In this document: positions 1 to 52,975 of the stretch, piece after piece
Layout of the letters: each line of letters opens with the position of its first letter
Position numbering within the stretch: the first letter of the stretch is position 1
From: Escherichia phage phiEcoM-GJ1
Direction: 5' to 3' (one strand)
Sequence record: NC_010106.1
Length of the DNA: 52,975 bases
The notes under the pieces: model-generated
Told to the model about the DNA's origin: nothing
What the model saw: only the letters and a program-made list of their open reading frames with translations
The model's database searches: none
Made by a program: the position numbers and the translations under genes

Positions 1-156
1 CGATTAAATGGGAGAAGAGATTCGATGCGTTAGCGTCGTTTCTCTTTGAGCTAGAATAAAATAAGTAAGTTTTCAATATTACTTATTCCCAATATTGCTA
101 CAATATTTAAAGTAATATTAGGAATGCGTAAAGTTCAAAACCAAATGGTACATGGT

Positions 157-211
157 CGGTCAACTGTATCTAGACATAGACTCGTTCACAATCGGTCAGC
201 TGTATCTAGCC
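157..211. repeat. two copies of a 19-bp direct repeat CGGTCA(A/G)CTGTATCTAG(A/C)C
   Basis: Copies at 157-175 and 193-211 with 2 mismatches, 36-bp spacing, in the ORF-free left end. Confidence 0.6.
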
Positions 212-287
212 GGAATTTGTTCGAACAGAAGTCCGACTATGTTATAAAAATTTTTTATATAATTTTTTTAATTTAAATATTGTTACG

Positions 288-395
288 GAATTAATGAGAC
301 TCAAATTGTTTCAATTACTCACTTCGTTCGTCCGATATTAATGAGACTAGAATTGTAACGATATTGACGAGACTAGAATTGTGGCGATATTATTT
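288..395 (+). promoter_or_regulatory. three tandem ~26-bp repeats; candidate host-RNAP early promoters or operators upstream of the RNAP gene
   Basis: ATTAATGAGACTCAAATTGT / ATTAATGAGACTAGAATTGT / ATTGACGAGACTAGAATTGT; the third copy gives TTGACG-N18-TATTAT; an AT-rich tract precedes at 236-290. Confidence 0.4.
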
Positions 396-654
396 TTATT
401 TTTGGGCCAGCGGGGAGGGGAAGCCCAACGTCCTATCGGACTTAAAATACGGTCCCTACCCCAACTTTTTCCTACAGCCTATCGGCTTTCAAACAACACC
501 AAGTTAGGTGCTTCGCTTATAGGTCAAGGTCAAAGTCTCCGTGCTGTTGTAACAATGGCACAGGTTTGTGATATTAGTTGGAAGTGAATTGTGTAATGGC
601 TACGCTATTATAATCCGTTTCAGTTAAATCATACACAATCTTGGAGACTTACAA

Positions 655-2601
655 ATGACTACTATCACCACTCAAACTATCAAATCCGTTGTTCCTGCTA
701 TCACTGCTCTGGTATACCGTGCCAAAGAGAAACAGAACTATATGCAGCCTCAGACTTGTGCTATTGCTGCCTTAGCCATCTTCAAGATGATGACCTCTTT
801 CACTCGTGATGATGTTATCCCAGCCATTGCAATGGTTGAACTGGCTTCTGCTTCTATTGCTGATGCCAACCGTTATAACAACGACCTGAAAGCAATGCAC
901 TATGTTGACCCAGCTATCAACCTGATTGGTCTGGCTAAGCACTTTGGCTTCATCACCATGAACGAAGACAAATCGTTCCAGATGACTGATGCATGGATTG
1001 AACTGGTTACAACCAAAGATACCTCAGTTCCATTCACTGAGAAGGTAACAACTGAATCTCGTCGCAAGCCTTTCGTCAAAGGTGGCAAAGTTAAGCCATC
1101 CAAGACTCTGAAAGCTGCAATCGAATTCCTGCAAGATACTGCATATCACGTTGATGCTACAATGGTTAAGGTTATCTCTTCCATGATTGAGCAACGTACT
1201 TATGGTGGCTTGCAGATGCCAGAGGCAATCCAGACTGAACTCCATGTTTGGAACAATGCTGTAGCAATGGTTGGTCAGGACACTCTGTTCTCTGACTACT
1301 TTGCTGATAACCGTGGTCGTCTGTATCATGTTGCTTGTGCTGGTCCTAACCCACAATCATCTGACTTTGCTCGTTGCTTGTATTCCCACAATGTTGAGAA
1401 CACTGTGAGCAAGTTTAATGATGATGGTTCAACAACTCTGGCATACAACATGTTCATGCTTGAGCTGGAAGATATTGCTGGTGGAGACTGGACTTCTGCT
1501 AAACGTTTAACTTATGTTGCACAGAATCCTGTTGGTTCTTTGGCTCGTATGATGAACATGGACAAATCTGAACGTCCTTCTAAGCCATTCACTTATGTTC
1601 GATTAGCTCTGGATTGGTTCAAGTTTGAGACTACTGGTGAGTGCGATTCTCGCGTAGGCTTTGGCTTAGATGCTAAATGTTCTGGTACTCAATATCTGGC
1701 ATTCATTGCTGGTAACATGGAAATGGCTCGTGCAACAGGTCTGGTTGATTCTGAGACTAAGGCATCTGACCCATACCAGTTATCTCTTCGTGAACTGTTA
1801 AAGTTATTAGACCGTTCTTCAATGAAACCATCTCCTGAAATTATGGATGAATTCTTGAATCCGAAAGCTGGTCGTAAGTTTATCAAAACTCCATACATGG
1901 CTATCCAATATGGTGGTGGTAAAGCTGCATTAACTGGTTCTTCTGACTTTATCTCCTACATGACAGAAGCTCTCCAGATTCCTATGGAGAAAGCTGAGGC
2001 ATTTGCTGAACTGTGTGTAGAAGCAATCCATAACGCATTGGGTGAGAAGATTAACATGTTCATCGAGAAAGCTGCTGATGCTGCATACACTCGTTGTGTT
2101 GAACTTGGTAAAGAGTATATCACATATAAGCACACTGATGGCCAAGTTGTAATGAAGCCTTGCTTCCCATCTCGTGACATTTGTGATGCTTTCTCCATTC
2201 GCATTGATTCAGCAACTCGTGTAATCTTTGGCGTAATGTTGGAGGGTGAAGAGAAACCTTGGACCATTCGTGAGTCCAATCCAACTAAAGAAGAATTCAA
2301 ACGTACCTTCGTTGTTAACTACATTCAAGGTATTGATGCATTGGTTGCTCGTACTGTTGCAATCAAAGCTAAAGAAGCTGGTCTTCGTGGCTTTACTTCA
2401 ATTCACGATTGTTTCCGTTGCTGCTTAGCTGATGCTCCTCTCATGATGGAAGTAATTCGTTCTGCTTATATTGAAATCTTTGTTAATAATAATCAGTTTG
2501 AATCTCTGTCTAAGCAACTTGGTGGCATCAACATGTATCACGAGAACATCGTAACAGAAGAGCTTCTGATGAGCGAACACGCTTACTACTTCTGTCAATA
2601 A
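655..2601 (+). CDS. single-subunit T7-like DNA-dependent RNA polymerase, compact form
   Basis: 648-aa ORF with GGAG RBS; palm motifs in T7 RNAP order: GLDAKCSGTQ (motif A-like), KTPYMAIQYGGG (motif B-like), SIHDCFR (motif C-like); about 200 aa shorter at the N-terminus than T7 RNAP. Confidence 0.85.
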   Translation: MTTITTQTIKSVVPAITALVYRAKEKQNYMQPQTCAIAALAIFKMMTSFTRDDVIPAIAMVELASASIADANRYNNDLKAMHYVDPAINLIGLAKHFGFITMNEDKSFQMTDAWIELVTTKDTSVPFTEKVTTESRRKPFVKGGKVKPSKTLKAAIEFLQDTAYHVDATMVKVISSMIEQRTYGGLQMPEAIQTELHVWNNAVAMVGQDTLFSDYFADNRGRLYHVACAGPNPQSSDFARCLYSHNVENTVSKFNDDGSTTLAYNMFMLELEDIAGGDWTSAKRLTYVAQNPVGSLARMMNMDKSERPSKPFTYVRLALDWFKFETTGECDSRVGFGLDAKCSGTQYLAFIAGNMEMARATGLVDSETKASDPYQLSLRELLKLLDRSSMKPSPEIMDEFLNPKAGRKFIKTPYMAIQYGGGKAALTGSSDFISYMTEALQIPMEKAEAFAELCVEAIHNALGEKINMFIEKAADAAYTRCVELGKEYITYKHTDGQVVMKPCFPSRDICDAFSIRIDSATRVIFGVMLEGEEKPWTIRESNPTKEEFKRTFVVNYIQGIDALVARTVAIKAKEAGLRGFTSIHDCFRCCLADAPLMMEVIRSAYIEIFVNNNQFESLSKQLGGINMYHENIVTEELLMSEHAYYFCQ

Positions 2602-2608
2602 TGTAACA

Positions 2609-2638
2609 AGCCCTGTAGAGATACGGGGCTGTTCTTAT
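2609..2638 (+). terminator. candidate intrinsic terminator after RNAP gene
   Basis: 7-bp stem AGCCCTG/CGGGGCT (one G-U) with 8-nt loop, then T-rich GTTCTTATG. Confidence 0.45.
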
Positions 2639-2659
2639 GCATTAGTTGTTAATGAATTA
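2639..2659 (+). promoter_or_regulatory. copy of conserved ~20-bp motif (candidate phage-RNAP promoter), degenerate
   Basis: GCATTAGTTGTTAATGAAT, 40 bp upstream of the 2681 ORF; shares ATTAGTTG core. Confidence 0.35.
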
Positions 2660-2680
2660 AATCAAATTGGAGACTTTATA

Positions 2681-2848
2681 ATGTTCACAGTAACCTTAGT
2701 AACCTATTACGGTAAGCAAGTGTGTAAGAAGTTTGAGACTTTAGCAGAAGCAAGAGCCTTTGCAGCACGTGAAGAGAATATCTATGTAGAGTGTGAAATC
2801 ACAGATGGTGATAAAGTCTACGATGTAGTTAAGCCTGAACTCCACTGA
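2681..2848 (+). CDS. hypothetical small protein (55 aa)
   Basis: ORF MFTVTLVTYYGKQVCKKF... with GGAGACTT RBS identical in form to the RNAP RBS; below the ORF-track size cut-off. Confidence 0.5.
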   Translation: MFTVTLVTYYGKQVCKKFETLAEARAFAAREENIYVECEITDGDKVYDVVKPELH

Positions 2849-2860
2849 TTCCTAATATTC

Positions 2861-2889
2861 GGACAATATTGTTGCATGTAATATTGTCC
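2861..2889. repeat. perfect 10-bp inverted repeat GGACAATATT-N9-AATATTGTCC
   Basis: Arms 2861-2870 and 2880-2889 flank GTTGCATGT; lies just upstream of a motif copy. Confidence 0.6.
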
Positions 2890-3849
2890 CGATATTCGAC
2901 ATTAGTTGGATGTGAAGTAACAGAATACGGAGAAGTATTACTCACGTTGTTCGTGGGTTTCCGCATGTCATGTTGAAATCATTCTAGAAACATTTCAGCA
3001 TGTCAACTAAACACACAGCGTTGTAATGATGTGGCAATCATTGAACTCCCTGTCTTTGGCCGGACAAAGTTCCAGCAACCATGTGTGAAGTAGGATTATC
3101 ATTCGAAACTGTTCTTCCGGTGTTGAACTAACAACAGAACATCGTGTTAGCCATCTTGATTAAGTTACAAGAAAGTCAACAAACCTAAGCATGTTCACTT
3201 GTTTCAATATTGCTCCATCTCCTATTATCAAGGCCCACCCACAAGCCGGGAGATAACTTTGGCAAGACTGGAACTTTTGGACATGCTTCTTTCTTTCAAT
3301 CAGAATTCGAAAGAAGAGAAGAGTCGGAGCAAAGCCGCGAAACTAATCCCGTAGCCCGCCCCGATTTTGAGCAACAAATATTGTGACAATTGCGTCGCAG
3401 TATGGCATGTAAATATTGCTACAAATTGGCATGTTGGAATGTGGCAGAATTGTTAGAGGACTAATCACCTCGAAGATACAATCGTCTACCAATCTGGCAT
3501 GTTAATTTTGTAACAGTATTTGTGCCAATTTCGCATGTAATAAATGTATCAATATTCACCCAATATTCTTGCAACCCGCATGAATACTGGCTTCCAGCCA
3601 AGCGAAGGCTTTATCATCGCATGTAATATTGTGACAATATTGGGATAAAACCCCTTTATTTATTTCTGTAGTTTTGTATTAAATGGACGGTTTTCCGTAC
3701 CTGTTGCGCCACTTCTTGATGTGCCAAATACATTCCAAGATAGGAGCAAACCTGTAATTAATGATGCATGTTTAATTGTGACAAAATTCGTCTATTTGGC
3801 AGATGAGTTAGTTGCAATTAAGCATGTTCATTTATCATTAGTTGCATGT
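2874..3849. repeat. array of about 12 GCATGT-containing degenerate direct repeats in a ~1.1-kb ORF-free region
   Basis: GCATGT at 2874, 2963, 2998, 3189, 3405, 3429, 3497, 3533, 3619, 3766, 3822, 3844, mostly followed by A/T-rich (T)AAT(A/T)TTGT; second palindrome AATATTGTGACAATATT at 3625-3641. Confidence 0.55.
2899..2919 (+). promoter_or_regulatory. conserved motif ACATTAGTTGGATGTGAAG (candidate phage-RNAP promoter)
   Basis: Near-consensus copy; core ATTAGTTGGATGTGA. Confidence 0.45.
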
Positions 3850-3855
3850 GAATAA
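3835..3855 (+). promoter_or_regulatory. conserved motif copy ATTAGTTGCATGTGAATAAG
   Basis: About 190 bp upstream of the first small early gene at 4046. Confidence 0.45.
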
Positions 3856-4045
3856 GACCAAATCTCTGTAAATTCTGCTGAAATTGTGTGACAGATTTTA
3901 GAGAGATTATGTCTCCAAGCTAATCATTGTAGTTTTTCGGCACTTGCTGTGTCACATACTCCCTGCAACTTTAAGGTGGATTAAGGTAATACAAGACCTC
4001 CACAATCGTTCTGTAGGGAGTTTTCTTTTAACTTTGGAGAATAAA

Positions 4046-4294
4046 ATGGATACTGTGATTAAAGCTGCTTACTTCAAAGACCTGCCAGATGGACAAATCT
4101 TTACTGTTCGTTCTGTGAAGTGGATTAAAGTAAATGAGTCAGATAAGTACAATGCCGTAAAGTTCTTTGATTCAAGTAAGGCATGTACTTTTAGCGACAA
4201 TATTGTTGTCAATATTGAAGTCGAATTAGAGCCAGATGATTCAAATGATGAAATCATCCTGCGTAAAACTGTTGGATACACCAAAGGATTCTGA
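4046..4294 (+). CDS. hypothetical protein
   Basis: ORF with GGAG RBS before the internal ATG (MDTVIKAAYF...); the track ORF 3944..4294 probably over-extends 5'. Confidence 0.5.
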   Translation: MDTVIKAAYFKDLPDGQIFTVRSVKWIKVNESDKYNAVKFFDSSKACTFSDNIVVNIEVELEPDDSNDEIILRKTVGYTKGF

Positions 4295-4295
4295 A

Positions 4296-4526
4296 ATGAA
4301 TTATGCACTGTATCATTATATAAGCAGGACTGGACTTGTTCGTCATGCTTTGGTCAACATTAAAACTAAAGATGTGATGTTGGCCGATATGTCAATTTAT
4401 GGAAACAACTTAGTGTGGAAGCGTGCTGCAAATCCTAGTCATGTTTGGCTTGTAATCCAGTCTGACAAATATCACAAAATTGTTGCAATGGCTAATCGCC
4501 CAGAGCACATCGTACCGAGGAAATAA
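4296..4526 (+). CDS. hypothetical protein
   Basis: ORF MNYALYHYISRTGLV...; tightly packed with neighbours; start chosen at internal ATG. Confidence 0.45.
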   Translation: MNYALYHYISRTGLVRHALVNIKTKDVMLADMSIYGNNLVWKRAANPSHVWLVIQSDKYHKIVAMANRPEHIVPRK

Positions 4527-4528
4527 TC

Positions 4529-4717
4529 ATGGACTTCATCGTCTACTTTAAGTTAAATGGTGTAGAGCAAAGATTGTACTTCAATTCTTTACTTCGTTTG
4601 CAACAGTGGGCGGAGAAGTTTGTTGGGTATGACTTTGAATACATCAACGCATGTACACCTGACGAACATGAGGAAATCGTGTTCAGTGGATTAAATCAAA
4701 TTCTGGAGGCAAAATGA
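4529..4717 (+). CDS. hypothetical protein
   Basis: 62-aa ORF with GAGGAAA RBS. Confidence 0.5.
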   Translation: MDFIVYFKLNGVEQRLYFNSLLRLQQWAEKFVGYDFEYINACTPDEHEEIVFSGLNQILEAK

Positions 4718-4874
4718 AGCTCAAATATATGACCAAAACGGTTACATATATGGCTATGTATGGTGCTTCAAAGCGTAAGGCTAAGAAATTAGCAAGAGCT
4801 GCAAATCCTCGCATGCCAGCACGTAAAGTGGCCAAAGTTATCAACTCTGTATTTGGTATCTGGAGTATAAAATG
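4714..4874 (+). CDS. hypothetical small basic protein (53 aa)
   Basis: MKLKYMTKTV...; GGAGG RBS; overlaps neighbours by 4 and 3 nt. Confidence 0.45.
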
Positions 4875-5045
4875 AACGACCAACAATTCAACACATTCAT
4901 GCAGCAGATTAATCATCAAGAACTGATGGAAGCTATCAAAGGCAAGAAGCCAGTCGAACGTAAATATCGTAAAATTGATAATTATATGCCAACAATCATT
5001 GCATGTGTTGGTGTTGCTATTGTTCTATACTTCCTGGTGAAATAA
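4872..5045 (+). CDS. hypothetical small membrane protein (57 aa)
   Basis: MNDQQFNTFMQQ...TIIACVGVAIVLYFLVK has a hydrophobic C-terminal helix; a 28-aa hydrophobic peptide ORF follows at 5045-5131. Confidence 0.4.
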   Translation: MNDQQFNTFMQQINHQELMEAIKGKKPVERKYRKIDNYMPTIIACVGVAIVLYFLVK

Positions 5046-5140
5046 TGTCGATTGTTAAGAAATTAGTATTCTGCATTCTAATGTTCCCTCTGGTGCTGCT
5101 CGTTGTGGGCAGCTTCATGTACTTAAACTAAGGTAATCAA

Positions 5141-5440
5141 ATGCCATCTTTACTTGAATTCTCGAATGTAGCAAATGTTGCTAAAAATTCTATTCCGAAA
5201 AATCCAGATGTAATTGCATACATGCGTGTTGATGTAAGTCTGTTGGCCTTTGTAATGGACCACATCAACCGTGTCGAAGCGCAGTTGTCTGAGTCTTACG
5301 AAACAGTTGACACTCTTCGTGGACTTCGTAGTGCGGAACAAAGCGCTTATGATGAACTGATGGAGCAAAAGAACAAGCTCCAGGAACAGTTGGCAGATGC
5401 ACTTCAACAAATTGAAGAGCTGACACCAGCATCTAAATAA
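5141..5440 (+). CDS. hypothetical protein, predicted coiled coil
   Basis: 99-aa ORF with AAGG RBS; heptad-like C-terminal region. Confidence 0.55.
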   Translation: MPSLLEFSNVANVAKNSIPKNPDVIAYMRVDVSLLAFVMDHINRVEAQLSESYETVDTLRGLRSAEQSAYDELMEQKNKLQEQLADALQQIEELTPASK

Positions 5441-5454
5441 ACTTAGGAGTTATT

Positions 5455-5718
5455 ATGGCTACCAAAACAGGCATGATGATTGTCCCAAGCCGTAATAACT
5501 CTTTAAGCGGCTTTACACCGTATCGCATCTATCGTGTACTCTCAGGGACTGGCGAAGCGAATCTTTCAGAAGTTGCTTTGAAGCTAGGCAGGATGGTCCA
5601 CTCCGACATTTCCTGTAACGTTATCGACGACGAAGGTAAAATCCGTTTTGTAACAATGGACTTCTTCCGTGAATTTAAATTAGAATCTGAATTAGGAGTT
5701 TTGTACCATGAAATTTAA
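5455..5718 (+). CDS. hypothetical protein
   Basis: 87-aa ORF with AGGAG RBS. Confidence 0.55.
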   Translation: MATKTGMMIVPSRNNSLSGFTPYRIYRVLSGTGEANLSEVALKLGRMVHSDISCNVIDDEGKIRFVTMDFFREFKLESELGVLYHEI

Positions 5719-5935
5719 ATGTGTTGCTTCCAACAAAGACTACGTTCCAGTTGGCCTAATCATTGAGGGTGAAGCTGTTTCACCTTTGGAATTTAAAGTT
5801 ACCAAATCTGCTGAGAGCATTTCTCCAGCATTTCGTAAAGGTGCTGTCGTTCCTATGAATGGTGCATTCTGGACATGGCAGCGTGACCATCGAGCAGAGT
5901 TTGCAGATATTTGTGAACAAGGTGTACTTCAATAA
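5708..5935 (+). CDS. hypothetical protein, paralog A of a tandem pair
   Basis: MKFKCVASNK...WTW; GGAG RBS; shares KFKCV and WTW with the next ORF. Confidence 0.55.
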   Translation: MKFKCVASNKDYVPVGLIIEGEAVSPLEFKVTKSAESISPAFRKGAVVPMNGAFWTWQRDHRAEFADICEQGVLQ

Positions 5936-6141
5936 TGGCTAAATTTAAATGTGTAAAATCAAAATCCTATGGAGATTGCTCTCCTAAAGTTGGTGACGTG
6001 ATTGAGGGGAAACTCAAACATGGCCGAATCTTAATTTCGAAGGACAGTGACCGTAAGAATGTGCTTGGAAACCCATATTGGGTTGATGGAGAAAACACTC
6101 TTCTAAAAGGTAATGTCTGGACTTGGGAAGAAGTTAAATAA
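5935..6141 (+). CDS. hypothetical protein, paralog B of a tandem pair
   Basis: MAKFKCVKSK...VWTWEEVK. Confidence 0.55.
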   Translation: MAKFKCVKSKSYGDCSPKVGDVIEGKLKHGRILISKDSDRKNVLGNPYWVDGENTLLKGNVWTWEEVK

Positions 6142-6147
6142 TTTCCT

Positions 6148-6174
6148 CAACCACTTTTGTAATGAGAGTGGTTG
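6148..6174 (+). terminator. candidate terminator hairpin
   Basis: 8-bp stem CAACCACT/AGTGGTTG with 11-nt loop directly after the stop at 6141. Confidence 0.4.
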
Positions 6175-6204
6175 CTGAATATTATTAATTAACTTGGAGC
6201 ATTT

Positions 6205-6495
6205 ATGAAACAACGTACTCGTTTACAACGTGACCCAGCCACAGGTCGCTTGTTGCCAGCATATTTGAAAGTTGGTGACTTAGTTTATACTCGTGACTTT
6301 GCTTTTGATATTTGCCCAAGCAAAGTCTATGTAGTTCTTGCCACCAGCTTGTCAAAACCTAAAGTGTTATTTGGTGCACTTGAGCCAATTCAGTTAACCG
6401 GAACTCAATTTGTCATTAAAGACGATTCTGGTTGTAACCGCGTATTCAGTCTTGAGGGTGGTTTGTCTAAATGGGAGAAGATTAAGCGTGAGTAA
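6205..6495 (+). CDS. hypothetical protein
   Basis: 96-aa ORF with GGAG RBS. Confidence 0.55.
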   Translation: MKQRTRLQRDPATGRLLPAYLKVGDLVYTRDFAFDICPSKVYVVLATSLSKPKVLFGALEPIQLTGTQFVIKDDSGCNRVFSLEGGLSKWEKIKRE

Positions 6496-6508
6496 GAATT
6501 ATATAGAA

Positions 6509-6721
6509 ATGTTTAAGCGCCTTTCCGTAAATGGTCAGGAGTTCTTACTGAATGATGCAAGACAAGATGTGGAGCTGTCTGATAAATACAGCCTATCATA
6601 TCAGAGAACCATTGTGAAGTGGACGTTCTCTTATATGTCCTTCGATGTTCCAGGAGAAACGCTTGTAATTAGCGGTTCTGGAGACTCAGTTTTAGCAGCT
6701 TTGGAGAAACTAAAGCAATGA
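6509..6721 (+). CDS. hypothetical protein
   Basis: Track ORF 6410..6721 overlaps the previous gene; internal ATG at 6509 (MFKRLSVNGQ...) is the more likely start. Confidence 0.4.
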   Translation: MFKRLSVNGQEFLLNDARQDVELSDKYSLSYQRTIVKWTFSYMSFDVPGETLVISGSGDSVLAALEKLKQ

Positions 6722-7005
6722 ACAAGAATTCGATTTTACGTTATGTTGGTGAAACTAATTATTACTTCACCAAAGGTAAGAAATACAAGGTCGTCGCTGG
6801 TCGTGGTGACGGTGTTCCTCGCAACAATGGTACACTCGGTGCGTATATTCAATCTCATTTGGGTTTTGTCGTTAATGATGATAACCGCAATTTATCTTAT
6901 CGTACATTCTCCAATTTGTGGGAGCTTGTGAAAGATTCTGGCGAAGTAAGTTGGTACAAGCCTGAATCAAGTATTGACCCTATTCCTATTTCCAAGTCGA
7001 TGTAA
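6718..7005 (+). CDS. hypothetical protein
   Basis: 95-aa ORF overlapping the previous stop. Confidence 0.5.
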   Translation: MNKNSILRYVGETNYYFTKGKKYKVVAGRGDGVPRNNGTLGAYIQSHLGFVVNDDNRNLSYRTFSNLWELVKDSGEVSWYKPESSIDPIPISKSM

Positions 7006-7045
7006 ATTAACAAGGAGCATTCATTGAGTGTTCCTGATTAATTCA

Positions 7046-7066
7046 ACATTAGTTGGATGTGAGAGA
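7046..7066 (+). promoter_or_regulatory. conserved motif ACATTAGTTGGATGTGAGAG (candidate phage-RNAP promoter)
   Basis: 88 bp upstream of the 7136 gene. Confidence 0.45.
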
Positions 7067-7135
7067 CAAAGCTATTCCGTGGTTAGCAATGTCACTGAAA
7101 CTTAAACCGTAAATTAACTTAAGAGAATCTTAATC

Positions 7136-7516
7136 ATGGCACAATATTCAGACGTAAACACTGGCATCATCGGTTCCAATGGCTTCAAGAAAGACCCAAA
7201 ACATCCTGACGTTCGTGGACGTATTAACGTTGACGGAATCTGGTATTGGGTGTCTGGTTGGAACAAGCAAGCCAATGGTAATGAATTTACCTCGCTGGCA
7301 CTCACCATCATGACTCAAGAACAAGTTGATGAAATGATGCGTAAGCGTGAAGAGAAAGCTAAAGCCAAAGCTCAACCTCAAGCCGCCGCACAACAGCAAC
7401 GTCAGCAACCTTCTGCTGCACAGCAACAGCAAGCACCTACTCAACAGCAAGCTCCGCAGTCGTCTGGGTATAACCCAAATGAGCCGCAGGACTTTGACTC
7501 AGACATACCTTTCTAA
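7136..7516 (+). CDS. small protein with Q/A-rich linker and SSB-like C-terminal tip DFDSDIPF
   Basis: 126-aa ORF; the last 8 residues match the conserved acidic tail ending in IPF of bacterial SSB (E. coli SSB ends DFDDDIPF); the N-terminal ~70 aa are Trp-rich (IWYWVSGW). Confidence 0.6.
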   Translation: MAQYSDVNTGIIGSNGFKKDPKHPDVRGRINVDGIWYWVSGWNKQANGNEFTSLALTIMTQEQVDEMMRKREEKAKAKAQPQAAAQQQRQQPSAAQQQQAPTQQQAPQSSGYNPNEPQDFDSDIPF

Positions 7517-7637
7517 TTGGAGATGCCCTATGAAAATTTTATGTTTTATAGGGCTACATAATTGGGAAATTTCACATGAAAACGATTATGTAACCTTTTG
7601 GGTGTGCAGACACTGTTCAGCAATGCGTGAGGAATAT

Positions 7638-8328
7638 CATGGCAAATAGATTTGTTGAAATACCTGCCAATTTGGTCAAACCTGGTGATGTATTGGTTTA
7701 CGGCAACAGAGAATACCGGATTGAAAACATCCTACGGTTTAGTGATGCAGTTCAGTTGCAATATTCTGGTGGGTACTACAATTTTGAATTTGGCCGCATA
7801 GTCAAAGTGCTCGACAGGCCACCAGCTTTGGAAACTCCAACAGCAACATTCAACACACAGATAACACCAGTATTTCTTCCTTACGGGGAAGCAGTGAAAC
7901 CATTCTCAGATGAAGAGGATGTTAAAGGTGCTGATGTGGAAGTTGGCGATGTTATCTGGTTTAAGGGTAATTGGGCAACTGTTACAAATGTGTACAAGCA
8001 TCCAAATTCGCCATACAATAAAGTCAATATTGACCATGATGGTGTAAAAGGTTTGCAAGTGCGCCTGACATTAACTGGAACTTATTCGAGAAAGGTAAGA
8101 GCAGTAATGGAAACATTAAATATTCAAAATGCAATCGAAGCACAACGTATTCTTCTGCAAAAGCTGGAGCAAATGTTGGAATTAACCCAGCTTGCACCAA
8201 CAGGAGATGGCAAGATTGCAATTGGCAACTGTAACATTCGCGTGGACAAGGCATCAATCACTAAAGCCGCACGCGATGAAATGAAAGCTGCCGCAAGCAA
8301 ATCCGCAGAGCTTATCAAGAAGCTGTAA
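7638..8328 (+). CDS. hypothetical protein
   Basis: Long ORF; start chosen at ATG 7638 (MANRFVEI...) after GAGG. Confidence 0.55.
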
Positions 8329-8383
8329 TTAACAGAGGTCATTCCACTTCGAGTGGCCTCGATTAATTATCACTGGAGCATTT

Positions 8384-8734
8384 ATGAAAACTTTATACAT
8401 TGCACTTACAATTTTGTTTGGAGTATTCGCATTCAAATCAGAAGCGTCTGTTCGCAGCTTTCAGTGTGGCGGGTACAAAATGTCCGTTGAAACAATCACA
8501 ATGAGCCAGCCACTCATTGTAACAATTTCTTTGCACGAAGGTACTTGGATTGAGATTCCAGATAATGGAAATCCTAACCCAATGTCAACAGTGTTCTACA
8601 ATACACAGAGCAGTAAGCTGGCCTTAGTTGGTGTTGACGCTGAGGAACGTTTGGTGCTACAGATTTATCGTGACATTGACTTCTTTCATGCCAAATTTCC
8701 ATTGTTATCAACCTATTGTAAGGAAGTTAAATGA
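8384..8734 (+). CDS. secreted (signal-peptide) hypothetical protein
   Basis: N-terminus MKTLYIALTILFGVFAFKSEA has a basic n-region, hydrophobic core and A-x-A-like cleavage site; GGAG RBS. Confidence 0.55.
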   Translation: MKTLYIALTILFGVFAFKSEASVRSFQCGGYKMSVETITMSQPLIVTISLHEGTWIEIPDNGNPNPMSTVFYNTQSSKLALVGVDAEERLVLQIYRDIDFFHAKFPLLSTYCKEVK

Positions 8735-8964
8735 CGTCATCCGAATTTACCATTGATGGAGTTCAATACCTGCTGGAATCCGATTGCGAATATCGCCAAT
8801 GGGCAGTAATTCACGACCGAGTTGTAAAATACTTGGAACGTGTGGGTAAGGAAACTTCCAAATCCATGTTGTTTGAGGCAACAGTTCTAGGAACAACCTC
8901 AATCAATAAGGAATTAGTATCCTTCAAATTAACCATTCACCCTAGTGGAAATAATTTTCAATGA
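8731..8964 (+). CDS. hypothetical protein
   Basis: 77-aa ORF, translationally coupled. Confidence 0.5.
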   Translation: MTSSEFTIDGVQYLLESDCEYRQWAVIHDRVVKYLERVGKETSKSMLFEATVLGTTSINKELVSFKLTIHPSGNNFQ

Positions 8965-9236
8965 TTTCGATAGACCAAGTTCCTGTTGAACTAAGTAAGG
9001 CAAAAGGAAAGTTGGACAATGCCAAATCCGACTTGTCGGCCTTCGATTTAAATGCTCCAGTTGATAAAGTTAAAGTTTTCATCGACTGTATTAACGGATG
9101 GGTGCTTGTTGAGCATGCAGTCCTTAGAGCACTACTTGTTGACGAAGTTAACAAAGCTCAGGCAGCATTTGACGAGCTTGATGAACTCAACACACTGTTG
9201 AACAACACTTTAAACGATGCATTAAAGGGTAAATAA
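8961..9236 (+). CDS. hypothetical protein
   Basis: 91-aa ORF, translationally coupled. Confidence 0.5.
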   Translation: MISIDQVPVELSKAKGKLDNAKSDLSAFDLNAPVDKVKVFIDCINGWVLVEHAVLRALLVDEVNKAQAAFDELDELNTLLNNTLNDALKGK

Positions 9237-9631
9237 TGAATGTTAAGCTCGGCCAACGTTCTTTAGACCGACTTAAGGGAGTAAATCCTCCATTAGTTGC
9301 AGTTTTCAAACGGGCATGTGAAACCATGCCCTTTGATGTAACTGTTCTGGAGGGTTTACGCTCTTATGAACGTCAACAAGAGCTTTTAAAGCAGGGTGCA
9401 ACCAAAGTTTCTATTAGCCGACACATGTCAGGCAATGCTTTAGACATTGCACCATATCCAATTGACTGGAATGACCTCGAACGATTCCAAATTGTGGCTG
9501 AACACATGTTCAAAGCTGCAAAAGAGCTTGGAATTGTCATCCGATGGGGTGGAACATGGGAACGTTCATTCACTAAGCCAGTGAAATGGGCCAAGTTCCT
9601 TGATGCACCACACTTCGAACTTCCAGCATAA
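9236..9631 (+). CDS. peptidase M15-family protein (VanY/L-Ala-D-Glu peptidase-like), possible cell-wall hydrolase
   Basis: Zn-ligand pattern typical of M15 peptidases: SRHMSGNALDI and DAPHFEL; 131 aa; no signal peptide. Confidence 0.7.
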   Translation: MNVKLGQRSLDRLKGVNPPLVAVFKRACETMPFDVTVLEGLRSYERQQELLKQGATKVSISRHMSGNALDIAPYPIDWNDLERFQIVAEHMFKAAKELGIVIRWGGTWERSFTKPVKWAKFLDAPHFELPA

Positions 9632-9651
9632 CTTCATCAATGGAGCATCCG

Positions 9652-10197
9652 ATGGAAAACCAAATTATTCAAGCAGTAACACAGCTTAAGTCCTGGCGTA
9701 GAGATGAAACCTTATTGGTTCGTTTCTACACAGGCGAAAACAATTCTAAATTTGAAGATGTGTGGATTGATGGACTGTCTTGGCGTCTTTATGATTTCGA
9801 CATGTCAGAATATTTGCATGAAGATTATGGCATCGAGTATCCAGAAACAGGTACTTATGACATTCTCGAATCAAGTGAAGCAGATGTTACAGAAGTTTGC
9901 TTTGTTGATGGGTTATTCAGCATTCGCAGATATGACAAATTCAACGAACTGCTTACTGACACTGACTTGGATATAATTCTTGCTGCATTCCGTAGCGATG
10001 AAATTGACATTTTCACTGTTTACGACTTGAACGACATGTTCATCACACGTTGCGACTCAATTGTGGACTACTTCAAGCAAGACGATGGGATAGAAGTTCC
10101 TGAAAACCTGCGTCCGTACATTGATTGGGATGCGATTGCAAGAGATTACGGAAGTGATTACATCTTCTCTGAGGGAGTATTGTTCCGCAATGCGTGA
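9652..10197 (+). CDS. ArdA-like acidic protein, candidate anti-restriction DNA mimic
   Basis: Very acidic ~180-aa protein; C-terminal segment EVPENLRPYIDWDAIARDYGSDYIFSEGVLF resembles the conserved ArdA C-terminal region (recalled from memory); early-region position. Confidence 0.5.
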   Translation: MENQIIQAVTQLKSWRRDETLLVRFYTGENNSKFEDVWIDGLSWRLYDFDMSEYLHEDYGIEYPETGTYDILESSEADVTEVCFVDGLFSIRRYDKFNELLTDTDLDIILAAFRSDEIDIFTVYDLNDMFITRCDSIVDYFKQDDGIEVPENLRPYIDWDAIARDYGSDYIFSEGVLFRNA

Positions 10198-10429
10198 TTT
10201 AGCAATTAACGAAATTGAGGCTGGATTGATTGTTCACCACCAGCCTCGTAACACTTTCTATCGTATTCTTGGGCCTACAAAGATTAAAACCCACCCCGGA
10301 GATTGGGTAGACGGGTTTGCTTACCAGGAAGTGAAGAAATATGGGAATCACACTTTCTTGAGTATTGATTCTTCTACTATTTACACACGACCGAAAGAGC
10401 TATTCGACTCAGATTGGAAAACACTATAG
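10193..10429 (+). CDS. hypothetical protein
   Basis: In-frame internal ATG overlapping the previous stop (ATGCGTGA); the track ORF starts earlier at 10121. Confidence 0.4.
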   Translation, partial: RDLAINEIEAGLIVHHQPRNTFYRILGPTKIKTHPGDWVDGFAYQEVKKYGNHTFLSIDSSTIYTRPKELFDSDWKTL

Positions 10430-10497
10430 TTCCAGGCGGTTTCTTCGAAGTGCCAAGCGGGTTTTGTACTCGCATTGGCCTTCGGCTTTAGTCTGAA

Positions 10498-10518
10498 ACA
10501 TTAGTGGGATTTGATTCT
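10498..10518 (+). promoter_or_regulatory. conserved motif copy ACATTAGTGGGATTTGATT (variant)
   Basis: Shares the upstream TCTGAAAC with the copies at 10639 and 13124. Confidence 0.35.
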
Positions 10519-10638
10519 GACCTCTTAGGGAAGAAAGGCATTATACACTTATCGCCAAATGGGTGTCAAGCACTTTCTTCATTTATTTTAATTTATTCTT
10601 ATTATTCTTTTTGTTTGGAATATTGGAATAATTCTGAA

Positions 10639-10659
10639 ACATTAGTTGGAATTGAAGAA
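10639..10659 (+). promoter_or_regulatory. conserved motif copy ACATTAGTTGGAATTGAAG
   Basis: Second copy in the same ORF-free 600-bp interval. Confidence 0.4.
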
Positions 10660-11028
10660 ACAACATCAGATAAGAGCTTTGTAACTAGGTAGTCCGTCTG
10701 GTACCAAGACGTGTGAGAACGTTCGATTCGTTCTACAAAGCTCTTTTCGATGGAATGTTTCCATCATATACATTTATCTTTTAACATAGGCCAAAAGGGC
10801 CAGAATACTTATTCGCAGAAAAGCTATTCACTTGTTATAGGCGATGTATTGGGATGAATTGGTACAAGATACTGAGGCTTTTGGGGCCAATAGAACAGCA
10901 GGAGCCGTGATGCGGCAGACTCATCTGTATGCTTGTCATTCGCAAAATTTGTGTGGCCTTTGTTAATTGGTTTTGGAGAAAGTCCAACTCACAATTATAG
11001 ACCTAAGGCCAACATACAAGGAGCATAA

Positions 11029-11430
11029 ATGATAGTAACTCCAATAAAAGTTAAGAAGAGCAAATTATCTTTACAAGAGAGGACACTAAGAAGCACTATC
11101 AGAGGTATAACAGCAAATAGGATTTCATCTGGAGATATCCAGGCAAAGCCTTGTAGGGTGTGTGGAAGTACATTTGTTGAGGCCCACCATTGGGATTACA
11201 GAACATACAAAGTAATCTTCCTTTGTGCCAAACACCACGTCGAGTGGCATAACCGACAGCGGTACTTCGAGCATCTTAACACAGCGTATGGCATCAAATT
11301 CGTGCACAGACCCAAGCCATTCCGGTTTAAATGGGTGTGGGTGAAGAACCATATGGGCTATCGCCCGAGGCCGTCAGAGACGATGCCAAGCGTCATACGG
11401 CGTGGTCAAAAATTAATCAAGGTAATCTGA
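11029..11430 (+). CDS. HNH endonuclease
   Basis: CRVCGSTFVEAHHWDYRTYKVIFLCAKHHVEWHN: Cys pairs and His cluster typical of HNH nucleases; AAGGAG RBS. Confidence 0.75.
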   Translation: MIVTPIKVKKSKLSLQERTLRSTIRGITANRISSGDIQAKPCRVCGSTFVEAHHWDYRTYKVIFLCAKHHVEWHNRQRYFEHLNTAYGIKFVHRPKPFRFKWVWVKNHMGYRPRPSETMPSVIRRGQKLIKVI

Positions 11431-11611
11431 AAACGCAGCCAAACGTACCCAGAAGACCTAAAAATTTTGACAGTGCAGTTATCCAGAATTGACACAAACA
11501 GTAGGCAGTAGGCTGATTTTCGGCCTTCCTGCGCTACTCTGTGGCCTGTTTCATGGGCCAAAAGATGAGAAGAGAAGTCACAAACACTGAATCGAAAATT
11601 GGAGAGTTCCT

Positions 11612-11821
11612 ATGGTTCAAAAATACGGTGCAATTAATCACAAAAACTTTCAGTTTAAGGGCTACACAATTGAAGAACTGTTAGAACTTGTTGAAGGTTG
11701 GGAGAATAATGCAGAAGCAATAGGTAGTGACCTTTATGATATGACTGGTGACTTGGCTATTGGCCCTAAAATCATGCGCGACTTAATTGCCAAAATTAAG
11801 GAGTTGCAAAATGGTTCGTAA
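11612..11821 (+). CDS. hypothetical protein
   Basis: 69-aa ORF with GGAGAG RBS. Confidence 0.5.
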   Translation: MVQKYGAINHKNFQFKGYTIEELLELVEGWENNAEAIGSDLYDMTGDLAIGPKIMRDLIAKIKELQNGS

Positions 11822-12131
11822 GCATTCTGCTAAAGTTTTGACGTTGAGAAATGTTCTAATGTTCCCTTCAAGTGGGGAAGGAGAGGAAGAAACAATCCAC
11901 TTCGTTCTCGTTGGTGGGCGTTGGTACTATAACGGCACTAATTCTTTCCACGTAAGTCTGTCTGAGAAAGATGGATTCTGGAAACACACCTTTAAGGAGT
12001 TGCTGGAAAGCAGTGCCAACTACACCCTTGCCGAAGTTAAGAAATACTTCTACCTCGGACCAAACAAGTCCATGCAAATTGCAACTCGCGAATGGACAAC
12101 AAACCAACCAATTTACGGAGTTCCATTTTGA
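11811..12131 (+). CDS. hypothetical protein
   Basis: Start taken at ATG 11811 (MVRKHSAK...) after GGAG; the track ORF starts at 11787. Confidence 0.5.
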   Translation: MVRKHSAKVLTLRNVLMFPSSGEGEEETIHFVLVGGRWYYNGTNSFHVSLSEKDGFWKHTFKELLESSANYTLAEVKKYFYLGPNKSMQIATREWTTNQPIYGVPF

Positions 12132-12418
12132 ACTTACAAGACAAATCGAAAGAAGAGTTGATTGAGATTATCCAGAAAGAGCATGAACTCGCTGGCATCA
12201 CAATTAACTTTGAACTCCAGGCAATGCAAGCTGTTGCTTTGGGTCATGGCCTAATGGCTACACTCATTCATGCCAAGAATGTGTTAGGCGTTAACGACGA
12301 AAAATACCAAATTCTGGAGAAAGCTGCGCAAGAGCGGATTTCGCAGTGCTTGGTGACATTAGTTGATTTGGGAATCGACGCAGAAACTGCAAACAAACGT
12401 ATCCTACAAGGCCACTAA
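12128..12418 (+). CDS. hypothetical protein
   Basis: TTG start after GGAG, overlapping the upstream stop (TTGA); alternative ATG start at 12092. Confidence 0.4.
   Translation: MNLQDKSKEELIEIIQKEHELAGITINFELQAMQAVALGHGLMATLIHAKNVLGVNDEKYQILEKAAQERISQCLVTLVDLGIDAETANKRILQGH
12356..12376 (+). promoter_or_regulatory. conserved motif copy ACATTAGTTGATTTGGGAAT (variant, inside a coding region)
   Basis: About 45 bp upstream of the 12420 start codon. Confidence 0.3.
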
Positions 12419-12419
12419 A

Positions 12420-13094
12420 ATGTCTTATCATGATGATGACAAAGAGATTGCACTATCAACGTGTAAGCAATGGCTCAATGATAATGATGCCGTCTATCTT
12501 GCCAAGGAAGATGTTATCATTATGTGGGTCCATTTTAATCCAGAATCGAAGCGCGGTGAGTGGCAACGCTACAAGATGAAAGAGGCTTGTCGCATAATTA
12601 AAGCCACACGCGCTGGCTTCTCTGCTATGAAGTATATTAAGCCAGAGATGCTAATGCTTGCTGCACAGGAAGAAGAACGTGCATATAAGCAAGCTGTAAA
12701 ATCTCGTTCAACTGTTCCTCCAGAGTTCTTTAATTTGGAGCGCGCTGGACACTTCAACAATTTAGAAATGTTGACACTGTGCCTGTTGCAAGAATTAGTT
12801 GGAAGAGGACAAAACATTGAAGCTGTTTGTCTTGGAGAACTCATGAAAGAGTTGTTCTCGGCAAAGGGCTTTGCTGTGCCAAACCGAACTTTACGCTGGA
12901 AATTGTTGCGAGCAGTCGCGCAAGAAGCTGGTGTAGTTGTTCGTGACAGAACAAACCGACTCACTGTGACTGGAGTTGGGCGTTTTGTAGCAATACAGAT
13001 TGAGGGTTATGACGAATCAATCATCACTGAACTCACTGTCGCTGAGACAAAGGATTTAGTAAATAAAACACTAGAACGATTCAATAGATATTGA
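12420..13094 (+). CDS. hypothetical protein
   Basis: 224-aa ORF from ATG 12420 (MSYHDDDKEI...); the track ORF starts at 12363. Confidence 0.55.
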   Translation: MSYHDDDKEIALSTCKQWLNDNDAVYLAKEDVIIMWVHFNPESKRGEWQRYKMKEACRIIKATRAGFSAMKYIKPEMLMLAAQEEERAYKQAVKSRSTVPPEFFNLERAGHFNNLEMLTLCLLQELVGRGQNIEAVCLGELMKELFSAKGFAVPNRTLRWKLLRAVAQEAGVVVRDRTNRLTVTGVGRFVAIQIEGYDESIITELTVAETKDLVNKTLERFNRY

Positions 13095-13123
13095 GTCGTT
13101 TGACGAATCAGAGCAGTTCTGAA

Positions 13124-13144
13124 ACATTAGTTGGATGTGGAAAG
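13124..13144 (+). promoter_or_regulatory. conserved motif ACATTAGTTGGATGTGGAAAG (candidate phage-RNAP promoter)
   Basis: 93 bp upstream of the codon-optimised 13219 gene. Confidence 0.45.
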
Positions 13145-13218
13145 AGAAAGGCTCTTTAATTTTTATCTAAGTCACGTCACCGTGGCGTGCAAAACTATTC
13201 AATATAAGGTATATACAA

Positions 13219-13557
13219 ATGGCTAAGATTGTAACCGTAACTCAGTACGAAGCTAACGATGGTTCCCTGTTCCTGACCGAAGCAGAATGTAATGCGCATG
13301 ACTTCAAACTGGAAAACGGTGCTAAAATTGAGAAAGCTGCCGAAGCGTACCTGAACACCGTTGGCGCTATCGACCGTTCTCGCTCCATGCAGAAGAACAC
13401 CATCGAGCAGTTCCTGGCATTCTACCTGCCGTGGGTTGAAGCTGGTGAGCCGGAAGTTGAGCGTACTAAGTTCGATACTCCGAAAGAAGCTAAAGTTGCT
13501 GACGCAAGTGTTGCCGAAGCTGCCGAAGCTGCTGTTGAAGAAGCTCCGGTATTCTAA
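13219..13557 (+). CDS. hypothetical abundant protein with acidic/Ala-rich C-terminus ending in F
   Basis: 112-aa ORF, AAGG RBS; CTG/CCG/CGT-rich codon usage resembling host highly expressed genes; ends ...AEAAVEEAPVF. Confidence 0.65.
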   Translation: MAKIVTVTQYEANDGSLFLTEAECNAHDFKLENGAKIEKAAEAYLNTVGAIDRSRSMQKNTIEQFLAFYLPWVEAGEPEVERTKFDTPKEAKVADASVAEAAEAAVEEAPVF

Positions 13558-14455
13558 GTTGCCGATGGCAAACTTGAGAGACTAAGCTAAATCGATCTGG
13601 CACGCACTGGAAGATTTCCGGTGCTGCCTTGAATCCATTCCGAGTGAGTGGGTTTCAATTTGTGCATAATCCAAACACCATTGCATGAGCCTTCGACGGA
13701 AGGCAATGTTGGGAAATTTGTTGTGTACAAATTGAAGTAGTTTTCTGAGTCTTACGACGGGCCTAAACTGCCTGAAGTTATTGCGACTGTTTTAAACACT
13801 AAACACAAGTGCAAATGATTCTGAAATGCGAGTTGCGGCTTAATTAAATTTAAGTCCTCTCCGTGGTCTTCCAATCCCATGTAACCAAATTTGGCGCATT
13901 GTGGCTTCGAGATGTGATTAATAAATCGGAGCAATAATTAATTTGTATTCTGCGATGCAATGCAGGCTTAAGTCCCTCAGTGCGCGTAGGGATGTGACAG
14001 AGTACAAACTTAATTATGCAGTTGGATATTTCTAGAGGACGGACGAGCACACTGGAATGTCTTCAATTGGTTTAGTGTGAGAAGCTATGCCAATGTGAAA
14101 CGTAACTCCTTGGGGAAGTGCTCCTCTGGATTTCCCTCCACACAGGAATCTCAAGCCTGTGGCAGCGACTTCGAAGCTGCACTGCGTAACCTAATTCACC
14201 CTAAAGTGAGTTGCCCTGAGCATGGAAATAAACTGCTCATAACCGATGGTATCTACAAAGGTAGATTAAATCAGGTTGCCTGTTGGTACTTGGGTTCAAC
14301 ACCTGCTTGCACTCGCAAAGTAGTGCCTCGTACCTGAGATGAAGTGAGTCGGGACCATCAATCCCACGTTATGTCAAAACACAGTAGGCGACTCACGGAT
14401 TCTACAAGCCTCGCAGTTCGGGAAAACCTGCGTTATCAAAACCCCCTTATTCTTT

Positions 14456-14550
14456 GGACGAGTAGCTCAGAAGGTTTGCATTGTGCTCAGTCAGGTAGAG
14501 CAATCTGTTCGACAGATGTGTCGTTGGTTCGAATCCAACCTTGTCCGCCA
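14456..14550 (+). tRNA. tRNA-like element, non-canonical (possible degenerate or interrupted tRNA)
   Basis: Acceptor stem GGACGAG/CTTGTCC (one G-U), T-arm GTTGG-TTCGAAT-CCAAC, discriminator G plus CCA; TAGCTCAG and TCAGGTAGAGC D-arm halves are separated by a 20-nt insertion that duplicates GCTCAG; the anticodon-arm region forms a hairpin with only a 5-nt loop, so no anticodon can be assigned. Confidence 0.35.
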
Positions 14551-14575
14551 CTCTCAACAACAACATGGAGTCCTC

Positions 14576-14716
14576 ATGGACATTGATGCATTAGACAATT
14601 TGGACTTCGGTGCTGCCGAAGAAGCAATTGAAGAACTCAAGAAGAAGCAGGACGAAGAAGCAATCGTTCCTGGTGCTGGCGATAATGACTGCTCAAGCGG
14701 TGCGTGTGCCATCTAA
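14576..14716 (+). CDS. hypothetical small acidic protein (46 aa)
   Basis: ATG 5 nt after GGAG, directly downstream of the tRNA-like element. Confidence 0.3.
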   Translation: MDIDALDNLDFGAAEEAIEELKKKQDEEAIVPGAGDNDCSSGACAI

Positions 14717-14724
14717 GGTGATTT

Positions 14725-14961
14725 ATGCAACAGCTTAAATCAATAGTTCTTGGCGTCCTGACTGCATTTGGTATTCTTATTGCAGTGTTCCTCAAAGGCA
14801 AAAGCTCAGGCAAAGCCGAGGAGCGTCAGGAAGCCACAGAGAAGCAACTAGATTCATTAAAAGAATCTATCGAGATTAAATCGCATGTTCAGAAAGAAGT
14901 GTCTAGCAGTTCTGATAGCAATGTCGATAGTGAGTTGCTCTCAAAGTGGGTTCGTAAGTGA
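14725..14961 (+). CDS. small membrane protein with N-terminal TM helix and charged helical tail (i-spanin-like or other bitopic membrane protein)
   Basis: AAGGTG RBS; IVLGVLTAFGILIAVFL hydrophobic segment, then a K/E-rich region. Confidence 0.5.
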   Translation: MQQLKSIVLGVLTAFGILIAVFLKGKSSGKAEERQEATEKQLDSLKESIEIKSHVQKEVSSSSDSNVDSELLSKWVRK

Positions 14962-15094
14962 TTATTGCTTAATTGCACAGCCAATATATTTGGATGTTGC
15001 AGAAGTGAAAATCTTATCACGCGAAACCAAAACACAGATTTTAGTCCACAATGAAACGTGGGCACAAAAGTGTTCTCAACTTACCCGACAGTGA
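14885..15094 (+). CDS. predicted lipoprotein (o-spanin-like or Llp-like), overlapping the 3' end of the upstream ORF in another frame
   Basis: MFRKKCLAVLIAMSIVSC: basic n-region, hydrophobic core and lipobox-like IVSC; starts inside the 14725 ORF in the +1 frame. Confidence 0.4.
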   Translation: MFRKKCLAVLIAMSIVSCSQSGFVSDYCLIAQPIYLDVAEVKILSRETKTQILVHNETWAQKCSQLTRQ

Positions 15095-16027
15095 GTGAAC
15101 AAATGCTCGCCATCGCATTTCATTTGGCAGTCCGGTACGGGACTTTAAACACACGTACATCATAGTCGAGGGAGTGCGCGACTTTAAATAACGAGACTCT
15201 AACCACTTGTGGTATGGTAGGTGTAATTCCTGCAAGTTGCTCTGGGCATAACAATTGAAATTGCTGCCTCGCATTGAACGCGAGAAAGTTCAGGTAGTCA
15301 CTTCCTAGAACAGTGGCCGGGAACAGACCTAGACAAAAGTGCTTGAGAACGTTAGCTCTGTCTTGCCAGCATTAATGGCACGTTGGCCGCGTAAAGGCCA
15401 CAGCGTCTGACCAACGTATCGGTCACCAAATTCAATGGATTCGTAGAGTTAATTAAACCTGCACGATGGGATAGGGATGAAGCATCCGAGGCCGACTGTG
15501 TAATTGTGAACGTGGAGTTCACCGAATCCGCCAAATCAATGGGCTAGTGCAAATGTCAGTCACTAGAAGATGTGTTGCAAAACGTCTTCCATGATGTGCA
15601 AAGTGTCAGTCACGTGCCCACCACTTTCCTAACAGTTATGCCTCTGTTCAAAAGGCTCAAGAGAGCGTCTGGCATACCGTAGCGATACGGCTTAGTTGCG
15701 CTGATTGTGTTGTGCAGAAAGAAAGTTCAGGCTTTCGTTTGGGTTACTCCTCATCCCGAAGTTAGCTGGATTCAAAATCCAGACTATGTTCCTATACACA
15801 TGAAATATGCAAGTCGAGGGTTCTTAATGTTCAAACATGATGCGAGCATTAAGCGGGTTTATACTTTTCCCGATGGTCCCCATAAACAAGGCTGATTCAC
15901 TTGGGCGGTTCGAATCAAATTTAATAAGTGTCTTGGCCGCAGTGGAAACATCATTTAAGCCAATGTATTGTAATGTTCGTAATAGTCCACGTCAGGACAC
16001 TTACTTAAATTTTAACTGGAGAGAAAC

Positions 16028-16258
16028 ATGAAAACTGCTGAAATTGCCGAAGAGATTTATAAGGCTGTAATAGCCAGTCAAATTACCAGTGAAGTCCTGC
16101 ACATGGATATTGAAGAAGTTCGCAATGCCTTTGGCGGTTTTGCAATCTTGTCAATAGAAGCTGCGGAAGCACTGACAAACACGTACAACCATCGTGAATA
16201 CGAGAAGCGGTCTGTACTAAATGCGTCGCTAAAAGAAATTCAGGCGTCATTAAAATAA
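16028..16258 (+). CDS. hypothetical protein
   Basis: 76-aa ORF with GGAGAG RBS. Confidence 0.55.
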   Translation: MKTAEIAEEIYKAVIASQITSEVLHMDIEEVRNAFGGFAILSIEAAEALTNTYNHREYEKRSVLNASLKEIQASLK

Positions 16259-16314
16259 TACCATTATCATGGTGCGGAGCTAATTTATCTCCCACCATAT
16301 GAACCGGAGAGCAA

Positions 16315-16965
16315 ATGATTACTGCAACACTCGTTGACCACATGGGCAGCGACCTCACAACTGTTAATGCTGCACGAGCTTCTTATGGTGCAGAGTCCCA
16401 TGAGATGACATTGCGCGACGAAAAGCTCATTGAATTTCTCGCAAGGCATAAGCACAATACACCTTTTGCCCATGCGTATGTAACATTACGCTGCACTGCA
16501 CCAATCTTTGTTGCACGCCAACTGGGTAAGCACCAGGTGGGCTTTCGTTGGAACGAAGTTAGCCGTCGTTACAAAGATGGCGAAGCAATCGAAATTGAAT
16601 GCTTTGTACCTGATGTGGTGTTTGGTCGTCCTGAAAAGTTGATGACTCAGACTGCACAACCATTGCCACAGGATTTTGCTGACGATATTCACTATCGCAT
16701 GGAAATCCACAACAAGGCTTGCATTGCAGAGTATGAAACGTTAATTGGTTTGGGGATTGCTCCAGAGCAAGCCCGAATGGTGTTGCCACAATCCATGATG
16801 ACTACATGGATTTGGACTGGCTCTTTACTGGGCTGGGCTAATATGTACAAGCAACGCTCTACAGAGCACGCCCAATATGAGGCACGTTTGTTTGCAGAAG
16901 AAGTTAATAAAATTATGTCAGAACTATTTCCGGTTTGCTGGAAGGCTTTGACTAATCAGGAATAA
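16315..16965 (+). CDS. thyX: ThyX-like flavin-dependent thymidylate synthase homolog with non-canonical signature
   Basis: Resembles ThyX across the N-terminal half (HxxTPFxHxxxTxxxxAPIFVARQ...S-RY); the position of the canonical RHR-x7-S signature reads KHQ-x8-S. Confidence 0.75.
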   Translation: MITATLVDHMGSDLTTVNAARASYGAESHEMTLRDEKLIEFLARHKHNTPFAHAYVTLRCTAPIFVARQLGKHQVGFRWNEVSRRYKDGEAIEIECFVPDVVFGRPEKLMTQTAQPLPQDFADDIHYRMEIHNKACIAEYETLIGLGIAPEQARMVLPQSMMTTWIWTGSLLGWANMYKQRSTEHAQYEARLFAEEVNKIMSELFPVCWKALTNQE

Positions 16966-16985
16966 TAGTTGAAGGAGGTCTGGCG

Positions 16986-17429
16986 ATGAAGCTAGCCAAA
17001 AGCTATATATATAAGGTCGCCAGCACCCGAACACTTACTTGGACCCTCAATGGTAAAGGTTATTTGTCTGCAACCATGCGATATAATAATCACAAATATA
17101 CTATTTATAAACATGTCCTAGTATTCTTTATTCATAATGGGTACGTTCCAGAAGAGGTTGACCACATTGATGGCAACACATTGAATAATGAACCGAGCAA
17201 CCTCAGAGACTCTACTCGCTCGCAAAATTGCAGCAACAGGAAAGTGTTCTCTAATAACGCTCTCGGTGTAAAAGGCGTCCGTAAAGTAGGTAACTCTTAC
17301 CAGGTAAGAGTCTGCCACAACGGTAAGACAACGTATATGAGGGCTTCTTCACTGGAAGAGGCCCAAATTATGTCCAAAAGAATAAGGCAATCTCTGCACA
17401 AGGAGTTCGCCAACGAAGGTAAAATCTAA
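16986..17429 (+). CDS. HNH-AP2 homing endonuclease (copy 1 of 3)
   Basis: HNH core HVLVFFIHNGYVPEEVDHIDGNTLNNEPSNLR followed by an AP2-type DNA-binding segment GVKGVRKVGNSYQVRV...; GGAGG RBS. Confidence 0.8.
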   Translation: MKLAKSYIYKVASTRTLTWTLNGKGYLSATMRYNNHKYTIYKHVLVFFIHNGYVPEEVDHIDGNTLNNEPSNLRDSTRSQNCSNRKVFSNNALGVKGVRKVGNSYQVRVCHNGKTTYMRASSLEEAQIMSKRIRQSLHKEFANEGKI

Positions 17430-19192
17430 TGAATATTAAACAATGCGTCGCGAAGATAAAGCACGATGTACCTGGTTGTAAATCTACGTCTGGAAAATCT
17501 TTGCAAGTTTGGGTTAATACAGACGAATCTGGAAACACATCATATTCTGGATTTTGCTTTGCATGTGGTGTTCTTGTTCCAAATCCATATGGAACAGATG
17601 CAGAGAAGTTTCCCGAAGTCCATATCAAGACGCCAGAAGAGATTCAGGCAGAGGTGGATGAAATAACATCTTGCCCTCCACTTGATTTGGACCACAGAGG
17701 CATAGAGCCTGAGTTTTGGAAGGCTGCTGGTGTGAGGCTGTTGTATTCTGAATACGACGGGAAAACGCCCAACGCATTGGCTCACGGGTATACCAAGAAT
17801 GGTAAACTTGTACGTTGGAAAATCAAATTACTAAATAAGAAGGTTATGTGGTCAGTTGGGGATACTCAAGATAATGACCCATATAACTTTATGGCTGCGA
17901 AGGCCATTGGAGGTAAGACATTATTCATTACCGAAGGTGAAGAAGATTGTATTGCTCTCCGTCAAATCCTTAAAACAATGAATCGTGGCAGTGCTTATGA
18001 AGACCTCGACTTTGCTGTTATTAGCTTAAGTGATGGCAGTAGCTCTGTGCATAAATGCCTTTCTCGTGTTGCAGAAGAAATCAAGCAACGTTGGGAGCAG
18101 GTTGTTATCGTATTTGATGACGATGAACCTGGACGTAAAGCTGCCAAAGAAGCGTGTCGATTGTTGCCTGGTGCAATGATTGCAACACTTCCAGCTAACG
18201 ATGCTAACGATTGTTTGAAGCGTGGCTTGCTCAAAGCTACTCAATCTGCTGTTGTGTTCCGTGCTGCCCGTCCTCTTCCTACAGCACTTGTCAACAAAGA
18301 ACTTCTTATGGAAGAGCTTGATGATGAGGTTGAGCAGGGTGTGGATTATCCTTGGCCCAAGTTAACCGACTTAATGTTTGGTCAACGTCGAGCCGAAGTT
18401 ATTACAATCGGTGGTGCAGAAGGTGGTGGTAAAACTACCTTGTCCCGTCAGATTGTGCATCACAACATTACCAAGCACGATTGGGGAGTGTTTACTGCAT
18501 ACATGGAGGAAACTCCTACAGAAACACTGCGCCGAATGGCTGGCCTTAATGACAACTTGCCATATTGGGAACCTGCGTTTACTCGTGAAGACCCTCGATA
18601 TGATGAAGCTAAGTTCCGTCAAACTGCTGCGAAGATGCTTCGTAACATGGAGATTTGGGACCGCAAGCAAGCTGGAGAAGACCCTTATGAAACCTGGGAT
18701 GGGTTAAAGACGATTCTTCGTCAGATTGGACCAGACATTGATATGTTTGTCCTTGATAACTTAACCTACTTATCGGAAGGGATTTCTGCCTCAGAGAAGA
18801 ACGACTTCTTAGGTAAGCTGTATGCAGATATTACTAAGCTGGCAGACCAATACCAGTTCCATGTGAATATCTTGTCGCACCTCAACCCTGTGGCAAAAGG
18901 TCAGCGACCTCATGAAGATGGCGGACGAATCAAGAAGTCAGACTTTACTGGCTCTCGTGCTGCTGCTAAATATTCTCATGGTATGTTTGGCTTTGAGCGT
19001 AATAGCCAGGCAGTTGACCCAAACTGTTCTATTATTCGTTCCATCAAAGCTCGTAAGAGTGGTAAAACAGAAGGCTTCAAGACGTATTATGACACCGAAT
19101 CTGGTCGAATTATTCAACGTTCTTGGGATGACTCTCTGTTCGAAACTAAAGAGATTGTTCAACTTACTAAGAAGAACGGTCCACACCAATAA
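17429..19192 (+). CDS. DNA primase/helicase (T7 gp4-like)
   Basis: N-terminal Cys cluster (CFACG), TOPRIM motifs FITEGEEDCIAL and IVFDDDEPGRKAA, Walker A GGAEGGGKTT, Walker B-like MFVLDNL. Confidence 0.9.
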   Translation: MNIKQCVAKIKHDVPGCKSTSGKSLQVWVNTDESGNTSYSGFCFACGVLVPNPYGTDAEKFPEVHIKTPEEIQAEVDEITSCPPLDLDHRGIEPEFWKAAGVRLLYSEYDGKTPNALAHGYTKNGKLVRWKIKLLNKKVMWSVGDTQDNDPYNFMAAKAIGGKTLFITEGEEDCIALRQILKTMNRGSAYEDLDFAVISLSDGSSSVHKCLSRVAEEIKQRWEQVVIVFDDDEPGRKAAKEACRLLPGAMIATLPANDANDCLKRGLLKATQSAVVFRAARPLPTALVNKELLMEELDDEVEQGVDYPWPKLTDLMFGQRRAEVITIGGAEGGGKTTLSRQIVHHNITKHDWGVFTAYMEETPTETLRRMAGLNDNLPYWEPAFTREDPRYDEAKFRQTAAKMLRNMEIWDRKQAGEDPYETWDGLKTILRQIGPDIDMFVLDNLTYLSEGISASEKNDFLGKLYADITKLADQYQFHVNILSHLNPVAKGQRPHEDGGRIKKSDFTGSRAAAKYSHGMFGFERNSQAVDPNCSIIRSIKARKSGKTEGFKTYYDTESGRIIQRSWDDSLFETKEIVQLTKKNGPHQ

Positions 19193-19253
19193 CAGAGCTG
19201 CTACGCTGCATGGTTCGCCCACCAGCGTGGCCCTCGTCAACATGGATTAAGTA

Positions 19254-19739
19254 ATGTCCGATGAACAAAAGATTTCTCTGTGGCGAAGTATGTTTTCCTA
19301 CACAGAGGATGGTAAACTTTACAGGAAGATGGAGTCCGGCAAGTTGAAACTTGTTGGTAGCCCTTGTGGACGAGATAAACTCTATCTTAATGTGCGTGTC
19401 GGGAAGTCATTCGAGTACGTGCACCGGATTATCTTTGGGATGCACTATGGATTCTTGCCAAAGCAAGTTGACCATAAGGTGGGATTTGATAACTCACCAA
19501 GCAATCTTCGTGCGGCAGACAACCAACAGAACAATTGCAACGTTGTCAGAAAACTTGGCGCAGTGCCTTTCAGAGGCGTATCCAGAATGAAGAATGGTAC
19601 GTTTGTAGCCAGGATAAGAAACGGAAATTCGAGGATATACATTGGGACTTTCCCAACTGCCAAACAGGCTGCTTTAGCATACAACGAATTTGCAATAAAA
19701 CTCCACGGAGAGTTTGCGATAATCAATAGGAACATATAA
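19254..19739 (+). CDS. HNH-AP2 homing endonuclease (copy 2 of 3)
   Basis: HRIIFGMHYGFLPKQVDHKVGFDNSPSNLR ... GVSRMKNGTFVARIRNG; inserted between primase-helicase and DNA polymerase. Confidence 0.8.
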   Translation: MSDEQKISLWRSMFSYTEDGKLYRKMESGKLKLVGSPCGRDKLYLNVRVGKSFEYVHRIIFGMHYGFLPKQVDHKVGFDNSPSNLRAADNQQNNCNVVRKLGAVPFRGVSRMKNGTFVARIRNGNSRIYIGTFPTAKQAALAYNEFAIKLHGEFAIINRNI

Positions 19740-21673
19740 TGCTCTATCCTTGGGAAAATATGTATGCCAGTGACATTGAAACAACTGGCCTGTTGGAGCA
19801 AATGCGCAAGCAAGCTGCACCACGTCTTCACAACATCGGATATATTGATGTTCTGACTCGTGAAGAAACTGTAATAGAGTGGACCGACAGAAAGTCTATC
19901 CAGGCATTTCTGGATACAGGCCCAACATTAATCATGCACAACGGCGCAACCTTTGACTTTGAGGCACTGAGGTTCCTGGGCTACGACGTTTCAAAATGTA
20001 CACTAATTGATACTTTGTTTATCAGTTGGTATCTGCAACCTCGTCGTGTTAAGCACGGCTTAGAAGGTTACGGCGAAGAGTTTGGTGTGCCAAAACCAGT
20101 CATTGAAGATTGGGAAAATCAAACTCAAGAAGAGTACAACCATCGTGTGATGGAAGACTGCAAGATTCAGTTGAAGCTGTGGGAACAGCAATACATTCAA
20201 CTCTTGAAGATTTATAAATCTCCTAGCGAAGTTAAACGCTTCGTTGAATACCTGATGACAAAAGCTCGTCAACAAGTTATTCAACAACGTACTCGCTGGA
20301 AGCTGAACATTGAGAAGGCATTGGCATTTAAGGCCAAGCTGGAACCAATGATTAAAGAGAAGACCGACGCATTGGAAGCATCAATGCCGCGTATTCCAGA
20401 ATATGTAATCAAGACCCGTCCAGCCAAATGCCACAAAATGAACGGACAATTGTCTGCCACTGGTATTAAGTGGAAAGCTGTTTGTGATGCAAACGGTTTA
20501 GACTGGAAAGACCCAGACTTAGCTATCAAAGTCCTGAAGGGTTATAAGGAACCAAACGCTGGTTCTCACGTACAGATTAAAGATTGGCTGTTTAGCTTAG
20601 GCTGGGAGCCAGAAACATTTAAGTTTGACCGCAATAAGGAAACAGGTGAGACTCGCCAGATTCCTCAAATCACTGTGAAGGATGAAGATGGCAATCCTGA
20701 AATATGTCCAAGCCTCCATAAGTTGGCAGAAAGAAACCCCGAATCTGGTATTCAACATCTTATTGGGATGGGCGTGTATAAACACCGTCTCTCTGTTGTT
20801 AATGGTTTTCTTCGCGACGTCGATGAAGACGGATACCTTACTGCACGATGCGGTGGCCTTACCAATACTTTACGCCTTAAACACCGCGAACTTGTTAACC
20901 TCCCTTCTATTCGTGTATTTGGCGGTGAAGAACTTCGTTCAATGCTGGAAGCGTGGCGCGAAGACTACGAACAGTTAGGTTCTGACTTGTGTTCCCTGGA
21001 AGACCGTTGTAAGCACCACTTCCAATGGATGTATGACCCTGAATACGTTAAGAAGCAGTTGGCACCAGACTATGATGCTCACCTTGCAATCGGCGTAATT
21101 GGTGGATTTATTACCGAACAGGAATCTCAGGACCACAAGGACGGAATTAAGAAGTGTAAACAACGTCCAATGTTTAAGACCACAAACTATGCTTGTCAGT
21201 ATGGTGCTGGTGTACCAACTGTAGCTCGTTCTGCGGGCTGTGACCAGACTACTGCTGCACGACTGCATAAAGCATATTGGGACTTGAACTGGTCTATCAA
21301 AGAGATTGCTGCGAACACCAAAGTTATCACAGTTGATGGTCAGATGTGGCAACAGAATCCAGTAAACAAGTTCTGGTATTCGTTGCGTACAGAGAAAGAC
21401 CGCTTCTCCACATTGTGTCAGGGCACTGGTGCATATGTGTTTGATATTTGGTGTAACAACATCATTGCAATTTGTAATGAACGTTGGGGATGTGACCCGC
21501 TTCTGTCTGGACAATTCCACGATGAATTGATTCTCCAGGTTAAGAAAGGCTTCCGAGATTTGTGGACGGACTTACTTAATGAAGCAATGGACCGAACCAA
21601 CAAAGAACTTAAACTCAATCGTGATTGTGCATGTGATGTACAATTTGGCGATAACTACGCAGAGATTCACTAA
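19739..21673 (+). CDS. family A DNA polymerase (T7 gp5-like) with 3'-5' exonuclease domain
   Basis: Exo I motif YASDIETTGL; polymerase motif A-like DLCSLEDR, motif B KTTNYACQYGAG, motif C QFHDELIL. Confidence 0.9.
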   Translation: MLYPWENMYASDIETTGLLEQMRKQAAPRLHNIGYIDVLTREETVIEWTDRKSIQAFLDTGPTLIMHNGATFDFEALRFLGYDVSKCTLIDTLFISWYLQPRRVKHGLEGYGEEFGVPKPVIEDWENQTQEEYNHRVMEDCKIQLKLWEQQYIQLLKIYKSPSEVKRFVEYLMTKARQQVIQQRTRWKLNIEKALAFKAKLEPMIKEKTDALEASMPRIPEYVIKTRPAKCHKMNGQLSATGIKWKAVCDANGLDWKDPDLAIKVLKGYKEPNAGSHVQIKDWLFSLGWEPETFKFDRNKETGETRQIPQITVKDEDGNPEICPSLHKLAERNPESGIQHLIGMGVYKHRLSVVNGFLRDVDEDGYLTARCGGLTNTLRLKHRELVNLPSIRVFGGEELRSMLEAWREDYEQLGSDLCSLEDRCKHHFQWMYDPEYVKKQLAPDYDAHLAIGVIGGFITEQESQDHKDGIKKCKQRPMFKTTNYACQYGAGVPTVARSAGCDQTTAARLHKAYWDLNWSIKEIAANTKVITVDGQMWQQNPVNKFWYSLRTEKDRFSTLCQGTGAYVFDIWCNNIIAICNERWGCDPLLSGQFHDELILQVKKGFRDLWTDLLNEAMDRTNKELKLNRDCACDVQFGDNYAEIH

Positions 21674-21945
21674 TGCAAACTGTATATTCCATCTTTGATA
21701 TGCAAGAGTCAGAGCACCATATGTTTGCCACTGATTCCGAAGTTCCTTCAAAGGACGCTGTAATTGCGTTCCTTGAAAAGATTAAGGACAAAGTTTTCGC
21801 TTCGTCCGACCCACAGTCTCAAGCATTTAACGATGAGACATTTAAAAGCCTCCAAACTTTAATTTCGGCAACGTCTTCATTTGAAGAGCTGTCCGAAGCA
21901 TTAGTTGGATATGACTTCCGACTTGCTATGTTGCAGGTCGACTAA
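21673..21945 (+). CDS. hypothetical protein
   Basis: 90-aa ORF overlapping the polymerase stop (TAATG). Confidence 0.55.
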   Translation: MQTVYSIFDMQESEHHMFATDSEVPSKDAVIAFLEKIKDKVFASSDPQSQAFNDETFKSLQTLISATSSFEELSEALVGYDFRLAMLQVD

Positions 21946-21975
21946 CTCCTAAACTGAAATTTAAAGGTACTCAAA

Positions 21976-22842
21976 ATGGCATTTGCTGCTCCTACACTGG
22001 CCTCGAACAAGACTCCTTCTGCTGCACCATTACTGGAAGCGGGTGGTTATCCTGCTCGTGTTTGCCGTATTATCGACCTGGGCTTACAGCCTGGTTCTGC
22101 TAAATATCCTACTCCTTCCTTGAAACTTCTGGTGACTTTCGAACTGCTCGACGAGTACATGAAAGAAGTTGACAGTGAAGGTAAAATGGTCATGGTTCAA
22201 GACCCAGACGAAGATGACGGCATCATGATGGCGAAGAATCTTGAAGATAAGCCGCGTTGGTTTGACTTTGAGTTTACCTATAATGCTGACGGCTTCATGG
22301 GTGAGAACTCCCACATCTACAAATTCGCCAAGGCGATTGATGCACTGGAAGTTAAACCTAATCTGGAACAAGGTATTCAGGGCCATCCTGCCAAGAACCT
22401 GCCGGATTGGTTGGGCGAACCTCTGATTGTTGGCATTGTTCAATATACCAAGCAGTCCGGCAAGAATGCTGGTCAGGTTGCGAACAAGGTTGCTACCTTC
22501 TCTCCGATGAAGTCCAAAGAGAAGAAAGAAGCTAAAGCTCTGGTGAACCCGACTGTATTCTTCGACATGTCTGAGCCAGACCTGGAAGTATTCAACAAGC
22601 TGCCTGGTGGCGAATCTCCGTATGCAATCAAGAACCGTATTACTTCCGGTGTTGATTTCTACAAGACTAAGCTGTCTGCACTGTTAGGCGGTAAACCTGC
22701 CGATGAAGGTGCTGTACCGAATCAGGCTTCTGATGAAGAAGTTGATGCAGCTATGAAAGCTGAACTGGAAGCACAGGCTGCTGCAAAAGCACAGCGTGAA
22801 GCGGAAGGTGGTGCTGCTGGCGGTACAGGTATGCCGTTCTAA
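21976..22842 (+). CDS. hypothetical abundant protein (possible ssDNA-binding or replisome accessory protein)
   Basis: 288-aa ORF with host-optimal codon usage, followed by a strong terminator; Ala/Gly-rich C-terminus ending GMPF; the function is a guess from context only. Confidence 0.6.
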   Translation: MAFAAPTLASNKTPSAAPLLEAGGYPARVCRIIDLGLQPGSAKYPTPSLKLLVTFELLDEYMKEVDSEGKMVMVQDPDEDDGIMMAKNLEDKPRWFDFEFTYNADGFMGENSHIYKFAKAIDALEVKPNLEQGIQGHPAKNLPDWLGEPLIVGIVQYTKQSGKNAGQVANKVATFSPMKSKEKKEAKALVNPTVFFDMSEPDLEVFNKLPGGESPYAIKNRITSGVDFYKTKLSALLGGKPADEGAVPNQASDEEVDAAMKAELEAQAAAKAQREAEGGAAGGTGMPF

Positions 22843-22852
22843 TTATAAATAT

Positions 22853-22877
22853 GGCTCCTTCGGGAGCCTTTAATTTT
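22853..22877 (+). terminator. intrinsic terminator
   Basis: GGCTCC-TTCG-GGAGCC hairpin followed by TTTAATTTT. Confidence 0.65.
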
Positions 22878-23913
22878 GGAGCTTACCAAAGTGAGTAAGA
22901 AACGAGTTTTGTTGCTGGTTGACGGCGACATGGTTGCATTCAGTCACTGTGCTGCTGAGGAATACGGCAAAGATTCAGAAGATATTAACTTTGCTAAGAT
23001 TCAAATGTCAATGGATTCCAAGATGGAATTCCTTGCGAAACGTGTAGGAGCTACAGAAGTAGTTACCTGCATTTCACCATCCAAAACATTCCGTAATGTT
23101 CTTGCCGAGAATTACAAAGGCAATCGTGATGATGTTTGGCGACCAGAAAACTTGAAGAATGCGAAAGCACATCTTATGGTTGCCTGGAATGGCGTATGGA
23201 TGAAAGGTCTGGAAGCAGATGACCTCCTTGCCGTATTCGCACGTCATGAATACGAAATGACAATGGGTAAACGTAATGAGATTAAGAGCCTCAAGCGCAT
23301 TGGTCCTTGCACATATGATGAAGTCTGGATTGCGTCGCTGGACAAAGACTTGCGACAAATCGGGCAGAATGGTGGTGCTGGTCCGGTAATTAAACATTAC
23401 CAATGGGAACGAGAAACCCAGGGTATTGGTGAGAAGGTTGTAACTCCAAAGGATTACGGCGAACTCAAACTAATCATCAAGGATAATGGCAAAACGAAGA
23501 AGAAAGAAGTTAAAGGCAATGGCCCTAAATTCTTCCTGCATCAATTGCTTATTGGTGACTCAACGGATAACGTTATGGGTTGCGGAGTTCTTGAAGAAAG
23601 AATCTACAAAACTGGTGCCAAAGCTGGAGAAGCTTATTTCCGTCGTGATGGCATTGGTGCAGTTGCTTCATTCGAAATGCTGGATGGTACAACCTCCTAT
23701 GCAGAAGGTTTGAAGAAAGTTATTGGTGCATATATTATGCGCTTCGGGGATGGTTGGGAACAAGAGCTGCTCAAAGTGGGCCGTCTTGTTTACATGCACC
23801 ATCAAATTGAAAAGGGCAATTGTGTTCGCCTGTGGCATTACAAGAACATTAACGAATACTTTGACCTTAAAGAGAATCGTATCCTCACTCAAGAAGAGTA
23901 CCTCCAGAAATAA
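22876..23913 (+). CDS. 5'-3' exonuclease / flap endonuclease (FEN family)
   Basis: LLLVDGDMVAF and GDSTDNVMG match the conserved FEN/PolI 5'-nuclease acidic clusters; start uncertain (TTG 22876 or GTG 22891). Confidence 0.75.
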   Translation: MELTKVSKKRVLLLVDGDMVAFSHCAAEEYGKDSEDINFAKIQMSMDSKMEFLAKRVGATEVVTCISPSKTFRNVLAENYKGNRDDVWRPENLKNAKAHLMVAWNGVWMKGLEADDLLAVFARHEYEMTMGKRNEIKSLKRIGPCTYDEVWIASLDKDLRQIGQNGGAGPVIKHYQWERETQGIGEKVVTPKDYGELKLIIKDNGKTKKKEVKGNGPKFFLHQLLIGDSTDNVMGCGVLEERIYKTGAKAGEAYFRRDGIGAVASFEMLDGTTSYAEGLKKVIGAYIMRFGDGWEQELLKVGRLVYMHHQIEKGNCVRLWHYKNINEYFDLKENRILTQEEYLQK

Positions 23914-23924
23914 TTGGAGTTGGA

Positions 23925-24449
23925 ATGGCTTACGGTTATTGTGGAACGGAAGCCAAGTTTGTATCTTGGCTCCAATCTGCTATTCGAAGTGTTTGGTCTA
24001 AACACCCAAGCAAACTTGCGCTGATACAATCTCGACGCATTGCATTGAAGGTTGGTGACTCAAAGAAACCAATCTTCCACATTCAATGCTACCATTGCAA
24101 GAAGTTGTATAAGCTCAAAGATATTGAAGTAAACCACAAAGTTCAAGTTGGTGGCCTTCTTAAGTTGGAAGACCTGCACCGCTTTGTGGACAACCTTTTA
24201 CTGGTTCAGCCAGAAGATTTGGAATTGCTGTGTAAAGATTGTCACGGCATTATTACATACATGGAGCGATATGGTGTATCACGTCGTGATGCAGTCATTG
24301 AGAAGAAGTGTATCGCATTTGCCAAATTGTCTGACGAAGAGCAAATTGCCAAGTGCAATCTTGCTAAAATAGAGCCAGTTCCTAAAACCAAAATCGGACG
24401 CAAGAATGCTGTTCGAGAATACCTGAGAAAGAATCTTAATGTCTATTAA
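23925..24449 (+). CDS. HNH/endonuclease VII-like Zn-binding nuclease (possible junction resolvase)
   Basis: CYHCKK ... EVNHK ... CKDCH pattern; GGAG RBS; lies in the replication/recombination module. Confidence 0.55.
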   Translation: MAYGYCGTEAKFVSWLQSAIRSVWSKHPSKLALIQSRRIALKVGDSKKPIFHIQCYHCKKLYKLKDIEVNHKVQVGGLLKLEDLHRFVDNLLLVQPEDLELLCKDCHGIITYMERYGVSRRDAVIEKKCIAFAKLSDEEQIAKCNLAKIEPVPKTKIGRKNAVREYLRKNLNVY

Positions 24450-25194
24450 GCTCCTCGATGATGGTACAAGATACACAAAGGCTCACGCACATGATTGGGA
24501 AGACCCAGACTGCCGAATCAAAGGGCGCTGTGAACTCTTCATCAAGATTGACGGAATTCGAGCTATCCGTAATAAATCAGGTAGTGTCTGGAGTCGTAAT
24601 TCCAAACCCCTACCTCATTTGGACCACTTACAGTTCAGAGATGCTGAGATATTCCGTAATAGTTGGAATGAGACTTCTAGCATCCTCGGACGTATTGACC
24701 CACCAAGCATCCCTCTAACCCAGGACAATGTGTATGAGTTGAGCGATGGTGCTGTTGACCCACGCCTGTACATCGGCTGGTGCAAAGACCCAAGCAATGA
24801 AAACCTTAAGGCATTGATGGATAAATATCTGGCGCTTGGTCATGAAGGTATCATTGTCCGTGATGCAAAAGGTAAATGGTGGAAGATTGTACCATATAAA
24901 TATGCCGATGTGAAGATTACTGGTATGAAAGAAGGTACTGGTGCTCTTAAAGGTATGTGTGGTTCTATCTCCTCGAACTACGGCAGTGCTGGCTCAATGG
25001 TGAAAGATTGTCTGGCAGACCACGGCATTCCAGAATCTAACACATTGATTCGTAAGTGGTTGTGGGAACATCGCCACGAGCTAATTGGTTCGATTATGCA
25101 AGTTCGATATCGTGAGAAGACAGAAGCTGGCAAATTCCGCTTCCCTTCTTTGGTTCGCCTTCGTACAGACAAGAGTGAGGAAAGTTTTGATTAA
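24439..25194 (+). CDS. ATP-dependent DNA ligase (small)
   Basis: Adenylation motif I KIDGIR; C-terminal FPSLVRLRTDK resembles ligase motif VI; 251 aa. Confidence 0.75.
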   Translation: MSIKLLDDGTRYTKAHAHDWEDPDCRIKGRCELFIKIDGIRAIRNKSGSVWSRNSKPLPHLDHLQFRDAEIFRNSWNETSSILGRIDPPSIPLTQDNVYELSDGAVDPRLYIGWCKDPSNENLKALMDKYLALGHEGIIVRDAKGKWWKIVPYKYADVKITGMKEGTGALKGMCGSISSNYGSAGSMVKDCLADHGIPESNTLIRKWLWEHRHELIGSIMQVRYREKTEAGKFRFPSLVRLRTDKSEESFD

Positions 25195-25813
25195 GCGTTT
25201 AGCTGTCATTCTTAATGGCCCACCTGGCTGTGGTAAAGATACAATTGCCAACAAGATAGTTGCTGCCGAGGAATCATACTTTCTCGGTAAGCGTCGATTC
25301 ACTAAACACCAGTTTAAGGATGCACTGTATGAGCATACTGCCAAACACTTTCAAGTCGATGTGGACAAGTTTATCCACTATGCTTCGGACCGTGACCTCA
25401 AAGACTCTATCTCCCTTGCAGGTCTTGGTGGCAGAACACCTCGTCAAGCTCTTATTCACGCTAGTGAAGACATCTATAAACCTCGCTACGGACAAGACTA
25501 CTTCGGTAAGGTTGAAGCTGCTCGTGTTGAAGAACTCACGGGGCGTATGGGTGGCATTATTAATGTCATTTATCCCGATGGCGGTTTTGGTGATGAAGTC
25601 GTTGCCATTGAGTCTGCTTATGATTTTGTCCTCATTGTGCGTTTGCATCGTGATGGTTTTGATTTCACGGGCGATTCTCGCAGATACATCAACCTCCCAG
25701 ACACACCTACCCGCGTAACAGTGGACGAACATTTAGTTGATGGTAAAGTGGGTGATTCTGTATTCAAAGTGTTCAACTGGATTGAGCGCGTAACTTATCA
25801 AGTAGAGAAATAA
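25187..25813 (+). CDS. P-loop nucleotide (dNMP) kinase-like protein
   Basis: Walker A LNGPPGCGKDT near the N-terminus (compare T4 dNMP kinase GVKRSGKDT, from memory); start uncertain (TTG 25187 or GTG 25175); the track ORF 25085.. overlaps the ligase. Confidence 0.6.
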   Translation: MIKRLAVILNGPPGCGKDTIANKIVAAEESYFLGKRRFTKHQFKDALYEHTAKHFQVDVDKFIHYASDRDLKDSISLAGLGGRTPRQALIHASEDIYKPRYGQDYFGKVEAARVEELTGRMGGIINVIYPDGGFGDEVVAIESAYDFVLIVRLHRDGFDFTGDSRRYINLPDTPTRVTVDEHLVDGKVGDSVFKVFNWIERVTYQVEK

Positions 25814-25815
25814 TC

Positions 25816-26415
25816 ATGTCTTGCATGACCCAAGTTGTTGCAGTTAAACGAGTGCATCCTAATGCGAAATTACCTGTGTACGCTACTGCTGGCGCTGCTG
25901 CTGCTGACGTTTGCACTATCTCCGATAGCACTGTTGTCATCAATCCCGGCTGCTCTGCTGTTTTCGATACTGGCCTCCAATTCGAGATTCCAATTGGATA
26001 CGAACTCAAAGTACATAGCCGTTCTGGTCATGGCTTTAAGTCTGGCATTCGCCTGGCAAACTGCACAGGAATTCTGGACTCCGATTATCGTGGCAATCTT
26101 ATGGTTAAGCTGCACAACGACTCGGACACAGCCTTTGTGGTTCAGCCAGGTGAACGTATTTGTCAGGTGCAAGTTAGTAAAGCTACTCAACACCATTTCG
26201 TTGAAGTTGACCGCTTGAATGCAACTGGTCGTGGTGAGGGTGGCTTTGGCTCAACTGGTCGTGTGGAACTTGGTCAACATGAAAGACCACACATTCCTGA
26301 TGGTTCACACTCGCACAGCATCTCTATTGTTGGTGATGGCGGTGTGAAAGTGTCTTTGCCAGGTACTGTTGAAATCACTGGTTCCCACACCCATGGGGCC
26401 GAACGTTACAAATAA
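25816..26415 (+). CDS. dut: dUTPase (trimeric type) with ~50-aa C-terminal His-box extension
   Basis: Motifs HSRSGHGFK, GILDSDYRGN, GERICQ, RGEGGFGSTGR in canonical order; extra C-terminal GSHSHSISIVGDGGVKVSLPGTVEITGSHTHGAERYK. Confidence 0.85.
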   Translation: MSCMTQVVAVKRVHPNAKLPVYATAGAAAADVCTISDSTVVINPGCSAVFDTGLQFEIPIGYELKVHSRSGHGFKSGIRLANCTGILDSDYRGNLMVKLHNDSDTAFVVQPGERICQVQVSKATQHHFVEVDRLNATGRGEGGFGSTGRVELGQHERPHIPDGSHSHSISIVGDGGVKVSLPGTVEITGSHTHGAERYK

Positions 26416-26432
26416 TCTGGAACCTATCTGAA

Positions 26433-26762
26433 ATGAAACTGTCCTCACCTGTTGTAGTAAATAACCGCAAAGTTAAATTTGCATATCTCAAGTCTAATGT
26501 CACCTCCACTGGTGGCGGGACTTATCTCACCCGTGCACTTGCAGTTCGCAACGAAACAGGTGCGGATGTTATCGTTTTCATGCTTCCTCATGGTGAAAAC
26601 ACAATCAAGAACGTCGAACGTATCAAGCGTGGGCGCGAAGATTTAATGTCGGCTGTTAAGCCGCTGATACTGCCATTTAAGATTGTGGTGGTTGTTGGTT
26701 CTACCCAAGCATATCTTGAAGATTTCTATAAAGATATGGCCTGGAGCGATATTAAATATTAA
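26433..26762 (+). CDS. hypothetical protein
   Basis: 109-aa ORF; could be a small terminase subunit by position, but there is no motif support. Confidence 0.5.
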   Translation: MKLSSPVVVNNRKVKFAYLKSNVTSTGGGTYLTRALAVRNETGADVIVFMLPHGENTIKNVERIKRGREDLMSAVKPLILPFKIVVVVGSTQAYLEDFYKDMAWSDIKY

Positions 26763-26779
26763 GCGACACGCGTAATTAG

Positions 26780-26805
26780 GGAGGCTATCTGGCCTCCTAT
26801 CTTAT
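26780..26805 (+). terminator. candidate terminator hairpin
   Basis: GGAGGC-TATCTG-GCCTCC followed by TATCTTATT; nested in an outer inverted repeat AAGCGAC...GTCGCTT. Confidence 0.4.
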
Positions 26806-26817
26806 TCGGAGTCGCTT

Positions 26818-27003
26818 ATGCGCACAATACAATGTCCTAACTGCCATTATGAAATTGCAGAAGATGATTTCATAACGCAGCAATGTCCTATCTGTGATTC
26901 ATACATGCCACTAAACCGCCTGTATTTAAAGGCCGATTCTGGTTTAGGCAGCATCATTCGCATCAATCCCGTGCAAACTCAGCCATTAGTGGATTGTGAT
27001 TAA
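26818..27003 (+). CDS. zinc-ribbon small protein
   Basis: CPNCHYEI ... CPICDSYM: two CxxC pairs; 61 aa. Confidence 0.5.
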   Translation: MRTIQCPNCHYEIAEDDFITQQCPICDSYMPLNRLYLKADSGLGSIIRINPVQTQPLVDCD

Positions 27004-27514
27004 AAACAAAGAGAACGAATCAATGTCAATACTAAGAGACAGATTGGTTCAATTACTTCACTACGACGAAGCTACTGGCATCTTTACATGGGTGCACGCC
27101 AACAGTAACAGAGTCAAAGTTGGTGATGTTGCAGGCACTATTGGAAGTGCTGGTTACATCTACATTAAGGTTGACGGGGTACGCTATGGCGCACACCAGC
27201 TTGCATTCATCTTTATGGGTGAAGAAGTTCCTGAAGTAATTGACCATGTAGATACCGTACCTTCCAATAATGCTTGGTACAATCTACGTCCTGCCACTTG
27301 CCAGAATAATTCCTATAACATTGGAATAACTTCCAGAAACACCTCTGGGATAAAGGGAGTTGGTTGGGATAAAGAGAGAAAGAAGTGGGTTGCCAAAGTC
27401 TCACTAAATGGGAAGCAACACACTCTTGGAAGATTTACATCTAAACTTGATGCTGAGGCAGCTGCCAAGCTGTTTAGAGAGAAGAACCACAAAGAATTTG
27501 CAAGGAGTCTGTGA
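26996..27514 (+). CDS. HNH-AP2 homing endonuclease (copy 3 of 3)
   Basis: HQLAFIFMGEEVPEVIDHVDTVPSNNAWYNLR ... GIKGVGWDKERKKWVAKV; immediately upstream of the terminase gene; start GTG 26996 or ATG 27023. Confidence 0.8.
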   Translation: MIKNKENESMSILRDRLVQLLHYDEATGIFTWVHANSNRVKVGDVAGTIGSAGYIYIKVDGVRYGAHQLAFIFMGEEVPEVIDHVDTVPSNNAWYNLRPATCQNNSYNIGITSRNTSGIKGVGWDKERKKWVAKVSLNGKQHTLGRFTSKLDAEAAAKLFREKNHKEFARSL

Positions 27515-29529
27515 TGGCAACTGATGACCTCGGACCGGAGTTTAATGATACAGTAGCCTCGTATCTCGCCAAACACTACGGTGACGTATTAAAAGTCTCA
27601 AGAGAAAGATTCTGTATTCTATCTTTGCCATTGCTCCGTCGATATATTTCAGAAAACACTGCAATAGTTGACAGCTATGAAGAACAAATTCAAGCAGAGT
27701 TAGAAGGCCAGGGTCTTGAAAATGATGCTGTATTGCGTTCCGTTTTCAGAGCACAACTTGAGCGTCTTCGCTCTGGCGACAAGAAAGACTCGACTGCCTA
27801 TGCAGACGAGTTGAAGAAAGGTATTCAAGCAGGTGTTACTGACCGTGTTGCAGGTTCCACATTGGAGGAGCCAAACTCGGAGCATGATAACACCGATGAA
27901 CTTGTAGACAAGATTCTGCATGACCCACATAACGTGGACCCAACTGTAATCCCTGCCAAGGTTGCAGAACGTGTTCGCAAAATCTTGATGAAAAGTTTCG
28001 AAGCCTTTGGTAAATGGCAGTTCCATATTCAAATGGGATTTCCATTTCAAGCACAAGACTTTCACGATGTGATATTCAATGTTGGTCAGAAGGTTGTTGA
28101 TGGCGAGATTGACCGCTTAATAGTGACCATTCCTCCACGACACTCTAAGACTCAGCTTATGAGTATTGCATTGCCCTTGTATTCATTTTGCCACAATGAA
28201 TCAAGCCATAACATTATCACCTCGTATGCAGAAGACGTTGTTCTTGAATCGAGCGGTTACATCCGTGCTGTAATGATGGACCCGCTGTTCCAACGCATAT
28301 TCCCGAAGGTGAGAATCGACCCTAACAAACGTTCTCTTGAACGCTGGGGTACAACCAAAGCTGGAGTTATGCACGCAGTACCTACTGGTGGTAAGCTAAC
28401 TGGTAAAGGTGCTGGACTTCTTGTTGCAAAATACTCTGGCTGTTTCGTGGTGGATGACGTTATCAAACCGAAAGATGCCTACTCTGACACAGTTCGAGCA
28501 GAAATCAACGACCGATTTGATAACACCTTCATGTCACGTCTTGCCAACGATGGTTGCATAACTGATTCGTACGGAAACCAAATTAAGTGTGCCCGTACAC
28601 CAATGGTTATCATCATGCAGCGAGTTCACGACCAGGATTTAGTTGGTTATATACTCCGTGGTGGCTCTTCTGACAAATATCATTATCTCAATATCCCAGC
28701 GATTATTGAGAAAGGTGTCGGAAGTGCTGAATGGTATGATAAGTTAATCAAGAAGCAGAACTACACTCATGCTATTCCCATTCTGTATAATTTGAACAGG
28801 AAGGAAGAGAAGTCTGCATTGTGGCCTTCACGTAAGAGCTTAGAATCTCTGGAGGCAATGAAAGAGTCTAACCCATACACATACAATTCACAGTATGCTG
28901 GCGACCCATCTGCACAAGGCCACGGCCTTATCAAAGAAGATTGGTGGCAAGAGTATGAACCAGACGTTTTCGACAGAAGTCGCATAGTCAGAAGCTTTAT
29001 TACAGCGGATACGGCATCAACTGCCAAGTCCTATTCTGATTATTCGGTCCTTAAGCATTGGGGCGTGACTAAAGAGCGTGATGTTTATTGTTTAGATATT
29101 ATGCTTGGTAAGTTTGAAACTCCAGAACTCAAGACTGCTATCATCGACTTCTGGAACAAATGCAACAAGTTGGACTTGAAGTGTGTAGGTTGTATTCCTC
29201 GTGCATTGTACATGGAAGACAAGTCTGCCGGACAATTCTTGAACCAACAATTTATCAGAGATGGGAGTGTCCGAGTTTTACCATTGCCTCGTGATGGGAT
29301 TAATGGTAATGACAAGGTAACTCGATTCCTTAACGCAATCCCATATTTCTCACAAAAGAGAATATTCTTCCCTGCTGGTCATGAACACATCGACCACGTT
29401 AGACGTGAAATACTTGGATTCACTTCTTTGGGTAGTGGTACTGGACACGATGATTGTGTCGATAACGTTTCAGATATGGTTGCAATCGAATTCTCAGGCC
29501 CAAGTGCCAACTACTCCGCATGGATGTAA
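27514..29529 (+). CDS. terminase large subunit with ~190-aa N-terminal extension
   Basis: P-loop-like IPPRHSKTQL starts about residue 200; size and position immediately upstream of the portal gene; AGGAG RBS. Confidence 0.75.
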   Translation: MATDDLGPEFNDTVASYLAKHYGDVLKVSRERFCILSLPLLRRYISENTAIVDSYEEQIQAELEGQGLENDAVLRSVFRAQLERLRSGDKKDSTAYADELKKGIQAGVTDRVAGSTLEEPNSEHDNTDELVDKILHDPHNVDPTVIPAKVAERVRKILMKSFEAFGKWQFHIQMGFPFQAQDFHDVIFNVGQKVVDGEIDRLIVTIPPRHSKTQLMSIALPLYSFCHNESSHNIITSYAEDVVLESSGYIRAVMMDPLFQRIFPKVRIDPNKRSLERWGTTKAGVMHAVPTGGKLTGKGAGLLVAKYSGCFVVDDVIKPKDAYSDTVRAEINDRFDNTFMSRLANDGCITDSYGNQIKCARTPMVIIMQRVHDQDLVGYILRGGSSDKYHYLNIPAIIEKGVGSAEWYDKLIKKQNYTHAIPILYNLNRKEEKSALWPSRKSLESLEAMKESNPYTYNSQYAGDPSAQGHGLIKEDWWQEYEPDVFDRSRIVRSFITADTASTAKSYSDYSVLKHWGVTKERDVYCLDIMLGKFETPELKTAIIDFWNKCNKLDLKCVGCIPRALYMEDKSAGQFLNQQFIRDGSVRVLPLPRDGINGNDKVTRFLNAIPYFSQKRIFFPAGHEHIDHVRREILGFTSLGSGTGHDDCVDNVSDMVAIEFSGPSANYSAWM

Positions 29530-29744
29530 ATATGGCGGTTATCACTCGTTTAGATGCCCGCTCACGCAAGAACAACTCCTTCCAGATTCAAGATTTGGAA
29601 GGAAACATTTTATGTGTGATTGAGGCAGTTTCTACCACAGAGAGCGACTGTGTTAAGTTAAAGCACGAGTCAAATCTGCGACTCCACACCTCCGACAACA
29701 TTCAAATTGTTAAGGGTAATGGAACTATTCTAAGGAAGAAATAA
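29520..29744 (+). CDS. hypothetical small protein
   Basis: 74-aa ORF between terminase and portal. Confidence 0.4.
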   Translation: MDVNMAVITRLDARSRKNNSFQIQDLEGNILCVIEAVSTTESDCVKLKHESNLRLHTSDNIQIVKGNGTILRKK

Positions 29745-31060
29745 TGACTTCCAAGAAGAAAAATAATCTCTCTGTTAAAGTTGCAGATGGGTTAGAAAAC
29801 CTTGTAACGGGGTTGGGCGGTCAGGCAGATAAGTCTACTTTTAATCAGTGGTCTTTCTCCAACAAGAACGCGAACTATCGCGAACTGATGAACCGCTTCC
29901 GTGAGGATTGGGTATCACAGAAAGTGTGTACCGTTATTCCTCAAGACATGACGCGTAAGTGGCGACATATTGATAGTGAAGAGGGACGCAAAGCAGATAA
30001 GAAACTTCGTATTCGTAAACTGTTCCGTGAGGCGTATCAATGGGCCAGATTGTATGGGACTTCATTTGTTCTGCTCGACCTAAAAGGTACGGGCAAACTC
30101 GATACACCATTGCGACTGGATAACTTGAAGACTGGATGTATTAAATCCATGAGAGTTATTGACCGCTCACGCTTATTTGCCGCAGGGACTATGGTTCTGG
30201 ACCCTTTGAGTCCTCACTATGGTTTGCCAGAGTATTACACTTTGGCTGGGTATCCCGGCTATATCCACTACACTCGTTTTCTTCGGTTCGAGGGTACTGA
30301 ACTGCCGCTGTTCGAATTCCAACGTAACATGTGGTATTCCGATTCGGTACTTATTCCACTGCTGAAAACGATTGACCAATTCTATACAACTGCTGCTGCT
30401 GCTGCCAGCCTTGCTCAAGAAGCCACAATTGATGTGGTAACTGTCGAAGGCTTACAATCTCTGCTTACATCACCGGAAGGTGAAGCTGCTGTGATGAAGC
30501 GCTTCAAACTCATGAAGCTGGCAAAGAGTATTTATAACGTCTTAATTCTCGACAACACTGAGAAATACGACACCAAGTCAATTGCACTATCTGGTGTGAA
30601 AGATTTGATTTGGGAATACTTGAAGATAGTTGCTGCCGCAGTTGGTATTCCGGCTACACGTTTCCTTTCTGCATCTCCAGACGGTATGAACGCTACGGGC
30701 GAATCTGACCTCGTAAACTATATCGACTTGTTGACTGGCTTGCAGACTTCTGTGTTCGACCCTCGTTTAGATGTGGTAGACAAGATTGTCCAAGCGCACT
30801 TTGGCATTGAAGAATATGACTACGAATGGTTAGATATCTTCCCTGAATCCAATGTTGAGAAAGCGAAGCGAGCTAAAGATTTGGCATTTGCTGTTGACCT
30901 GTTGGTTAACAACGGTACTATCACTACCGAAGTTGCAAACGAAGTCATGTTCCATTCGGGCGTGTTCGGAACTTGTAGCCTTGGCAAACCAAATCCTAAT
31001 CCTCCTAACATCCAAAAGGGTAACGCAAGTGAAGCAAAACCAAAACCTGGTTCAGCTTAA
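29744..31060 (+). CDS. portal protein (putative)
   Basis: 438-aa ORF directly downstream of the terminase and upstream of scaffold/capsid genes; AAGGAAG RBS; assigned by position and size. Confidence 0.6.
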   Translation: MTSKKKNNLSVKVADGLENLVTGLGGQADKSTFNQWSFSNKNANYRELMNRFREDWVSQKVCTVIPQDMTRKWRHIDSEEGRKADKKLRIRKLFREAYQWARLYGTSFVLLDLKGTGKLDTPLRLDNLKTGCIKSMRVIDRSRLFAAGTMVLDPLSPHYGLPEYYTLAGYPGYIHYTRFLRFEGTELPLFEFQRNMWYSDSVLIPLLKTIDQFYTTAAAAASLAQEATIDVVTVEGLQSLLTSPEGEAAVMKRFKLMKLAKSIYNVLILDNTEKYDTKSIALSGVKDLIWEYLKIVAAAVGIPATRFLSASPDGMNATGESDLVNYIDLLTGLQTSVFDPRLDVVDKIVQAHFGIEEYDYEWLDIFPESNVEKAKRAKDLAFAVDLLVNNGTITTEVANEVMFHSGVFGTCSLGKPNPNPPNIQKGNASEAKPKPGSA

Positions 31061-32093
31061 CGACGAAGATACCGTGAATGAAGTAGTTTTGTTGAACGAC
31101 AAGGCTACTTTAACGACCCGTCGTTTACGTGACTCTGGCGAAATGATTGCAGAATGCACCATCGCTCGTACTGGCATCATGCTGTACAAAGCGAAAGAAC
31201 TTGGTGAAATTGCAAAACATCTGGACCCAGAATCTATTTGCCGTGTTCGTACCAAGCCGGAAGTATTATTTGACGAAGCAACCATCGAAGGCTGTCGTTC
31301 AATTCCGGTAACTATCGGCCATCCGAAAAATGATGTTAACATCAAGAACAACAAAGAACTCCAGAAAGGGTTCATCGAAGGGCGTCCAGTTGCAGACGGC
31401 TCTTTCTTGGCTGCATCAATCGTTTTGAATGACGAGCAAGCTATTCGATTAGTTGATTCTGGTGTTGACCAAATCTCCTTGGGCCATAATGCTGAACTGG
31501 CTGTATCAGAAGATGATGAAGCCGACTTCGATAAAGTTCGCATTATCCCTAACCATGCTGCAATTGTTGTTCGTGGTCGTGCTCAGACTACTCGCATTGG
31601 TGACTCTGGTGAAGAGATTGCCATTGTTGATAAGGCAACCTTTGACGTTGTTGAAGCAGAGCGTGATGCAGCGCTTGACAAGATTAGTGTCCTTGAACAG
31701 AAACTTGCTGATGCAGAAACTGCACGACTATCCGATGAAGCTATTCAGGCTGAGGTAGACAAACGTGTAGTTGCTCGTACAGCATTGCTTGTTGATGTGG
31801 CCCGTCTTGGCGACGAGTTCTCCAACCTCGATTTCTCCGGCAAGACCGATGCAGAAATTAAGTTGGCTGTAGTTAATAAATTGCATGATAAGGATTTCAG
31901 CGATAAGAGCGAAGACTATATCTCCGCCCGTTTCGATGCGGCCCTTGAAGATTGCGATTCCATTACTTTGGGAGATGCCCTGAATCAGTCTATGCAATTC
32001 GCTGCTAAGAAAGATTCAGAAGCTCGTAAACCTAAAGTTTCTATTTCCGAAGAAGCTAACAAACGTCGTTTAGAACGCTTCAACTCTTTATAA
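31029..32093 (+). CDS. prohead scaffolding/protease-like protein (putative)
   Basis: Between portal and capsid genes; C-terminal region is coiled-coil-like (VEAERDAALDKISVLEQKLADAETARL); the track ORF 30852.. overlaps the portal; start likely GTG 31029 or ATG 31143. Confidence 0.45.
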   Translation: MKQNQNLVQLNDEDTVNEVVLLNDKATLTTRRLRDSGEMIAECTIARTGIMLYKAKELGEIAKHLDPESICRVRTKPEVLFDEATIEGCRSIPVTIGHPKNDVNIKNNKELQKGFIEGRPVADGSFLAASIVLNDEQAIRLVDSGVDQISLGHNAELAVSEDDEADFDKVRIIPNHAAIVVRGRAQTTRIGDSGEEIAIVDKATFDVVEAERDAALDKISVLEQKLADAETARLSDEAIQAEVDKRVVARTALLVDVARLGDEFSNLDFSGKTDAEIKLAVVNKLHDKDFSDKSEDYISARFDAALEDCDSITLGDALNQSMQFAAKKDSEARKPKVSISEEANKRRLERFNSL

Positions 32094-32102
32094 GGTAAGA
32101 CA

Positions 32103-32576
32103 ATGCCAAAGCAAGATTGGTCTATTAATACTGGTGAAGCATATGCAGGTGAACAATATGGCCTGGCTACCACCAACTCCCAGCGCCTGACCTACGTTGC
32201 CGAAGAAGAAATGGCAAACTTTGGTCTGGCTGTTGTTCAAGGCACGGCATCCAATCAGGTTAAGCCTGGTATTGAATCCGACGGCACTGTTCTGGGCATT
32301 ACTATGCGCCAGATTAACATCGAATCTGCTACCCGTCCTGGTGATGGCACTGTTGCAATTAAAGCTGGCTGGCCTCTGGGCGTCATGCTGTCTGGCCCAA
32401 TCATGGTCAAACTGGTAACTGCAATCACCGATAAAGACATTGGCGTATCTGCCACTGGTCAATTTGGTGGTGTTGGTGCTGGCTATACTAAGGCAACCAA
32501 CCTGACTGCCCTGCGTTATCCGGCTGCTGCTGGTGATGTTGTTCCGGTCATGATTAACGTAGTCCCAAAGCCGTAA
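32103..32576 (+). CDS. capsid-associated protein (decoration-like), highly expressed
   Basis: 157-aa ORF with host-optimal codons immediately upstream of the major capsid gene; ends ...NVVPKP with a CCCAAAG heptamer two codons before the stop. Confidence 0.6.
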   Translation: MPKQDWSINTGEAYAGEQYGLATTNSQRLTYVAEEEMANFGLAVVQGTASNQVKPGIESDGTVLGITMRQINIESATRPGDGTVAIKAGWPLGVMLSGPIMVKLVTAITDKDIGVSATGQFGGVGAGYTKATNLTALRYPAAAGDVVPVMINVVPKP

Positions 32577-32869
32577 CGCCACCTCCAGCACCTACAGTAT
32601 CTGCTGTAGCTGCGGCTGTGACTGCGGATGCATCAACTTCTGATGCCACTGTGACTGTGGATAAGTTGTTTACGTTCGGCAACTCTACAGCAACGGACTA
32701 TAATTTCGCTGTTACACCTGCTGTGACTGGTGTTTCTGTGGCGGCAAACGGTACTGTGACTGTCTTGAGTGAGACAACCACTGCCACTTCTGCAACAATT
32801 AAGGCAACGAACAAAACAACCCCTAGCGTAACTGCAACTAAACAAATAGTTATTACGCCGAAGCCTTAA
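32558..32869 (+). CDS. Ig-like (Big_2-like) domain ORF in the -1 frame, probably expressed as a frameshift extension of the 32103 protein
   Basis: The -1 frame is open from 32558; encodes a Pro-rich linker PPPAPTVSAVAAA followed by a Thr/Val-rich beta-type domain; no RBS before its first in-frame GTG at 32618. Confidence 0.5.
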   Translation, partial: RSPKAVTPPPAPTVSAVAAAVTADASTSDATVTVDKLFTFGNSTATDYNFAVTPAVTGVSVAANGTVTVLSETTTATSATIKATNKTTPSVTATKQIVITPKP

Positions 32870-32924
32870 ATTGTACTGGCGCAATTAATCGTTGCGCCTA
32901 ACCAAACAAAATGGATTAAACTAC

Positions 32925-33932
32925 ATGCCAAAGATGATTAAACTGGCTGACGGTTCTGAATTTGAACTGAACGACGCCATCACCCGTATCCAGGATTCCG
33001 GCACTGTTGTCCTGAACGATGACGACGCAGTATTCTTTCAACGCCAGCTTGAGTTCATTGAAGCTCAAACTTACGACACTCTGTATCCTGAACTGGAAGC
33101 TCGTGCTGCTTTCGGTGTTGACACTACTGGCGGCGCTGGTATTAACACGCTGACCTACCGTTCGTACAACCATGTTGGTAAAGCTCAGGTAATCAACGCC
33201 CGTGCAACCGACCTGCCGAAGTCCAGCATTTCTGGCAAAGAATACAGCGTAACTGTTAAATCAGTTGGTACTGCATTCGACTACGATATTGATGAAGTAG
33301 CATCTGCTGCTGTCACCGGTCTGCCGCTGGAAACTCGTAAAGCAAATGCTGCGATTCGTGGTTACGAACAGTATGTGAACTCTGCTGCATGGTACGGCGA
33401 CCAGGCTAACGGCTTCGTTGGCTTCTTCGAAAACCCAGACATTACCAAAGCAACTGTTGCTCAGGGTGCTGGCGCTTCTACTAAGTGGAACGAGAAGACT
33501 CCGACCGAAGTTATTGCTGACCTGACCACTGCTGTGTCTGCGATGTATGCATCTACTCTGAAAATCATGCGTCCTTCCGAAATCTGGATGCCTGTTGAGC
33601 ACGAGCAGTACATCTTCAACACTGCACGTTCCGAGCAGTCTGACAAGACTATTGGTCAGTTCTTTATTGACAACAACCAGTTCATCAACTCCCGCGACAA
33701 AATCAAGGGTCTGAACGCTATCAAAGGTCATGGCGATGCTGGCTCTGATTGTTTCGTAGTTGTATGCCGCGAAGCTATGGGCAACCGTACCTTCCGTCTG
33801 CGTGAACCGCTGCCGTTAACTTGGCAACCAGTTCAGCTGCATGGCCTGATTTATGAAGTACCTGGCCGTGGTCGTTTCGCTGGCTTCCAGGCAATGTATC
33901 CGGCAGCAATCTCCATCAACTCCGGTATCTAA
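32925..33932 (+). CDS. major capsid protein (putative)
   Basis: About 335-aa ORF with host-optimal codon usage in the head module; start ATG 32925 or upstream TTG 32892; assigned by position, size and expression signature. Confidence 0.55.
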   Translation: MPKMIKLADGSEFELNDAITRIQDSGTVVLNDDDAVFFQRQLEFIEAQTYDTLYPELEARAAFGVDTTGGAGINTLTYRSYNHVGKAQVINARATDLPKSSISGKEYSVTVKSVGTAFDYDIDEVASAAVTGLPLETRKANAAIRGYEQYVNSAAWYGDQANGFVGFFENPDITKATVAQGAGASTKWNEKTPTEVIADLTTAVSAMYASTLKIMRPSEIWMPVEHEQYIFNTARSEQSDKTIGQFFIDNNQFINSRDKIKGLNAIKGHGDAGSDCFVVVCREAMGNRTFRLREPLPLTWQPVQLHGLIYEVPGRGRFAGFQAMYPAAISINSGI

Positions 33933-33939
33933 TCCAAAT

Positions 33940-33965
33940 GGCGGGAGAAATCTCGCCTAATTTAA
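33940..33965 (+). terminator. candidate terminator hairpin after capsid gene
   Basis: GGCGGG-AGAAAT-CTCGCC (one G-U) followed by TAATTTAA. Confidence 0.4.
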
Positions 33966-33975
33966 GAGAAATGTA

Positions 33976-34416
33976 ATGCAGCTTAAGAACAACGAAACTC
34001 GCAACCTCCAATTCTTCTTCTACAAGAAGGATAAGTCTGGCAATCCTGTATTGGATTTCGTGCATATTCCTGGCGGTGCAACTGTTGAAATTGATGATGA
34101 AGTGTACAAGGCAATTACATCTTCTGTCACTGAAGTTGAAGTGATGCGTGAAGAAGAAGTTAAGCTGGACGACTCCAACATCGGTGCTGACGTTAAGTCT
34201 GGCAAAGAAGCGCTCGTGATTAAGGAATACTACAGTACGGGCAAAACTCGTAAAGTAAACCTGGTCAAAGAAGCTATCAAAGCTGGCAGCCTGTCTATCG
34301 TTGAACGCGTGAAAGTTGGTATGCCTGACATTGATAAAGTGCTGGCTGCTAATGGCGTGAACATCAAAGATATGCCAGAAGAAGCTAAACTGGCCCTCTA
34401 CGATAAGTTGGCGTAA
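33976..34416 (+). CDS. hypothetical structural protein (head module)
   Basis: 146-aa ORF, co-linear with head genes. Confidence 0.5.
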   Translation: MQLKNNETRNLQFFFYKKDKSGNPVLDFVHIPGGATVEIDDEVYKAITSSVTEVEVMREEEVKLDDSNIGADVKSGKEALVIKEYYSTGKTRKVNLVKEAIKAGSLSIVERVKVGMPDIDKVLAANGVNIKDMPEEAKLALYDKLA

Positions 34417-34806
34417 ATGATAACACTAACCGATTTGGTGAAACGTTATCCGGCTATGGCTGACATGACCCAAGACCGTTTTGATATCTTAATTGAAGAT
34501 GCAAAACTTGTCATGGGGGCAATCGAATCGCGTTGGTGTGGGTTTTATGACCCAGCTATGGCATCACTTATTGCGCATTGGTCTGCAACAATTGACGACC
34601 TAATGCCTGGTGATGCCGCAATGCCAGCTATGCCTGTTAGTCGTACCGATGTGGACGATGTTCAGGTAGAGTTTAGCGACCGAATCATTTCAACAATTCC
34701 TTATGTTGAAGCTGATTTCATGTCTACTGTGTACGGTCAACGTTACTTGCAATGGCGGCGAATGGCATTTGCTGGGCCGAGGGTTAGCCCTGGGTCACAG
34801 TTTTGA
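34417..34806 (+). CDS. hypothetical structural protein (head-tail joining region)
   Basis: 129-aa ORF, translationally coupled. Confidence 0.5.
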   Translation: MITLTDLVKRYPAMADMTQDRFDILIEDAKLVMGAIESRWCGFYDPAMASLIAHWSATIDDLMPGDAAMPAMPVSRTDVDDVQVEFSDRIISTIPYVEADFMSTVYGQRYLQWRRMAFAGPRVSPGSQF

Positions 34807-35165
34807 TTAACCAGCGTCGGGCATTTAACCGCTACACAACCACTCGTATGTATCTTGAGGTATATCAAGAAGGTTACTACGATGACAAAAATAATTGGGT
34901 TGGTGATTCATATGCTCCAAAGAAACCCATCCGATGTACTCCCATACCTTATGGTGACAGGGATTCTGGCGTAAGCGGTCAATCGCTTAAGGCTACAGAA
35001 GTCGGAGAGCGCCAACCTGCATTCATGCAAGTACATTCCCGAACTGAAATGCCGATGAAGTCTATCCTTACTATCTACGGCCTTCGTTATAAAGTTATTT
35101 CTGTTTCTGACTACAAGGCAGCTGGGTTCTTTGAAGTCATTGCTGCTAAGGAGTTAGAGAAATGA
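34803..35165 (+). CDS. hypothetical structural protein (head-tail joining region)
   Basis: 120-aa ORF with TTG start overlapping the upstream stop. Confidence 0.45.
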   Translation: MINQRRAFNRYTTTRMYLEVYQEGYYDDKNNWVGDSYAPKKPIRCTPIPYGDRDSGVSGQSLKATEVGERQPAFMQVHSRTEMPMKSILTIYGLRYKVISVSDYKAAGFFEVIAAKELEK

Positions 35166-35674
35166 TTTACGATGAAGATATTCAGGCGATGAAGGATATT
35201 GTGGACGTCTGTGTTGGCGTCCCACGCTTCTCCTATGAGATGCAAGTAAACGCACCTCGACCATCTGAAAACTATGCCGCAATAAAGTGCGTGTCGTCAG
35301 TTAATCCAGGCTTTGACGAAACTCGAATCGAAGTCCGAAATGGCGAGGAAGTATTTGTTACGAGAGGGATTCGAATCTTAACCTTCTATATTCTCTTCTC
35401 ACGTCGTGGGAGTGAGTATGTTAAGTTTGACAACTCCTTCTTCCGTCCAGATGTTCAGGCTATGCTTAAGAGCAAAGGCTTTGCAACACTTGACAAAAAT
35501 CCACTGAATCTTGCCTCGTTAACTCTTGAGACAAATTGGGAATTCCGAGAAGGAATCCAAATTAAATTCAATGTTCTTCGTGAAGACGTAATGAATATTG
35601 GAACAATGTCTGACGCCAGTGTTGGCGGCAAATTCTATGATGGTGGTGAACCCATCTTAATTAAGGGAATCTAA
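35162..35674 (+). CDS. hypothetical structural protein (tail completion region)
   Basis: 170-aa ORF with GGAG RBS. Confidence 0.5.
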   Translation: MIYDEDIQAMKDIVDVCVGVPRFSYEMQVNAPRPSENYAAIKCVSSVNPGFDETRIEVRNGEEVFVTRGIRILTFYILFSRRGSEYVKFDNSFFRPDVQAMLKSKGFATLDKNPLNLASLTLETNWEFREGIQIKFNVLREDVMNIGTMSDASVGGKFYDGGEPILIKGI

Positions 35675-37123
35675 ATGGCAATTCCAATTTCCGATATCAT
35701 CCAGGTCAACATTGCGGTATCTCCTAACGCTGTTGCCGTGGAAGGTTTTGGTCCGCTCTTGTTCTTGAGCAAGCAGTTTGTTCCAGCACCAGGCGAACGT
35801 GTTCCTGTTCGCCAGTATTCCAGCATGGCTGCTGTTTCTGCCGATTTCCCATCTGGTGAAATCTACCAAGCTGCTTTGGCATGGTACTCTCAGAAACCGA
35901 CTCCGAAGTATTTCCTTGTGGGTGCTATCACTCATGAAGATGTTACTCCGGCAACTCCAGGCACTGTTACTGCATCTGCTGCCGCAACTCTGGAAACTAT
36001 CACTGCGCTGACTAATGGTGTGCTGTCTGTTAACGTTGACGGTATTGACCGCTCTACTGCGCCAATCAACTTCTCTTCGGCTTCCGACTTCGGTGCTGCT
36101 GCCTCTATGGCAAACGCTGCACTGGTTGCTGCGAACATTCCTGTAACCATGTCCCAGACTACAGGCACCTTTAAAGTTACTACCAACTCCACTGGCAGCA
36201 ACTCTATTATCGGTGATGTATACGGCTCTGCTGCCCCTGCATTCAAACTGTATTCTGCATCAAGTCCTGTATATGTTCAAGGCACTGATGAAGTGTCTAT
36301 TGGCACAGACCTCAACGCAATCTTGAACTCCACGTTCGACTTCTTCTTTGTTGCAATCGACCGCAAATATCGTGGCAGTGCTGAAGGTGACAACCAGATG
36401 ACTGTTGCCAAGTGGGCAGAAGCAAACGAGAAAGTGTTTGGTTGGGCTGACAACGATGCTCAAATTCTTGTTCCTGGTGCCGAGTCCAGCTTCAAGCGAG
36501 CTAAAGAACAAAACCTCCAGCGTACTTTGCTGGTGTATGATGCCTCTGACAATGGTGACGAGTATCCAGAGATTTCTATTCTGGGTCGTGCATCAACTGT
36601 CAACTTCAACGTTGCAAACTCCGCACTTGTCCTGGCATTCAAACAAGGTCCAGCTATTAAGACTGCTGACCTATCTCCGAACCAACTCGCTGCACTTGAG
36701 CGTGTAAATGGTAACGCATTCATCAACGTTGGTGGGAACACTATGTTCTACAACGGCAAGATGGCTGACGGTACTTGGTTCGATACCGTTCAGGGTGTAT
36801 CTTGGCTTACCTCCAAGATTCGTGCGAACGTATTCAACCTGTTCTACACCTCCACTACCAAGATTCCTTGGACTGATACTGGTGTGGCTCTGGTAAACCA
36901 ACAAGTAACTCTGGCTCTGGAACTGGCTGTGACCAATGGTCTGATTGCCCCAGGTTACGACAATGAAGGCACCTTCTATGCAGATGGCTACAAAGTCTTG
37001 TCTACCGACTTGGCTCTGATGCAATCTCAGAAAGGCGCTCGTATCTGGGAAGGTACTTCCTTCATTGCAATTGGCTCTGGCGCATTGCAGGGTGCAGTTA
37101 TCTCCGGCAACTTCGTTCAGTAA
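35675..37123 (+). CDS. tail sheath protein (putative)
   Basis: 482-aa ORF with host-optimal codons, immediately followed by a ~150-aa tube-like gene, a chaperone pair and the tape-measure-position gene. Confidence 0.55.
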   Translation: MAIPISDIIQVNIAVSPNAVAVEGFGPLLFLSKQFVPAPGERVPVRQYSSMAAVSADFPSGEIYQAALAWYSQKPTPKYFLVGAITHEDVTPATPGTVTASAAATLETITALTNGVLSVNVDGIDRSTAPINFSSASDFGAAASMANAALVAANIPVTMSQTTGTFKVTTNSTGSNSIIGDVYGSAAPAFKLYSASSPVYVQGTDEVSIGTDLNAILNSTFDFFFVAIDRKYRGSAEGDNQMTVAKWAEANEKVFGWADNDAQILVPGAESSFKRAKEQNLQRTLLVYDASDNGDEYPEISILGRASTVNFNVANSALVLAFKQGPAIKTADLSPNQLAALERVNGNAFINVGGNTMFYNGKMADGTWFDTVQGVSWLTSKIRANVFNLFYTSTTKIPWTDTGVALVNQQVTLALELAVTNGLIAPGYDNEGTFYADGYKVLSTDLALMQSQKGARIWEGTSFIAIGSGALQGAVISGNFVQ

Positions 37124-37135
37124 GGGGTGCGATAA

Positions 37136-37591
37136 GTGAAACAATATTCTTTCTATAATACCGACCTCATTATCGATGGTGCTCGTGTAGATGGTTTTAC
37201 TTCTGGTAATGCCATCATCACGGCTCGTCGTAACGCACCTCAACACCTGCCTGTTATTGATGCATATGGTAAGTTGGCTGTGGCTACCACGGCTGACCTG
37301 TCTGGTACGATTACTTTCCCGCTTCTGCAAACCGCAGATTGGAACGAAATCCTGTACAACCGTGCTCAGTTAACTCAGGCAACTGGCCTGTCTGGCAACA
37401 AGTCTCTGTGGCAACCGCTCCAGATTCAGATTGTTGACAAGATGGGTGATGTGCTGGTCAATGGTGTAAACGGCGCTATCTTGCAGCAACCTGCAATTCA
37501 GCGTGGCGTATCCTTCACGTCTAACGTGTGGGCTATCTTTGTAGAACGCCTCCAGATTAAGACTGGTTCTTATCCGGAAATTGGCGTTTAA
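37136..37591 (+). CDS. tail tube protein (putative)
   Basis: 151-aa ORF (GTG start after AAGGGG) between the sheath and chaperone genes. Confidence 0.5.
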   Translation: MKQYSFYNTDLIIDGARVDGFTSGNAIITARRNAPQHLPVIDAYGKLAVATTADLSGTITFPLLQTADWNEILYNRAQLTQATGLSGNKSLWQPLQIQIVDKMGDVLVNGVNGAILQQPAIQRGVSFTSNVWAIFVERLQIKTGSYPEIGV

Positions 37592-37603
37592 TTTGGAGTA
37601 AGT

Positions 37604-38062
37604 ATGGCTTGTGAATTGCTTCAACGTGAATTCACAAACTCCAAAGGCGAAACAGTGTTAGTCGTTGTTCGACAATTGTCGGCTTCGGCTGCACTGTCTC
37701 TTCACGCGGAGTTGGTAAGCAAGTTAGGCTCACGAGTATTTCCATTCATCGAAGGTAAATATAACTTCGCTGATATTATATACTTGATGCAGCAAGTAGA
37801 GCATACCGTATTCACAGAATTGTTTAAGCGTGTTATCAGCATGCACTCGTCCATAGACGGACAAGAAATCAAACCTGCATTATATGATATGCAGTTCAAT
37901 GGCGAATTGATGTTGTCTTGCCATGTCTTTGCTTTCGTGCTCGAAGCAAACTTCCTTGATTTTTTCAAGCAAGGGCTCGAAATCAACGAACAGAGACGAT
38001 TGGAGGCGGAGGAAGCATCCAAGCTGGCAGAGCAGAAGAATTCGAGTCCGGAGACAGTTTAG
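37604..38062 (+). CDS. tail assembly chaperone (G-like)
   Basis: 152-aa ORF upstream of the tape-measure-position gene; contains slippery heptamer T TTT TTC where the -1 frame opens. Confidence 0.55.
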   Translation: MACELLQREFTNSKGETVLVVVRQLSASAALSLHAELVSKLGSRVFPFIEGKYNFADIIYLMQQVEHTVFTELFKRVISMHSSIDGQEIKPALYDMQFNGELMLSCHVFAFVLEANFLDFFKQGLEINEQRRLEAEEASKLAEQKNSSPETV

Positions 38063-38238
38063 TATCCCTGTTCCCCGACATAAAATATTTTCTGCATCGT
38101 CCTATAATCGAAGACAGTTCTCTCTGCAAGTTACGTGAATTGCAGGATGGAACCTATTCGATTATGGACTTATTGCTATTCCACGACATTCTCGATTTGC
38201 GTAAGAAACTCGAACCAGTAGATGAAGACAATGGCTAA
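37960..38238 (+). other. -1 frame extension of the tail chaperone (GT-like frameshift product)
   Basis: The -1 frame opens at 37960 at the heptamer TTTTTTC (37960-37966) and runs to 38238, overlapping the next gene start by 17 nt. Confidence 0.5.
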
Positions 38239-41200
38239 TCAAAAAGATTTAATGAAGTTGAGCGTTAATGAGTTAATTGCATTAGGCTCTCAAAGCGGTC
38301 TGACTTTCCATGCTGGTATGAAGAAGTCGCACATGGTTCAACAACTTAGTGCGAGCGCTGCTTCGGGATGGCTGGATACAAATGCAGAATTAATGGGTGG
38401 GTCGTTTGAAGATGACAGTTTAATTACTGAATCTCTTGGCGACTCTTCCATGATTTCAGACGCTGCCCACATTGCACAAGTGCTTTCAAGTGCTGGCTAC
38501 ACAGAAGCATTTCATGCAGCAATGAATGGCCCAACACACCATGTAGAAGCTGTTCACGCATACATGGAAAGGCTTGGTGTCAACACAGATGATGTGTGGA
38601 TGCACATGCCAAAGCCAAATCCGAACTTACCGCAAGGTAGCTTCAACATGCTTAATGCGTACATGCGTGATACGCTGGCAGGTCATCAAGATATAATGCC
38701 GGAACTTCCTGGTCATTACACTGGTGACATTATGGGTGAATACTCTACAAACCGTGGAGATATTGCCAAATCTATGGGCTATCTTGCTCATATGTATGTT
38801 GACCGTCAACAATATGACGACCCAGACCGCTATGCACGAGATGTTTATCGTGTAGCCAAACGTTTAGAATCAGAATTGCCGCAAAACTTCCGTGAAGTTG
38901 CTGCTGTATCTGCAATGAATGTAGGTAATAAGTCGGGGCCAAGAGTTTCATACATGGATTCTCTCCCTCAACTTGGTTCCGAATCTATTGTTGGTGATAT
39001 TCAACATCCTCGCCAACCACTTAACGCATCTGGCCTACCTTTAGGCTCTATGGGTTCTGGCATTAAAGCTGAATATTCTTTATCTGCATCATTATCTGGC
39101 TCCCCAGGTTGGTCTGATGCAAGTAAATCTTTATATCAAGATGTATCTGGCGCAGTTAAATCTGCTGCTAAGGTATATGCTGGTGGTTCAGAACGAGGGA
39201 TGAACGCATATCGCACTCAATCTTCTGACCGAGATTTGATTCTTGATTCTGCATCTCGTTATACAGACCTTGCAGATGCTCGTTCTGGTTATGACAACCT
39301 AAAGAAAGATATTGGTGATGACCCTCGTTACTCTGGTGCATCTATTCGTGGCGTACTGGAAAATGCTCACCAATATAATGAAGCTGAAATCAGTAAGACT
39401 TTCGACCCTGCTGAACGTTTAAGAAATACTGGACCTACTGAACTTAGTACATCCAATGAGTTTACGGCAAATCTAAATGAACCGACAAGTTGGAACTCTG
39501 CAAGGGATAGAAGAGAGTCTATTGCTATTGCAAATCTCGATAGTGCTAGCGTTGGACAGCATAGTTCGGTTAAGTACCACGATGCGCTCGAACAAGGTAC
39601 GCAGGAGTGGCTTGATTTTCGTAAGCAGTATGATATTACTGGCTCTACTATTGGTGACTATCTGGGCCACAACCCCGCAACCAATAATAGCCCAATACAT
39701 ACAATGGGCGAAAAGATTGGCCTCACAGTAAGAAAGGATTCCCCACGAGCGCGCGAGAACTTTGAGCGTGGACATAGATTAGAGGCGTGGGCCAGACCCA
39801 GGGTAGGTGAACGATATGGGATTGAAATAACTGAAACTGGTGCAATCACAAACGACGACTATCCTGGCATGATGTACTCGCCTGATGGGCTAATTGGTGA
39901 TGATGCTTTGTGGGAACATAAAGCTCCAAATAACTTTAAAGATTTGGAAACAACTCCAAACTACATGGACCAGATGCAACTTGGTATGCATTTGAGTGGC
40001 CGTAGTCGCACACTGTTTACCCAAACTGTTGGCGAAGAGTCCAGAAGTCAGTGGGTTGAAGCCGACCCAACGTGGTTTGAACGTAACAAGAACAAGATTA
40101 TATCCTCTCAAGCACGCATGAATGCTGGACGCGAGTTTATGGAAAGCTCCGACCTTGAGGGAAAAGACCTTGTTAATGAAACCCGCAAAGTTATGTCTGG
40201 TGATGGAATTTGGGGCTACCAGACTCGTGACCACAGGGAAGGTGAGGGATATACTGCTGGCAAGCGCGGGATGGCTAAATATAGTGCTGCTGCTGGCACT
40301 GCTGCTGACCCGTTTATTGGCTCCCATTCTCCCTACAATCCAGAGGCATCTCGTTCAGGCTACCAACCAAACTTTGTAATGCACGAGCAAAACTTTCCAG
40401 CAACCACAGGAAATGGTGATACTGGAAATGACTCGATGGCATTGTCTGTTAAGAAAGGTATCCTTGCTGCTCAGGAAGAGAATAAGCAAAAGGGTATTGG
40501 TGCAGACGCAGACTTTGATGGCAAAGCTGATTCAATGGGTTGGAATCAGGAACGATTTGATGCTGCCAATGGTGGTGGAAGTGGTGGCGGCGGTGGTCGT
40601 GGCGGCTACTTCACAAGTGGTGGCAACTACTTCGATGACTACGGTCGTATGGGTGGTTCACTTGCTGCTGGCATTGCTGGTGGCAGTATTGGTTCGGCAA
40701 CCAACGGAGTTATGCAAGCATTGATGGCAACTCCTGCCGGACGTATGGCTGCTGTAGGCATTGGTGCTATTCAGATTGGCAATGAAGCTGCTGAATACAT
40801 GAATGACTTTATCGGCAACTCGCTTGATGCTGGTGTTATGAATCCTAATGAATATTCTTCCATGTCGCAAGGCTTGGAGATGTTAGGACTCAACTCACAA
40901 CAAGCGGCACGTATGAATCAAACCACACATAGTGCCTACAACACCATGCTTAACGGCGACCCCAGCGCCGCTGTGAACATCGTTCGCGGCAGTAGGGGAT
41001 TGCTCACCATAGGTGATATTCGCTCGACTGGCGGCGACCCTGTTGCCCTCGCTCGCATTATGCAGGAAAGAGGCAAGGAACGTGGCTGGAGTCAGGCCCG
41101 TATCGCTGGTGCTGCGCAGATGGCTGGGCTGGATGGTATGGCTCGTGCCTTCGACCGCACGGAATACAGCCATGAGCGAGCAGGTTCGGTGGTAGAAAGT

Positions 41201-41950
41201 GGTAGAAACTCTGACTTTGCCGAAGGTATGGCTCAATCAGAAATGTTGCAGGTGGAGCGCGCACAGCTTCTGCCAGGGTATAACGTGCCACAAAGTGTGC
41301 TATCTCATGGTGCTGCACTGTTCGAAGCTGGAAGCACTGCTGCTGGTGCTGCTAACTCTGGATACAGCCAAGCCCGACAAGTTGCTGCAAACGTTTATGA
41401 TTTCATTGCTGGTGAAGAGTCTGGTGGCAAGGAATACAACAAGGATGGTACACGAGTTACAAGCCCGACTGGTGCTCGTGGAATCATGCAGGTTCTTCCT
41501 TCTACTGCTCGTGACCCAGGTTACGGAATCAAACCTTCTGATGGAAGTCCTGAAGATGATGCTCGTGTCGGTCGTGAATACTACGATGCGATGTATAAAC
41601 GATTCGGTGGCGACCATGAGAAAGCAATGGCTGCTTACACGGATGGTGCTGGAACTGTTGACAAGGCTGTCGATAAGTTTGGAATGGATTGGCTCAGTGC
41701 TGTTCCGGCTCAGGCTCAGAAACGTGTTAAAGCATTCCGTGAATGGTCCAAATCTTCTCAATCTTTGGAAGAAGGTGCTACAGGGTTTACTCGCAATGGA
41801 ATGTCCTACGGTCAAACCCAAACTGTTGTCAATGTTAAGATTGATGCTAAGGTCAACAACCAGGTTGCTTCTGCTACAGTTGCAGTTCCTGGTGGCCAGA
41901 CTGTAACTCAACAAATGAACATGAACAACGGTGCACAACAAAGACGTTAA
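38222..41950 (+). CDS. large multidomain virion protein at the tape-measure position: HeH-like N-terminus, lambda-exonuclease/YqaJ-like PD-(D/E)XK nuclease domain, Gly-rich region, lytic transglycosylase (SLT) domain
   Basis: 1242 aa; N-terminal L..L.V.EL..L motif (Rho-N/HeH-like); residues ~440-640 contain QGTQEWLDFR...ITGSTIGDYLG and YSPDGLIGDDALWEHKAP...YMDQMQLGM, matching the lambda exonuclease/YqaJ active-site pattern; GGGSGGGGGRGG tract; C-terminal GEESGG...SPTGARGIMQV...AYTDGAG matches the SLT signature. Confidence 0.7.
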   Translation: MKTMANQKDLMKLSVNELIALGSQSGLTFHAGMKKSHMVQQLSASAASGWLDTNAELMGGSFEDDSLITESLGDSSMISDAAHIAQVLSSAGYTEAFHAAMNGPTHHVEAVHAYMERLGVNTDDVWMHMPKPNPNLPQGSFNMLNAYMRDTLAGHQDIMPELPGHYTGDIMGEYSTNRGDIAKSMGYLAHMYVDRQQYDDPDRYARDVYRVAKRLESELPQNFREVAAVSAMNVGNKSGPRVSYMDSLPQLGSESIVGDIQHPRQPLNASGLPLGSMGSGIKAEYSLSASLSGSPGWSDASKSLYQDVSGAVKSAAKVYAGGSERGMNAYRTQSSDRDLILDSASRYTDLADARSGYDNLKKDIGDDPRYSGASIRGVLENAHQYNEAEISKTFDPAERLRNTGPTELSTSNEFTANLNEPTSWNSARDRRESIAIANLDSASVGQHSSVKYHDALEQGTQEWLDFRKQYDITGSTIGDYLGHNPATNNSPIHTMGEKIGLTVRKDSPRARENFERGHRLEAWARPRVGERYGIEITETGAITNDDYPGMMYSPDGLIGDDALWEHKAPNNFKDLETTPNYMDQMQLGMHLSGRSRTLFTQTVGEESRSQWVEADPTWFERNKNKIISSQARMNAGREFMESSDLEGKDLVNETRKVMSGDGIWGYQTRDHREGEGYTAGKRGMAKYSAAAGTAADPFIGSHSPYNPEASRSGYQPNFVMHEQNFPATTGNGDTGNDSMALSVKKGILAAQEENKQKGIGADADFDGKADSMGWNQERFDAANGGGSGGGGGRGGYFTSGGNYFDDYGRMGGSLAAGIAGGSIGSATNGVMQALMATPAGRMAAVGIGAIQIGNEAAEYMNDFIGNSLDAGVMNPNEYSSMSQGLEMLGLNSQQAARMNQTTHSAYNTMLNGDPSAAVNIVRGSRGLLTIGDIRSTGGDPVALARIMQERGKERGWSQARIAGAAQMAGLDGMARAFDRTEYSHERAGSVVESGRNSDFAEGMAQSEMLQVERAQLLPGYNVPQSVLSHGAALFEAGSTAAGAANSGYSQARQVAANVYDFIAGEESGGKEYNKDGTRVTSPTGARGIMQVLPSTARDPGYGIKPSDGSPEDDARVGREYYDAMYKRFGGDHEKAMAAYTDGAGTVDKAVDKFGMDWLSAVPAQAQKRVKAFREWSKSSQSLEEGATGFTRNGMSYGQTQTVVNVKIDAKVNNQVASATVAVPGGQTVTQQMNMNNGAQQRR

Positions 41951-41955
41951 CGAGT

Positions 41956-41980
41956 TGGGGAGAAATCCCCAGCTTACTTT
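41956..41980 (+). terminator. intrinsic terminator after the tape-measure-position gene
   Basis: TGGGGA-GAAA-TCCCCA hairpin followed by GCTTACTTT. Confidence 0.55.
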
Positions 41981-41981
41981 A

Positions 41982-42002
41982 ACATTAGTTGAATATGTAT
42001 TA
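41982..42002 (+). promoter_or_regulatory. conserved motif copy AACATTAGTTGAATATGTA
   Basis: Only copy in the late region; 40 bp upstream of the first baseplate gene, directly after a terminator. Confidence 0.4.
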
Positions 42003-42022
42003 ATTTCAATAGGTATATTGCA

Positions 42023-43132
42023 ATGCCGTGGCTACGCAGAGTTGAAGTAATAGTTTCACGTAAAGAAGACCCGAGTATTCGAACAACATTTAAATCACAT
42101 CGTATTGATTTTGAAGTTCGTTCTACTGTTGGGTGGCCCGCCGATACAGCAAACATAACTCTGTTTAACTTGTCATTAGAAGAAGTTAAGTTCCTCCAAG
42201 ACAAGTCCTACGGAGATATGTATATTGAAATTCGTGCAGGGTATGCAGAAGATGAACGTTCCGATTCTAGTGGCGGAACTTCTAGTGGTGGTGTTAAGAA
42301 GTTTGGTCAAAAGGCTGAACAGAGCGACCGCGTAACAGTGTCCACCTCACTGCCAACCATCTTCTCTGGCATTATCACAAACGCAGTTGGCTACAGAAAG
42401 CCTCCTGAACATGTAACACAATTGTTCTGTATTTCCAAGGCATATGGTGCATCAACTGATTTCAAACAGCTGACTGCAATCAAGCCTGGAACCAAGCTAA
42501 TTGATGCAATGCGCTCAATGTGTTCTGACTATGGATTCAATACCATCTCTACATTTGGCGTTGAAGATTCAGTCCTTGAAACAGTAATGCCTCGTGGGCG
42601 TGTGTTTCACGACACATTCTTGAATGAATTTCGTAACATGCTTGGCGAATATAATTTGCTATACACTGTTACAACTGGTGAAGTTCAAATATTCCCAGAC
42701 ACCTTTGGTGATAAAGATGCAGTAAACAGAATGTCCAAAGACAGGGAGCCAGTTAAGCTGGATGCCAACTCAGTCATTGGGAATCCTGTTGCTGGAATCT
42801 GCACCTACACTTTAAACACATTCCTAAACCCATCTTTCCAACCAGGGATGATTCTTGATGTATCTCCTCTGCTTGGAGACGAGCTGCTTGCCAATGGTGT
42901 GACCTCCGTTTCTGGGGAGGGTATTGTTCTTAACACAGACCAGTCCGTATTCCGATGGGCTGTTGAAGACAAATACTTCATCATGGAAGTTGTGCATAAA
43001 GGTTCGACTCACTCAACCATTTATCAAACATCAATCACTGCAATATTGGGTGGCAATACAATGATGGGTGGTAAGGAAGCTGCGTGGCAGGAAATGTATG
43101 CTAACAGTGGAATGGCAATGGAGTCATTTTAA
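42023..43132 (+). CDS. baseplate/tail protein (putative)
   Basis: 369-aa ORF first after the tape-measure-position gene; assigned by position. Confidence 0.5.
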   Translation: MPWLRRVEVIVSRKEDPSIRTTFKSHRIDFEVRSTVGWPADTANITLFNLSLEEVKFLQDKSYGDMYIEIRAGYAEDERSDSSGGTSSGGVKKFGQKAEQSDRVTVSTSLPTIFSGIITNAVGYRKPPEHVTQLFCISKAYGASTDFKQLTAIKPGTKLIDAMRSMCSDYGFNTISTFGVEDSVLETVMPRGRVFHDTFLNEFRNMLGEYNLLYTVTTGEVQIFPDTFGDKDAVNRMSKDREPVKLDANSVIGNPVAGICTYTLNTFLNPSFQPGMILDVSPLLGDELLANGVTSVSGEGIVLNTDQSVFRWAVEDKYFIMEVVHKGSTHSTIYQTSITAILGGNTMMGGKEAAWQEMYANSGMAMESF

Positions 43133-44019
43133 TGTCTATCTTTGATACCGACCTCATTGGTGGTGTGTCCTCAGGCTTGAAGAATTTCAGCTATGGGCAT
43201 CATCCATCTATTGTTATGTGGTCCAATGGACCTGCATCTCAGAAAGAAGAGGAATCTGGACTGTTTGGTGGATTTGCGAAATCGCTTGAGAGCTTGCCTG
43301 TTGTTGGTGAAGCTGCCACCGAAAGTTTTAACTCTTTTAAATTTGATGCAATGGTTAGTGAAGAGCATGCGTCTGAAACAACTGTAACCAAGTTCCCTGT
43401 TAGTTCTGGCTTCATGGTTAGTGACCATGTTATTAATCAGAACAGGGTGCTTAAGCTGACTGCCGTTGCTGTCAACATGCAGAACTCCTCCATGTGGTCT
43501 GCATCTGTGCAAGGCTTATCTGTTGCTTCTGGCGCAATCTTCAATAGCCCAATCATCCCAATCCTTGGTGGAATTGCTGGTGGCGTTGCTTCTGCATTTG
43601 AAACAAGCAACCGAATCCAGTCTACCTACGATTTGTTTAACAGCTTCCGTGTTACGGGGCAGAAGTTATACATTTCCACCATTCTGGGACCTTATTTGAA
43701 TTGTGTAGTAACCTCAATCAAAACCAAACACGATAAGATGACTTCTGCAATGTTGTCGGTTGAAATCTTGTTTGAAGAATTACAGACAGTAGGTGAAGAT
43801 GTTCTTGCCAGCGAAGCTCGTAAGGCAATGGAATCAATGTCTGACTATTCTGAATTTGCGAAGGTTGCTCAAAGTTTGGGGATGGGTGTTCTTGGAGGTG
43901 TTCCACTTCCAGGGCTTGGTGCTCTTGGCACTCCTCCAACCAAACAGTTATCCAACTTGAAAGGTAAGTTGAGTAAACTTGCTTCTCCACTTTCTTCTAT
44001 CAAGGGACGTATCCTATGA
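43132..44019 (+). CDS. baseplate/tail protein (putative)
   Basis: 295-aa ORF, translationally coupled. Confidence 0.5.
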   Translation: MSIFDTDLIGGVSSGLKNFSYGHHPSIVMWSNGPASQKEEESGLFGGFAKSLESLPVVGEAATESFNSFKFDAMVSEEHASETTVTKFPVSSGFMVSDHVINQNRVLKLTAVAVNMQNSSMWSASVQGLSVASGAIFNSPIIPILGGIAGGVASAFETSNRIQSTYDLFNSFRVTGQKLYISTILGPYLNCVVTSIKTKHDKMTSAMLSVEILFEELQTVGEDVLASEARKAMESMSDYSEFAKVAQSLGMGVLGGVPLPGLGALGTPPTKQLSNLKGKLSKLASPLSSIKGRIL

Positions 44020-44378
44020 TTGAGCAGGAACATCAAGCTCTAAAACAGATTGCTGAACTTCTGCCTACCGGATATGTGAAGAGTGTTCCTTACAATATAA
44101 GTAAGGATGTTTCGTTTGAGTTTAATGGTGTGACAGTTAAAATGTCTGCACTGTATTTAAACGAATACTTAAACTGCTACATGTTTGACTTGGCTTGGGG
44201 AGCAACGGATAAGATATTCGGCATCCCAATTCGGTGCGGAATTAATATCCTTAAGCAGTACAAAACTCCGCTGCCAAACATGTATGCAGCTAACACAGTA
44301 TTCCCTGGTGAAGAAGTAACAAGCTACAGACAACTCTACCTGTTCATTATTGACGAGAGTGTACTTGAACGTGGCTAG
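44016..44378 (+). CDS. baseplate protein (putative)
   Basis: 120-aa ORF, translationally coupled. Confidence 0.5.
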   Translation: MIEQEHQALKQIAELLPTGYVKSVPYNISKDVSFEFNGVTVKMSALYLNEYLNCYMFDLAWGATDKIFGIPIRCGINILKQYKTPLPNMYAANTVFPGEEVTSYRQLYLFIIDESVLERG

Positions 44379-45165
44379 TCATAACAATAACCAAAATGCT
44401 CCTGACATTAACACAAGTTATCCAGGACATATCTACAACTTCGATGATGTAACGCAGACTTGCGAAGTCCAGCTTGCAATCGAAAACCTGTTTGTGGGTT
44501 ATGCCGAAGCCTATACCTTGCAGCCGAAACAAAGGTTGCAGGGTGTCCCTGTACAGTTTATTCAGGGTGGTGGCTGGAGCTTAACCCACCCTGTTCCCGA
44601 TGGTACTCCGTGTTATGTTCATTTCTCACAACGAGGAATAGACCACTGGTTGTCCCAGAACAAAGACAGCGCAGGCTTAATAAATGGGCGTCCTGCCCCT
44701 GAGTTTAGCCAATTGTTCTCCCACAACGCTGCTGTATGCACTATCGGGACTCAACCTTTGACCAAAGTTATTCCAGGATTTAATGGTGGAGTAGCAGAGC
44801 TGCGCAATGCAGACAGAAGCCAGAGATTGACACTGCACGGTGACGGTTTAATTGAAATCATTACTGGCGCTGCGAAGATTCAAATCACAAAAGATTCGGA
44901 GATTCTTGTTGAAGTTACGTCGCAAGCTACAGTTAAAGCGCCGCAGATTACATTGGATGGCGACACGACCGTTACAAAATCCTTAACAGTGATGGGTGGC
45001 ATGGCTGTATCTGGCACTAAAGATGGCTCTACTGCGACGTTCACTGGCAACTTTAAGATGGATGGTAACATGGTTCAAACTGGTTCCCTCACTCTTAATG
45101 GTATTAAGGTTGACGGTCACACTCACACTAACCCAGAAGGCGGCGATGTTGGGCCGATGAAATAA
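44359..45165 (+). CDS. baseplate spike protein (gpV/Mu gp45-like, putative)
   Basis: About 270-aa ORF; C-terminal beta-rich region with GHTHTNPEGG His-containing apex-like motif; GTG/TTG start. Confidence 0.5.
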   Translation: MYLNVASHNNNQNAPDINTSYPGHIYNFDDVTQTCEVQLAIENLFVGYAEAYTLQPKQRLQGVPVQFIQGGGWSLTHPVPDGTPCYVHFSQRGIDHWLSQNKDSAGLINGRPAPEFSQLFSHNAAVCTIGTQPLTKVIPGFNGGVAELRNADRSQRLTLHGDGLIEIITGAAKIQITKDSEILVEVTSQATVKAPQITLDGDTTVTKSLTVMGGMAVSGTKDGSTATFTGNFKMDGNMVQTGSLTLNGIKVDGHTHTNPEGGDVGPMK

Positions 45166-45536
45166 TGGCTGGAAATTTAGCTCTTGATTCAAACCACGAC
45201 ATTATTATTGGGCGTGGAACAACTCGTATTTCAGGTGCGGCTCAAGTTGCTCAGTTGGTTAAGTGTCGGTTGTTGACAATCTTCGGAGAATGGAAGCTCG
45301 ACAATTCGTTGGGCTTACCGTGGTTCGAAGCCATCTTCACCAAGCAAGTTCGACCATCGGATATTGAAGCTGCCATAGCAAACATTATCCGTGGAACTGC
45401 TGGGGTCCAACAACTTATCTCAATTGAGATTGATGCAGACTACCGAGCCAGAAGCCTTGGAATCTCCTTTACTGCATTGTCTGATTATGGCGACATTACG
45501 GAATTCTTAACATGGCAACAATCCAATACGGCGTAA
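45165..45536 (+). CDS. baseplate protein (gpW/gp25-like, putative)
   Basis: 123-aa ORF preceding a J-like gene; typical size and position. Confidence 0.5.
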   Translation: MAGNLALDSNHDIIIGRGTTRISGAAQVAQLVKCRLLTIFGEWKLDNSLGLPWFEAIFTKQVRPSDIEAAIANIIRGTAGVQQLISIEIDADYRARSLGISFTALSDYGDITEFLTWQQSNTA

Positions 45537-46669
45537 CAGAGAACGGTTTTGTTCGTAAACCTGTAGCCGATGTTGTATCAAATCTTAATAACAAATTCAT
45601 TGCTGCATTTGGTTCCAACTTTGATATTAGTCCTGAGTCACCTGACGGACAATACATTGGAATTATGGCAGATGAAATTGCATCGTGTTGGGAACAGGCT
45701 GAGCAGGTATTTAACTCTTACCGTCCAGGTGCTGTATCCGGCATTGGCCTTGATAACGTATGCGAACTGACGAACACTGTTCGATATGTTGACAAGCCTT
45801 CTCAAGCAACTGTCTTGTGTGCTGGTGATATGGGAACTGTTGTTCCTGCTGGCTCTGTCGTAACAGATGGAACCATGCGCTTCACCCTCGACACAGACGT
45901 AACACTACCAGGTGATGTAACTGTTATTGCAGAAGAAGTTGGTGAATACTATATTGCACCAAACACAATCAATCAAATTGTGACTCCTGTTGCCGGTTGG
46001 ACTTCTGTCAATAACGAAACGATTGGTGAGACAGGTATTAACTATGAACCAGACCCACAACTTCGAGCACGTCGAGAAAAGACCACGGCAGTCAGTAGCA
46101 CAGCCACGGTCGAAGCCATCTATGCTTCACTCGCTGACCTCGATATTGATTACATTCGTGTTCGTGATAATGATACCGGCTCTCCTATTGGCAGCCAGCC
46201 TTCTGGGACTATCTTTGTTGTAGTTGATGGTGGCACCAGTAACGATATTGCTCGACGCATTTATAATGCTAAGACTGGCGGTGTTCCAACTCACGGCGAT
46301 ATTGAGATTACTGTGTCTGACTCGAAGGGTTATCCACACGCTATCCACTTTAGCCGACCAACTTACACAGACATTTATGTCAAAGGTACGTTCCGTCGTC
46401 GTGCAAATGCCAACGTAAGTTCGAATGATGCTATTCGCCAGTTGACAGAAGCAACTGTTAACTACCTAAACTCCCTGCAACCAGGTCAGAGTGTTGTGTG
46501 GTCAAACATGTTTGCTCCAATCATGGCTGCAACACAGTCGCTTGAAATTGATTCATTGTTCATTGGCGTTGCTCCAAACCCAACTGGCATAACGACAATT
46601 GATTTGGACATTGACAAGCGTGCCCGTGGTGTTGCTGCTAATATCTCTTACTCTGACATAACGGTGTAA
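45512..46669 (+). CDS. baseplate J-like protein (putative)
   Basis: 385-aa ORF at the position and size of baseplate J. Confidence 0.5.
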   Translation: MATIQYGVTENGFVRKPVADVVSNLNNKFIAAFGSNFDISPESPDGQYIGIMADEIASCWEQAEQVFNSYRPGAVSGIGLDNVCELTNTVRYVDKPSQATVLCAGDMGTVVPAGSVVTDGTMRFTLDTDVTLPGDVTVIAEEVGEYYIAPNTINQIVTPVAGWTSVNNETIGETGINYEPDPQLRARREKTTAVSSTATVEAIYASLADLDIDYIRVRDNDTGSPIGSQPSGTIFVVVDGGTSNDIARRIYNAKTGGVPTHGDIEITVSDSKGYPHAIHFSRPTYTDIYVKGTFRRRANANVSSNDAIRQLTEATVNYLNSLQPGQSVVWSNMFAPIMAATQSLEIDSLFIGVAPNPTGITTIDLDIDKRARGVAANISYSDITV

Positions 46670-46670
46670 C

Positions 46671-47312
46671 ATGGCTGGTAAACATGGCTTAGACATGCTG
46701 CTTTCGCAGTATGCACTCTCACCAAACTTCCGCAAATATATTTCAATCTTCTTGGAAGAGTTTGCAGAAGTTAAGAAGGCCATGACCGACTCAGTTAAGT
46801 ACAGATACCTTGCAGATTCATTTGGCATCATGGTTGACGACCTTGCATATATTGTAGGGGCTTCTCGTACAATCTTTGGTGCCGCAGATCTTGGATACTT
46901 TGGCTTCTACGCCAACCCAGGTGCTTATCCTGCTGGCGATGATAATGACCCAGATGTTGGTGGTATTCTGAAATCAGATTACGACAGAGACTCTGGTGAC
47001 TTTGTTCGAACAGATGCGCAGTTGAAGAACGCAATACGCGCTCGAATCATTAAGATAACTGGCAACTGTACTATCGAACAGCTTATCATGTACATTGAGT
47101 TAGTTGTTGGCAGAGAACTAAAACTTCAAATCATTGAAGGGTTCCAGACAATGGACTACGTTGTTCATGAAAGATTGTCTGTGGCTGAGAAGGTTCTCAT
47201 GGCATACATGCTCCCGAACTTTAAACCTGTTGGAATTAAGATTACCCTCGCAGATACTGGAGGCAACATTGCTCTGGTTTATGGTTCTAAAGATTATCCT
47301 CCGGAGAAATAA
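46671..47312 (+). CDS. baseplate/tail-fibre-attachment protein (gpI-like, putative)
   Basis: 213-aa ORF between the J-like and fibre genes. Confidence 0.45.
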   Translation: MAGKHGLDMLLSQYALSPNFRKYISIFLEEFAEVKKAMTDSVKYRYLADSFGIMVDDLAYIVGASRTIFGAADLGYFGFYANPGAYPAGDDNDPDVGGILKSDYDRDSGDFVRTDAQLKNAIRARIIKITGNCTIEQLIMYIELVVGRELKLQIIEGFQTMDYVVHERLSVAEKVLMAYMLPNFKPVGIKITLADTGGNIALVYGSKDYPPEK

Positions 47313-48460
47313 TGACTCAACGTCTTAAGTTTAAATTTCCTTGGGCGCAAGACGGTGAAGTTGCAGACCCGGACTTGGATACCACTGCGCCAAGTTTTAT
47401 TGCAAACAGATATGCCGACTTAGGTTGGGAGGTTGAGAAGCCACCTAACGAGTGGCAGAACTTCTTATCTCAAATTAGTGATTTGAAGATTATCTCCCTT
47501 CTGTTTGGTGGCATTGCTGAGTTTGATTCAAGTGTGACTTATCAGGTTGGTGCAGTCTCTTCACTGAATGGTGTTGTTCGTATTAATACTTCCACGGGTT
47601 GGGAAGAGATAATGGACCTCAAGCAGGTTGACTATCTTAACGACGTTAGCAACTTGAGGTCTATCTATGATAACCACTTGGCTGCAACCAACCCGCACAA
47701 AGAAACTGTAGACACAATCACAGACAAAACTTATAACAAGTTTGCGATAGATAGTAGTTTTGGAAGTGCCACAGACCCAAGAACTATCGTGTACCACAAA
47801 CTACAGATGGGCCGTGTTCACCAAGAAACTCCCGAACAACTTGGAACACTTCCAACATCTGGTGGTAAGTTTACTGGTCCAGTGTCGCTGCTTGGTGGAA
47901 TGAAGTTTGGAACAAACATCACAATTCGACTGAACCCAGGAAATGGGAGAATTGAGATGCGTGCAGGTAATAGGATTCTGTCTATTGATGCACTTGGCAA
48001 TGTTCTGTGGAGCATAGTTGGTGGTGAAGAATATCCAGTAATGACGGAATTGAACTACTCAGAATTCCAGATTCGTTGGGGAAACAGGTTCGCACTACCG
48101 CAACCATACCTCGATATGAACATGAAAACATCTATCAACGATGCTATGTCGGTTCGTGGGTGGACTATTAGTACGTCGGATGCTCCAGTATTTAACCCCA
48201 AAGGTGGGATTAAAGTTGATGACAACACAATAACCTTTGAAGGTTTTGATGTTAACTGCCCAACATCAATCGTCATGTATGGAAGAGATGCTGCTGGAAA
48301 TCTTATTACAGCAAAGTCCGTAATGGCTCCATCTGCCGGATACACTTCAATGGCGACCCTGTTGACAAACATGGGATTCACTTCTGCCGTTTGGGTTGAA
48401 AGAATTACTTGCTACCCAACTCTTACCGCATATCAACAAACAATGTTAGTGAGGCCATAA
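47312..48460 (+). CDS. tail fibre protein (putative)
   Basis: 382-aa ORF with GGAG RBS downstream of the baseplate genes. Confidence 0.5.
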   Translation: MTQRLKFKFPWAQDGEVADPDLDTTAPSFIANRYADLGWEVEKPPNEWQNFLSQISDLKIISLLFGGIAEFDSSVTYQVGAVSSLNGVVRINTSTGWEEIMDLKQVDYLNDVSNLRSIYDNHLAATNPHKETVDTITDKTYNKFAIDSSFGSATDPRTIVYHKLQMGRVHQETPEQLGTLPTSGGKFTGPVSLLGGMKFGTNITIRLNPGNGRIEMRAGNRILSIDALGNVLWSIVGGEEYPVMTELNYSEFQIRWGNRFALPQPYLDMNMKTSINDAMSVRGWTISTSDAPVFNPKGGIKVDDNTITFEGFDVNCPTSIVMYGRDAAGNLITAKSVMAPSAGYTSMATLLTNMGFTSAVWVERITCYPTLTAYQQTMLVRP

Positions 48461-49857
48461 TGGCGATTCGTCCTAAACTGAACCGAGTCTGGACTTCAAA
48501 CAACTCTGTCGCAAGACGTGACCCAGGTGATGCGAAATATCTCCAGGGTTGGGTTGCAGAGATTCCAACTTACCAGGTTCTTAACTACCTACAATATAAG
48601 ATTGACACCACAATGCTTGCCCAAGCGGAGCGGGGAATCTTTGAGTGGGGTGATGATGTAAGTTATGGCGTTGGTAGTTTGGCTTGGGACGAAACAAACA
48701 AAACGATTTATGTTTGTACTGCAACCAACCCAAGTAAAACCTTACGCCCAAGTGCCAACTCTGCACAGTGGAGTCCAAGCTCCATCCAAGTTTCTCGTGC
48801 AAATTACGACTCAATTGTTGCAGCAATCAATGCACATATTTCAGACGTAACTACAAACCCACACCGAGTAACTGCTGCACAAATTGGTGCATATAACAAA
48901 GCAGAGCTGAATGCAATTGTTGCAAACTATCGTGCAATGGTTTTAGCACACACCACAGATTACAACAACCCACACCAACTCACTGCAACTCAGGTTGGTG
49001 CTGTTCCTGTAACTGGTGGTGCATACACTGGTGAAGTTACTTTCACAACCGTGTATCTGAATGATTCCAAGACTGCCCAGATTGTTAATGACGGTGGTCT
49101 GTATCTTCGCAATGGTAGCTACTATCTTGGAATCAGCGGGACCACAGGAAATCCAGAGGCAGGAACTGCTGCAAGCAAGTCCCGGATAGTCACAGAACTC
49201 ACCTTCCCAGACTTGAAAGCTGCACAAGAGGCTGAATATGCGGTAGAAGCGCCAGACTATGAAATGGCACTAATAGGTTCTGTAAACATACTTCGTGGCA
49301 CAGGAACATTCAGTACCGGAAGCTCCGAGCCTATGTACTTGGCATCATCTGGTGATGCCCTAACATTCGACAGCTCACCAACCAGCCCATCACAATCATT
49401 CAACGCCTCTTCACAACTTCCTGCTGGCTCGAGTATGACGGTCTGTGCCGATGTTATGAGGGTGTCACAGTCTGATACAAGTGATGGCAACTGGCAGCTA
49501 AGTTTCGGCACCGCAGATTTCAATATCACCATTGGGTACAATGGGTATACGACCATTAGGTACAGGAACCTCGCAGGAAATATTGCTACAATATTGCAGG
49601 GTGTAATCTCTCAAGATTTGAAAACTGTAGGTGTGTGGAACAGGGTGTCGGCAACACTTTCTGGAAGCACTATGAAGGTGTTTGTAAACGGTGCACTGCT
49701 ATTCTCCATAGAGCAAGAAGTGGGTGTTGCAGTGGGGAGAGCGCCATTTATAACTAAATGGGCTATGGTTGGGGCTACCACAAACTCTAGAATGTCTATT
49801 AGGTCTTTTAGGTTGTGGAACTCGGCACTAACAGATAAACAGATTTCAACTTTATAG
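48460..49857 (+). CDS. tail fibre/receptor-binding protein with C-terminal lectin-like (LamG/concanavalin-like) region
   Basis: Start ATG 48460 after GAGG; the C-terminal ~200 aa are a beta-sandwich-type Ser/Thr/Gly-rich sequence ending ...RSFRLWNSALTDKQIS. Confidence 0.5.
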   Translation: MAIRPKLNRVWTSNNSVARRDPGDAKYLQGWVAEIPTYQVLNYLQYKIDTTMLAQAERGIFEWGDDVSYGVGSLAWDETNKTIYVCTATNPSKTLRPSANSAQWSPSSIQVSRANYDSIVAAINAHISDVTTNPHRVTAAQIGAYNKAELNAIVANYRAMVLAHTTDYNNPHQLTATQVGAVPVTGGAYTGEVTFTTVYLNDSKTAQIVNDGGLYLRNGSYYLGISGTTGNPEAGTAASKSRIVTELTFPDLKAAQEAEYAVEAPDYEMALIGSVNILRGTGTFSTGSSEPMYLASSGDALTFDSSPTSPSQSFNASSQLPAGSSMTVCADVMRVSQSDTSDGNWQLSFGTADFNITIGYNGYTTIRYRNLAGNIATILQGVISQDLKTVGVWNRVSATLSGSTMKVFVNGALLFSIEQEVGVAVGRAPFITKWAMVGATTNSRMSIRSFRLWNSALTDKQISTL

Positions 49858-49865
49858 GATTCAAA

Positions 49866-50936
49866 ATGGCTAAAGGTTATTCTTTAGATGCGTTGGTGAA
49901 TGAGCACTACATAAAGTCTCGTACCGGCCTGGGTAATATAAGTATAGACACTATCACGGGAATGGATAGTGTTGGAGTATATTACCAATCACGCAACGAT
50001 TATGCCACCCTTGCAAATAAATATCCTCCAGGTGCTAATGCAGGTACTCTTGAAGTGTTGCCCCATAATGCCAACGTTGGCAGGGTAATGCAACGTTATA
50101 CAAACTTTAGTAATAAGCGTATGTGGGTGAGAAGTCAGAATGGCACGGTATCGGATGCTAACTTTGACGAGTGGACTGAGTTCGTTAACATGAACAACAT
50201 CTACAACGCAATCTATCCGATTGGCATTGTCGTCAAGTTTGACAACGCCACCAACCCGAACAACAACTTCACCGGAACTGTGTGGGAACAAATCATTGAT
50301 GGTCGTGTTGCCCGTGCTGCAACTGGTCCGGAAGCTGGGACGGCTGATGGTCAGATTGGTTCAATAGCTGGGTCCGATACAGCCAACATTGCTGTAACCA
50401 ACCTACCAGGCCACACACACGGGATGCAGAACCACACCCACGGCATCGCATCCCACTCCCACACAATGGCCCACACCCACACCATCAACCACGACCACGG
50501 TGCGGTAACATCTAGCTCTTCTGGTGCTCACACGCACAGCGTTAGTGGCACTGCCGCCTCTGCTGGTGCTCACCAACATACAGAAGGCTCTCCATTTACA
50601 GGAGATGTCAACTTTGGCACTACCACAAGCACCAGCAAGGACAACATATCTGATTGGCTCTACAGCCCGTCTACCAGGTATCCGCTAACTTCGTCCTCTG
50701 GTGCACACACCCACTCTGTGAGTGGTACAGCCGCCTCTGCTGGTGCTCATACTCACTCTGTTGACTTACCTAACTTCACAGGTACAAGTGGAGGCTCCAG
50801 CACAGGTAACACAGGCGGTACGGCACTGACTACTGGTGGTCCTAGCAACAACACTACTACCTCAACTGGTGACGGCACAGCGTTCGATGTTCGCAACGCC
50901 TCACATTACTATGCCTTCTGGAAACGGGTGGCTTAA
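49866..50936 (+). CDS. tail fibre protein with His-box (HxH) repeats
   Basis: GHTHGMQNHTHGIASHSHTMAHTHTINHDHG plus two copies of SSSGAHTHSVSGTAASAGAH; HxH boxes are typical of phage fibre proteins. Confidence 0.6.
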   Translation: MAKGYSLDALVNEHYIKSRTGLGNISIDTITGMDSVGVYYQSRNDYATLANKYPPGANAGTLEVLPHNANVGRVMQRYTNFSNKRMWVRSQNGTVSDANFDEWTEFVNMNNIYNAIYPIGIVVKFDNATNPNNNFTGTVWEQIIDGRVARAATGPEAGTADGQIGSIAGSDTANIAVTNLPGHTHGMQNHTHGIASHSHTMAHTHTINHDHGAVTSSSSGAHTHSVSGTAASAGAHQHTEGSPFTGDVNFGTTTSTSKDNISDWLYSPSTRYPLTSSSGAHTHSVSGTAASAGAHTHSVDLPNFTGTSGGSSTGNTGGTALTTGGPSNNTTTSTGDGTAFDVRNASHYYAFWKRVA

Positions 50937-50943
50937 GGAAATC

Positions 50944-51285
50944 ATGGAACGCTTATCCATTCAGATGTTTCTGGACCTAATGCACCAATATGGCGTTTGG
51001 CATGGATTGCTGGCTGGCCTGACGGCTTTAATCCGTGGGGCATATGAGAGTGAGGGTTTAAGCAAGGCGTTGCTGGATGCGACGCTATGCAGCTTAATCG
51101 GCTTGTTTGCATTTCAGGTCGCTGGCACATTTGAGACTTTCACGACTAACGTCACTATGCAGTTGGTTCTGGCTATCGTGATTGGTGTCATCGGTGCTAA
51201 CCTCATTATCACAACTGTCAGGGAAAGTTTCTCTGGCGCAATCAAACAACTTAATCCTTTGACGTGGTTCAAGAAGGCACGATGA
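50944..51285 (+). CDS. holin (class I-like, 3 predicted TM segments)
   Basis: 114 aa; hydrophobic segments GVWHGLLAGLTALIRGA, LLDATLCSLIGLFAFQVAG, VTMQLVLAIVIGVIGANLIIT and a basic C-terminus; AAGGAA RBS; immediately upstream of the lysin. Confidence 0.6.
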   Translation: MERLSIQMFLDLMHQYGVWHGLLAGLTALIRGAYESEGLSKALLDATLCSLIGLFAFQVAGTFETFTTNVTMQLVLAIVIGVIGANLIITTVRESFSGAIKQLNPLTWFKKAR

Positions 51286-51302
51286 AATGATAAGGAACTC
51301 GA

Positions 51303-51857
51303 ATGCTATCATTCAAAGTCCTTGCACTTCTGGCAGCTTTAGTTCACATCAACGCCCCAGCTTCGGTTGGGGCAGTGAACACTGCTATTATAGATTTTGC
51401 AAGTCATTCTTATTTAAATGGAAGTCTAAAACTATCTTCTTCACAACGCAAAGAGCTAGAATGCTACGCTAAAGTTATCTGGTATGAAGCTCGCGGAGAA
51501 GACAAACATGGAAAGATTCTGGTAGCTAATGTCGTCCGTAATAGAACAGAGTTCGGGAAGCCATTCGCTAACACCGTTTGTAATGTTGTCTATCAACGCA
51601 ATCAATTTGCATGGACACGAGAAGCAAAGAAGAAGAATGCTCAATGGAAGCATGTAGCAAAGGTTAATTATGCCACAGAACAACAACAAGTTCTGGACAC
51701 GATTAATGTTGCAATCTCTTTTGTATTATTTAATCAACCCTCTGTCACCAAAGCAACTCACTTTTGCACAGCATCGGAGAAGTGTAACTTCAAGAATGTC
51801 AAAGGATTGGGACGTTATGGTGGCCATAAATTCTATGAGTATCTAGGAAATCTGTAA
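51303..51857 (+). CDS. SleB-like cell-wall hydrolase (endolysin) with N-terminal signal or signal-anchor sequence
   Basis: N-terminus [24 protein letters not shown]; catalytic domain resembles the SleB/Hydrolase_2 family ([11 protein letters not shown]...VVRNRTEF...QFAWT). Confidence 0.7.
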
Positions 51858-52975
51858 TGGCTTACACTACCTTTTCACAAACCAAGAATAACCAATTACT
51901 AGAGCCAATGTTCTTTGGTCAGAACGTTAACGTTGCTCGATATGACCAACAGAAGTACGGCATATTCGAGAAGTTAATTGAGAAACAATTGTCATTCTTC
52001 TGGCGACCGGAAGAGGTAGACGTTTCCCAGGACCGTATTGATTATCAGAAGCTACCTGCAAACGAACAACACATTTTCACCAGTAATCTTCGTTATCAGA
52101 TTCTTCTTGACTCAATTCAGGGACGTGGGCCCAACACAGTTTTGCTTCCAATCGTGAGCATTCCTGAATTGGAGACGTGGATTGAAACCTGGTCTTTCTC
52201 CGAGACTATTCATTCACGTTCTTATACCCACATCATTCGTAATATTGTTACAGACCCAAGCATTATCTTTGATGAAATCGTAACTAACGAACACATCAAG
52301 GCACGAGCAATTGGCATCTCCCAATATTATGACGAACTCCAGCAACTCACTGCATTATGGCAGTTGTTCGGAGAAGGGAGCCATGCTGGTCATGAAATTA
52401 GTCTGCGTGAGTTGAAGAAGAAGCTGTATTTATGCCTCATGTCTATCAATGCATTGGAAGCAATTCGCTTCTATGTCAGCTTTGCTTGCTCATTTGCCTT
52501 CGCAGAACGTAAGTTAATGGAAGGAAATGCCAAGATTATTCGCTTAATTGCACGAGATGAAGCACTTCATTTGACAGGAACTCAGCACATGCTGAACCTT
52601 CTTGCAAGTGGAAAAGATGACCCAGAAATGGGTGAAATTGCTGCTGAATGCCGCCAAGAATGCCAGAAATTGTTCGAAGATGCTGCTCAACAAGAGAAGG
52701 ATTGGGCCGATTATTTGTTCAAAGATGGCTCTATGATTGGCTTAAACAAGCAAATTCTATGCGGATATGTGGAATATATCACGAATATTCGTATGCAAGC
52801 AGTTGGATTAGATGCTCCATTCAAAGGTGCAACTAACCCGATTCCGTGGATTAATGCATGGTTGAATTCGGATGCTGTACAGGTTGCTCCACAGGAAACG
52901 GAGATTAGTTCCTACCTGGTCGGGCAAATTGACTCCGAAGTTGATACCAATGCGCTCGGTGGATTCGAGTTGTAA
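51857..52975 (+). CDS. nrdB: ribonucleotide reductase class Ia beta subunit
   Basis: 372 aa, alignable end to end with E. coli NrdB as recalled ([11 protein letters not shown]...[11 protein letters not shown]...[21 protein letters not shown]...[22 protein letters not shown]), but with AT-richer codon choice than a host chromosomal gene. Confidence 0.9.

Follow-up and report, generated by a model that had tools for sequence, protein, structure and literature searches.

A conserved slippery heptamer in the tail assembly chaperone gene of Chaseviridae phages suggests a lambda G/GT-type −1 frameshift

The slip site behind the gpG and gpGT tail assembly chaperones of phage lambda is G_GGA_AAG. In the myovirus P2, a −1 frameshift that yields E and E+E' is reported to take place on a run of six T just 5' of the tape-measure gene, a finding ascribed to Christie and colleagues in 2002. 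The lambda gpG/gpGT system (Levin, Hendrix & Casjens 1993; Xu, Hendrix & Duda 2004, 2013, 2014) is summarised in PMC5009743. More recently, the paper on Pseudomonas phage Adele (December 2025) put forward a conserved programmed −1 ribosomal frameshift with an invariant GTTTTT in the chaperone genes of Vandenendeviridae and Andersonviridae (PMC12846349). In E. coli, the −1 heptamers of the class H_HH.U_UU.Y are the most efficient; U_UU.U_UU.C, a member of this class, gives more than 0.1% shift even when stimulators are lacking and is used by IS elements (PMC4066793).

Here, we describe a site of this kind in the window, by which we mean the whole stretch of 52,975 nt that was analysed. The region is 88-96% identical to Escherichia phages ST32, flopper, EcoM1, Mangalitsa and others (Chaseviridae, Carltongylesvirus). 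In this ST32/phiEcoM-GJ1-like myophage, a programmed −1 ribosomal frameshift of the lambda G/GT type very probably produces a 211-aa GT protein beside the 152-aa G protein. A literature search returned no paper on a chaperone frameshift in Chaseviridae or Carltongylesvirus, no mention of DUF6889, the Pfam family closest to the extension, and no proteomic results on the locus. The features of the locus are as follows.

35675-37123, + strand: tail sheath gene, given for context (DUF3383, E=7.7e-66; phrog_205 tail sheath, E=5.1e-99)
37136-37591, + strand: tail tube gene, directly 5' of G (phrog_280, E=4.6e-32; KPP10_Orf10, E=3.9e-4; called tail tube in the records of relatives)
37604-38062, + strand: G (TAC-N), the zero-frame tail assembly chaperone reading frame, 152 aa (Phage_TAC_15, phrog_11820)
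37957-37959, + strand: TGA of the −1 frame, the 5' bound of the shift window (from the translation ...SKLP*FFQARAR...)
37960-37966, + strand: slippery heptamer T_TTT_TTC in X_XXY_YYZ register, codons 119-121 GAT TTT TTC (D-F-F), read directly
37966-38238, + strand: −1 extension as read after the slip, 90 sense codons and TAA (three-frame translation)
38068-38235, + strand: predicted T domain (LFPDIKYFLHRPIIEDSSLCKLRELQDGTYSIMDLLLFHDILDLRKKL...), small and helical (phrog_4364, E=2.2e-17; DUF6889 near the cut-off)
38231-41950, + strand: gene in the tape-measure position, whose ATG overlaps the GT stop (ATGGCTAA); the longest reading frame starts at 38222

The initial annotation had placed a 152-aa chaperone gene at 37604-38062 and a TTTTTTC heptamer at 37960-37966, and all of these values proved correct on re-reading. 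It had further claimed that the −1 frame opens exactly at the heptamer and runs for 93 codons to 38238, overlapping the start of the next gene. Both points were borne out: the TGA sits immediately 5' of the heptamer and is followed in the −1 frame by 92 sense codons and a TAA (38236-38238), and the end of GT overlaps the start of the next gene at either of its candidate ATG codons (38222 or 38231). Since the −1 frame is closed by the TGA at 37957-37959 and G terminates at 38060-38062, any shift must fall within 37960-38062, where there is one heptamer. T_TTT_TTC is also the sole canonical heptamer inside the whole G reading frame. The predicted GT fusion consists of G residues 1-121 and 90 further residues, 211 aa in total, with the junction ...ANFLDFF|QARARNQ..., and the junction proposed initially (...LDFFQARAR...) matches this conceptual −1 slip translation. 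As to its detection, the predicted GluC peptide across the GT junction is ANFLDFFQARARNQRTE, while the tryptic junction peptide is unusably long; ANFLDFFQARARNQRTE is identical whether the slip is ribosomal or transcriptional.

The zero-frame product is a clear member of a known chaperone family. It scores 67.1 bits against Pfam Phage_TAC_15 (PF21822; E=2.9e-18), for which the gathering cut-off is 22 bits, with residues 20-126 covering positions 5-124 of the 127-position profile. It also matches phrog_11820 'tail assembly chaperone' (E=2.5e-75). Its gene is placed between the tube gene and the gene in the tape-measure position, and this gene order recurs in all relatives whose flanking genes could be compared; a tail completion/terminator protein lies further 5' and a baseplate hub further 3' (Pfam/PHROG matches). 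The assignment of the locus to the tail module, likewise made at the outset, thus holds, with a Phage_TAC_15 protein encoded 3' of the sheath and tube genes and 5' of the gene in the tape-measure position. The latter encodes a protein of 1242 aa with SLT and YqaJ domains and is labelled tape measure in the PYps23T and SSEM1 records. It more probably starts at ATG 38231 than at 38222; the alignment to phrog_19855 begins at residue 4 of the 38222 reading frame, and the ATGGCTAA overlap of the GT stop and the next ATG recurs among relatives.

Taken by itself, the single sequence is only suggestive of a frameshift. There are 32 in-frame X_XXY_YYZ heptamers in the 13,620 codons of the window, or about one per 425 codons, and the probability of 92 codons without a stop is about 0.004 based on base composition. 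Counting open −1 frames past stop codons was uninformative: they are common in the window because neighbouring genes often occupy that frame. Homopolymer runs are more telling. On the coding strand of the window, T6 is found only at 251-264, which is non-coding, and at 37960, compared with about 22 expected occurrences, and A6 is absent where about 29 would be expected from the A frequency. The heptamer at 37960 is the only T6 or A6 run within any gene of the window.

We assembled a comparison set of 25 loci from both Chaseviridae subfamilies and unclassified relatives, with hosts in the genera Escherichia, Shigella, Yersinia, Pectobacterium, Erwinia, Pantoea, Proteus, Vibrio, Aeromonas and Shewanella. 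Across this set, the identity of G to the window falls to about 30% (tblastn) and the median pairwise identity of the N-terminal part is 38%. TTTTTTC is found at the equivalent codon and in the same register in 24 of the 25 loci, the remaining one, from Erwinia phage Faunus, carrying G_TTT_TTC. The residue preceding Phe-Phe varies (D/S/A/E), yet T is kept as its third base. Third codon positions are at least 94% conserved in 5 of 115 alignment columns, and three of these five belong to the heptamer; elsewhere in the chaperone genes, Phe is encoded 99 times by TTC and 49 times by TTT. In each of the 25 loci, the −1 frame opens at the heptamer or slightly 5' of it and remains free of stops as far as the start of the next gene. 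The +1 (or −2) frame was also considered as the extension and was rejected, as it closes soon after the G stop in most relatives. A lack of conservation of the extension frame in relatives had been named beforehand as a refuting outcome for the initial annotation; the test was run on these relatives and the reading passed it, the heptamer (with the one G_TTT_TTC variant), its register and an open −1 frame being kept in 25/25 loci. The sole intragenic T6/A6 run and its family-wide conservation put the site far beyond chance.

U-runs at the same junction were found outside Chaseviridae as well. The unclassified myovirus ctfzr933 (MW202455) has T_TTT_TTT at NFKDFF and a T domain in the −1 frame. 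A T-domain relative used as query retrieved 38 IMG/VR loci, and T_TTT_TTN stands at an NFxDF(F/L) junction in 28 of them, the seventh base being C in 10, G in 8, T in 7 and A in 3; in these loci, the U6 run is retained even when the second Phe is replaced by Leu. The chaperone of Pseudomonas phage KPP10 (Vandenendeviridae) matches Phage_TAC_15 with 86.2 bits, ends in ...NFGSVF and carries G_GTT_TTT, and its −1 frame is open up to the tape-measure gene. The Chaseviridae site is therefore the positional homologue of the signal proposed for the sister groups Vandenendeviridae and Andersonviridae.

Based on this anatomy and on the lambda precedent, we propose the following mechanism. The majority of ribosomes would translate 37604-38062 and release the 152-aa G protein. 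A minority would slip back by one base at T_TTT_TTC, where the tRNA-Phe molecules of the P site (on UUU) and the A site (on UUC) could re-pair to UUU UUU, and the shifted ribosomes would then read the −1 frame to 38238 and release the 211-aa GT protein. GT would be composed of the Phage_TAC_15 domain, a Gly-rich linker and a helical T domain of about 55 aa (DUF6889/phrog_4364). By analogy to lambda gpG/gpGT, the shared N-terminal domain may coat the tape-measure protein encoded just 3', and the rare T domain may bring in the tube subunit, so that tube and sheath would polymerise to the measured length. Again by analogy, G and GT would both be absent from the finished virion, and virion proteomics would therefore miss GT. 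We infer the slipping of ribosomes rather than of RNA polymerase, the G:GT ratio and the binding partners. An unlikely further possibility is that, through the conserved ATGGCTAA overlap, translation of the tape-measure gene would be coupled to termination of the rare GT, which would fix their ratio.

The alternative that survives best, although it is improbable, is transcriptional slippage, in which RNA polymerase adds one U at U6 in some late mRNAs and GT is then made by standard decoding. An extra U inserted by the polymerase would result in the identical GT protein, and the window does encode a T7-like RNA polymerase (655-2601, PF00940, E=1.7e-16). The genome-wide purge of A6/T6 runs could mean that homopolymer runs are hazardous for the phage, although such depletion is general in E. 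coli genes too (PMC4066793). A non-translational route has in fact been argued for the chaperones of T4-like phages by Vladimirov et al. 2022, as represented in PMC12846349. In the wider IMG/VR family, the base after U6 is free (C/G/T/A), which would suit a tandem-tRNA slip and a run-dependent mechanism equally well; within Chaseviridae, however, the seventh base is always C, placing the site in the efficient E. coli class (PMC4066793). The run is moreover always in X_XXY_YYZ register, which is relevant to ribosomes only, an argument weakened by the conservation of Phe-Phe itself. Runs as short as T5 are found at the same site (Faunus G_TTT_TTC, KPP10 G_GTT_TTT) and likewise favour the ribosome. 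For bacterial and T7 RNA polymerases to slip appreciably, a run of about 8-9 or more A/T is needed. Put more broadly, that the U-run works via stuttering of the phage single-subunit RNA polymerase, either instead of ribosomal slippage or besides it, is only slightly less doubtful. If stuttering were true, the A6/T6 purge would be the footprint of a slippage-prone polymerase and the chaperone run would have been deliberately kept.

A second alternative is that the 3' frame is an independent small gene and the heptamer incidental. This would be in line with several records that call a separate small CDS, namely ST32 gp65 (56 aa), PP101 orf66 and a 73-aa phiEcoM-GJ1 'hypothetical protein', and with phrog_4364 and many database entries of 35-110 aa, which stand alone as predictions. 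We inspected 21 public records, none of which (0/21) annotates ribosomal slippage. They show either a separate small 'hypothetical protein' or, in 9 of the 21 (7 of them Chaseviridae), no small CDS at all, leaving a gap of 140-180 nt. Where the small CDS is called, its start varies between records, and the start of ST32 gp65 corresponds to CTG (38068) in the window. The first ATG, GTG or TTG of the −1 frame in the window is codon 61, which lies within the conserved domain and has no SD motif. Candidate starts in relatives are similarly late (codon 81 of 104 in 4HA13, codon 67 of 98 in Fifi44 and codon 76 of 94 in Spp001), and no start codon for the extension is conserved across relatives. Most lineages have no ATG/GTG/TTG ahead of the conserved domain and almost none has an SD: SD-like motifs ahead of candidate starts were seen at 3 loci, just one of them 5' of the domain. 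Conservation in the −1 frame, on the other hand, begins right at the slip site (FFQARAR / FFRARG). An independent gene is thus very unlikely, clearly more so than polymerase slippage, and a natural protein carrying both domains in a single frame, described below, argues against it as well.

What the −1 frame encodes is a small conserved domain. The T domain comprises about 55 aa, starting from about −1 frame codon 36, and the extension protein aligns across both Chaseviridae subfamilies with the consensus FPxIxYFLHRPxIEDSSLCxLxELQDGTYSxxDLLxFHDILDLR. Against Pfam DUF6889 (PF21829), for which the gathering cut-off is 23.9 bits, the T domain of the window scored 20.5 bits in the context of the fusion and 22.9 bits alone. 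Orthologues scored 25.5 (Y2), 24.3 (Faunus), 24.8 (pAh6-C) and 38.6 bits (VPs20), and the more distant proteins ctfzr933 and P0075 33.5 and 46.8 bits, respectively. Codon-position entropy in the −1 frame 3' of the G stop was about 0.9/0.5/1.6 bits for positions 1/2/3, matching the values for the body of G; where G and T are dual-coded, codon periodicity vanishes. This clear coding signature shows purifying selection on the extension in the −1 frame. An AF2 model of the T domain only consists of four helices (pLDDT 84.5). Fold searches with this model gave no match in the PDB, and only its own orthologues in BFVD. One BFVD match, a phiEcoM-GJ1 protein at 100% identity, suggests that the window comes from phiEcoM-GJ1 or a very close relative.

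We looked for merged frames in close homologues: the 46 found, all PF21822 and each about 150 aa, cover 50-67% of GT (mostly 58%), and none of them (0/46) has the two frames joined. With the T domain alone as the query against 1.84 billion representative proteins, most matches were stand-alone predictions of 35-110 aa, and these are truncated gene calls. A natural fusion, the metagenomic protein P0075 (194 aa), was found solely in this way; a single frame encodes both its Phage_TAC_15 domain (43.6 bits) and its DUF6889 domain (46.8 bits). On its contig (51.9 kb), a gene with TAC_15 only precedes that of P0075, so that short and long chaperones are encoded by separate adjacent genes, and the Phe-Phe codons at the P0075 junction are the non-slippery GTG TTC TTC. 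The G/GT-type architecture that had been claimed as conserved is hence supported on several counts: the heptamer is kept, the extension is coding and lacks a conserved start, and a natural one-frame fusion exists.

For a lone sequence, coincidence, a sequencing error or gene decay, with no functional recoding at all, could be entertained given the heptamer and open-frame frequencies above. This reading is effectively refuted, however, and has next to no probability left: the two-frame layout and heptamer recur in metagenomes and in over 100 phage genomes sequenced independently (G in 107 records, T in 109), the −1 frame is under purifying selection and no close homologue has the frames merged.

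We also looked for elements that might stimulate the shift. The minimum free energy fold contains a candidate 9-bp stem with the following arms, both unproven.

37973-37981, + strand: 5' arm of the candidate stem (GGGCUCGAA), 6 nt 3' of the heptamer
38041-38049, + strand: 3' arm of the candidate stem (UUCGAGUCC)

The single-sequence fold of the stem gave z=-1.96 and the fold of 201 nt z=-0.91. The consensus energy of 10 sequences was -0.43 kcal/mol, with one of the six predicted pairs showing one change on both sides. Although the stem sequence is kept in close genera, it lies within dual-coding DNA, and its position is not conserved in distant genera. Folds of individual genomes (60 and 100 nt) showed G-rich segments at +7 that pair with distal partners differing by genus. 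With essentially no compensatory support and no positional conservation, the 9-bp stem is not claimed as a conserved stimulator. An SD-like motif was not seen 5' of the heptamer either. According to work by Levin and colleagues from 1993, lambda G/GT reportedly needs no RNA structure, and a missing stimulator is for this reason not damaging to the frameshift reading.

The main value of these results lies in annotation and in the role that can be given to DUF6889/phrog_4364. For the whole family, annotation could be fixed by one joined CDS, encoding the 211-aa GT in the present case, in the 107 to 109 Chaseviridae-type records matched. DUF6889/phrog_4364 would be the frameshift-accessed T domain of Phage_TAC_15 chaperones. 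With respect to recoding mechanisms, nothing new is learned unless transcriptional slippage proves true.

Compared with known systems, the locus is most readily placed next to lambda gpG/gpGT. Both have two overlapping reading frames between the major tail subunit and tape-measure genes, a −1 slip late in the G frame that leads, or here would lead, to a rare G-T fusion, and a T without a start of its own. Lambda is a siphovirus with chaperones of other Pfam families, whereas the present phage has a contractile tail, T_TTT_TTC, and Phage_TAC_15 with a DUF6889-like domain. For lambda, both the 30:1 ratio and the partners bound have been established, and over-expressed GT disturbs assembly. P2 shares the contractile tail, but its chaperone family is unrelated (no match in Pfam/PHROG searches). 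The dnaX and IS3-family signals are likewise X_XXY_YYZ heptamers read by E. coli ribosomes, but owe their high efficiency to an upstream SD and a downstream hairpin or pseudoknot (PMC4066793), whereas no conserved stimulator was found here. A different solution is seen in the metagenomic contig of P0075, ERZ25070720:ctg115445l (66% GC, Dit-like neighbour), which has Phage_TAC_15, DUF6889 and an NFGxFF junction motif in common with Chaseviridae, but encodes the short and long forms as separate adjacent genes and is frameshift-free.

A further parallel is to Vandenendeviridae. The KPP10 match to Phage_TAC_15 stops at the same point of the profile (about 121-122), the C-terminal motif NFxxxF and a slip site on a U-run are both present, the −1 frame has no stop up to the tape-measure gene, and the 3' piece is mis-annotated as 'hypothetical protein' there too (PMC12846349). 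The sites differ in that Vandenendeviridae have G_GTT_TTT with five U and Chaseviridae U6C, and DUF6889 was not detectable in the KPP10 T region by profile search. The proposal for Vandenendeviridae and Andersonviridae (PMC12846349) is likewise a comparative inference, and Chaseviridae lie outside its coverage. Overall, our comparison supports the view that the Chaseviridae site is a textbook-type G/GT chaperone frameshift, homologous to the signal recently proposed in these related families. A U-run slip site at the NFxxFF junction is then common to Chaseviridae, Vandenendeviridae and many uncultured myoviruses, with one lineage having swapped it for two genes.

Homopolymer runs have been strongly purged from the window. 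T6 is found on the coding strand only in a non-coding stretch at 251-269 (251 and 263-264) and at the slip site of the tail assembly chaperone gene (37960), against about 22 expected occurrences. A6 is absent from the coding strand throughout the window, with about 29 occurrences expected by arithmetic from the same base frequencies.

The -1 frame that opens at this slip site would yield GT, the proposed fusion of the chaperone with the T domain (DUF6889), and runs into the next gene:

38222/38231-41950, tape-measure-position gene, encoding a protein of 1242 aa

The GT stop overlaps the start of this gene in ATGGCTAA (38231-38238), and the same overlap was found again in many relatives from both subfamilies. 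Since the phrog_19855 alignment begins at residue 4 of the ORF starting at 38222, the true tape-measure start is probably 38231. A termination-reinitiation coupling is possible in which tape-measure translation would be tied to the rare GT product.

The tape-measure-position protein carries a YqaJ-like exonuclease domain at residues 462-594 (PF09588, E=3.8e-11; phrog_434, RecE-like) and a C-terminal SLT lytic transglycosylase domain at residues 1048-1152. A nuclease fold within a tape-measure-like protein is uncommon, and the RefSeq name of the orthologue in the related phage ZPAH14 is 'exonuclease'. Another side observation concerns transcription, as this contractile-tailed phage carries a T7-like polymerase gene:

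655-2601, gene for a single-subunit RNA polymerase of the T7-like type (PF00940, E=1.7e-16)

A phiEcoM-GJ1 protein was matched at 100% identity in BFVD, which points to that phage, or one almost identical to it, as the source of the window.

Annotation of related records was found to be uneven. Start-site calls for the tube gene, located directly upstream of the chaperone gene, vary inconsistently within the family: several records (L002, L003 and L031) give 336 nt, beginning ca. 120 nt downstream of the start of the 456-nt ORF present in Escherichia phage ST32 and in the window (37136-37591). Further, the record of 'Staphylococcus phage Pel53' (PP952070.1) names Staphylococcus hyicus as host while showing 93% identity to E. 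coli Carltongylesvirus phages across the chaperone region, and this host label looks doubtful.

An alternative arrangement without a frameshift exists in a metagenomic contig (ENA ERZ25070720:ctg115445l), where the element has a GC content of 66% and two separate genes are used:

L029 4493-5585, frameshift-free locus: Phage_TAC_15-only gene (171 aa), followed by a single-frame TAC_15+DUF6889 gene (194 aa) and a Dit-like gene

The slip site itself varies. Among the IMG/VR loci L033-L071, which are uncultured myovirus-like contigs with the T domain, it takes the form T_TTT_TTN with any base at N; G or A at this position changes the zero-frame residue to Leu while retaining the U6 run. Among these loci, the canonical heptamer was not found in six and the -1 architecture was not found in one. 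Within Chaseviridae, Erwinia phage Faunus is the sole locus where G_TTT_TTC replaces T_TTT_TTC (L021 1560-1566), with both the -1 frame and the T domain intact. A motif similar to this Faunus site, GTTTTT, has been reported in Vandenendeviridae.

Follow-up and report, generated by a model that had tools for sequence, protein, structure and literature searches.

The survival of an incoming linear genome during its first seconds in the cell is solved differently by different model phages, with gp2 in T4, cohesive ends plus Gam in lambda, and slow entry in T7, and is, to our knowledge, understood in only a minority of phages. T4 gp2 and Mu N are co-delivered with the genome, sit on its ends, and keep RecBCD away from them at a time when no phage gene is yet expressed. 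The substrate required by lambda-type exonucleases is a 5'-phosphorylated double-stranded end, of which the host chromosome has none. T5 pb2 is a tape measure protein with an enzymatic domain, and the tape measure protein of mycobacteriophage TM4 carries a peptidoglycan-hydrolase motif (cited in PMC11456595). The known activities embedded in tape measure proteins are muralytic, and none is known to act on nucleic acid. The T4 tape measure protein contacts the genome terminus inside the tube through its N-terminal tip, which pilots the DNA into the cell, and the hub through its C-terminus (PMC12929629). Lambda exonuclease and LHK-Exo are free-standing proteins of about 200-300 aa that are usually encoded beside an annealing protein, and the structure of lambda exonuclease (1avq) is described as toroidal with three chains.

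The window, i.e., the whole 52,975-nucleotide stretch of Escherichia phage phiEcoM-GJ1 DNA (NC_010106.1; family Chaseviridae) that was analysed, contains a plus-strand ORF at 38222-41950 (1242 aa) with 100% identity to gp62 of phiEcoM-GJ1, a 'putative tail fiber'. Translation probably starts at the ATG at 38231, which would give a protein of 1239 aa, because the N-termini of gp62 homologs begin with 'MANxK'. The features of gp62 and its flanking genes are as follows (coordinates, strand, feature).

37604..38062, +, tail assembly chaperone gp60 (Pfam Phage_TAC_15, E 2.9e-18; PHROG 11820 'tail assembly chaperone')
37960..37966, +, T TTT TTC slippery heptamer serving the -1 frameshift of the chaperone gene (gp60 frame GAT TTT TTC)
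37966..38238, +, continuation of the chaperone in the -1 frame (region annotated as gp61), open for ~90 codons
38222..41950, +, gp62, virion protein at the tape-measure position (PHROG 19855 'virion structural protein' matched across the full length)
38249..38359, +, Rho-N/SAP (HeH)-like motif of the helix-extended-helix type near the N-terminus, aa 10-46
38402..39526, +, helical region of the N-terminal part, aa 61-435 (net charge -17)
39527..40225, +, lambda-exonuclease/YqaJ-type PD-(D/E)XK nuclease domain, aa 436-668 (profiles, PDB sequence searches, predicted structure)
39620..39622, +, codon of R467, aligned with the Arg of the lambda exonuclease WHKLR motif and invariant in the alignments
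39878..39922, +, catalytic block SPD555GLIGDDALWE565HK567, aligned to lambda exonuclease SPDG...LELK and invariant in 87 homologs
39962..39979, +, YMDQMQ motif, aa 581-586, aligned to lambda exonuclease YMAQVQ, with Y581, D583, Q584, and Q586 invariant
40226..40657, +, disordered Gly/Ala-rich linker, aa 669-812 (pLDDT <50 in a homolog model; 20% Gly)
40568-40606, +, Gly tract NGGGSGGGGGRGG, aa 783-795, inside the linker
40658..40777, +, weakly hydrophobic Gly/Ala segments, aa 813-852 (Kyte-Doolittle)
40667..41221, +, conserved helical core, aa ~816-1000 (homolog model pLDDT mostly 89-96 at homolog aa ~810-950)
41363..41677, +, SLT lytic transglycosylase domain, aa 1048-1152 (Pfam SLT PF01464)
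41417-41422, +, SLT catalytic E1066-S1067 (Glu-Ser motif present)
41732..41947, +, C-terminal tail, for which the homolog model predicts three beta strands
42023..43132, +, baseplate hub gene, downstream context (PHROG 196 'baseplate hub', E 1e-51)

The tail module is ordered as neck terminator (PF23961), sheath (PF11863), tube, Phage_TAC_15 chaperone, T TTT TTC, gp62, hub, Dit-like, spike-N, and wedge. The only ORF of >500 aa in this contractile tail module is gp62, a single large protein at the tape-measure position between the frameshifted chaperone and the baseplate hub, and the gene order is that claimed in the preliminary description, which had placed it behind the sheath, tube, and frameshifted chaperone. 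The slippery site is of the canonical -1 type; the -1 frame opens exactly at this site, right behind a TGA, and terminates within the start of gp62. A small ORF is annotated in this -1 region in both ST32 and GJ1. The same order of chaperone, gp62-type gene, and baseplate is also found in two distant loci (L002 and L003). No tape-measure family of Pfam or PHROG was matched by gp62, for which PHROG 19855 was the only assignment of this kind.

The nuclease domain is supported by sequence and structure comparisons. Pfam YqaJ (PF09588) matches aa 462-594 of gp62 (E 3.8e-11, 43.9 bits, the curated cutoff being 22 bits), and PHROG 434, 'RecE-like recombination exonuclease', matches with an E value of 4e-21. 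LHK-Exo (3syy) is found in the PDB by the single gp62 sequence (E 2.8e-9) and by the profile of the nuclease domain (E 2.6e-18), which also finds lambda exonuclease (1avq, E 2.2e-10). The AlphaFold model of aa 436-668 has a pLDDT of 91.2, and this predicted structure takes the lambda-exonuclease fold, with Foldseek matches to LHK-Exo (E 6e-11) and lambda exonuclease (E 2e-10). The motifs are located at aa 553-557 (SPDGL), 564-567 (WEHK), and 581-586 (YMDQMQ), and the catalytic Asp ... Glu-x-Lys triad consists of D555, E565, and K567. The EWLDFR segment of gp62 is aligned to WHKLR of lambda exonuclease, and its R467 is the counterpart of R28, the arginine of the 5'-phosphate pocket. The triad, R467, Y581, Q584, and Q586 are invariant in 87 homologs, and the catalytic segment of 30 residues has the top conservation of the whole of gp62 (0.84). 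The preliminary description had quoted these motifs for a lambda-exonuclease/YqaJ domain and had suggested structure prediction of residues 430-660 as a check; the profile searches are significant, the active-site residues are intact, and a nuclease-like fold was obtained. The domain is apparently intact and active.

The other regions of gp62 likewise correspond to what had been described, namely, an HeH/Rho-N-like motif at the N-terminus, a Gly-rich tract, which is the one at aa 783-795, and a C-terminal SLT domain. The SLT profile matches aa 1048-1152 above its threshold (E 7.7e-13, 48.5 bits, cutoff 21.3 bits), and the motifs GEESGG, GARGIMQV, and AAYTDGAG are present. The linker is the least conserved part of the gp62 family, and the 19-residue Kyte-Doolittle maxima in the adjoining Gly/Ala segments (1.2 and 0.92) are the top values of the protein. 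The helical core is second in conservation among the family blocks; no relatives of it beyond the gp62 family were found with tblastn, and the SLT part alone has outside relatives. The C-terminal tail is presumed to be the hub-binding end by analogy with T4 and Pa193, where tape measure proteins attach to the hub or tail tip through their C-termini; the tail of Pa193 is related, and three C-termini are bound at its tip (PMC11456595). The monomer model of the homolog, a prediction that cannot show the in-tube state, contains many short helices, several compact blocks, and ~300 disordered residues, without a long coiled coil. No peptidase domain was found in gp62, the gene of which lies in the tail module without head or MuF association, and no fibre-type domains or repeats were found with Pfam, PHROG, or the homolog model.

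A gp62 homolog is an abundant virion protein. In CsCl-purified virions of 4HA13, the gp62 homolog P0033 (57% identical) is second by ion signal, with a sequence coverage of 64-67%, and SSB is also in the sample, which indicates some contamination (PMC9699118). The preliminary description had made its reading depend on presence in virions, and this homolog is found there. In an in-silico digestion, either half of the protein alone gives a coverage of at most 45%, and both halves are therefore needed to reach the coverage observed for 4HA13. When the nuclease domain is left out, the coverage ceiling is 54-68%; virions are thus likely, though not proven, to contain the nuclease domain, the 4HA13 coverage map being unpublished.

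The nuclease motifs are kept in gp62 homologs of only 23-30% identity, which are encoded downstream of a TAC_15 gene and upstream of baseplate genes, and in some distant homologs YqaJ is kept while SLT is undetectable. The central module of gp62 (aa ~150-700) is a recombination mosaic with 34-70% identity between phages, and neighbouring genes are 99-100% identical in phages whose central modules diverge. Such mosaicism is seen more often at conflict interfaces than in housekeeping functions, and it may be a sign that the module meets host entry factors or defences.

Compared with lambda exonuclease and LHK-Exo, the gp62 nuclease is embedded in a 1242-aa tail protein, its gene neighbours are tail genes, and no RecT, Red-beta, or Erf-type annealing partner was detected among the hypothetical ORFs tested or in the Mangalitsa annotation. 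With TM4 and T5 pb2, gp62 shares the gene position and a muralytic domain for entry, here SLT. T4 gp29 is comparable in its head-proximal, DNA-engaging N-terminal part, and the N-terminal half of gp62 combines a DNA-binding-type HeH motif with a DNA-end enzyme; the gp29 tip is a cluster of basic residues without an enzyme (PMC12929629), and for gp62 we infer the orientation and the DNA contact. The role proposed below is the end shielding exerted by T4 gp2 and Mu N, which, unlike gp62, are separate, non-enzymatic binders; the comparison is one of role. Polyvalent proteins of phages and conjugative elements and the N4 virion RNA polymerase also unite peptidoglycan-cleaving and nucleic-acid domains in one large polypeptide that enters along with the DNA, and gp62 has several candidate effector domains of this kind (the HeH-like motif, the nuclease, and SLT). 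They are head-packaged or conjugation-delivered and typically have a processing peptidase, which was not found in gp62, and neither YqaJ nor the tape measure is mentioned in Iyer et al. 2017 (PMC5512222).

The genome ends are non-permuted, with direct terminal repeats of 2.3-3.2 kb; in the Mangalitsa record, the repeat (1-3234) contains the RNA polymerase gene (RNAP, 211-2325). The replication module encodes a T7-gp6-like 5'-3' exonuclease, endonuclease VII, and ligase, and no stand-alone enzyme of the lambda-exonuclease type was found in the phage. Of the two functions suggested in the preliminary description, genome-end processing fits the enzyme family better than an attack on host DNA because the family needs a free double-stranded end. 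The T7-gp6-like exonuclease already encoded by the phage counts against the reading favoured below.

It is probable that phiEcoM-GJ1 and its relatives bring a DNA-end-processing enzyme into the cell along with the genome. The reading that we tentatively favour, at slightly less than an even chance and by analogy with T4, is that the injected gp62 nuclease, head-proximal at the genome terminus, holds or resects the phage's own terminal repeat after ejection. On the model of T4 and Pa193, the baseplate hub would hold the C-terminus of gp62, which would exit first, and the SLT domain would cut peptidoglycan. The N-terminal half would lie at the head-proximal end of the tube lumen, the docking site of the genome terminus. 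Three copies of gp62 (134.6 kDa each) occupy ~490 nm3, and a lumen ~4 nm wide and 110-130 nm long has a capacity of ~1400-1600 nm3, both by arithmetic; an active nuclease ring could not be formed there because the toroidal trimers of lambda-type exonucleases exceed the ~4 nm lumen. On ejection, the gp62 copies, probably three, would accompany the leading end of the DNA until it reaches the cytoplasmic side and would then refold; during lambda injection, the tape measure protein becomes accessible to labelling from the cytoplasm (PMC13190303). The refolded protein would bind the only available double-stranded end, that of the ~3 kb terminal repeat, and would hold it, resect its 5' strand, or both. 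An end so treated would be attacked poorly by RecBCD already at a stage that precedes phage gene expression. An exposed 3' tail could pair with the other copy of the repeat, and the outcome may be a circle, a concatemer, or recombination-primed replication. The more committed form, in which the injected exonuclease of chaseviruses and their uncultured relatives assembles on and resects the repeat, hiding the end from RecBCD and using the repeat as sacrificial or annealing redundancy, is possible but doubtful. Resection would leave the leading repeat copy, with its RNAP gene, single stranded just when early expression is needed. The favoured reading is also weakened by the failure to detect an annealing partner among the ORFs tested, by the mosaic central module, by the missing match to a tape-measure family, and by a homolog model in which no long coiled coil is seen. 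In the boldest version of the resection reading, a membrane-anchored processive ring would help to reel in the first kilobases.

It is unlikely that the nuclease is injected to attack other DNA, as a host-takeover or anti-defence effector of the polyvalent-protein kind; its targets might then include linear DNA of phages or plasmids that co-infect or reside in the cell, host DNA in which another factor has made ends, or DNA components of defence systems. The gp62 architecture resembles that of polyvalent proteins, which are proposed to be co-delivered with DNA and carry lysozyme-type and nucleic-acid-acting domains, but the only DNase domains in the polyvalent proteins of Iyer et al. are ParB-like (PMC5512222). 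The strong mosaicism of the nuclease-bearing module between near-identical flanking genes is as expected of a conflict interface, and tape measure proteins are known as targets of defence systems and diversify regionally (PMC13190303). The retained phosphate-pocket arginine and the need for a free double-stranded end speak against a weapon, since they exclude intact circular chromosomes and plasmids as substrates, and at most a small number of gp62 copies enters per infection. Furthermore, condensation is all that the nucleoid shows at 20-40 min of a Carltongylesvirus infection, and the DAPI signal is lost late, which does not suggest immediate DNA destruction (PMC13340011). A domain that serves as a non-catalytic clamp, gripping the genome terminus in the virion and during delivery without digestion in vivo, in the manner of an end-protection protein or of the tip with which the T4 tape measure protein binds DNA, is quite unlikely. 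Binding of the T4 tape measure N-terminus to the DNA terminus is essential (PMC12929629), metal-dependent end binding, if selected, would also conserve the catalytic residues and the phosphate-pocket arginine, and damage to the RNAP gene in the repeat would be avoided. Pure binding, however, rarely preserves a full D, E, K plus Y/Q set down to 23% overall identity, and gripping inside the virion appears sterically doubtful because the ~4 nm lumen has hardly enough room for a folded domain of 233 aa, and even less for a trimeric ring.

Action of the nuclease in the producing cell, where the protein, made late, would contribute recombination or end processing to replication, concatemer handling, or packaging ahead of tail assembly, with its presence in virions incidental, is given a low probability. 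In its favour are the long terminal repeats, which must be regenerated from concatemers, and the phage's lack of a stand-alone lambda-exonuclease-type enzyme; on the other hand, the three enzymes of the replication module are already available, the tape measure protein is made alongside its chaperone and soon locked into tails, and the stability of the fusion at one internal position across a deep clade indicates that co-delivery with the tail matters. Scarcely credible is a tail fibre in which the nuclease and SLT matches are irrelevant to injection. The label 'tail fiber' stands in many database records, the ST32 and PYps23T papers call the gp62-type protein a tail fibre, and its divergence between related phages resembles that of fibres, but the gene lies upstream of the whole baseplate, behind the frameshifted chaperone, whereas the real fibre genes are downstream of the baseplate. 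Fibre-type domains and repeats were not found, and other annotators name the gp62-type gene a tape measure protein. Mis-annotation as a tail fibre is widespread for this protein, which has entered host-range arguments in the ST32 and PYps23T papers.

If the resection reading is true, no earlier tape measure protein would have carried an enzyme acting on nucleic acid, and the naked leading DNA end would be handled in a new way, by a virion-borne step of genome-end processing. A conserved exonuclease in the tape measure protein, if active as it appears to be, would be a new answer to the survival of incoming genomes and would widen the tape measure repertoire from wall-cutting to DNA-processing enzymes. 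The system is easily testable, the phages being lytic coliphages that can be grown on laboratory E. coli, with catalytic residues known by homology. In the searchable literature, no paper was found that combines YqaJ with any chasevirus name or YqaJ with tape measure, virion, and transglycosylase together, and within that literature the statement that a nuclease domain in a tape-measure protein is undescribed holds. Precomputed Pfam annotation already shows the YqaJ domain of gp62, and in one GenBank record a gp62-type gene is called 'putative endonuclease'.

The gp62 gene lies between the genes for the tail assembly chaperone and the tail hub, and its translation is 100% identical to the phiEcoM-GJ1 protein that carries the record label "putative tail fiber".

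37604-38062, + strand, gp60, tail assembly chaperone
38222-41950, + strand, gp62, 1242 aa, the protein under study
42023-43132, + strand, hub

Judged from its homologs, the N-termini of which begin with MANxK, the true start is probably ATG 38231, which gives the annotated 1239 aa, and not ATG 38222. [quoted passage not shown] Members of this family, the chaseviruses, are myoviruses; their tails measure 110-166 nm, they encode a T7-like RNA polymerase, and their linear, non-permuted genomes of 52-56 kb have direct terminal repeats of ~2.3-3.2 kb. The name gp62 is that used in the ST32 paper, and the annotation of the chasevirus Mangalitsa served as the reference genome of a relative.

Exactly two Pfam families match gp62, YqaJ (aa 462-594, E = 3.8e-11) and SLT (aa 1048-1152, E = 7.7e-13), each well above the curated threshold. 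The RecE-like exonucleases of PHROGs also match part of the protein (E = 4e-21), and a PDB sequence search matched the alkaline exonuclease LHK-Exo and, when profiles were used, lambda exonuclease. The AlphaFold model of aa 436-668, built with 28 diverse homologs as input, has a mean pLDDT of 91.2, and its top Foldseek matches are LHK-Exo (E = 6e-11, TM-score on the target = 0.78) and lambda exonuclease. Profile search and structure prediction thus bear out the lambda-exonuclease/YqaJ domain proposed in the preliminary description, and the nuclease motifs quoted there are present. In the profile alignment with lambda exonuclease, EWLDFR467, SPD555G, WE565HK567, and YMDQMQ of gp62 correspond to WHKLR, SPDG, LELK, and YMAQVQ, respectively; in lambda exonuclease these are the 5'-phosphate-binding Arg28 and the catalytic Asp109, Glu129, and Lys131, together with the Y/Q motif. 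The aligned gp62 residues do not vary in the 28-sequence domain alignment, their conservation in 87 full-length homologs with identities down to 36% is 95% or more, and the most conserved 30-residue window of the whole protein surrounds the catalytic block (0.84).

The C-terminal lytic transglycosylase and the Gly-rich tract described earlier were also found, the former with its SLT motifs and the latter at aa 783-795. Endolysin and lytic-tail-fibre families of PHROGs match parts of gp62, and family 19855, "virion structural protein", matches its full length. When segments were searched singly against Pfam at E <= 10 (the N-terminal 60 aa, aa 71-429, aa 661-1043, and the C-terminal 99 aa), no informative match resulted, and there is no convincing transmembrane helix (highest 19-residue hydropathy, 1.2). 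The full-length monomer model of the homolog P0024 (mean pLDDT = 72) consists of compact blocks without a long coiled coil: aa 1-45, 75-375, 412-650 (the nuclease), ~810-950, and ~1010-1130 (the SLT domain) in P0024 numbering, followed by three predicted strands at the C-terminal end. Approximately 300 residues, including the Gly-rich linker, are disordered in this model.

The gene order agrees with the tape-measure position assigned in the preliminary description. Upstream are the neck terminator (PF23961), the sheath (PF11863), the tube, and the chaperone (Phage_TAC_15, E = 2.9e-18); downstream are the hub (PHROG 196), a Dit-like protein (PF21821), a plug-like protein, a spike N-terminal domain (PF18352), and a wedge protein (PF11041). 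Classically, the gene just upstream of a tape measure gene is recognised by its chaperone frameshift. The chaperone gene here has a canonical slippery heptamer (T TTT TTC, zero frame) at 37960-37966. From this very site the -1 frame is open for ~90 codons, up to 38238, where it overlaps the start of gp62. The 71-aa ORF at 37923-38138 was ruled out as the chaperone extension because it is in the +1 frame. gp62 is the only ORF of more than 500 aa in the tail module; it matches none of the tape-measure families of Pfam and PHROGs, and its relatives outside its own family share the SLT part only. Because of this lack of a family match and of a long coiled coil in the P0024 model, we use the name tape-measure-position protein for gp62, whose ruler function is putative.

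Mass spectrometry places a homolog in virions. P0033 of phage 4HA13, which is 57% identical to gp62 and has both YqaJ and SLT, was found in CsCl-purified virions as the second protein by ion signal, with 64-67% sequence coverage (PMC9699118). In-silico digestion gave ceilings of 41% for the C-terminal part alone and 45% for the N-terminal part plus the nuclease, and both halves are therefore present in the virions; digestion of all but the nuclease domain gave 54-68%, and the nuclease domain is very probably present as well. [quoted passage not shown]

A fusion artefact is ruled out, since isolates and independently assembled genomes alike contribute to the 87 full-length homologs that share this architecture, and since a 128 kDa product is seen in mass spectrometry. 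In a tblastn search of ~50,000 phage genomes, every chasevirus lineage has the nuclease domain inside its tape-measure-position gene (87 records; hosts Escherichia, Yersinia, Erwinia, Pectobacterium, Proteus, and Aeromonas), and all remaining matches are short stand-alone exonucleases, often adjoining RecT or Erf genes. One entry, "Staphylococcus phage Pel53" (PP952070.1, 2547-6251), shows 86% nucleotide identity over the entire gp62 gene; its stated host is Staphylococcus hyicus and its genome looks like that of an enterobacterial chasevirus, so that the host label is doubtful. An exhaustive profile search among 1.8 billion representatives returned 6,873 matches, and in 22 of the best 150 the domain is internal to a long protein (840-1534 aa). 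In half of these 22, identity with gp62 over alignable regions is only 23-40%, and the catalytic motifs are kept in all 11; the alignment spans most of the protein in five or six of them and covers mainly the nuclease domain in the others. Some of the distant proteins have no detectable SLT domain, and YqaJ was found in all but one of the distant proteins scanned. The two distant genes that were located lie directly after a Phage_TAC_15 chaperone gene and before Dit-like, sheath-initiator, and Baseplate_J genes. No isolated phage carrying the distant variant (the P0094 type) was closer than the chaseviruses. The breadth of the distant homologs and the constancy of YqaJ therefore indicate that the fusion is old and that the nuclease is its most constant part.

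With the C-terminal half of gp62, a BFVD search gave long, low-TM alignments with proteins of 600-750 aa. That this half corresponds to a shorter tail protein with SLT in other phages was ruled out, since tblastn shows that the SLT domain alone is common to them; its carriers include unrelated phages with genomes of ~74-79 kb. A separate architecture of 518-577 aa (P0144, P0150, P0187, P0215, P0219, and P0226) has an N-terminal exonuclease domain followed by ~350 aa of unknown function. In L002 (11937-15593 and 17583-18629), a locus of a distant uncultured relative, the tape measure gene with the nuclease is followed by six small ORFs, and the baseplate module includes a RelA_SpoT-domain gene.

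The mechanism that we infer for the gp62 nuclease, step by step, is testable. The tape measure protein of T4 is bound to the hub by its C-terminus; its N-terminal tip binds the genome terminus within the ~40 Å tube and guides this end into the cell (PMC12929629). In Pa193, the tail proteins of which belong to the same Pfam families as the neighbours of a distant gp62 homolog, three tape-measure C-termini bind the tail tip (PMC11456595), and, in the course of injection, proximity labelling from a bait in the cytoplasm reaches the tape measure protein of lambda, gpH (PMC13190303). If the polarity of gp62 is as in T4 and Pa193, the SLT end would exit first and cut peptidoglycan, and the N-terminal half (the HeH-like motif, the acidic helical region, and the nuclease) would adjoin the DNA end. 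By arithmetic, three copies of gp62 (134.6 kDa each, ST32 paper) take up ~490 nm3; a lumen with a width of 4 nm and a length of 110-130 nm has roughly three times this volume, so that there is room for the whole protein. The lambda-type toroidal trimer (1avq) is much wider than the tail lumen, and the enzyme would thus become active only once it has left the tail and refolded, which the flanking disordered linkers would permit. Lambda-type exonucleases require a double-stranded end; given this and the conserved phosphate-pocket Arg, the only substrate would then be the phage's own leading end, i.e., the terminal repeat. End binding and 5'-3' resection would yield a poor RecBCD substrate before any gene expression and would uncover a 3' tail whose complement is in the other copy of the repeat.

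An injected nuclease might also be an effector against foreign or host DNA, which we consider unlikely. The only imaging study of Carltongylesvirus infection (PMC13340011) shows a condensed nucleoid at 20-40 min and signal loss late; it gives no support for immediate attack on host DNA or for its early destruction in a chasevirus infection. A non-catalytic end clamp is slightly less probable still, and action of the nuclease in the producing cell is improbable. The label "tail fibre" is attached to gp62 homologs in databases and in two papers, but the position of the gene ahead of the hub and baseplate genes does not support it, and such a function is scarcely credible.

Several observations weigh against the proposal that gp62 processes the leading end. 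In Mangalitsa, the RNA polymerase gene is inside the terminal repeat, and resection would therefore have a cost. Two further points count against the proposal: no annealing protein was found among the hypothetical ORFs tested or in the Mangalitsa annotation, and a T7-gp6-like exonuclease is already encoded. Moreover, the central module of gp62 (aa ~150-700, window 38680-40320) is a recombination mosaic, with 34-72% identity to ST32-type alleles as against 86-100% at the ends of the protein; the pattern is reversed with MLP1, and the flanking gp60, gp63, and gp64 of GJ1 and ST32 are 99-100% identical. Such mosaicism is more typical of conflict or entry interfaces and counts against end processing; pressure from defence systems or entry factors, or neutral exchange, may have caused it. 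The SNIPE study (PMC13190303) found that tape measure proteins are defence targets and diversify regionally. The predicted direct terminal repeat of Mangalitsa spans 1-3234, and the counterpart of its RNA polymerase gene in the window is at 655-2601; packaged genomes would thus carry two copies, one per end.

The finding is real, and the architecture and its conservation are solid. It is established that tape measure proteins can carry muralytic domains, as in the TM4 example cited in PMC11456595. Nucleic-acid enzymes delivered by virions are also known: phage N4 has its virion RNA polymerase, and Iyer et al. (PMC5512222) surveyed the "polyvalent proteins" in an account that has ParB-like DNases without other DNase domains and mentions neither YqaJ nor tape measure proteins. 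Targeted full-text searches yielded no paper that describes an exonuclease domain for a tape measure protein or for the gp62 homologs of chaseviruses, in agreement with the earlier view that the combination is undescribed; precomputed Pfam annotation nonetheless shows the domain, and the label of one record reads "putative endonuclease".

Elsewhere in the window, three HNH homing-endonuclease ORFs (16986-17429, 19254-19739, and 26996-27514) adjoin primase/helicase, DNA polymerase, and terminase genes and agree with the three GJ1-specific HNH genes of the ST32 paper. The ORF at 9640-10197 has a weak, sub-threshold match to the ArdA antirestriction family (E = 8.6e-4, 20.4 bits against a cutoff of 27), and its counterpart in relatives is annotated as an antirestriction protein.

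Follow-up and report, generated by a model that had tools for sequence, protein, structure and literature searches.

A lone class Ia ribonucleotide reductase beta-subunit gene in Escherichia phage phiEcoM-GJ1 and its probable partnership with host NrdA

The window analyzed here is the whole 52,975-nt record of Escherichia phage phiEcoM-GJ1 (NC_010106.1), and its last gene is an intact nrdB, encoding the beta subunit of a class Ia ribonucleotide reductase (RNR) (Table 1). The reading frame runs uninterrupted from ATG to TAA and encodes 372 aa, and its stop codon closes on the final base of the window. The product matches Pfam PF00268 (Ribonuc_red_sm; E = 1.4e-49, 169 bits against a cut-off of 33.6). 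It also scores 719 bits with the NCBIfam equivalog NF006576, "class Ia RNR subunit beta" (cut-off 346). Both matches lie far above chance, and these curated-model scores place it in the class Ia NrdB family. Structures of Escherichia coli R2 (e.g., PDB 1RIB, 1MXR, and 6W4X) match it over the full length (E = 1.8e-205). A preliminary description of this DNA had called the protein near-colinear with E. coli NrdB, and the alignment with the K-12-type protein agrees, with 81% identity over 372 aligned residues and a single 4-aa gap. At the DNA level, the phage gene and E. coli nrdB share 71.5% identity, and the phage gene matched the chromosomal nrdB of all complete E. coli genomes searched (5,426/5,426). 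The 4-aa gap removes E. coli G179–V182, and a second clade of phages, with an NrdB of 366 aa, has a 10-aa gap at the same site. Two longer proteins, P0004 (494 aa) and P0047 (574 aa), were considered as NrdB fusions and rejected, both being assembly artefacts.

Table 1. Positions in the phiEcoM-GJ1 window of nrdB, of sites within it, and of related or neighboring features.
Feature	Position	Strand	Basis
Non-coding or small-ORF region, nrdB to RNA polymerase gene	1..654	.	Junction blastn, relatives' repeat annotation
Terminator-like hairpin and T-run	23..48	+	Terminator scan
RNA polymerase, RNA_pol PF00940	655-2601		Pfam
ThyX, phage-encoded	16315-16965		
dUTPase, phage-encoded	25816-26415		
Holin, 113 aa	50944..51285	+	Pfam PF05106; size equal to phiEcoM-GJ1 gp73
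Endolysin, Hydrolase_2 family, directly upstream of nrdB	51303..51857	+	Pfam PF07486; relatives' annotation
Ribosome-binding site AGGAAAT (51845-51851) and nrdB ATG (51857-51859)	51845..51859	+	Sequence
nrdB, class Ia ribonucleotide reductase beta subunit	51857..52975	+	ORF list, Pfam, NCBIfam, structure matches, E. coli alignment
Codon for radical Tyr123 (E. coli Y122, stable tyrosyl radical site)	52223..52225	+	Alignment to E. coli NrdB, sequence
Point at which 4 aa of E. coli NrdB (G179-V182) are missing, phage His179/Glu180	52391..52396	+	Alignments
C-terminal tail, 20 residues, equivalent to the E. coli Y356-L375 alpha-binding peptide	52913..52972	+	Alignment

In carltongylesviruses, the genes are ordered holin, endolysin, nrdB, approximately 0.65 kb of non-coding DNA, and RNA polymerase. 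Judged from its ends, the window is a complete unit genome, with its conventional start set ahead of the RNA polymerase gene. When the last 1,200 bases of the window were joined to its first 3,500 and compared with relatives by blastn, the junction aligned continuously with Pel53 (4,337 nt at 94% identity) and PYps23T (3,807 nt at 93%). In the records of relatives that start elsewhere, the RNA polymerase gene comes after nrdB, across approximately 0.6–0.7 kb that holds no large gene. The end of the window thus runs directly into its start in relatives, and the idea that an nrdA lies just beyond it, which the preliminary description had asked to be checked, is rejected. A junction with the host chromosome, the other finding that would have refuted that description, is rejected as well, the flanks being phage lysis and tail genes in a region 88–96% identical to 44 phage records. 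The placing of nrdB at the genome end in that description holds in one respect, since no gene follows it in the unique region, but the end itself is a deposition convention and is contiguous with the start in relatives. Direct terminal repeats of 2.3–3.2 kb are reported for members of the family, and the window contains a single copy. The repeat boundaries correspond to approximately position 443 (4HA13, predicted) and position 584 (PYps23T, mapped experimentally) of the window. The virion DNA would run approximately 440–585 bp past nrdB and then into the repeat of 2.3–3.2 kb, and the mapped boundaries make nrdB physically the final gene of the unique sequence, separated from the right terminal repeat by a few hundred bases.

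The nrdB start codon overlaps the endolysin stop codon TAA (51855–51857) as TAATG, which implies co-transcription with the lysis genes and makes translational coupling possible. The string from the Shine-Dalgarno sequence to the ATG is identical to that tabulated for ST32 ORF79 (PMC6266442). A sequence scan between the endolysin gene and nrdB detected no sigma-70-like promoter beyond chance and no terminator-like site. On the continuous genome, the nrdB stop codon is followed after 23 nt by a terminator-like hairpin and T-run (one found by the terminator scan, 0.5 expected), which is probably the end of the late lysis–nrdB transcript. The signals suggest that nrdB is the last cistron of a late lysis transcript.

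The absence of an alpha-subunit gene from the window, already put forward in the preliminary description, was borne out. A tblastn search of the whole window with E. coli NrdA returned nothing better than E = 0.46, and one with E. coli YfaE nothing better than E = 0.63, so that no YfaE-like ferredoxin was detected there either. A divergent alpha subunit hidden among the ORFs of at least 400 aa was also rejected, as each has another Pfam identity, namely RNA polymerase, primase/helicase, family A DNA polymerase, terminase, portal, a DUF2213 protein, a sheath-like DUF3383 protein, tape measure, and a lectin-fold fibre protein. The gene therefore stands outside an nrdAB operon context, having no cognate nrdA alongside, which leaves its protein-family membership unaffected. 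As in poxviruses of the F4 type, a virus encodes R2 (beta) without R1 (alpha), and the same applies to the relatives of phiEcoM-GJ1.

The region from endolysin to nrdB shares 88–96% nucleotide identity with 44 phage records, and all 44 contain nrdB. The relatives examined are classified in the Chaseviridae, subfamily Cleopatravirinae, with Bp10 in the genus Carltongylesvirus. The window has the features of a Carltongylesvirus genome, including the length of 52,975 bp, an RNA polymerase of the RNA_pol PF00940 family, portal, sheath-like, and tape-measure genes, and identity to the 44 records. Its last four products, of 356, 113, 184, and 372 aa, and the 93% identity of its NrdB to ST32 ORF79 fit the values given for phiEcoM-GJ1 gp72–gp75 (PMC6266442). 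The NrdBs of other carltongylesviruses (among them ST32 ORF79, Mangalitsa, flopper, PYps23T, and Bp10) occupy the same position with 91–99% protein identity, and the relatives' records annotate the gene as RNR beta. Within the phage collection, NrdB at an identity of at least 90% occurs only in the 44 Carltongylesvirus-type records. The next best phage matches, at no more than 77% identity, are from jumbo phages and 90-kb podophages, among them Cronobacter phage vB_CsaP_009, in which nrdA is adjacent.

The gene is absent from the equivalent position in three sister genera, represented by Sabourvirus 4HA13, Loessnervirus Y2, and Suwonvirus PM1. In these phages, nothing larger than small ORFs separates the endolysin gene from the repeat/RNA polymerase region or from the point where the record stops. 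No homologue of NrdA, NrdB, or YfaE was found in the complete genomes of 4HA13 and Y2, nor in the part of PM1 covered, its right-hand 8 kb. The sequences flanking the nrdB insertion point are alignable between the window and 4HA13. Together with the lack of the gene in the sister genera, the alignable flanks indicate that nrdB is an accessory gene specific to the genus, inserted between the lysis cassette and the terminal repeat.

Among cellular proteins, the NrdBs of Enterobacterales come closest, with identities of 79–81% for the E. coli cluster and 77–79% for the others. In a bootstrapped neighbor-joining tree, the phage NrdB copies are monophyletic with 100% support and, on a long branch, fall outside the Enterobacterales and Pasteurellaceae proteins sampled, a placement that has no bootstrap value of its own and is joined by weak backbone nodes. 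Such a long outside branch is compatible with a gene that was acquired long ago and then evolved faster. The composition of the gene is that of the phage. Its GC content is 0.427 and its GC3 0.426, compared with 0.512 and 0.645 in E. coli nrdB, which confirms the AT-richer codons noted earlier, and the GC3 of 32 other window genes is 0.415 ± 0.040. Synonymous sites are saturated between the phage and E. coli genes (pS 0.81–0.84). Among the phage copies, dN/dS is 0.024–0.075 with dS of up to 0.79, and the reading frame is intact in 44 of 44 related records. Between the clades with 372-aa and 366-aa proteins, there are 26 aligned residue differences, none of which falls in the C-terminal 96 residues (hypergeometric P = 2.6e-4). 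The phage-like composition, the saturated synonymous sites, and the low dN/dS indicate that nrdB is old in the lineage, ameliorated, and under strong purifying selection. The gene appears to be neither a recent pickup nor a decaying remnant, and its acquisition appears ancient rather than recent. The proposal that it was acquired and then ameliorated gains support from its Enterobacterales kin, its composition, its saturated synonymous sites, and the sister genera without it.

The residues required for catalysis are intact. In the alignment with E. coli NrdB, the radical-bearing tyrosine (Table 1), all six di-iron ligands (D84, E115, H118, E204, E238, and H241), the radical-transfer residues W48, D237, E350, and Y356, and the hydrophobic pocket residues F208, F212, and I234 are kept in the phage protein. 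With the purifying selection on the gene, this gives the intact small subunit expected of a poxvirus F4-type case. The C-terminal tail is also of the host type. In E. coli, the NrdB peptide Y356–L375 binds the alpha subunit and co-crystallises with alpha2 (PMC11447812), and 15 of these 20 residues are identical in the phage tail. All of the tail positions that are invariant across 115 cellular homologues (Y356, L357, G359, Q360, I361, D362, F373, and L375) are retained. Four of the five changes are at positions that vary among bacteria. The exception is D369A, at a position occupied by Asp in 113 of the 115 cellular homologues, and this substitution might weaken or alter alpha binding. T4-type NrdB, which has its own NrdA, ends otherwise (...DDKVMMSFKKYF). 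At the interface of the dATP-inhibited alpha4beta4 complex, the key beta residue I297 and the motif DGSMIGLNK are unchanged, and the substitutions R292K, D302Q, and Q306G are found near this contact.

We consider it probable that this anciently captured nrdB supplies a beta2 that pairs with host NrdA as an active hybrid reductase. In the proposed course of events, the gene came from an enterobacterial-type class Ia nrdAB system and was captured at a distant date by an ancestor of the genus Carltongylesvirus; its composition would since have drifted fully to that of the phage. The gene would encode a catalytically competent diferric-tyrosyl-radical beta subunit, and during infection the phage beta2 would be expected to dock onto host NrdA (alpha2) via its host-type C-terminal tail. 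The resulting alpha2(host)–beta2(phage) hybrid would increase or maintain dNDP production for the replication of phage DNA, next to the phage's own ThyX and dUTPase. As the phage has no alpha subunit, its NrdB most likely works with the NrdA of the host. The preliminary description had proposed either such a hybrid or a regulatory role, and the former is favored by the intact catalytic residues and tail and by the dN/dS of 0.02–0.08. The host-type character of the tail, the invariance of the C-terminal 96 residues, and the poxvirus precedent also speak for a hybrid reductase. Three observations count against it. The tail has D369A at a nearly invariant Asp position, which might impair docking onto alpha. 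The suggested late expression would be odd for an enzyme that feeds replication, and Sabourvirus 4HA13 infects E. coli without nrdB, so that any benefit of the gene to the phage would be accessory.

It is unlikely, in our judgment, that the phage beta2 goes further and reprograms the host enzyme, either by out-competing host NrdB for NrdA or by weakening the dATP-induced inactivation so that a deregulated hybrid RNR results. The changes cited in this connection are the shortened hairpin (E. coli approximately 174–184), D369A, R292K, D302Q, and Q306G. A specific form of the idea, escape from dATP feedback through loss of beta I297, is unsupported, since this residue and its motif are kept, and with both unchanged there is no sign of an engineered escape from feedback inhibition. 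Quite improbable is the view that phage NrdB is a regulator or decoy, which binds host NrdA or mixes with host NrdB and thereby modulates or blocks RNR or its allosteric control. It would accommodate the conserved host-type tail, the phage-specific D369A, and the shortened hairpin with a deletion that differs between the clades, and a poxvirus R2 that has lost catalysis but not R1 binding is reported to be dominant negative (PMC2900304), so that binding can have biological effects even where catalysis is lacking. A metal and radical site would, however, be unneeded in a decoy, yet the six metal ligands, Y122, W48, D237, and Y356 are all kept at a dN/dS of at most 0.08, and the alpha4beta4 contact at I297 and DGSMIGLNK is unaltered. 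A phage with 53 kb of its own DNA to replicate would, moreover, be harmed by a block in dNTP synthesis.

Two further explanations are very hard to sustain. According to one, nrdB is a dispensable remnant of a phage nrdAB operon, left over after the loss of nrdA and without current function. Campylobacter phage CPt10 would offer a parallel, as it has a degenerating nrdA (PMC3653736), and the sister genera manage without nrdB. However, the frame is intact in every one of the 44 related records, no nrdA fragment exists anywhere in the genome, the C-terminal 96 aa are invariant between the clades, and the selection signature (dN/dS 0.02–0.075 despite dS of up to 0.79) strongly disfavors a functionless gene. 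According to the other, the protein has a different partner, such as NrdE, or moonlights as an iron/oxygen-dependent oxidase unrelated to nucleotide reduction. Nothing specific speaks in its favor. The tail belongs to the class Ia type that binds NrdA, the protein is 81% identical to canonical NrdB, and among class Ib NrdF models the best gives 99 bits, with a cut-off of 355.

Both the gene and its orphan status had been annotated and tabulated previously. The last ORF of ST32 and of phiEcoM-GJ1 is reported to encode RNR beta (PMC6266442), and in the survey of Dwivedi et al. (2013), only phiEcoM-GJ1 and CPt10 are listed as having nrdB but no complete nrdA (PMC3653736, Table S1). The same authors call the functionality of incomplete phage RNR gene sets unknown (Dwivedi et al., 2013; PMC3653736). 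Our literature search found no paper on a hybrid between phage NrdB and host NrdA and none testing the NrdB protein of a Carltongylesvirus. The contribution of this analysis is a confirmation together with a sharpened, testable hypothesis; nothing in the sequence is anomalous, and the proposed mechanism has a well-known viral precedent. If the hybrid with host NrdA is real, the radical-bearing subunit alone would suffice to boost host dNTP production, which would imply that the limiting subunit for RNR activity in infected E. coli is beta, not alpha. This phage group would then offer a small and genetically tractable parallel, in bacteria, to the R2-only strategy of poxviruses. Its two hairpin lengths and tail substitutions would also provide a natural set of variants for the study of alpha–beta recognition in the best-studied RNR. 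Should the reprogramming of the host enzyme prove true instead, it would be the first demonstrated case of a bacterial virus hijacking the host reductase with the small subunit only.

Among the closest known systems is E. coli NrdB, which shares with the phage protein the metal ligands, Y122, the radical-transfer residues, the host-type C-terminal motif, and the NCBIfam equivalog. Unlike it, the phage protein is encoded by a virulent phage without an adjacent nrdA or yfaE, and it differs in the 4-aa deletion (a 10-aa gap in the sister clade), in D369A in the tail, and in a GC3 of 0.43 as against 0.65. The NrdA/NrdB pair of T4 and its relatives and the nrdAB of Privateervirus belong to the same enzyme class and serve the same general purpose of boosting the dNTP supply, and the phage NrdB is homologous to that of T4-type phages (53%) and of Cronobacter phage vB_CsaP_009 (76%). 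In T4-type and Privateervirus phages, however, nrdA lies beside nrdB, whereas phiEcoM-GJ1 has no phage alpha of any kind, and the T4-type tail, ending in ...SFKKYF, is unlike that of phiEcoM-GJ1. The direct precedent for the proposed mode of action is the R2-only RNR of chordopoxviruses. Most chordopoxviruses encode R2 alone, and vaccinia F4 forms functional hybrids with cellular R1 via its C-terminus, which are needed for efficient replication (PMC2900304). In vaccinia F4 and its orthologues, the virus supplies the radical-bearing small subunit alone, in a form close to that of the host, and the hybrid enzyme provides dNTPs, as is proposed here for the phage. The poxvirus case differs in that virus and host are eukaryotic, the acquisition was independent, and the function has been demonstrated experimentally.

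When the genome is read as continuous, a terminator-like hairpin with a T-run stands 23 nt downstream of the nrdB stop codon (see the table), and the late/lysis transcript probably ends at this hairpin. The start of the window (1-654 region) is a deposition convention. In the comparison of window 1-654 with relatives (records L009, L010, L004, and L006), the terminal-repeat left ends of PYps23T and 4HA13 fell at window positions of about 584 and about 443, respectively. In the virion DNA, nrdB would therefore be followed by the RNA polymerase region in a second copy.

Coordinates of the features described in the text
Feature	Record	Position	Strand	Remark
Terminator-like hairpin and T-run	window	23-48	+	CGATGC-GTTA-GCGTCG stem-loop
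Tape-measure-position protein	window	38222-41950	+	1,242 aa
4-aa gap site vs E. coli NrdB	window	52391-52396	+	372-aa phage clade
Host-like nrdB, then YfaE-like ferredoxin	L012, Pantoea jumbo phage Survivor, PP885733.1	3995-5379		

Two phage clades differ in the length of the NrdB segment that corresponds to E. coli residues about 174-184. The clade of the window protein lacks 4 aa there, and the other clade (L002, the Bp10 nrdB; 366 aa) has a 10-aa gap vs E. coli at the same segment. This variation in gap length means that the phage protein can dispense with the segment. Elsewhere in the window, the protein in the tape-measure position has both a YqaJ-like recombinase/exonuclease domain (residues 462-594) and an SLT lytic transglycosylase domain (residues 1048-1152), which are unusual to find together in a tape measure.

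NrdB-like proteins are also encoded in 737 plasmid records of the PLSDB collection, and 677 of these records show an identity of <60%; most of the 677 are non-mobilizable replicons from Klebsiella, Escherichia, Enterobacter, and Salmonella. Among the highest-ranking PLSDB matches (about 80% identity), several are chromosome-size records filed as plasmids, and 203 matches in E. coli genomes are located on plasmids. Among the database proteins considered as possible NrdB fusions, P0004 (494 aa, from an NCBI contig) is an enterobacterial NrdB with the repeated peptide PVSYTHLDVYKRQ in its middle. Because this peptide is a typical product of translated sequencing-adapter contamination, P0004 is read as an assembly artefact in a public protein set. 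P0047 is a fusion of nrdA and nrdB, and its source is probably a mis-assembled short contig.

"Staphylococcus phage Pel53" (L001, PP952070.1), labeled as a Staphylococcus hyicus phage, shares 94-96% identity with this coliphage over the region compared and encodes an enterobacterial-type class Ia NrdB; the Staphylococcus host label of the record looks doubtful. At the nrdB locus of Survivor (271-kb genome), the one locus to which this statement applies, no nrdA adjoins nrdB, and the downstream 721-aa protein is not NrdA-like. The Survivor NrdB shares 78% identity with the window protein, and its YfaE-like ferredoxin shares 65% identity with E. coli YfaE.
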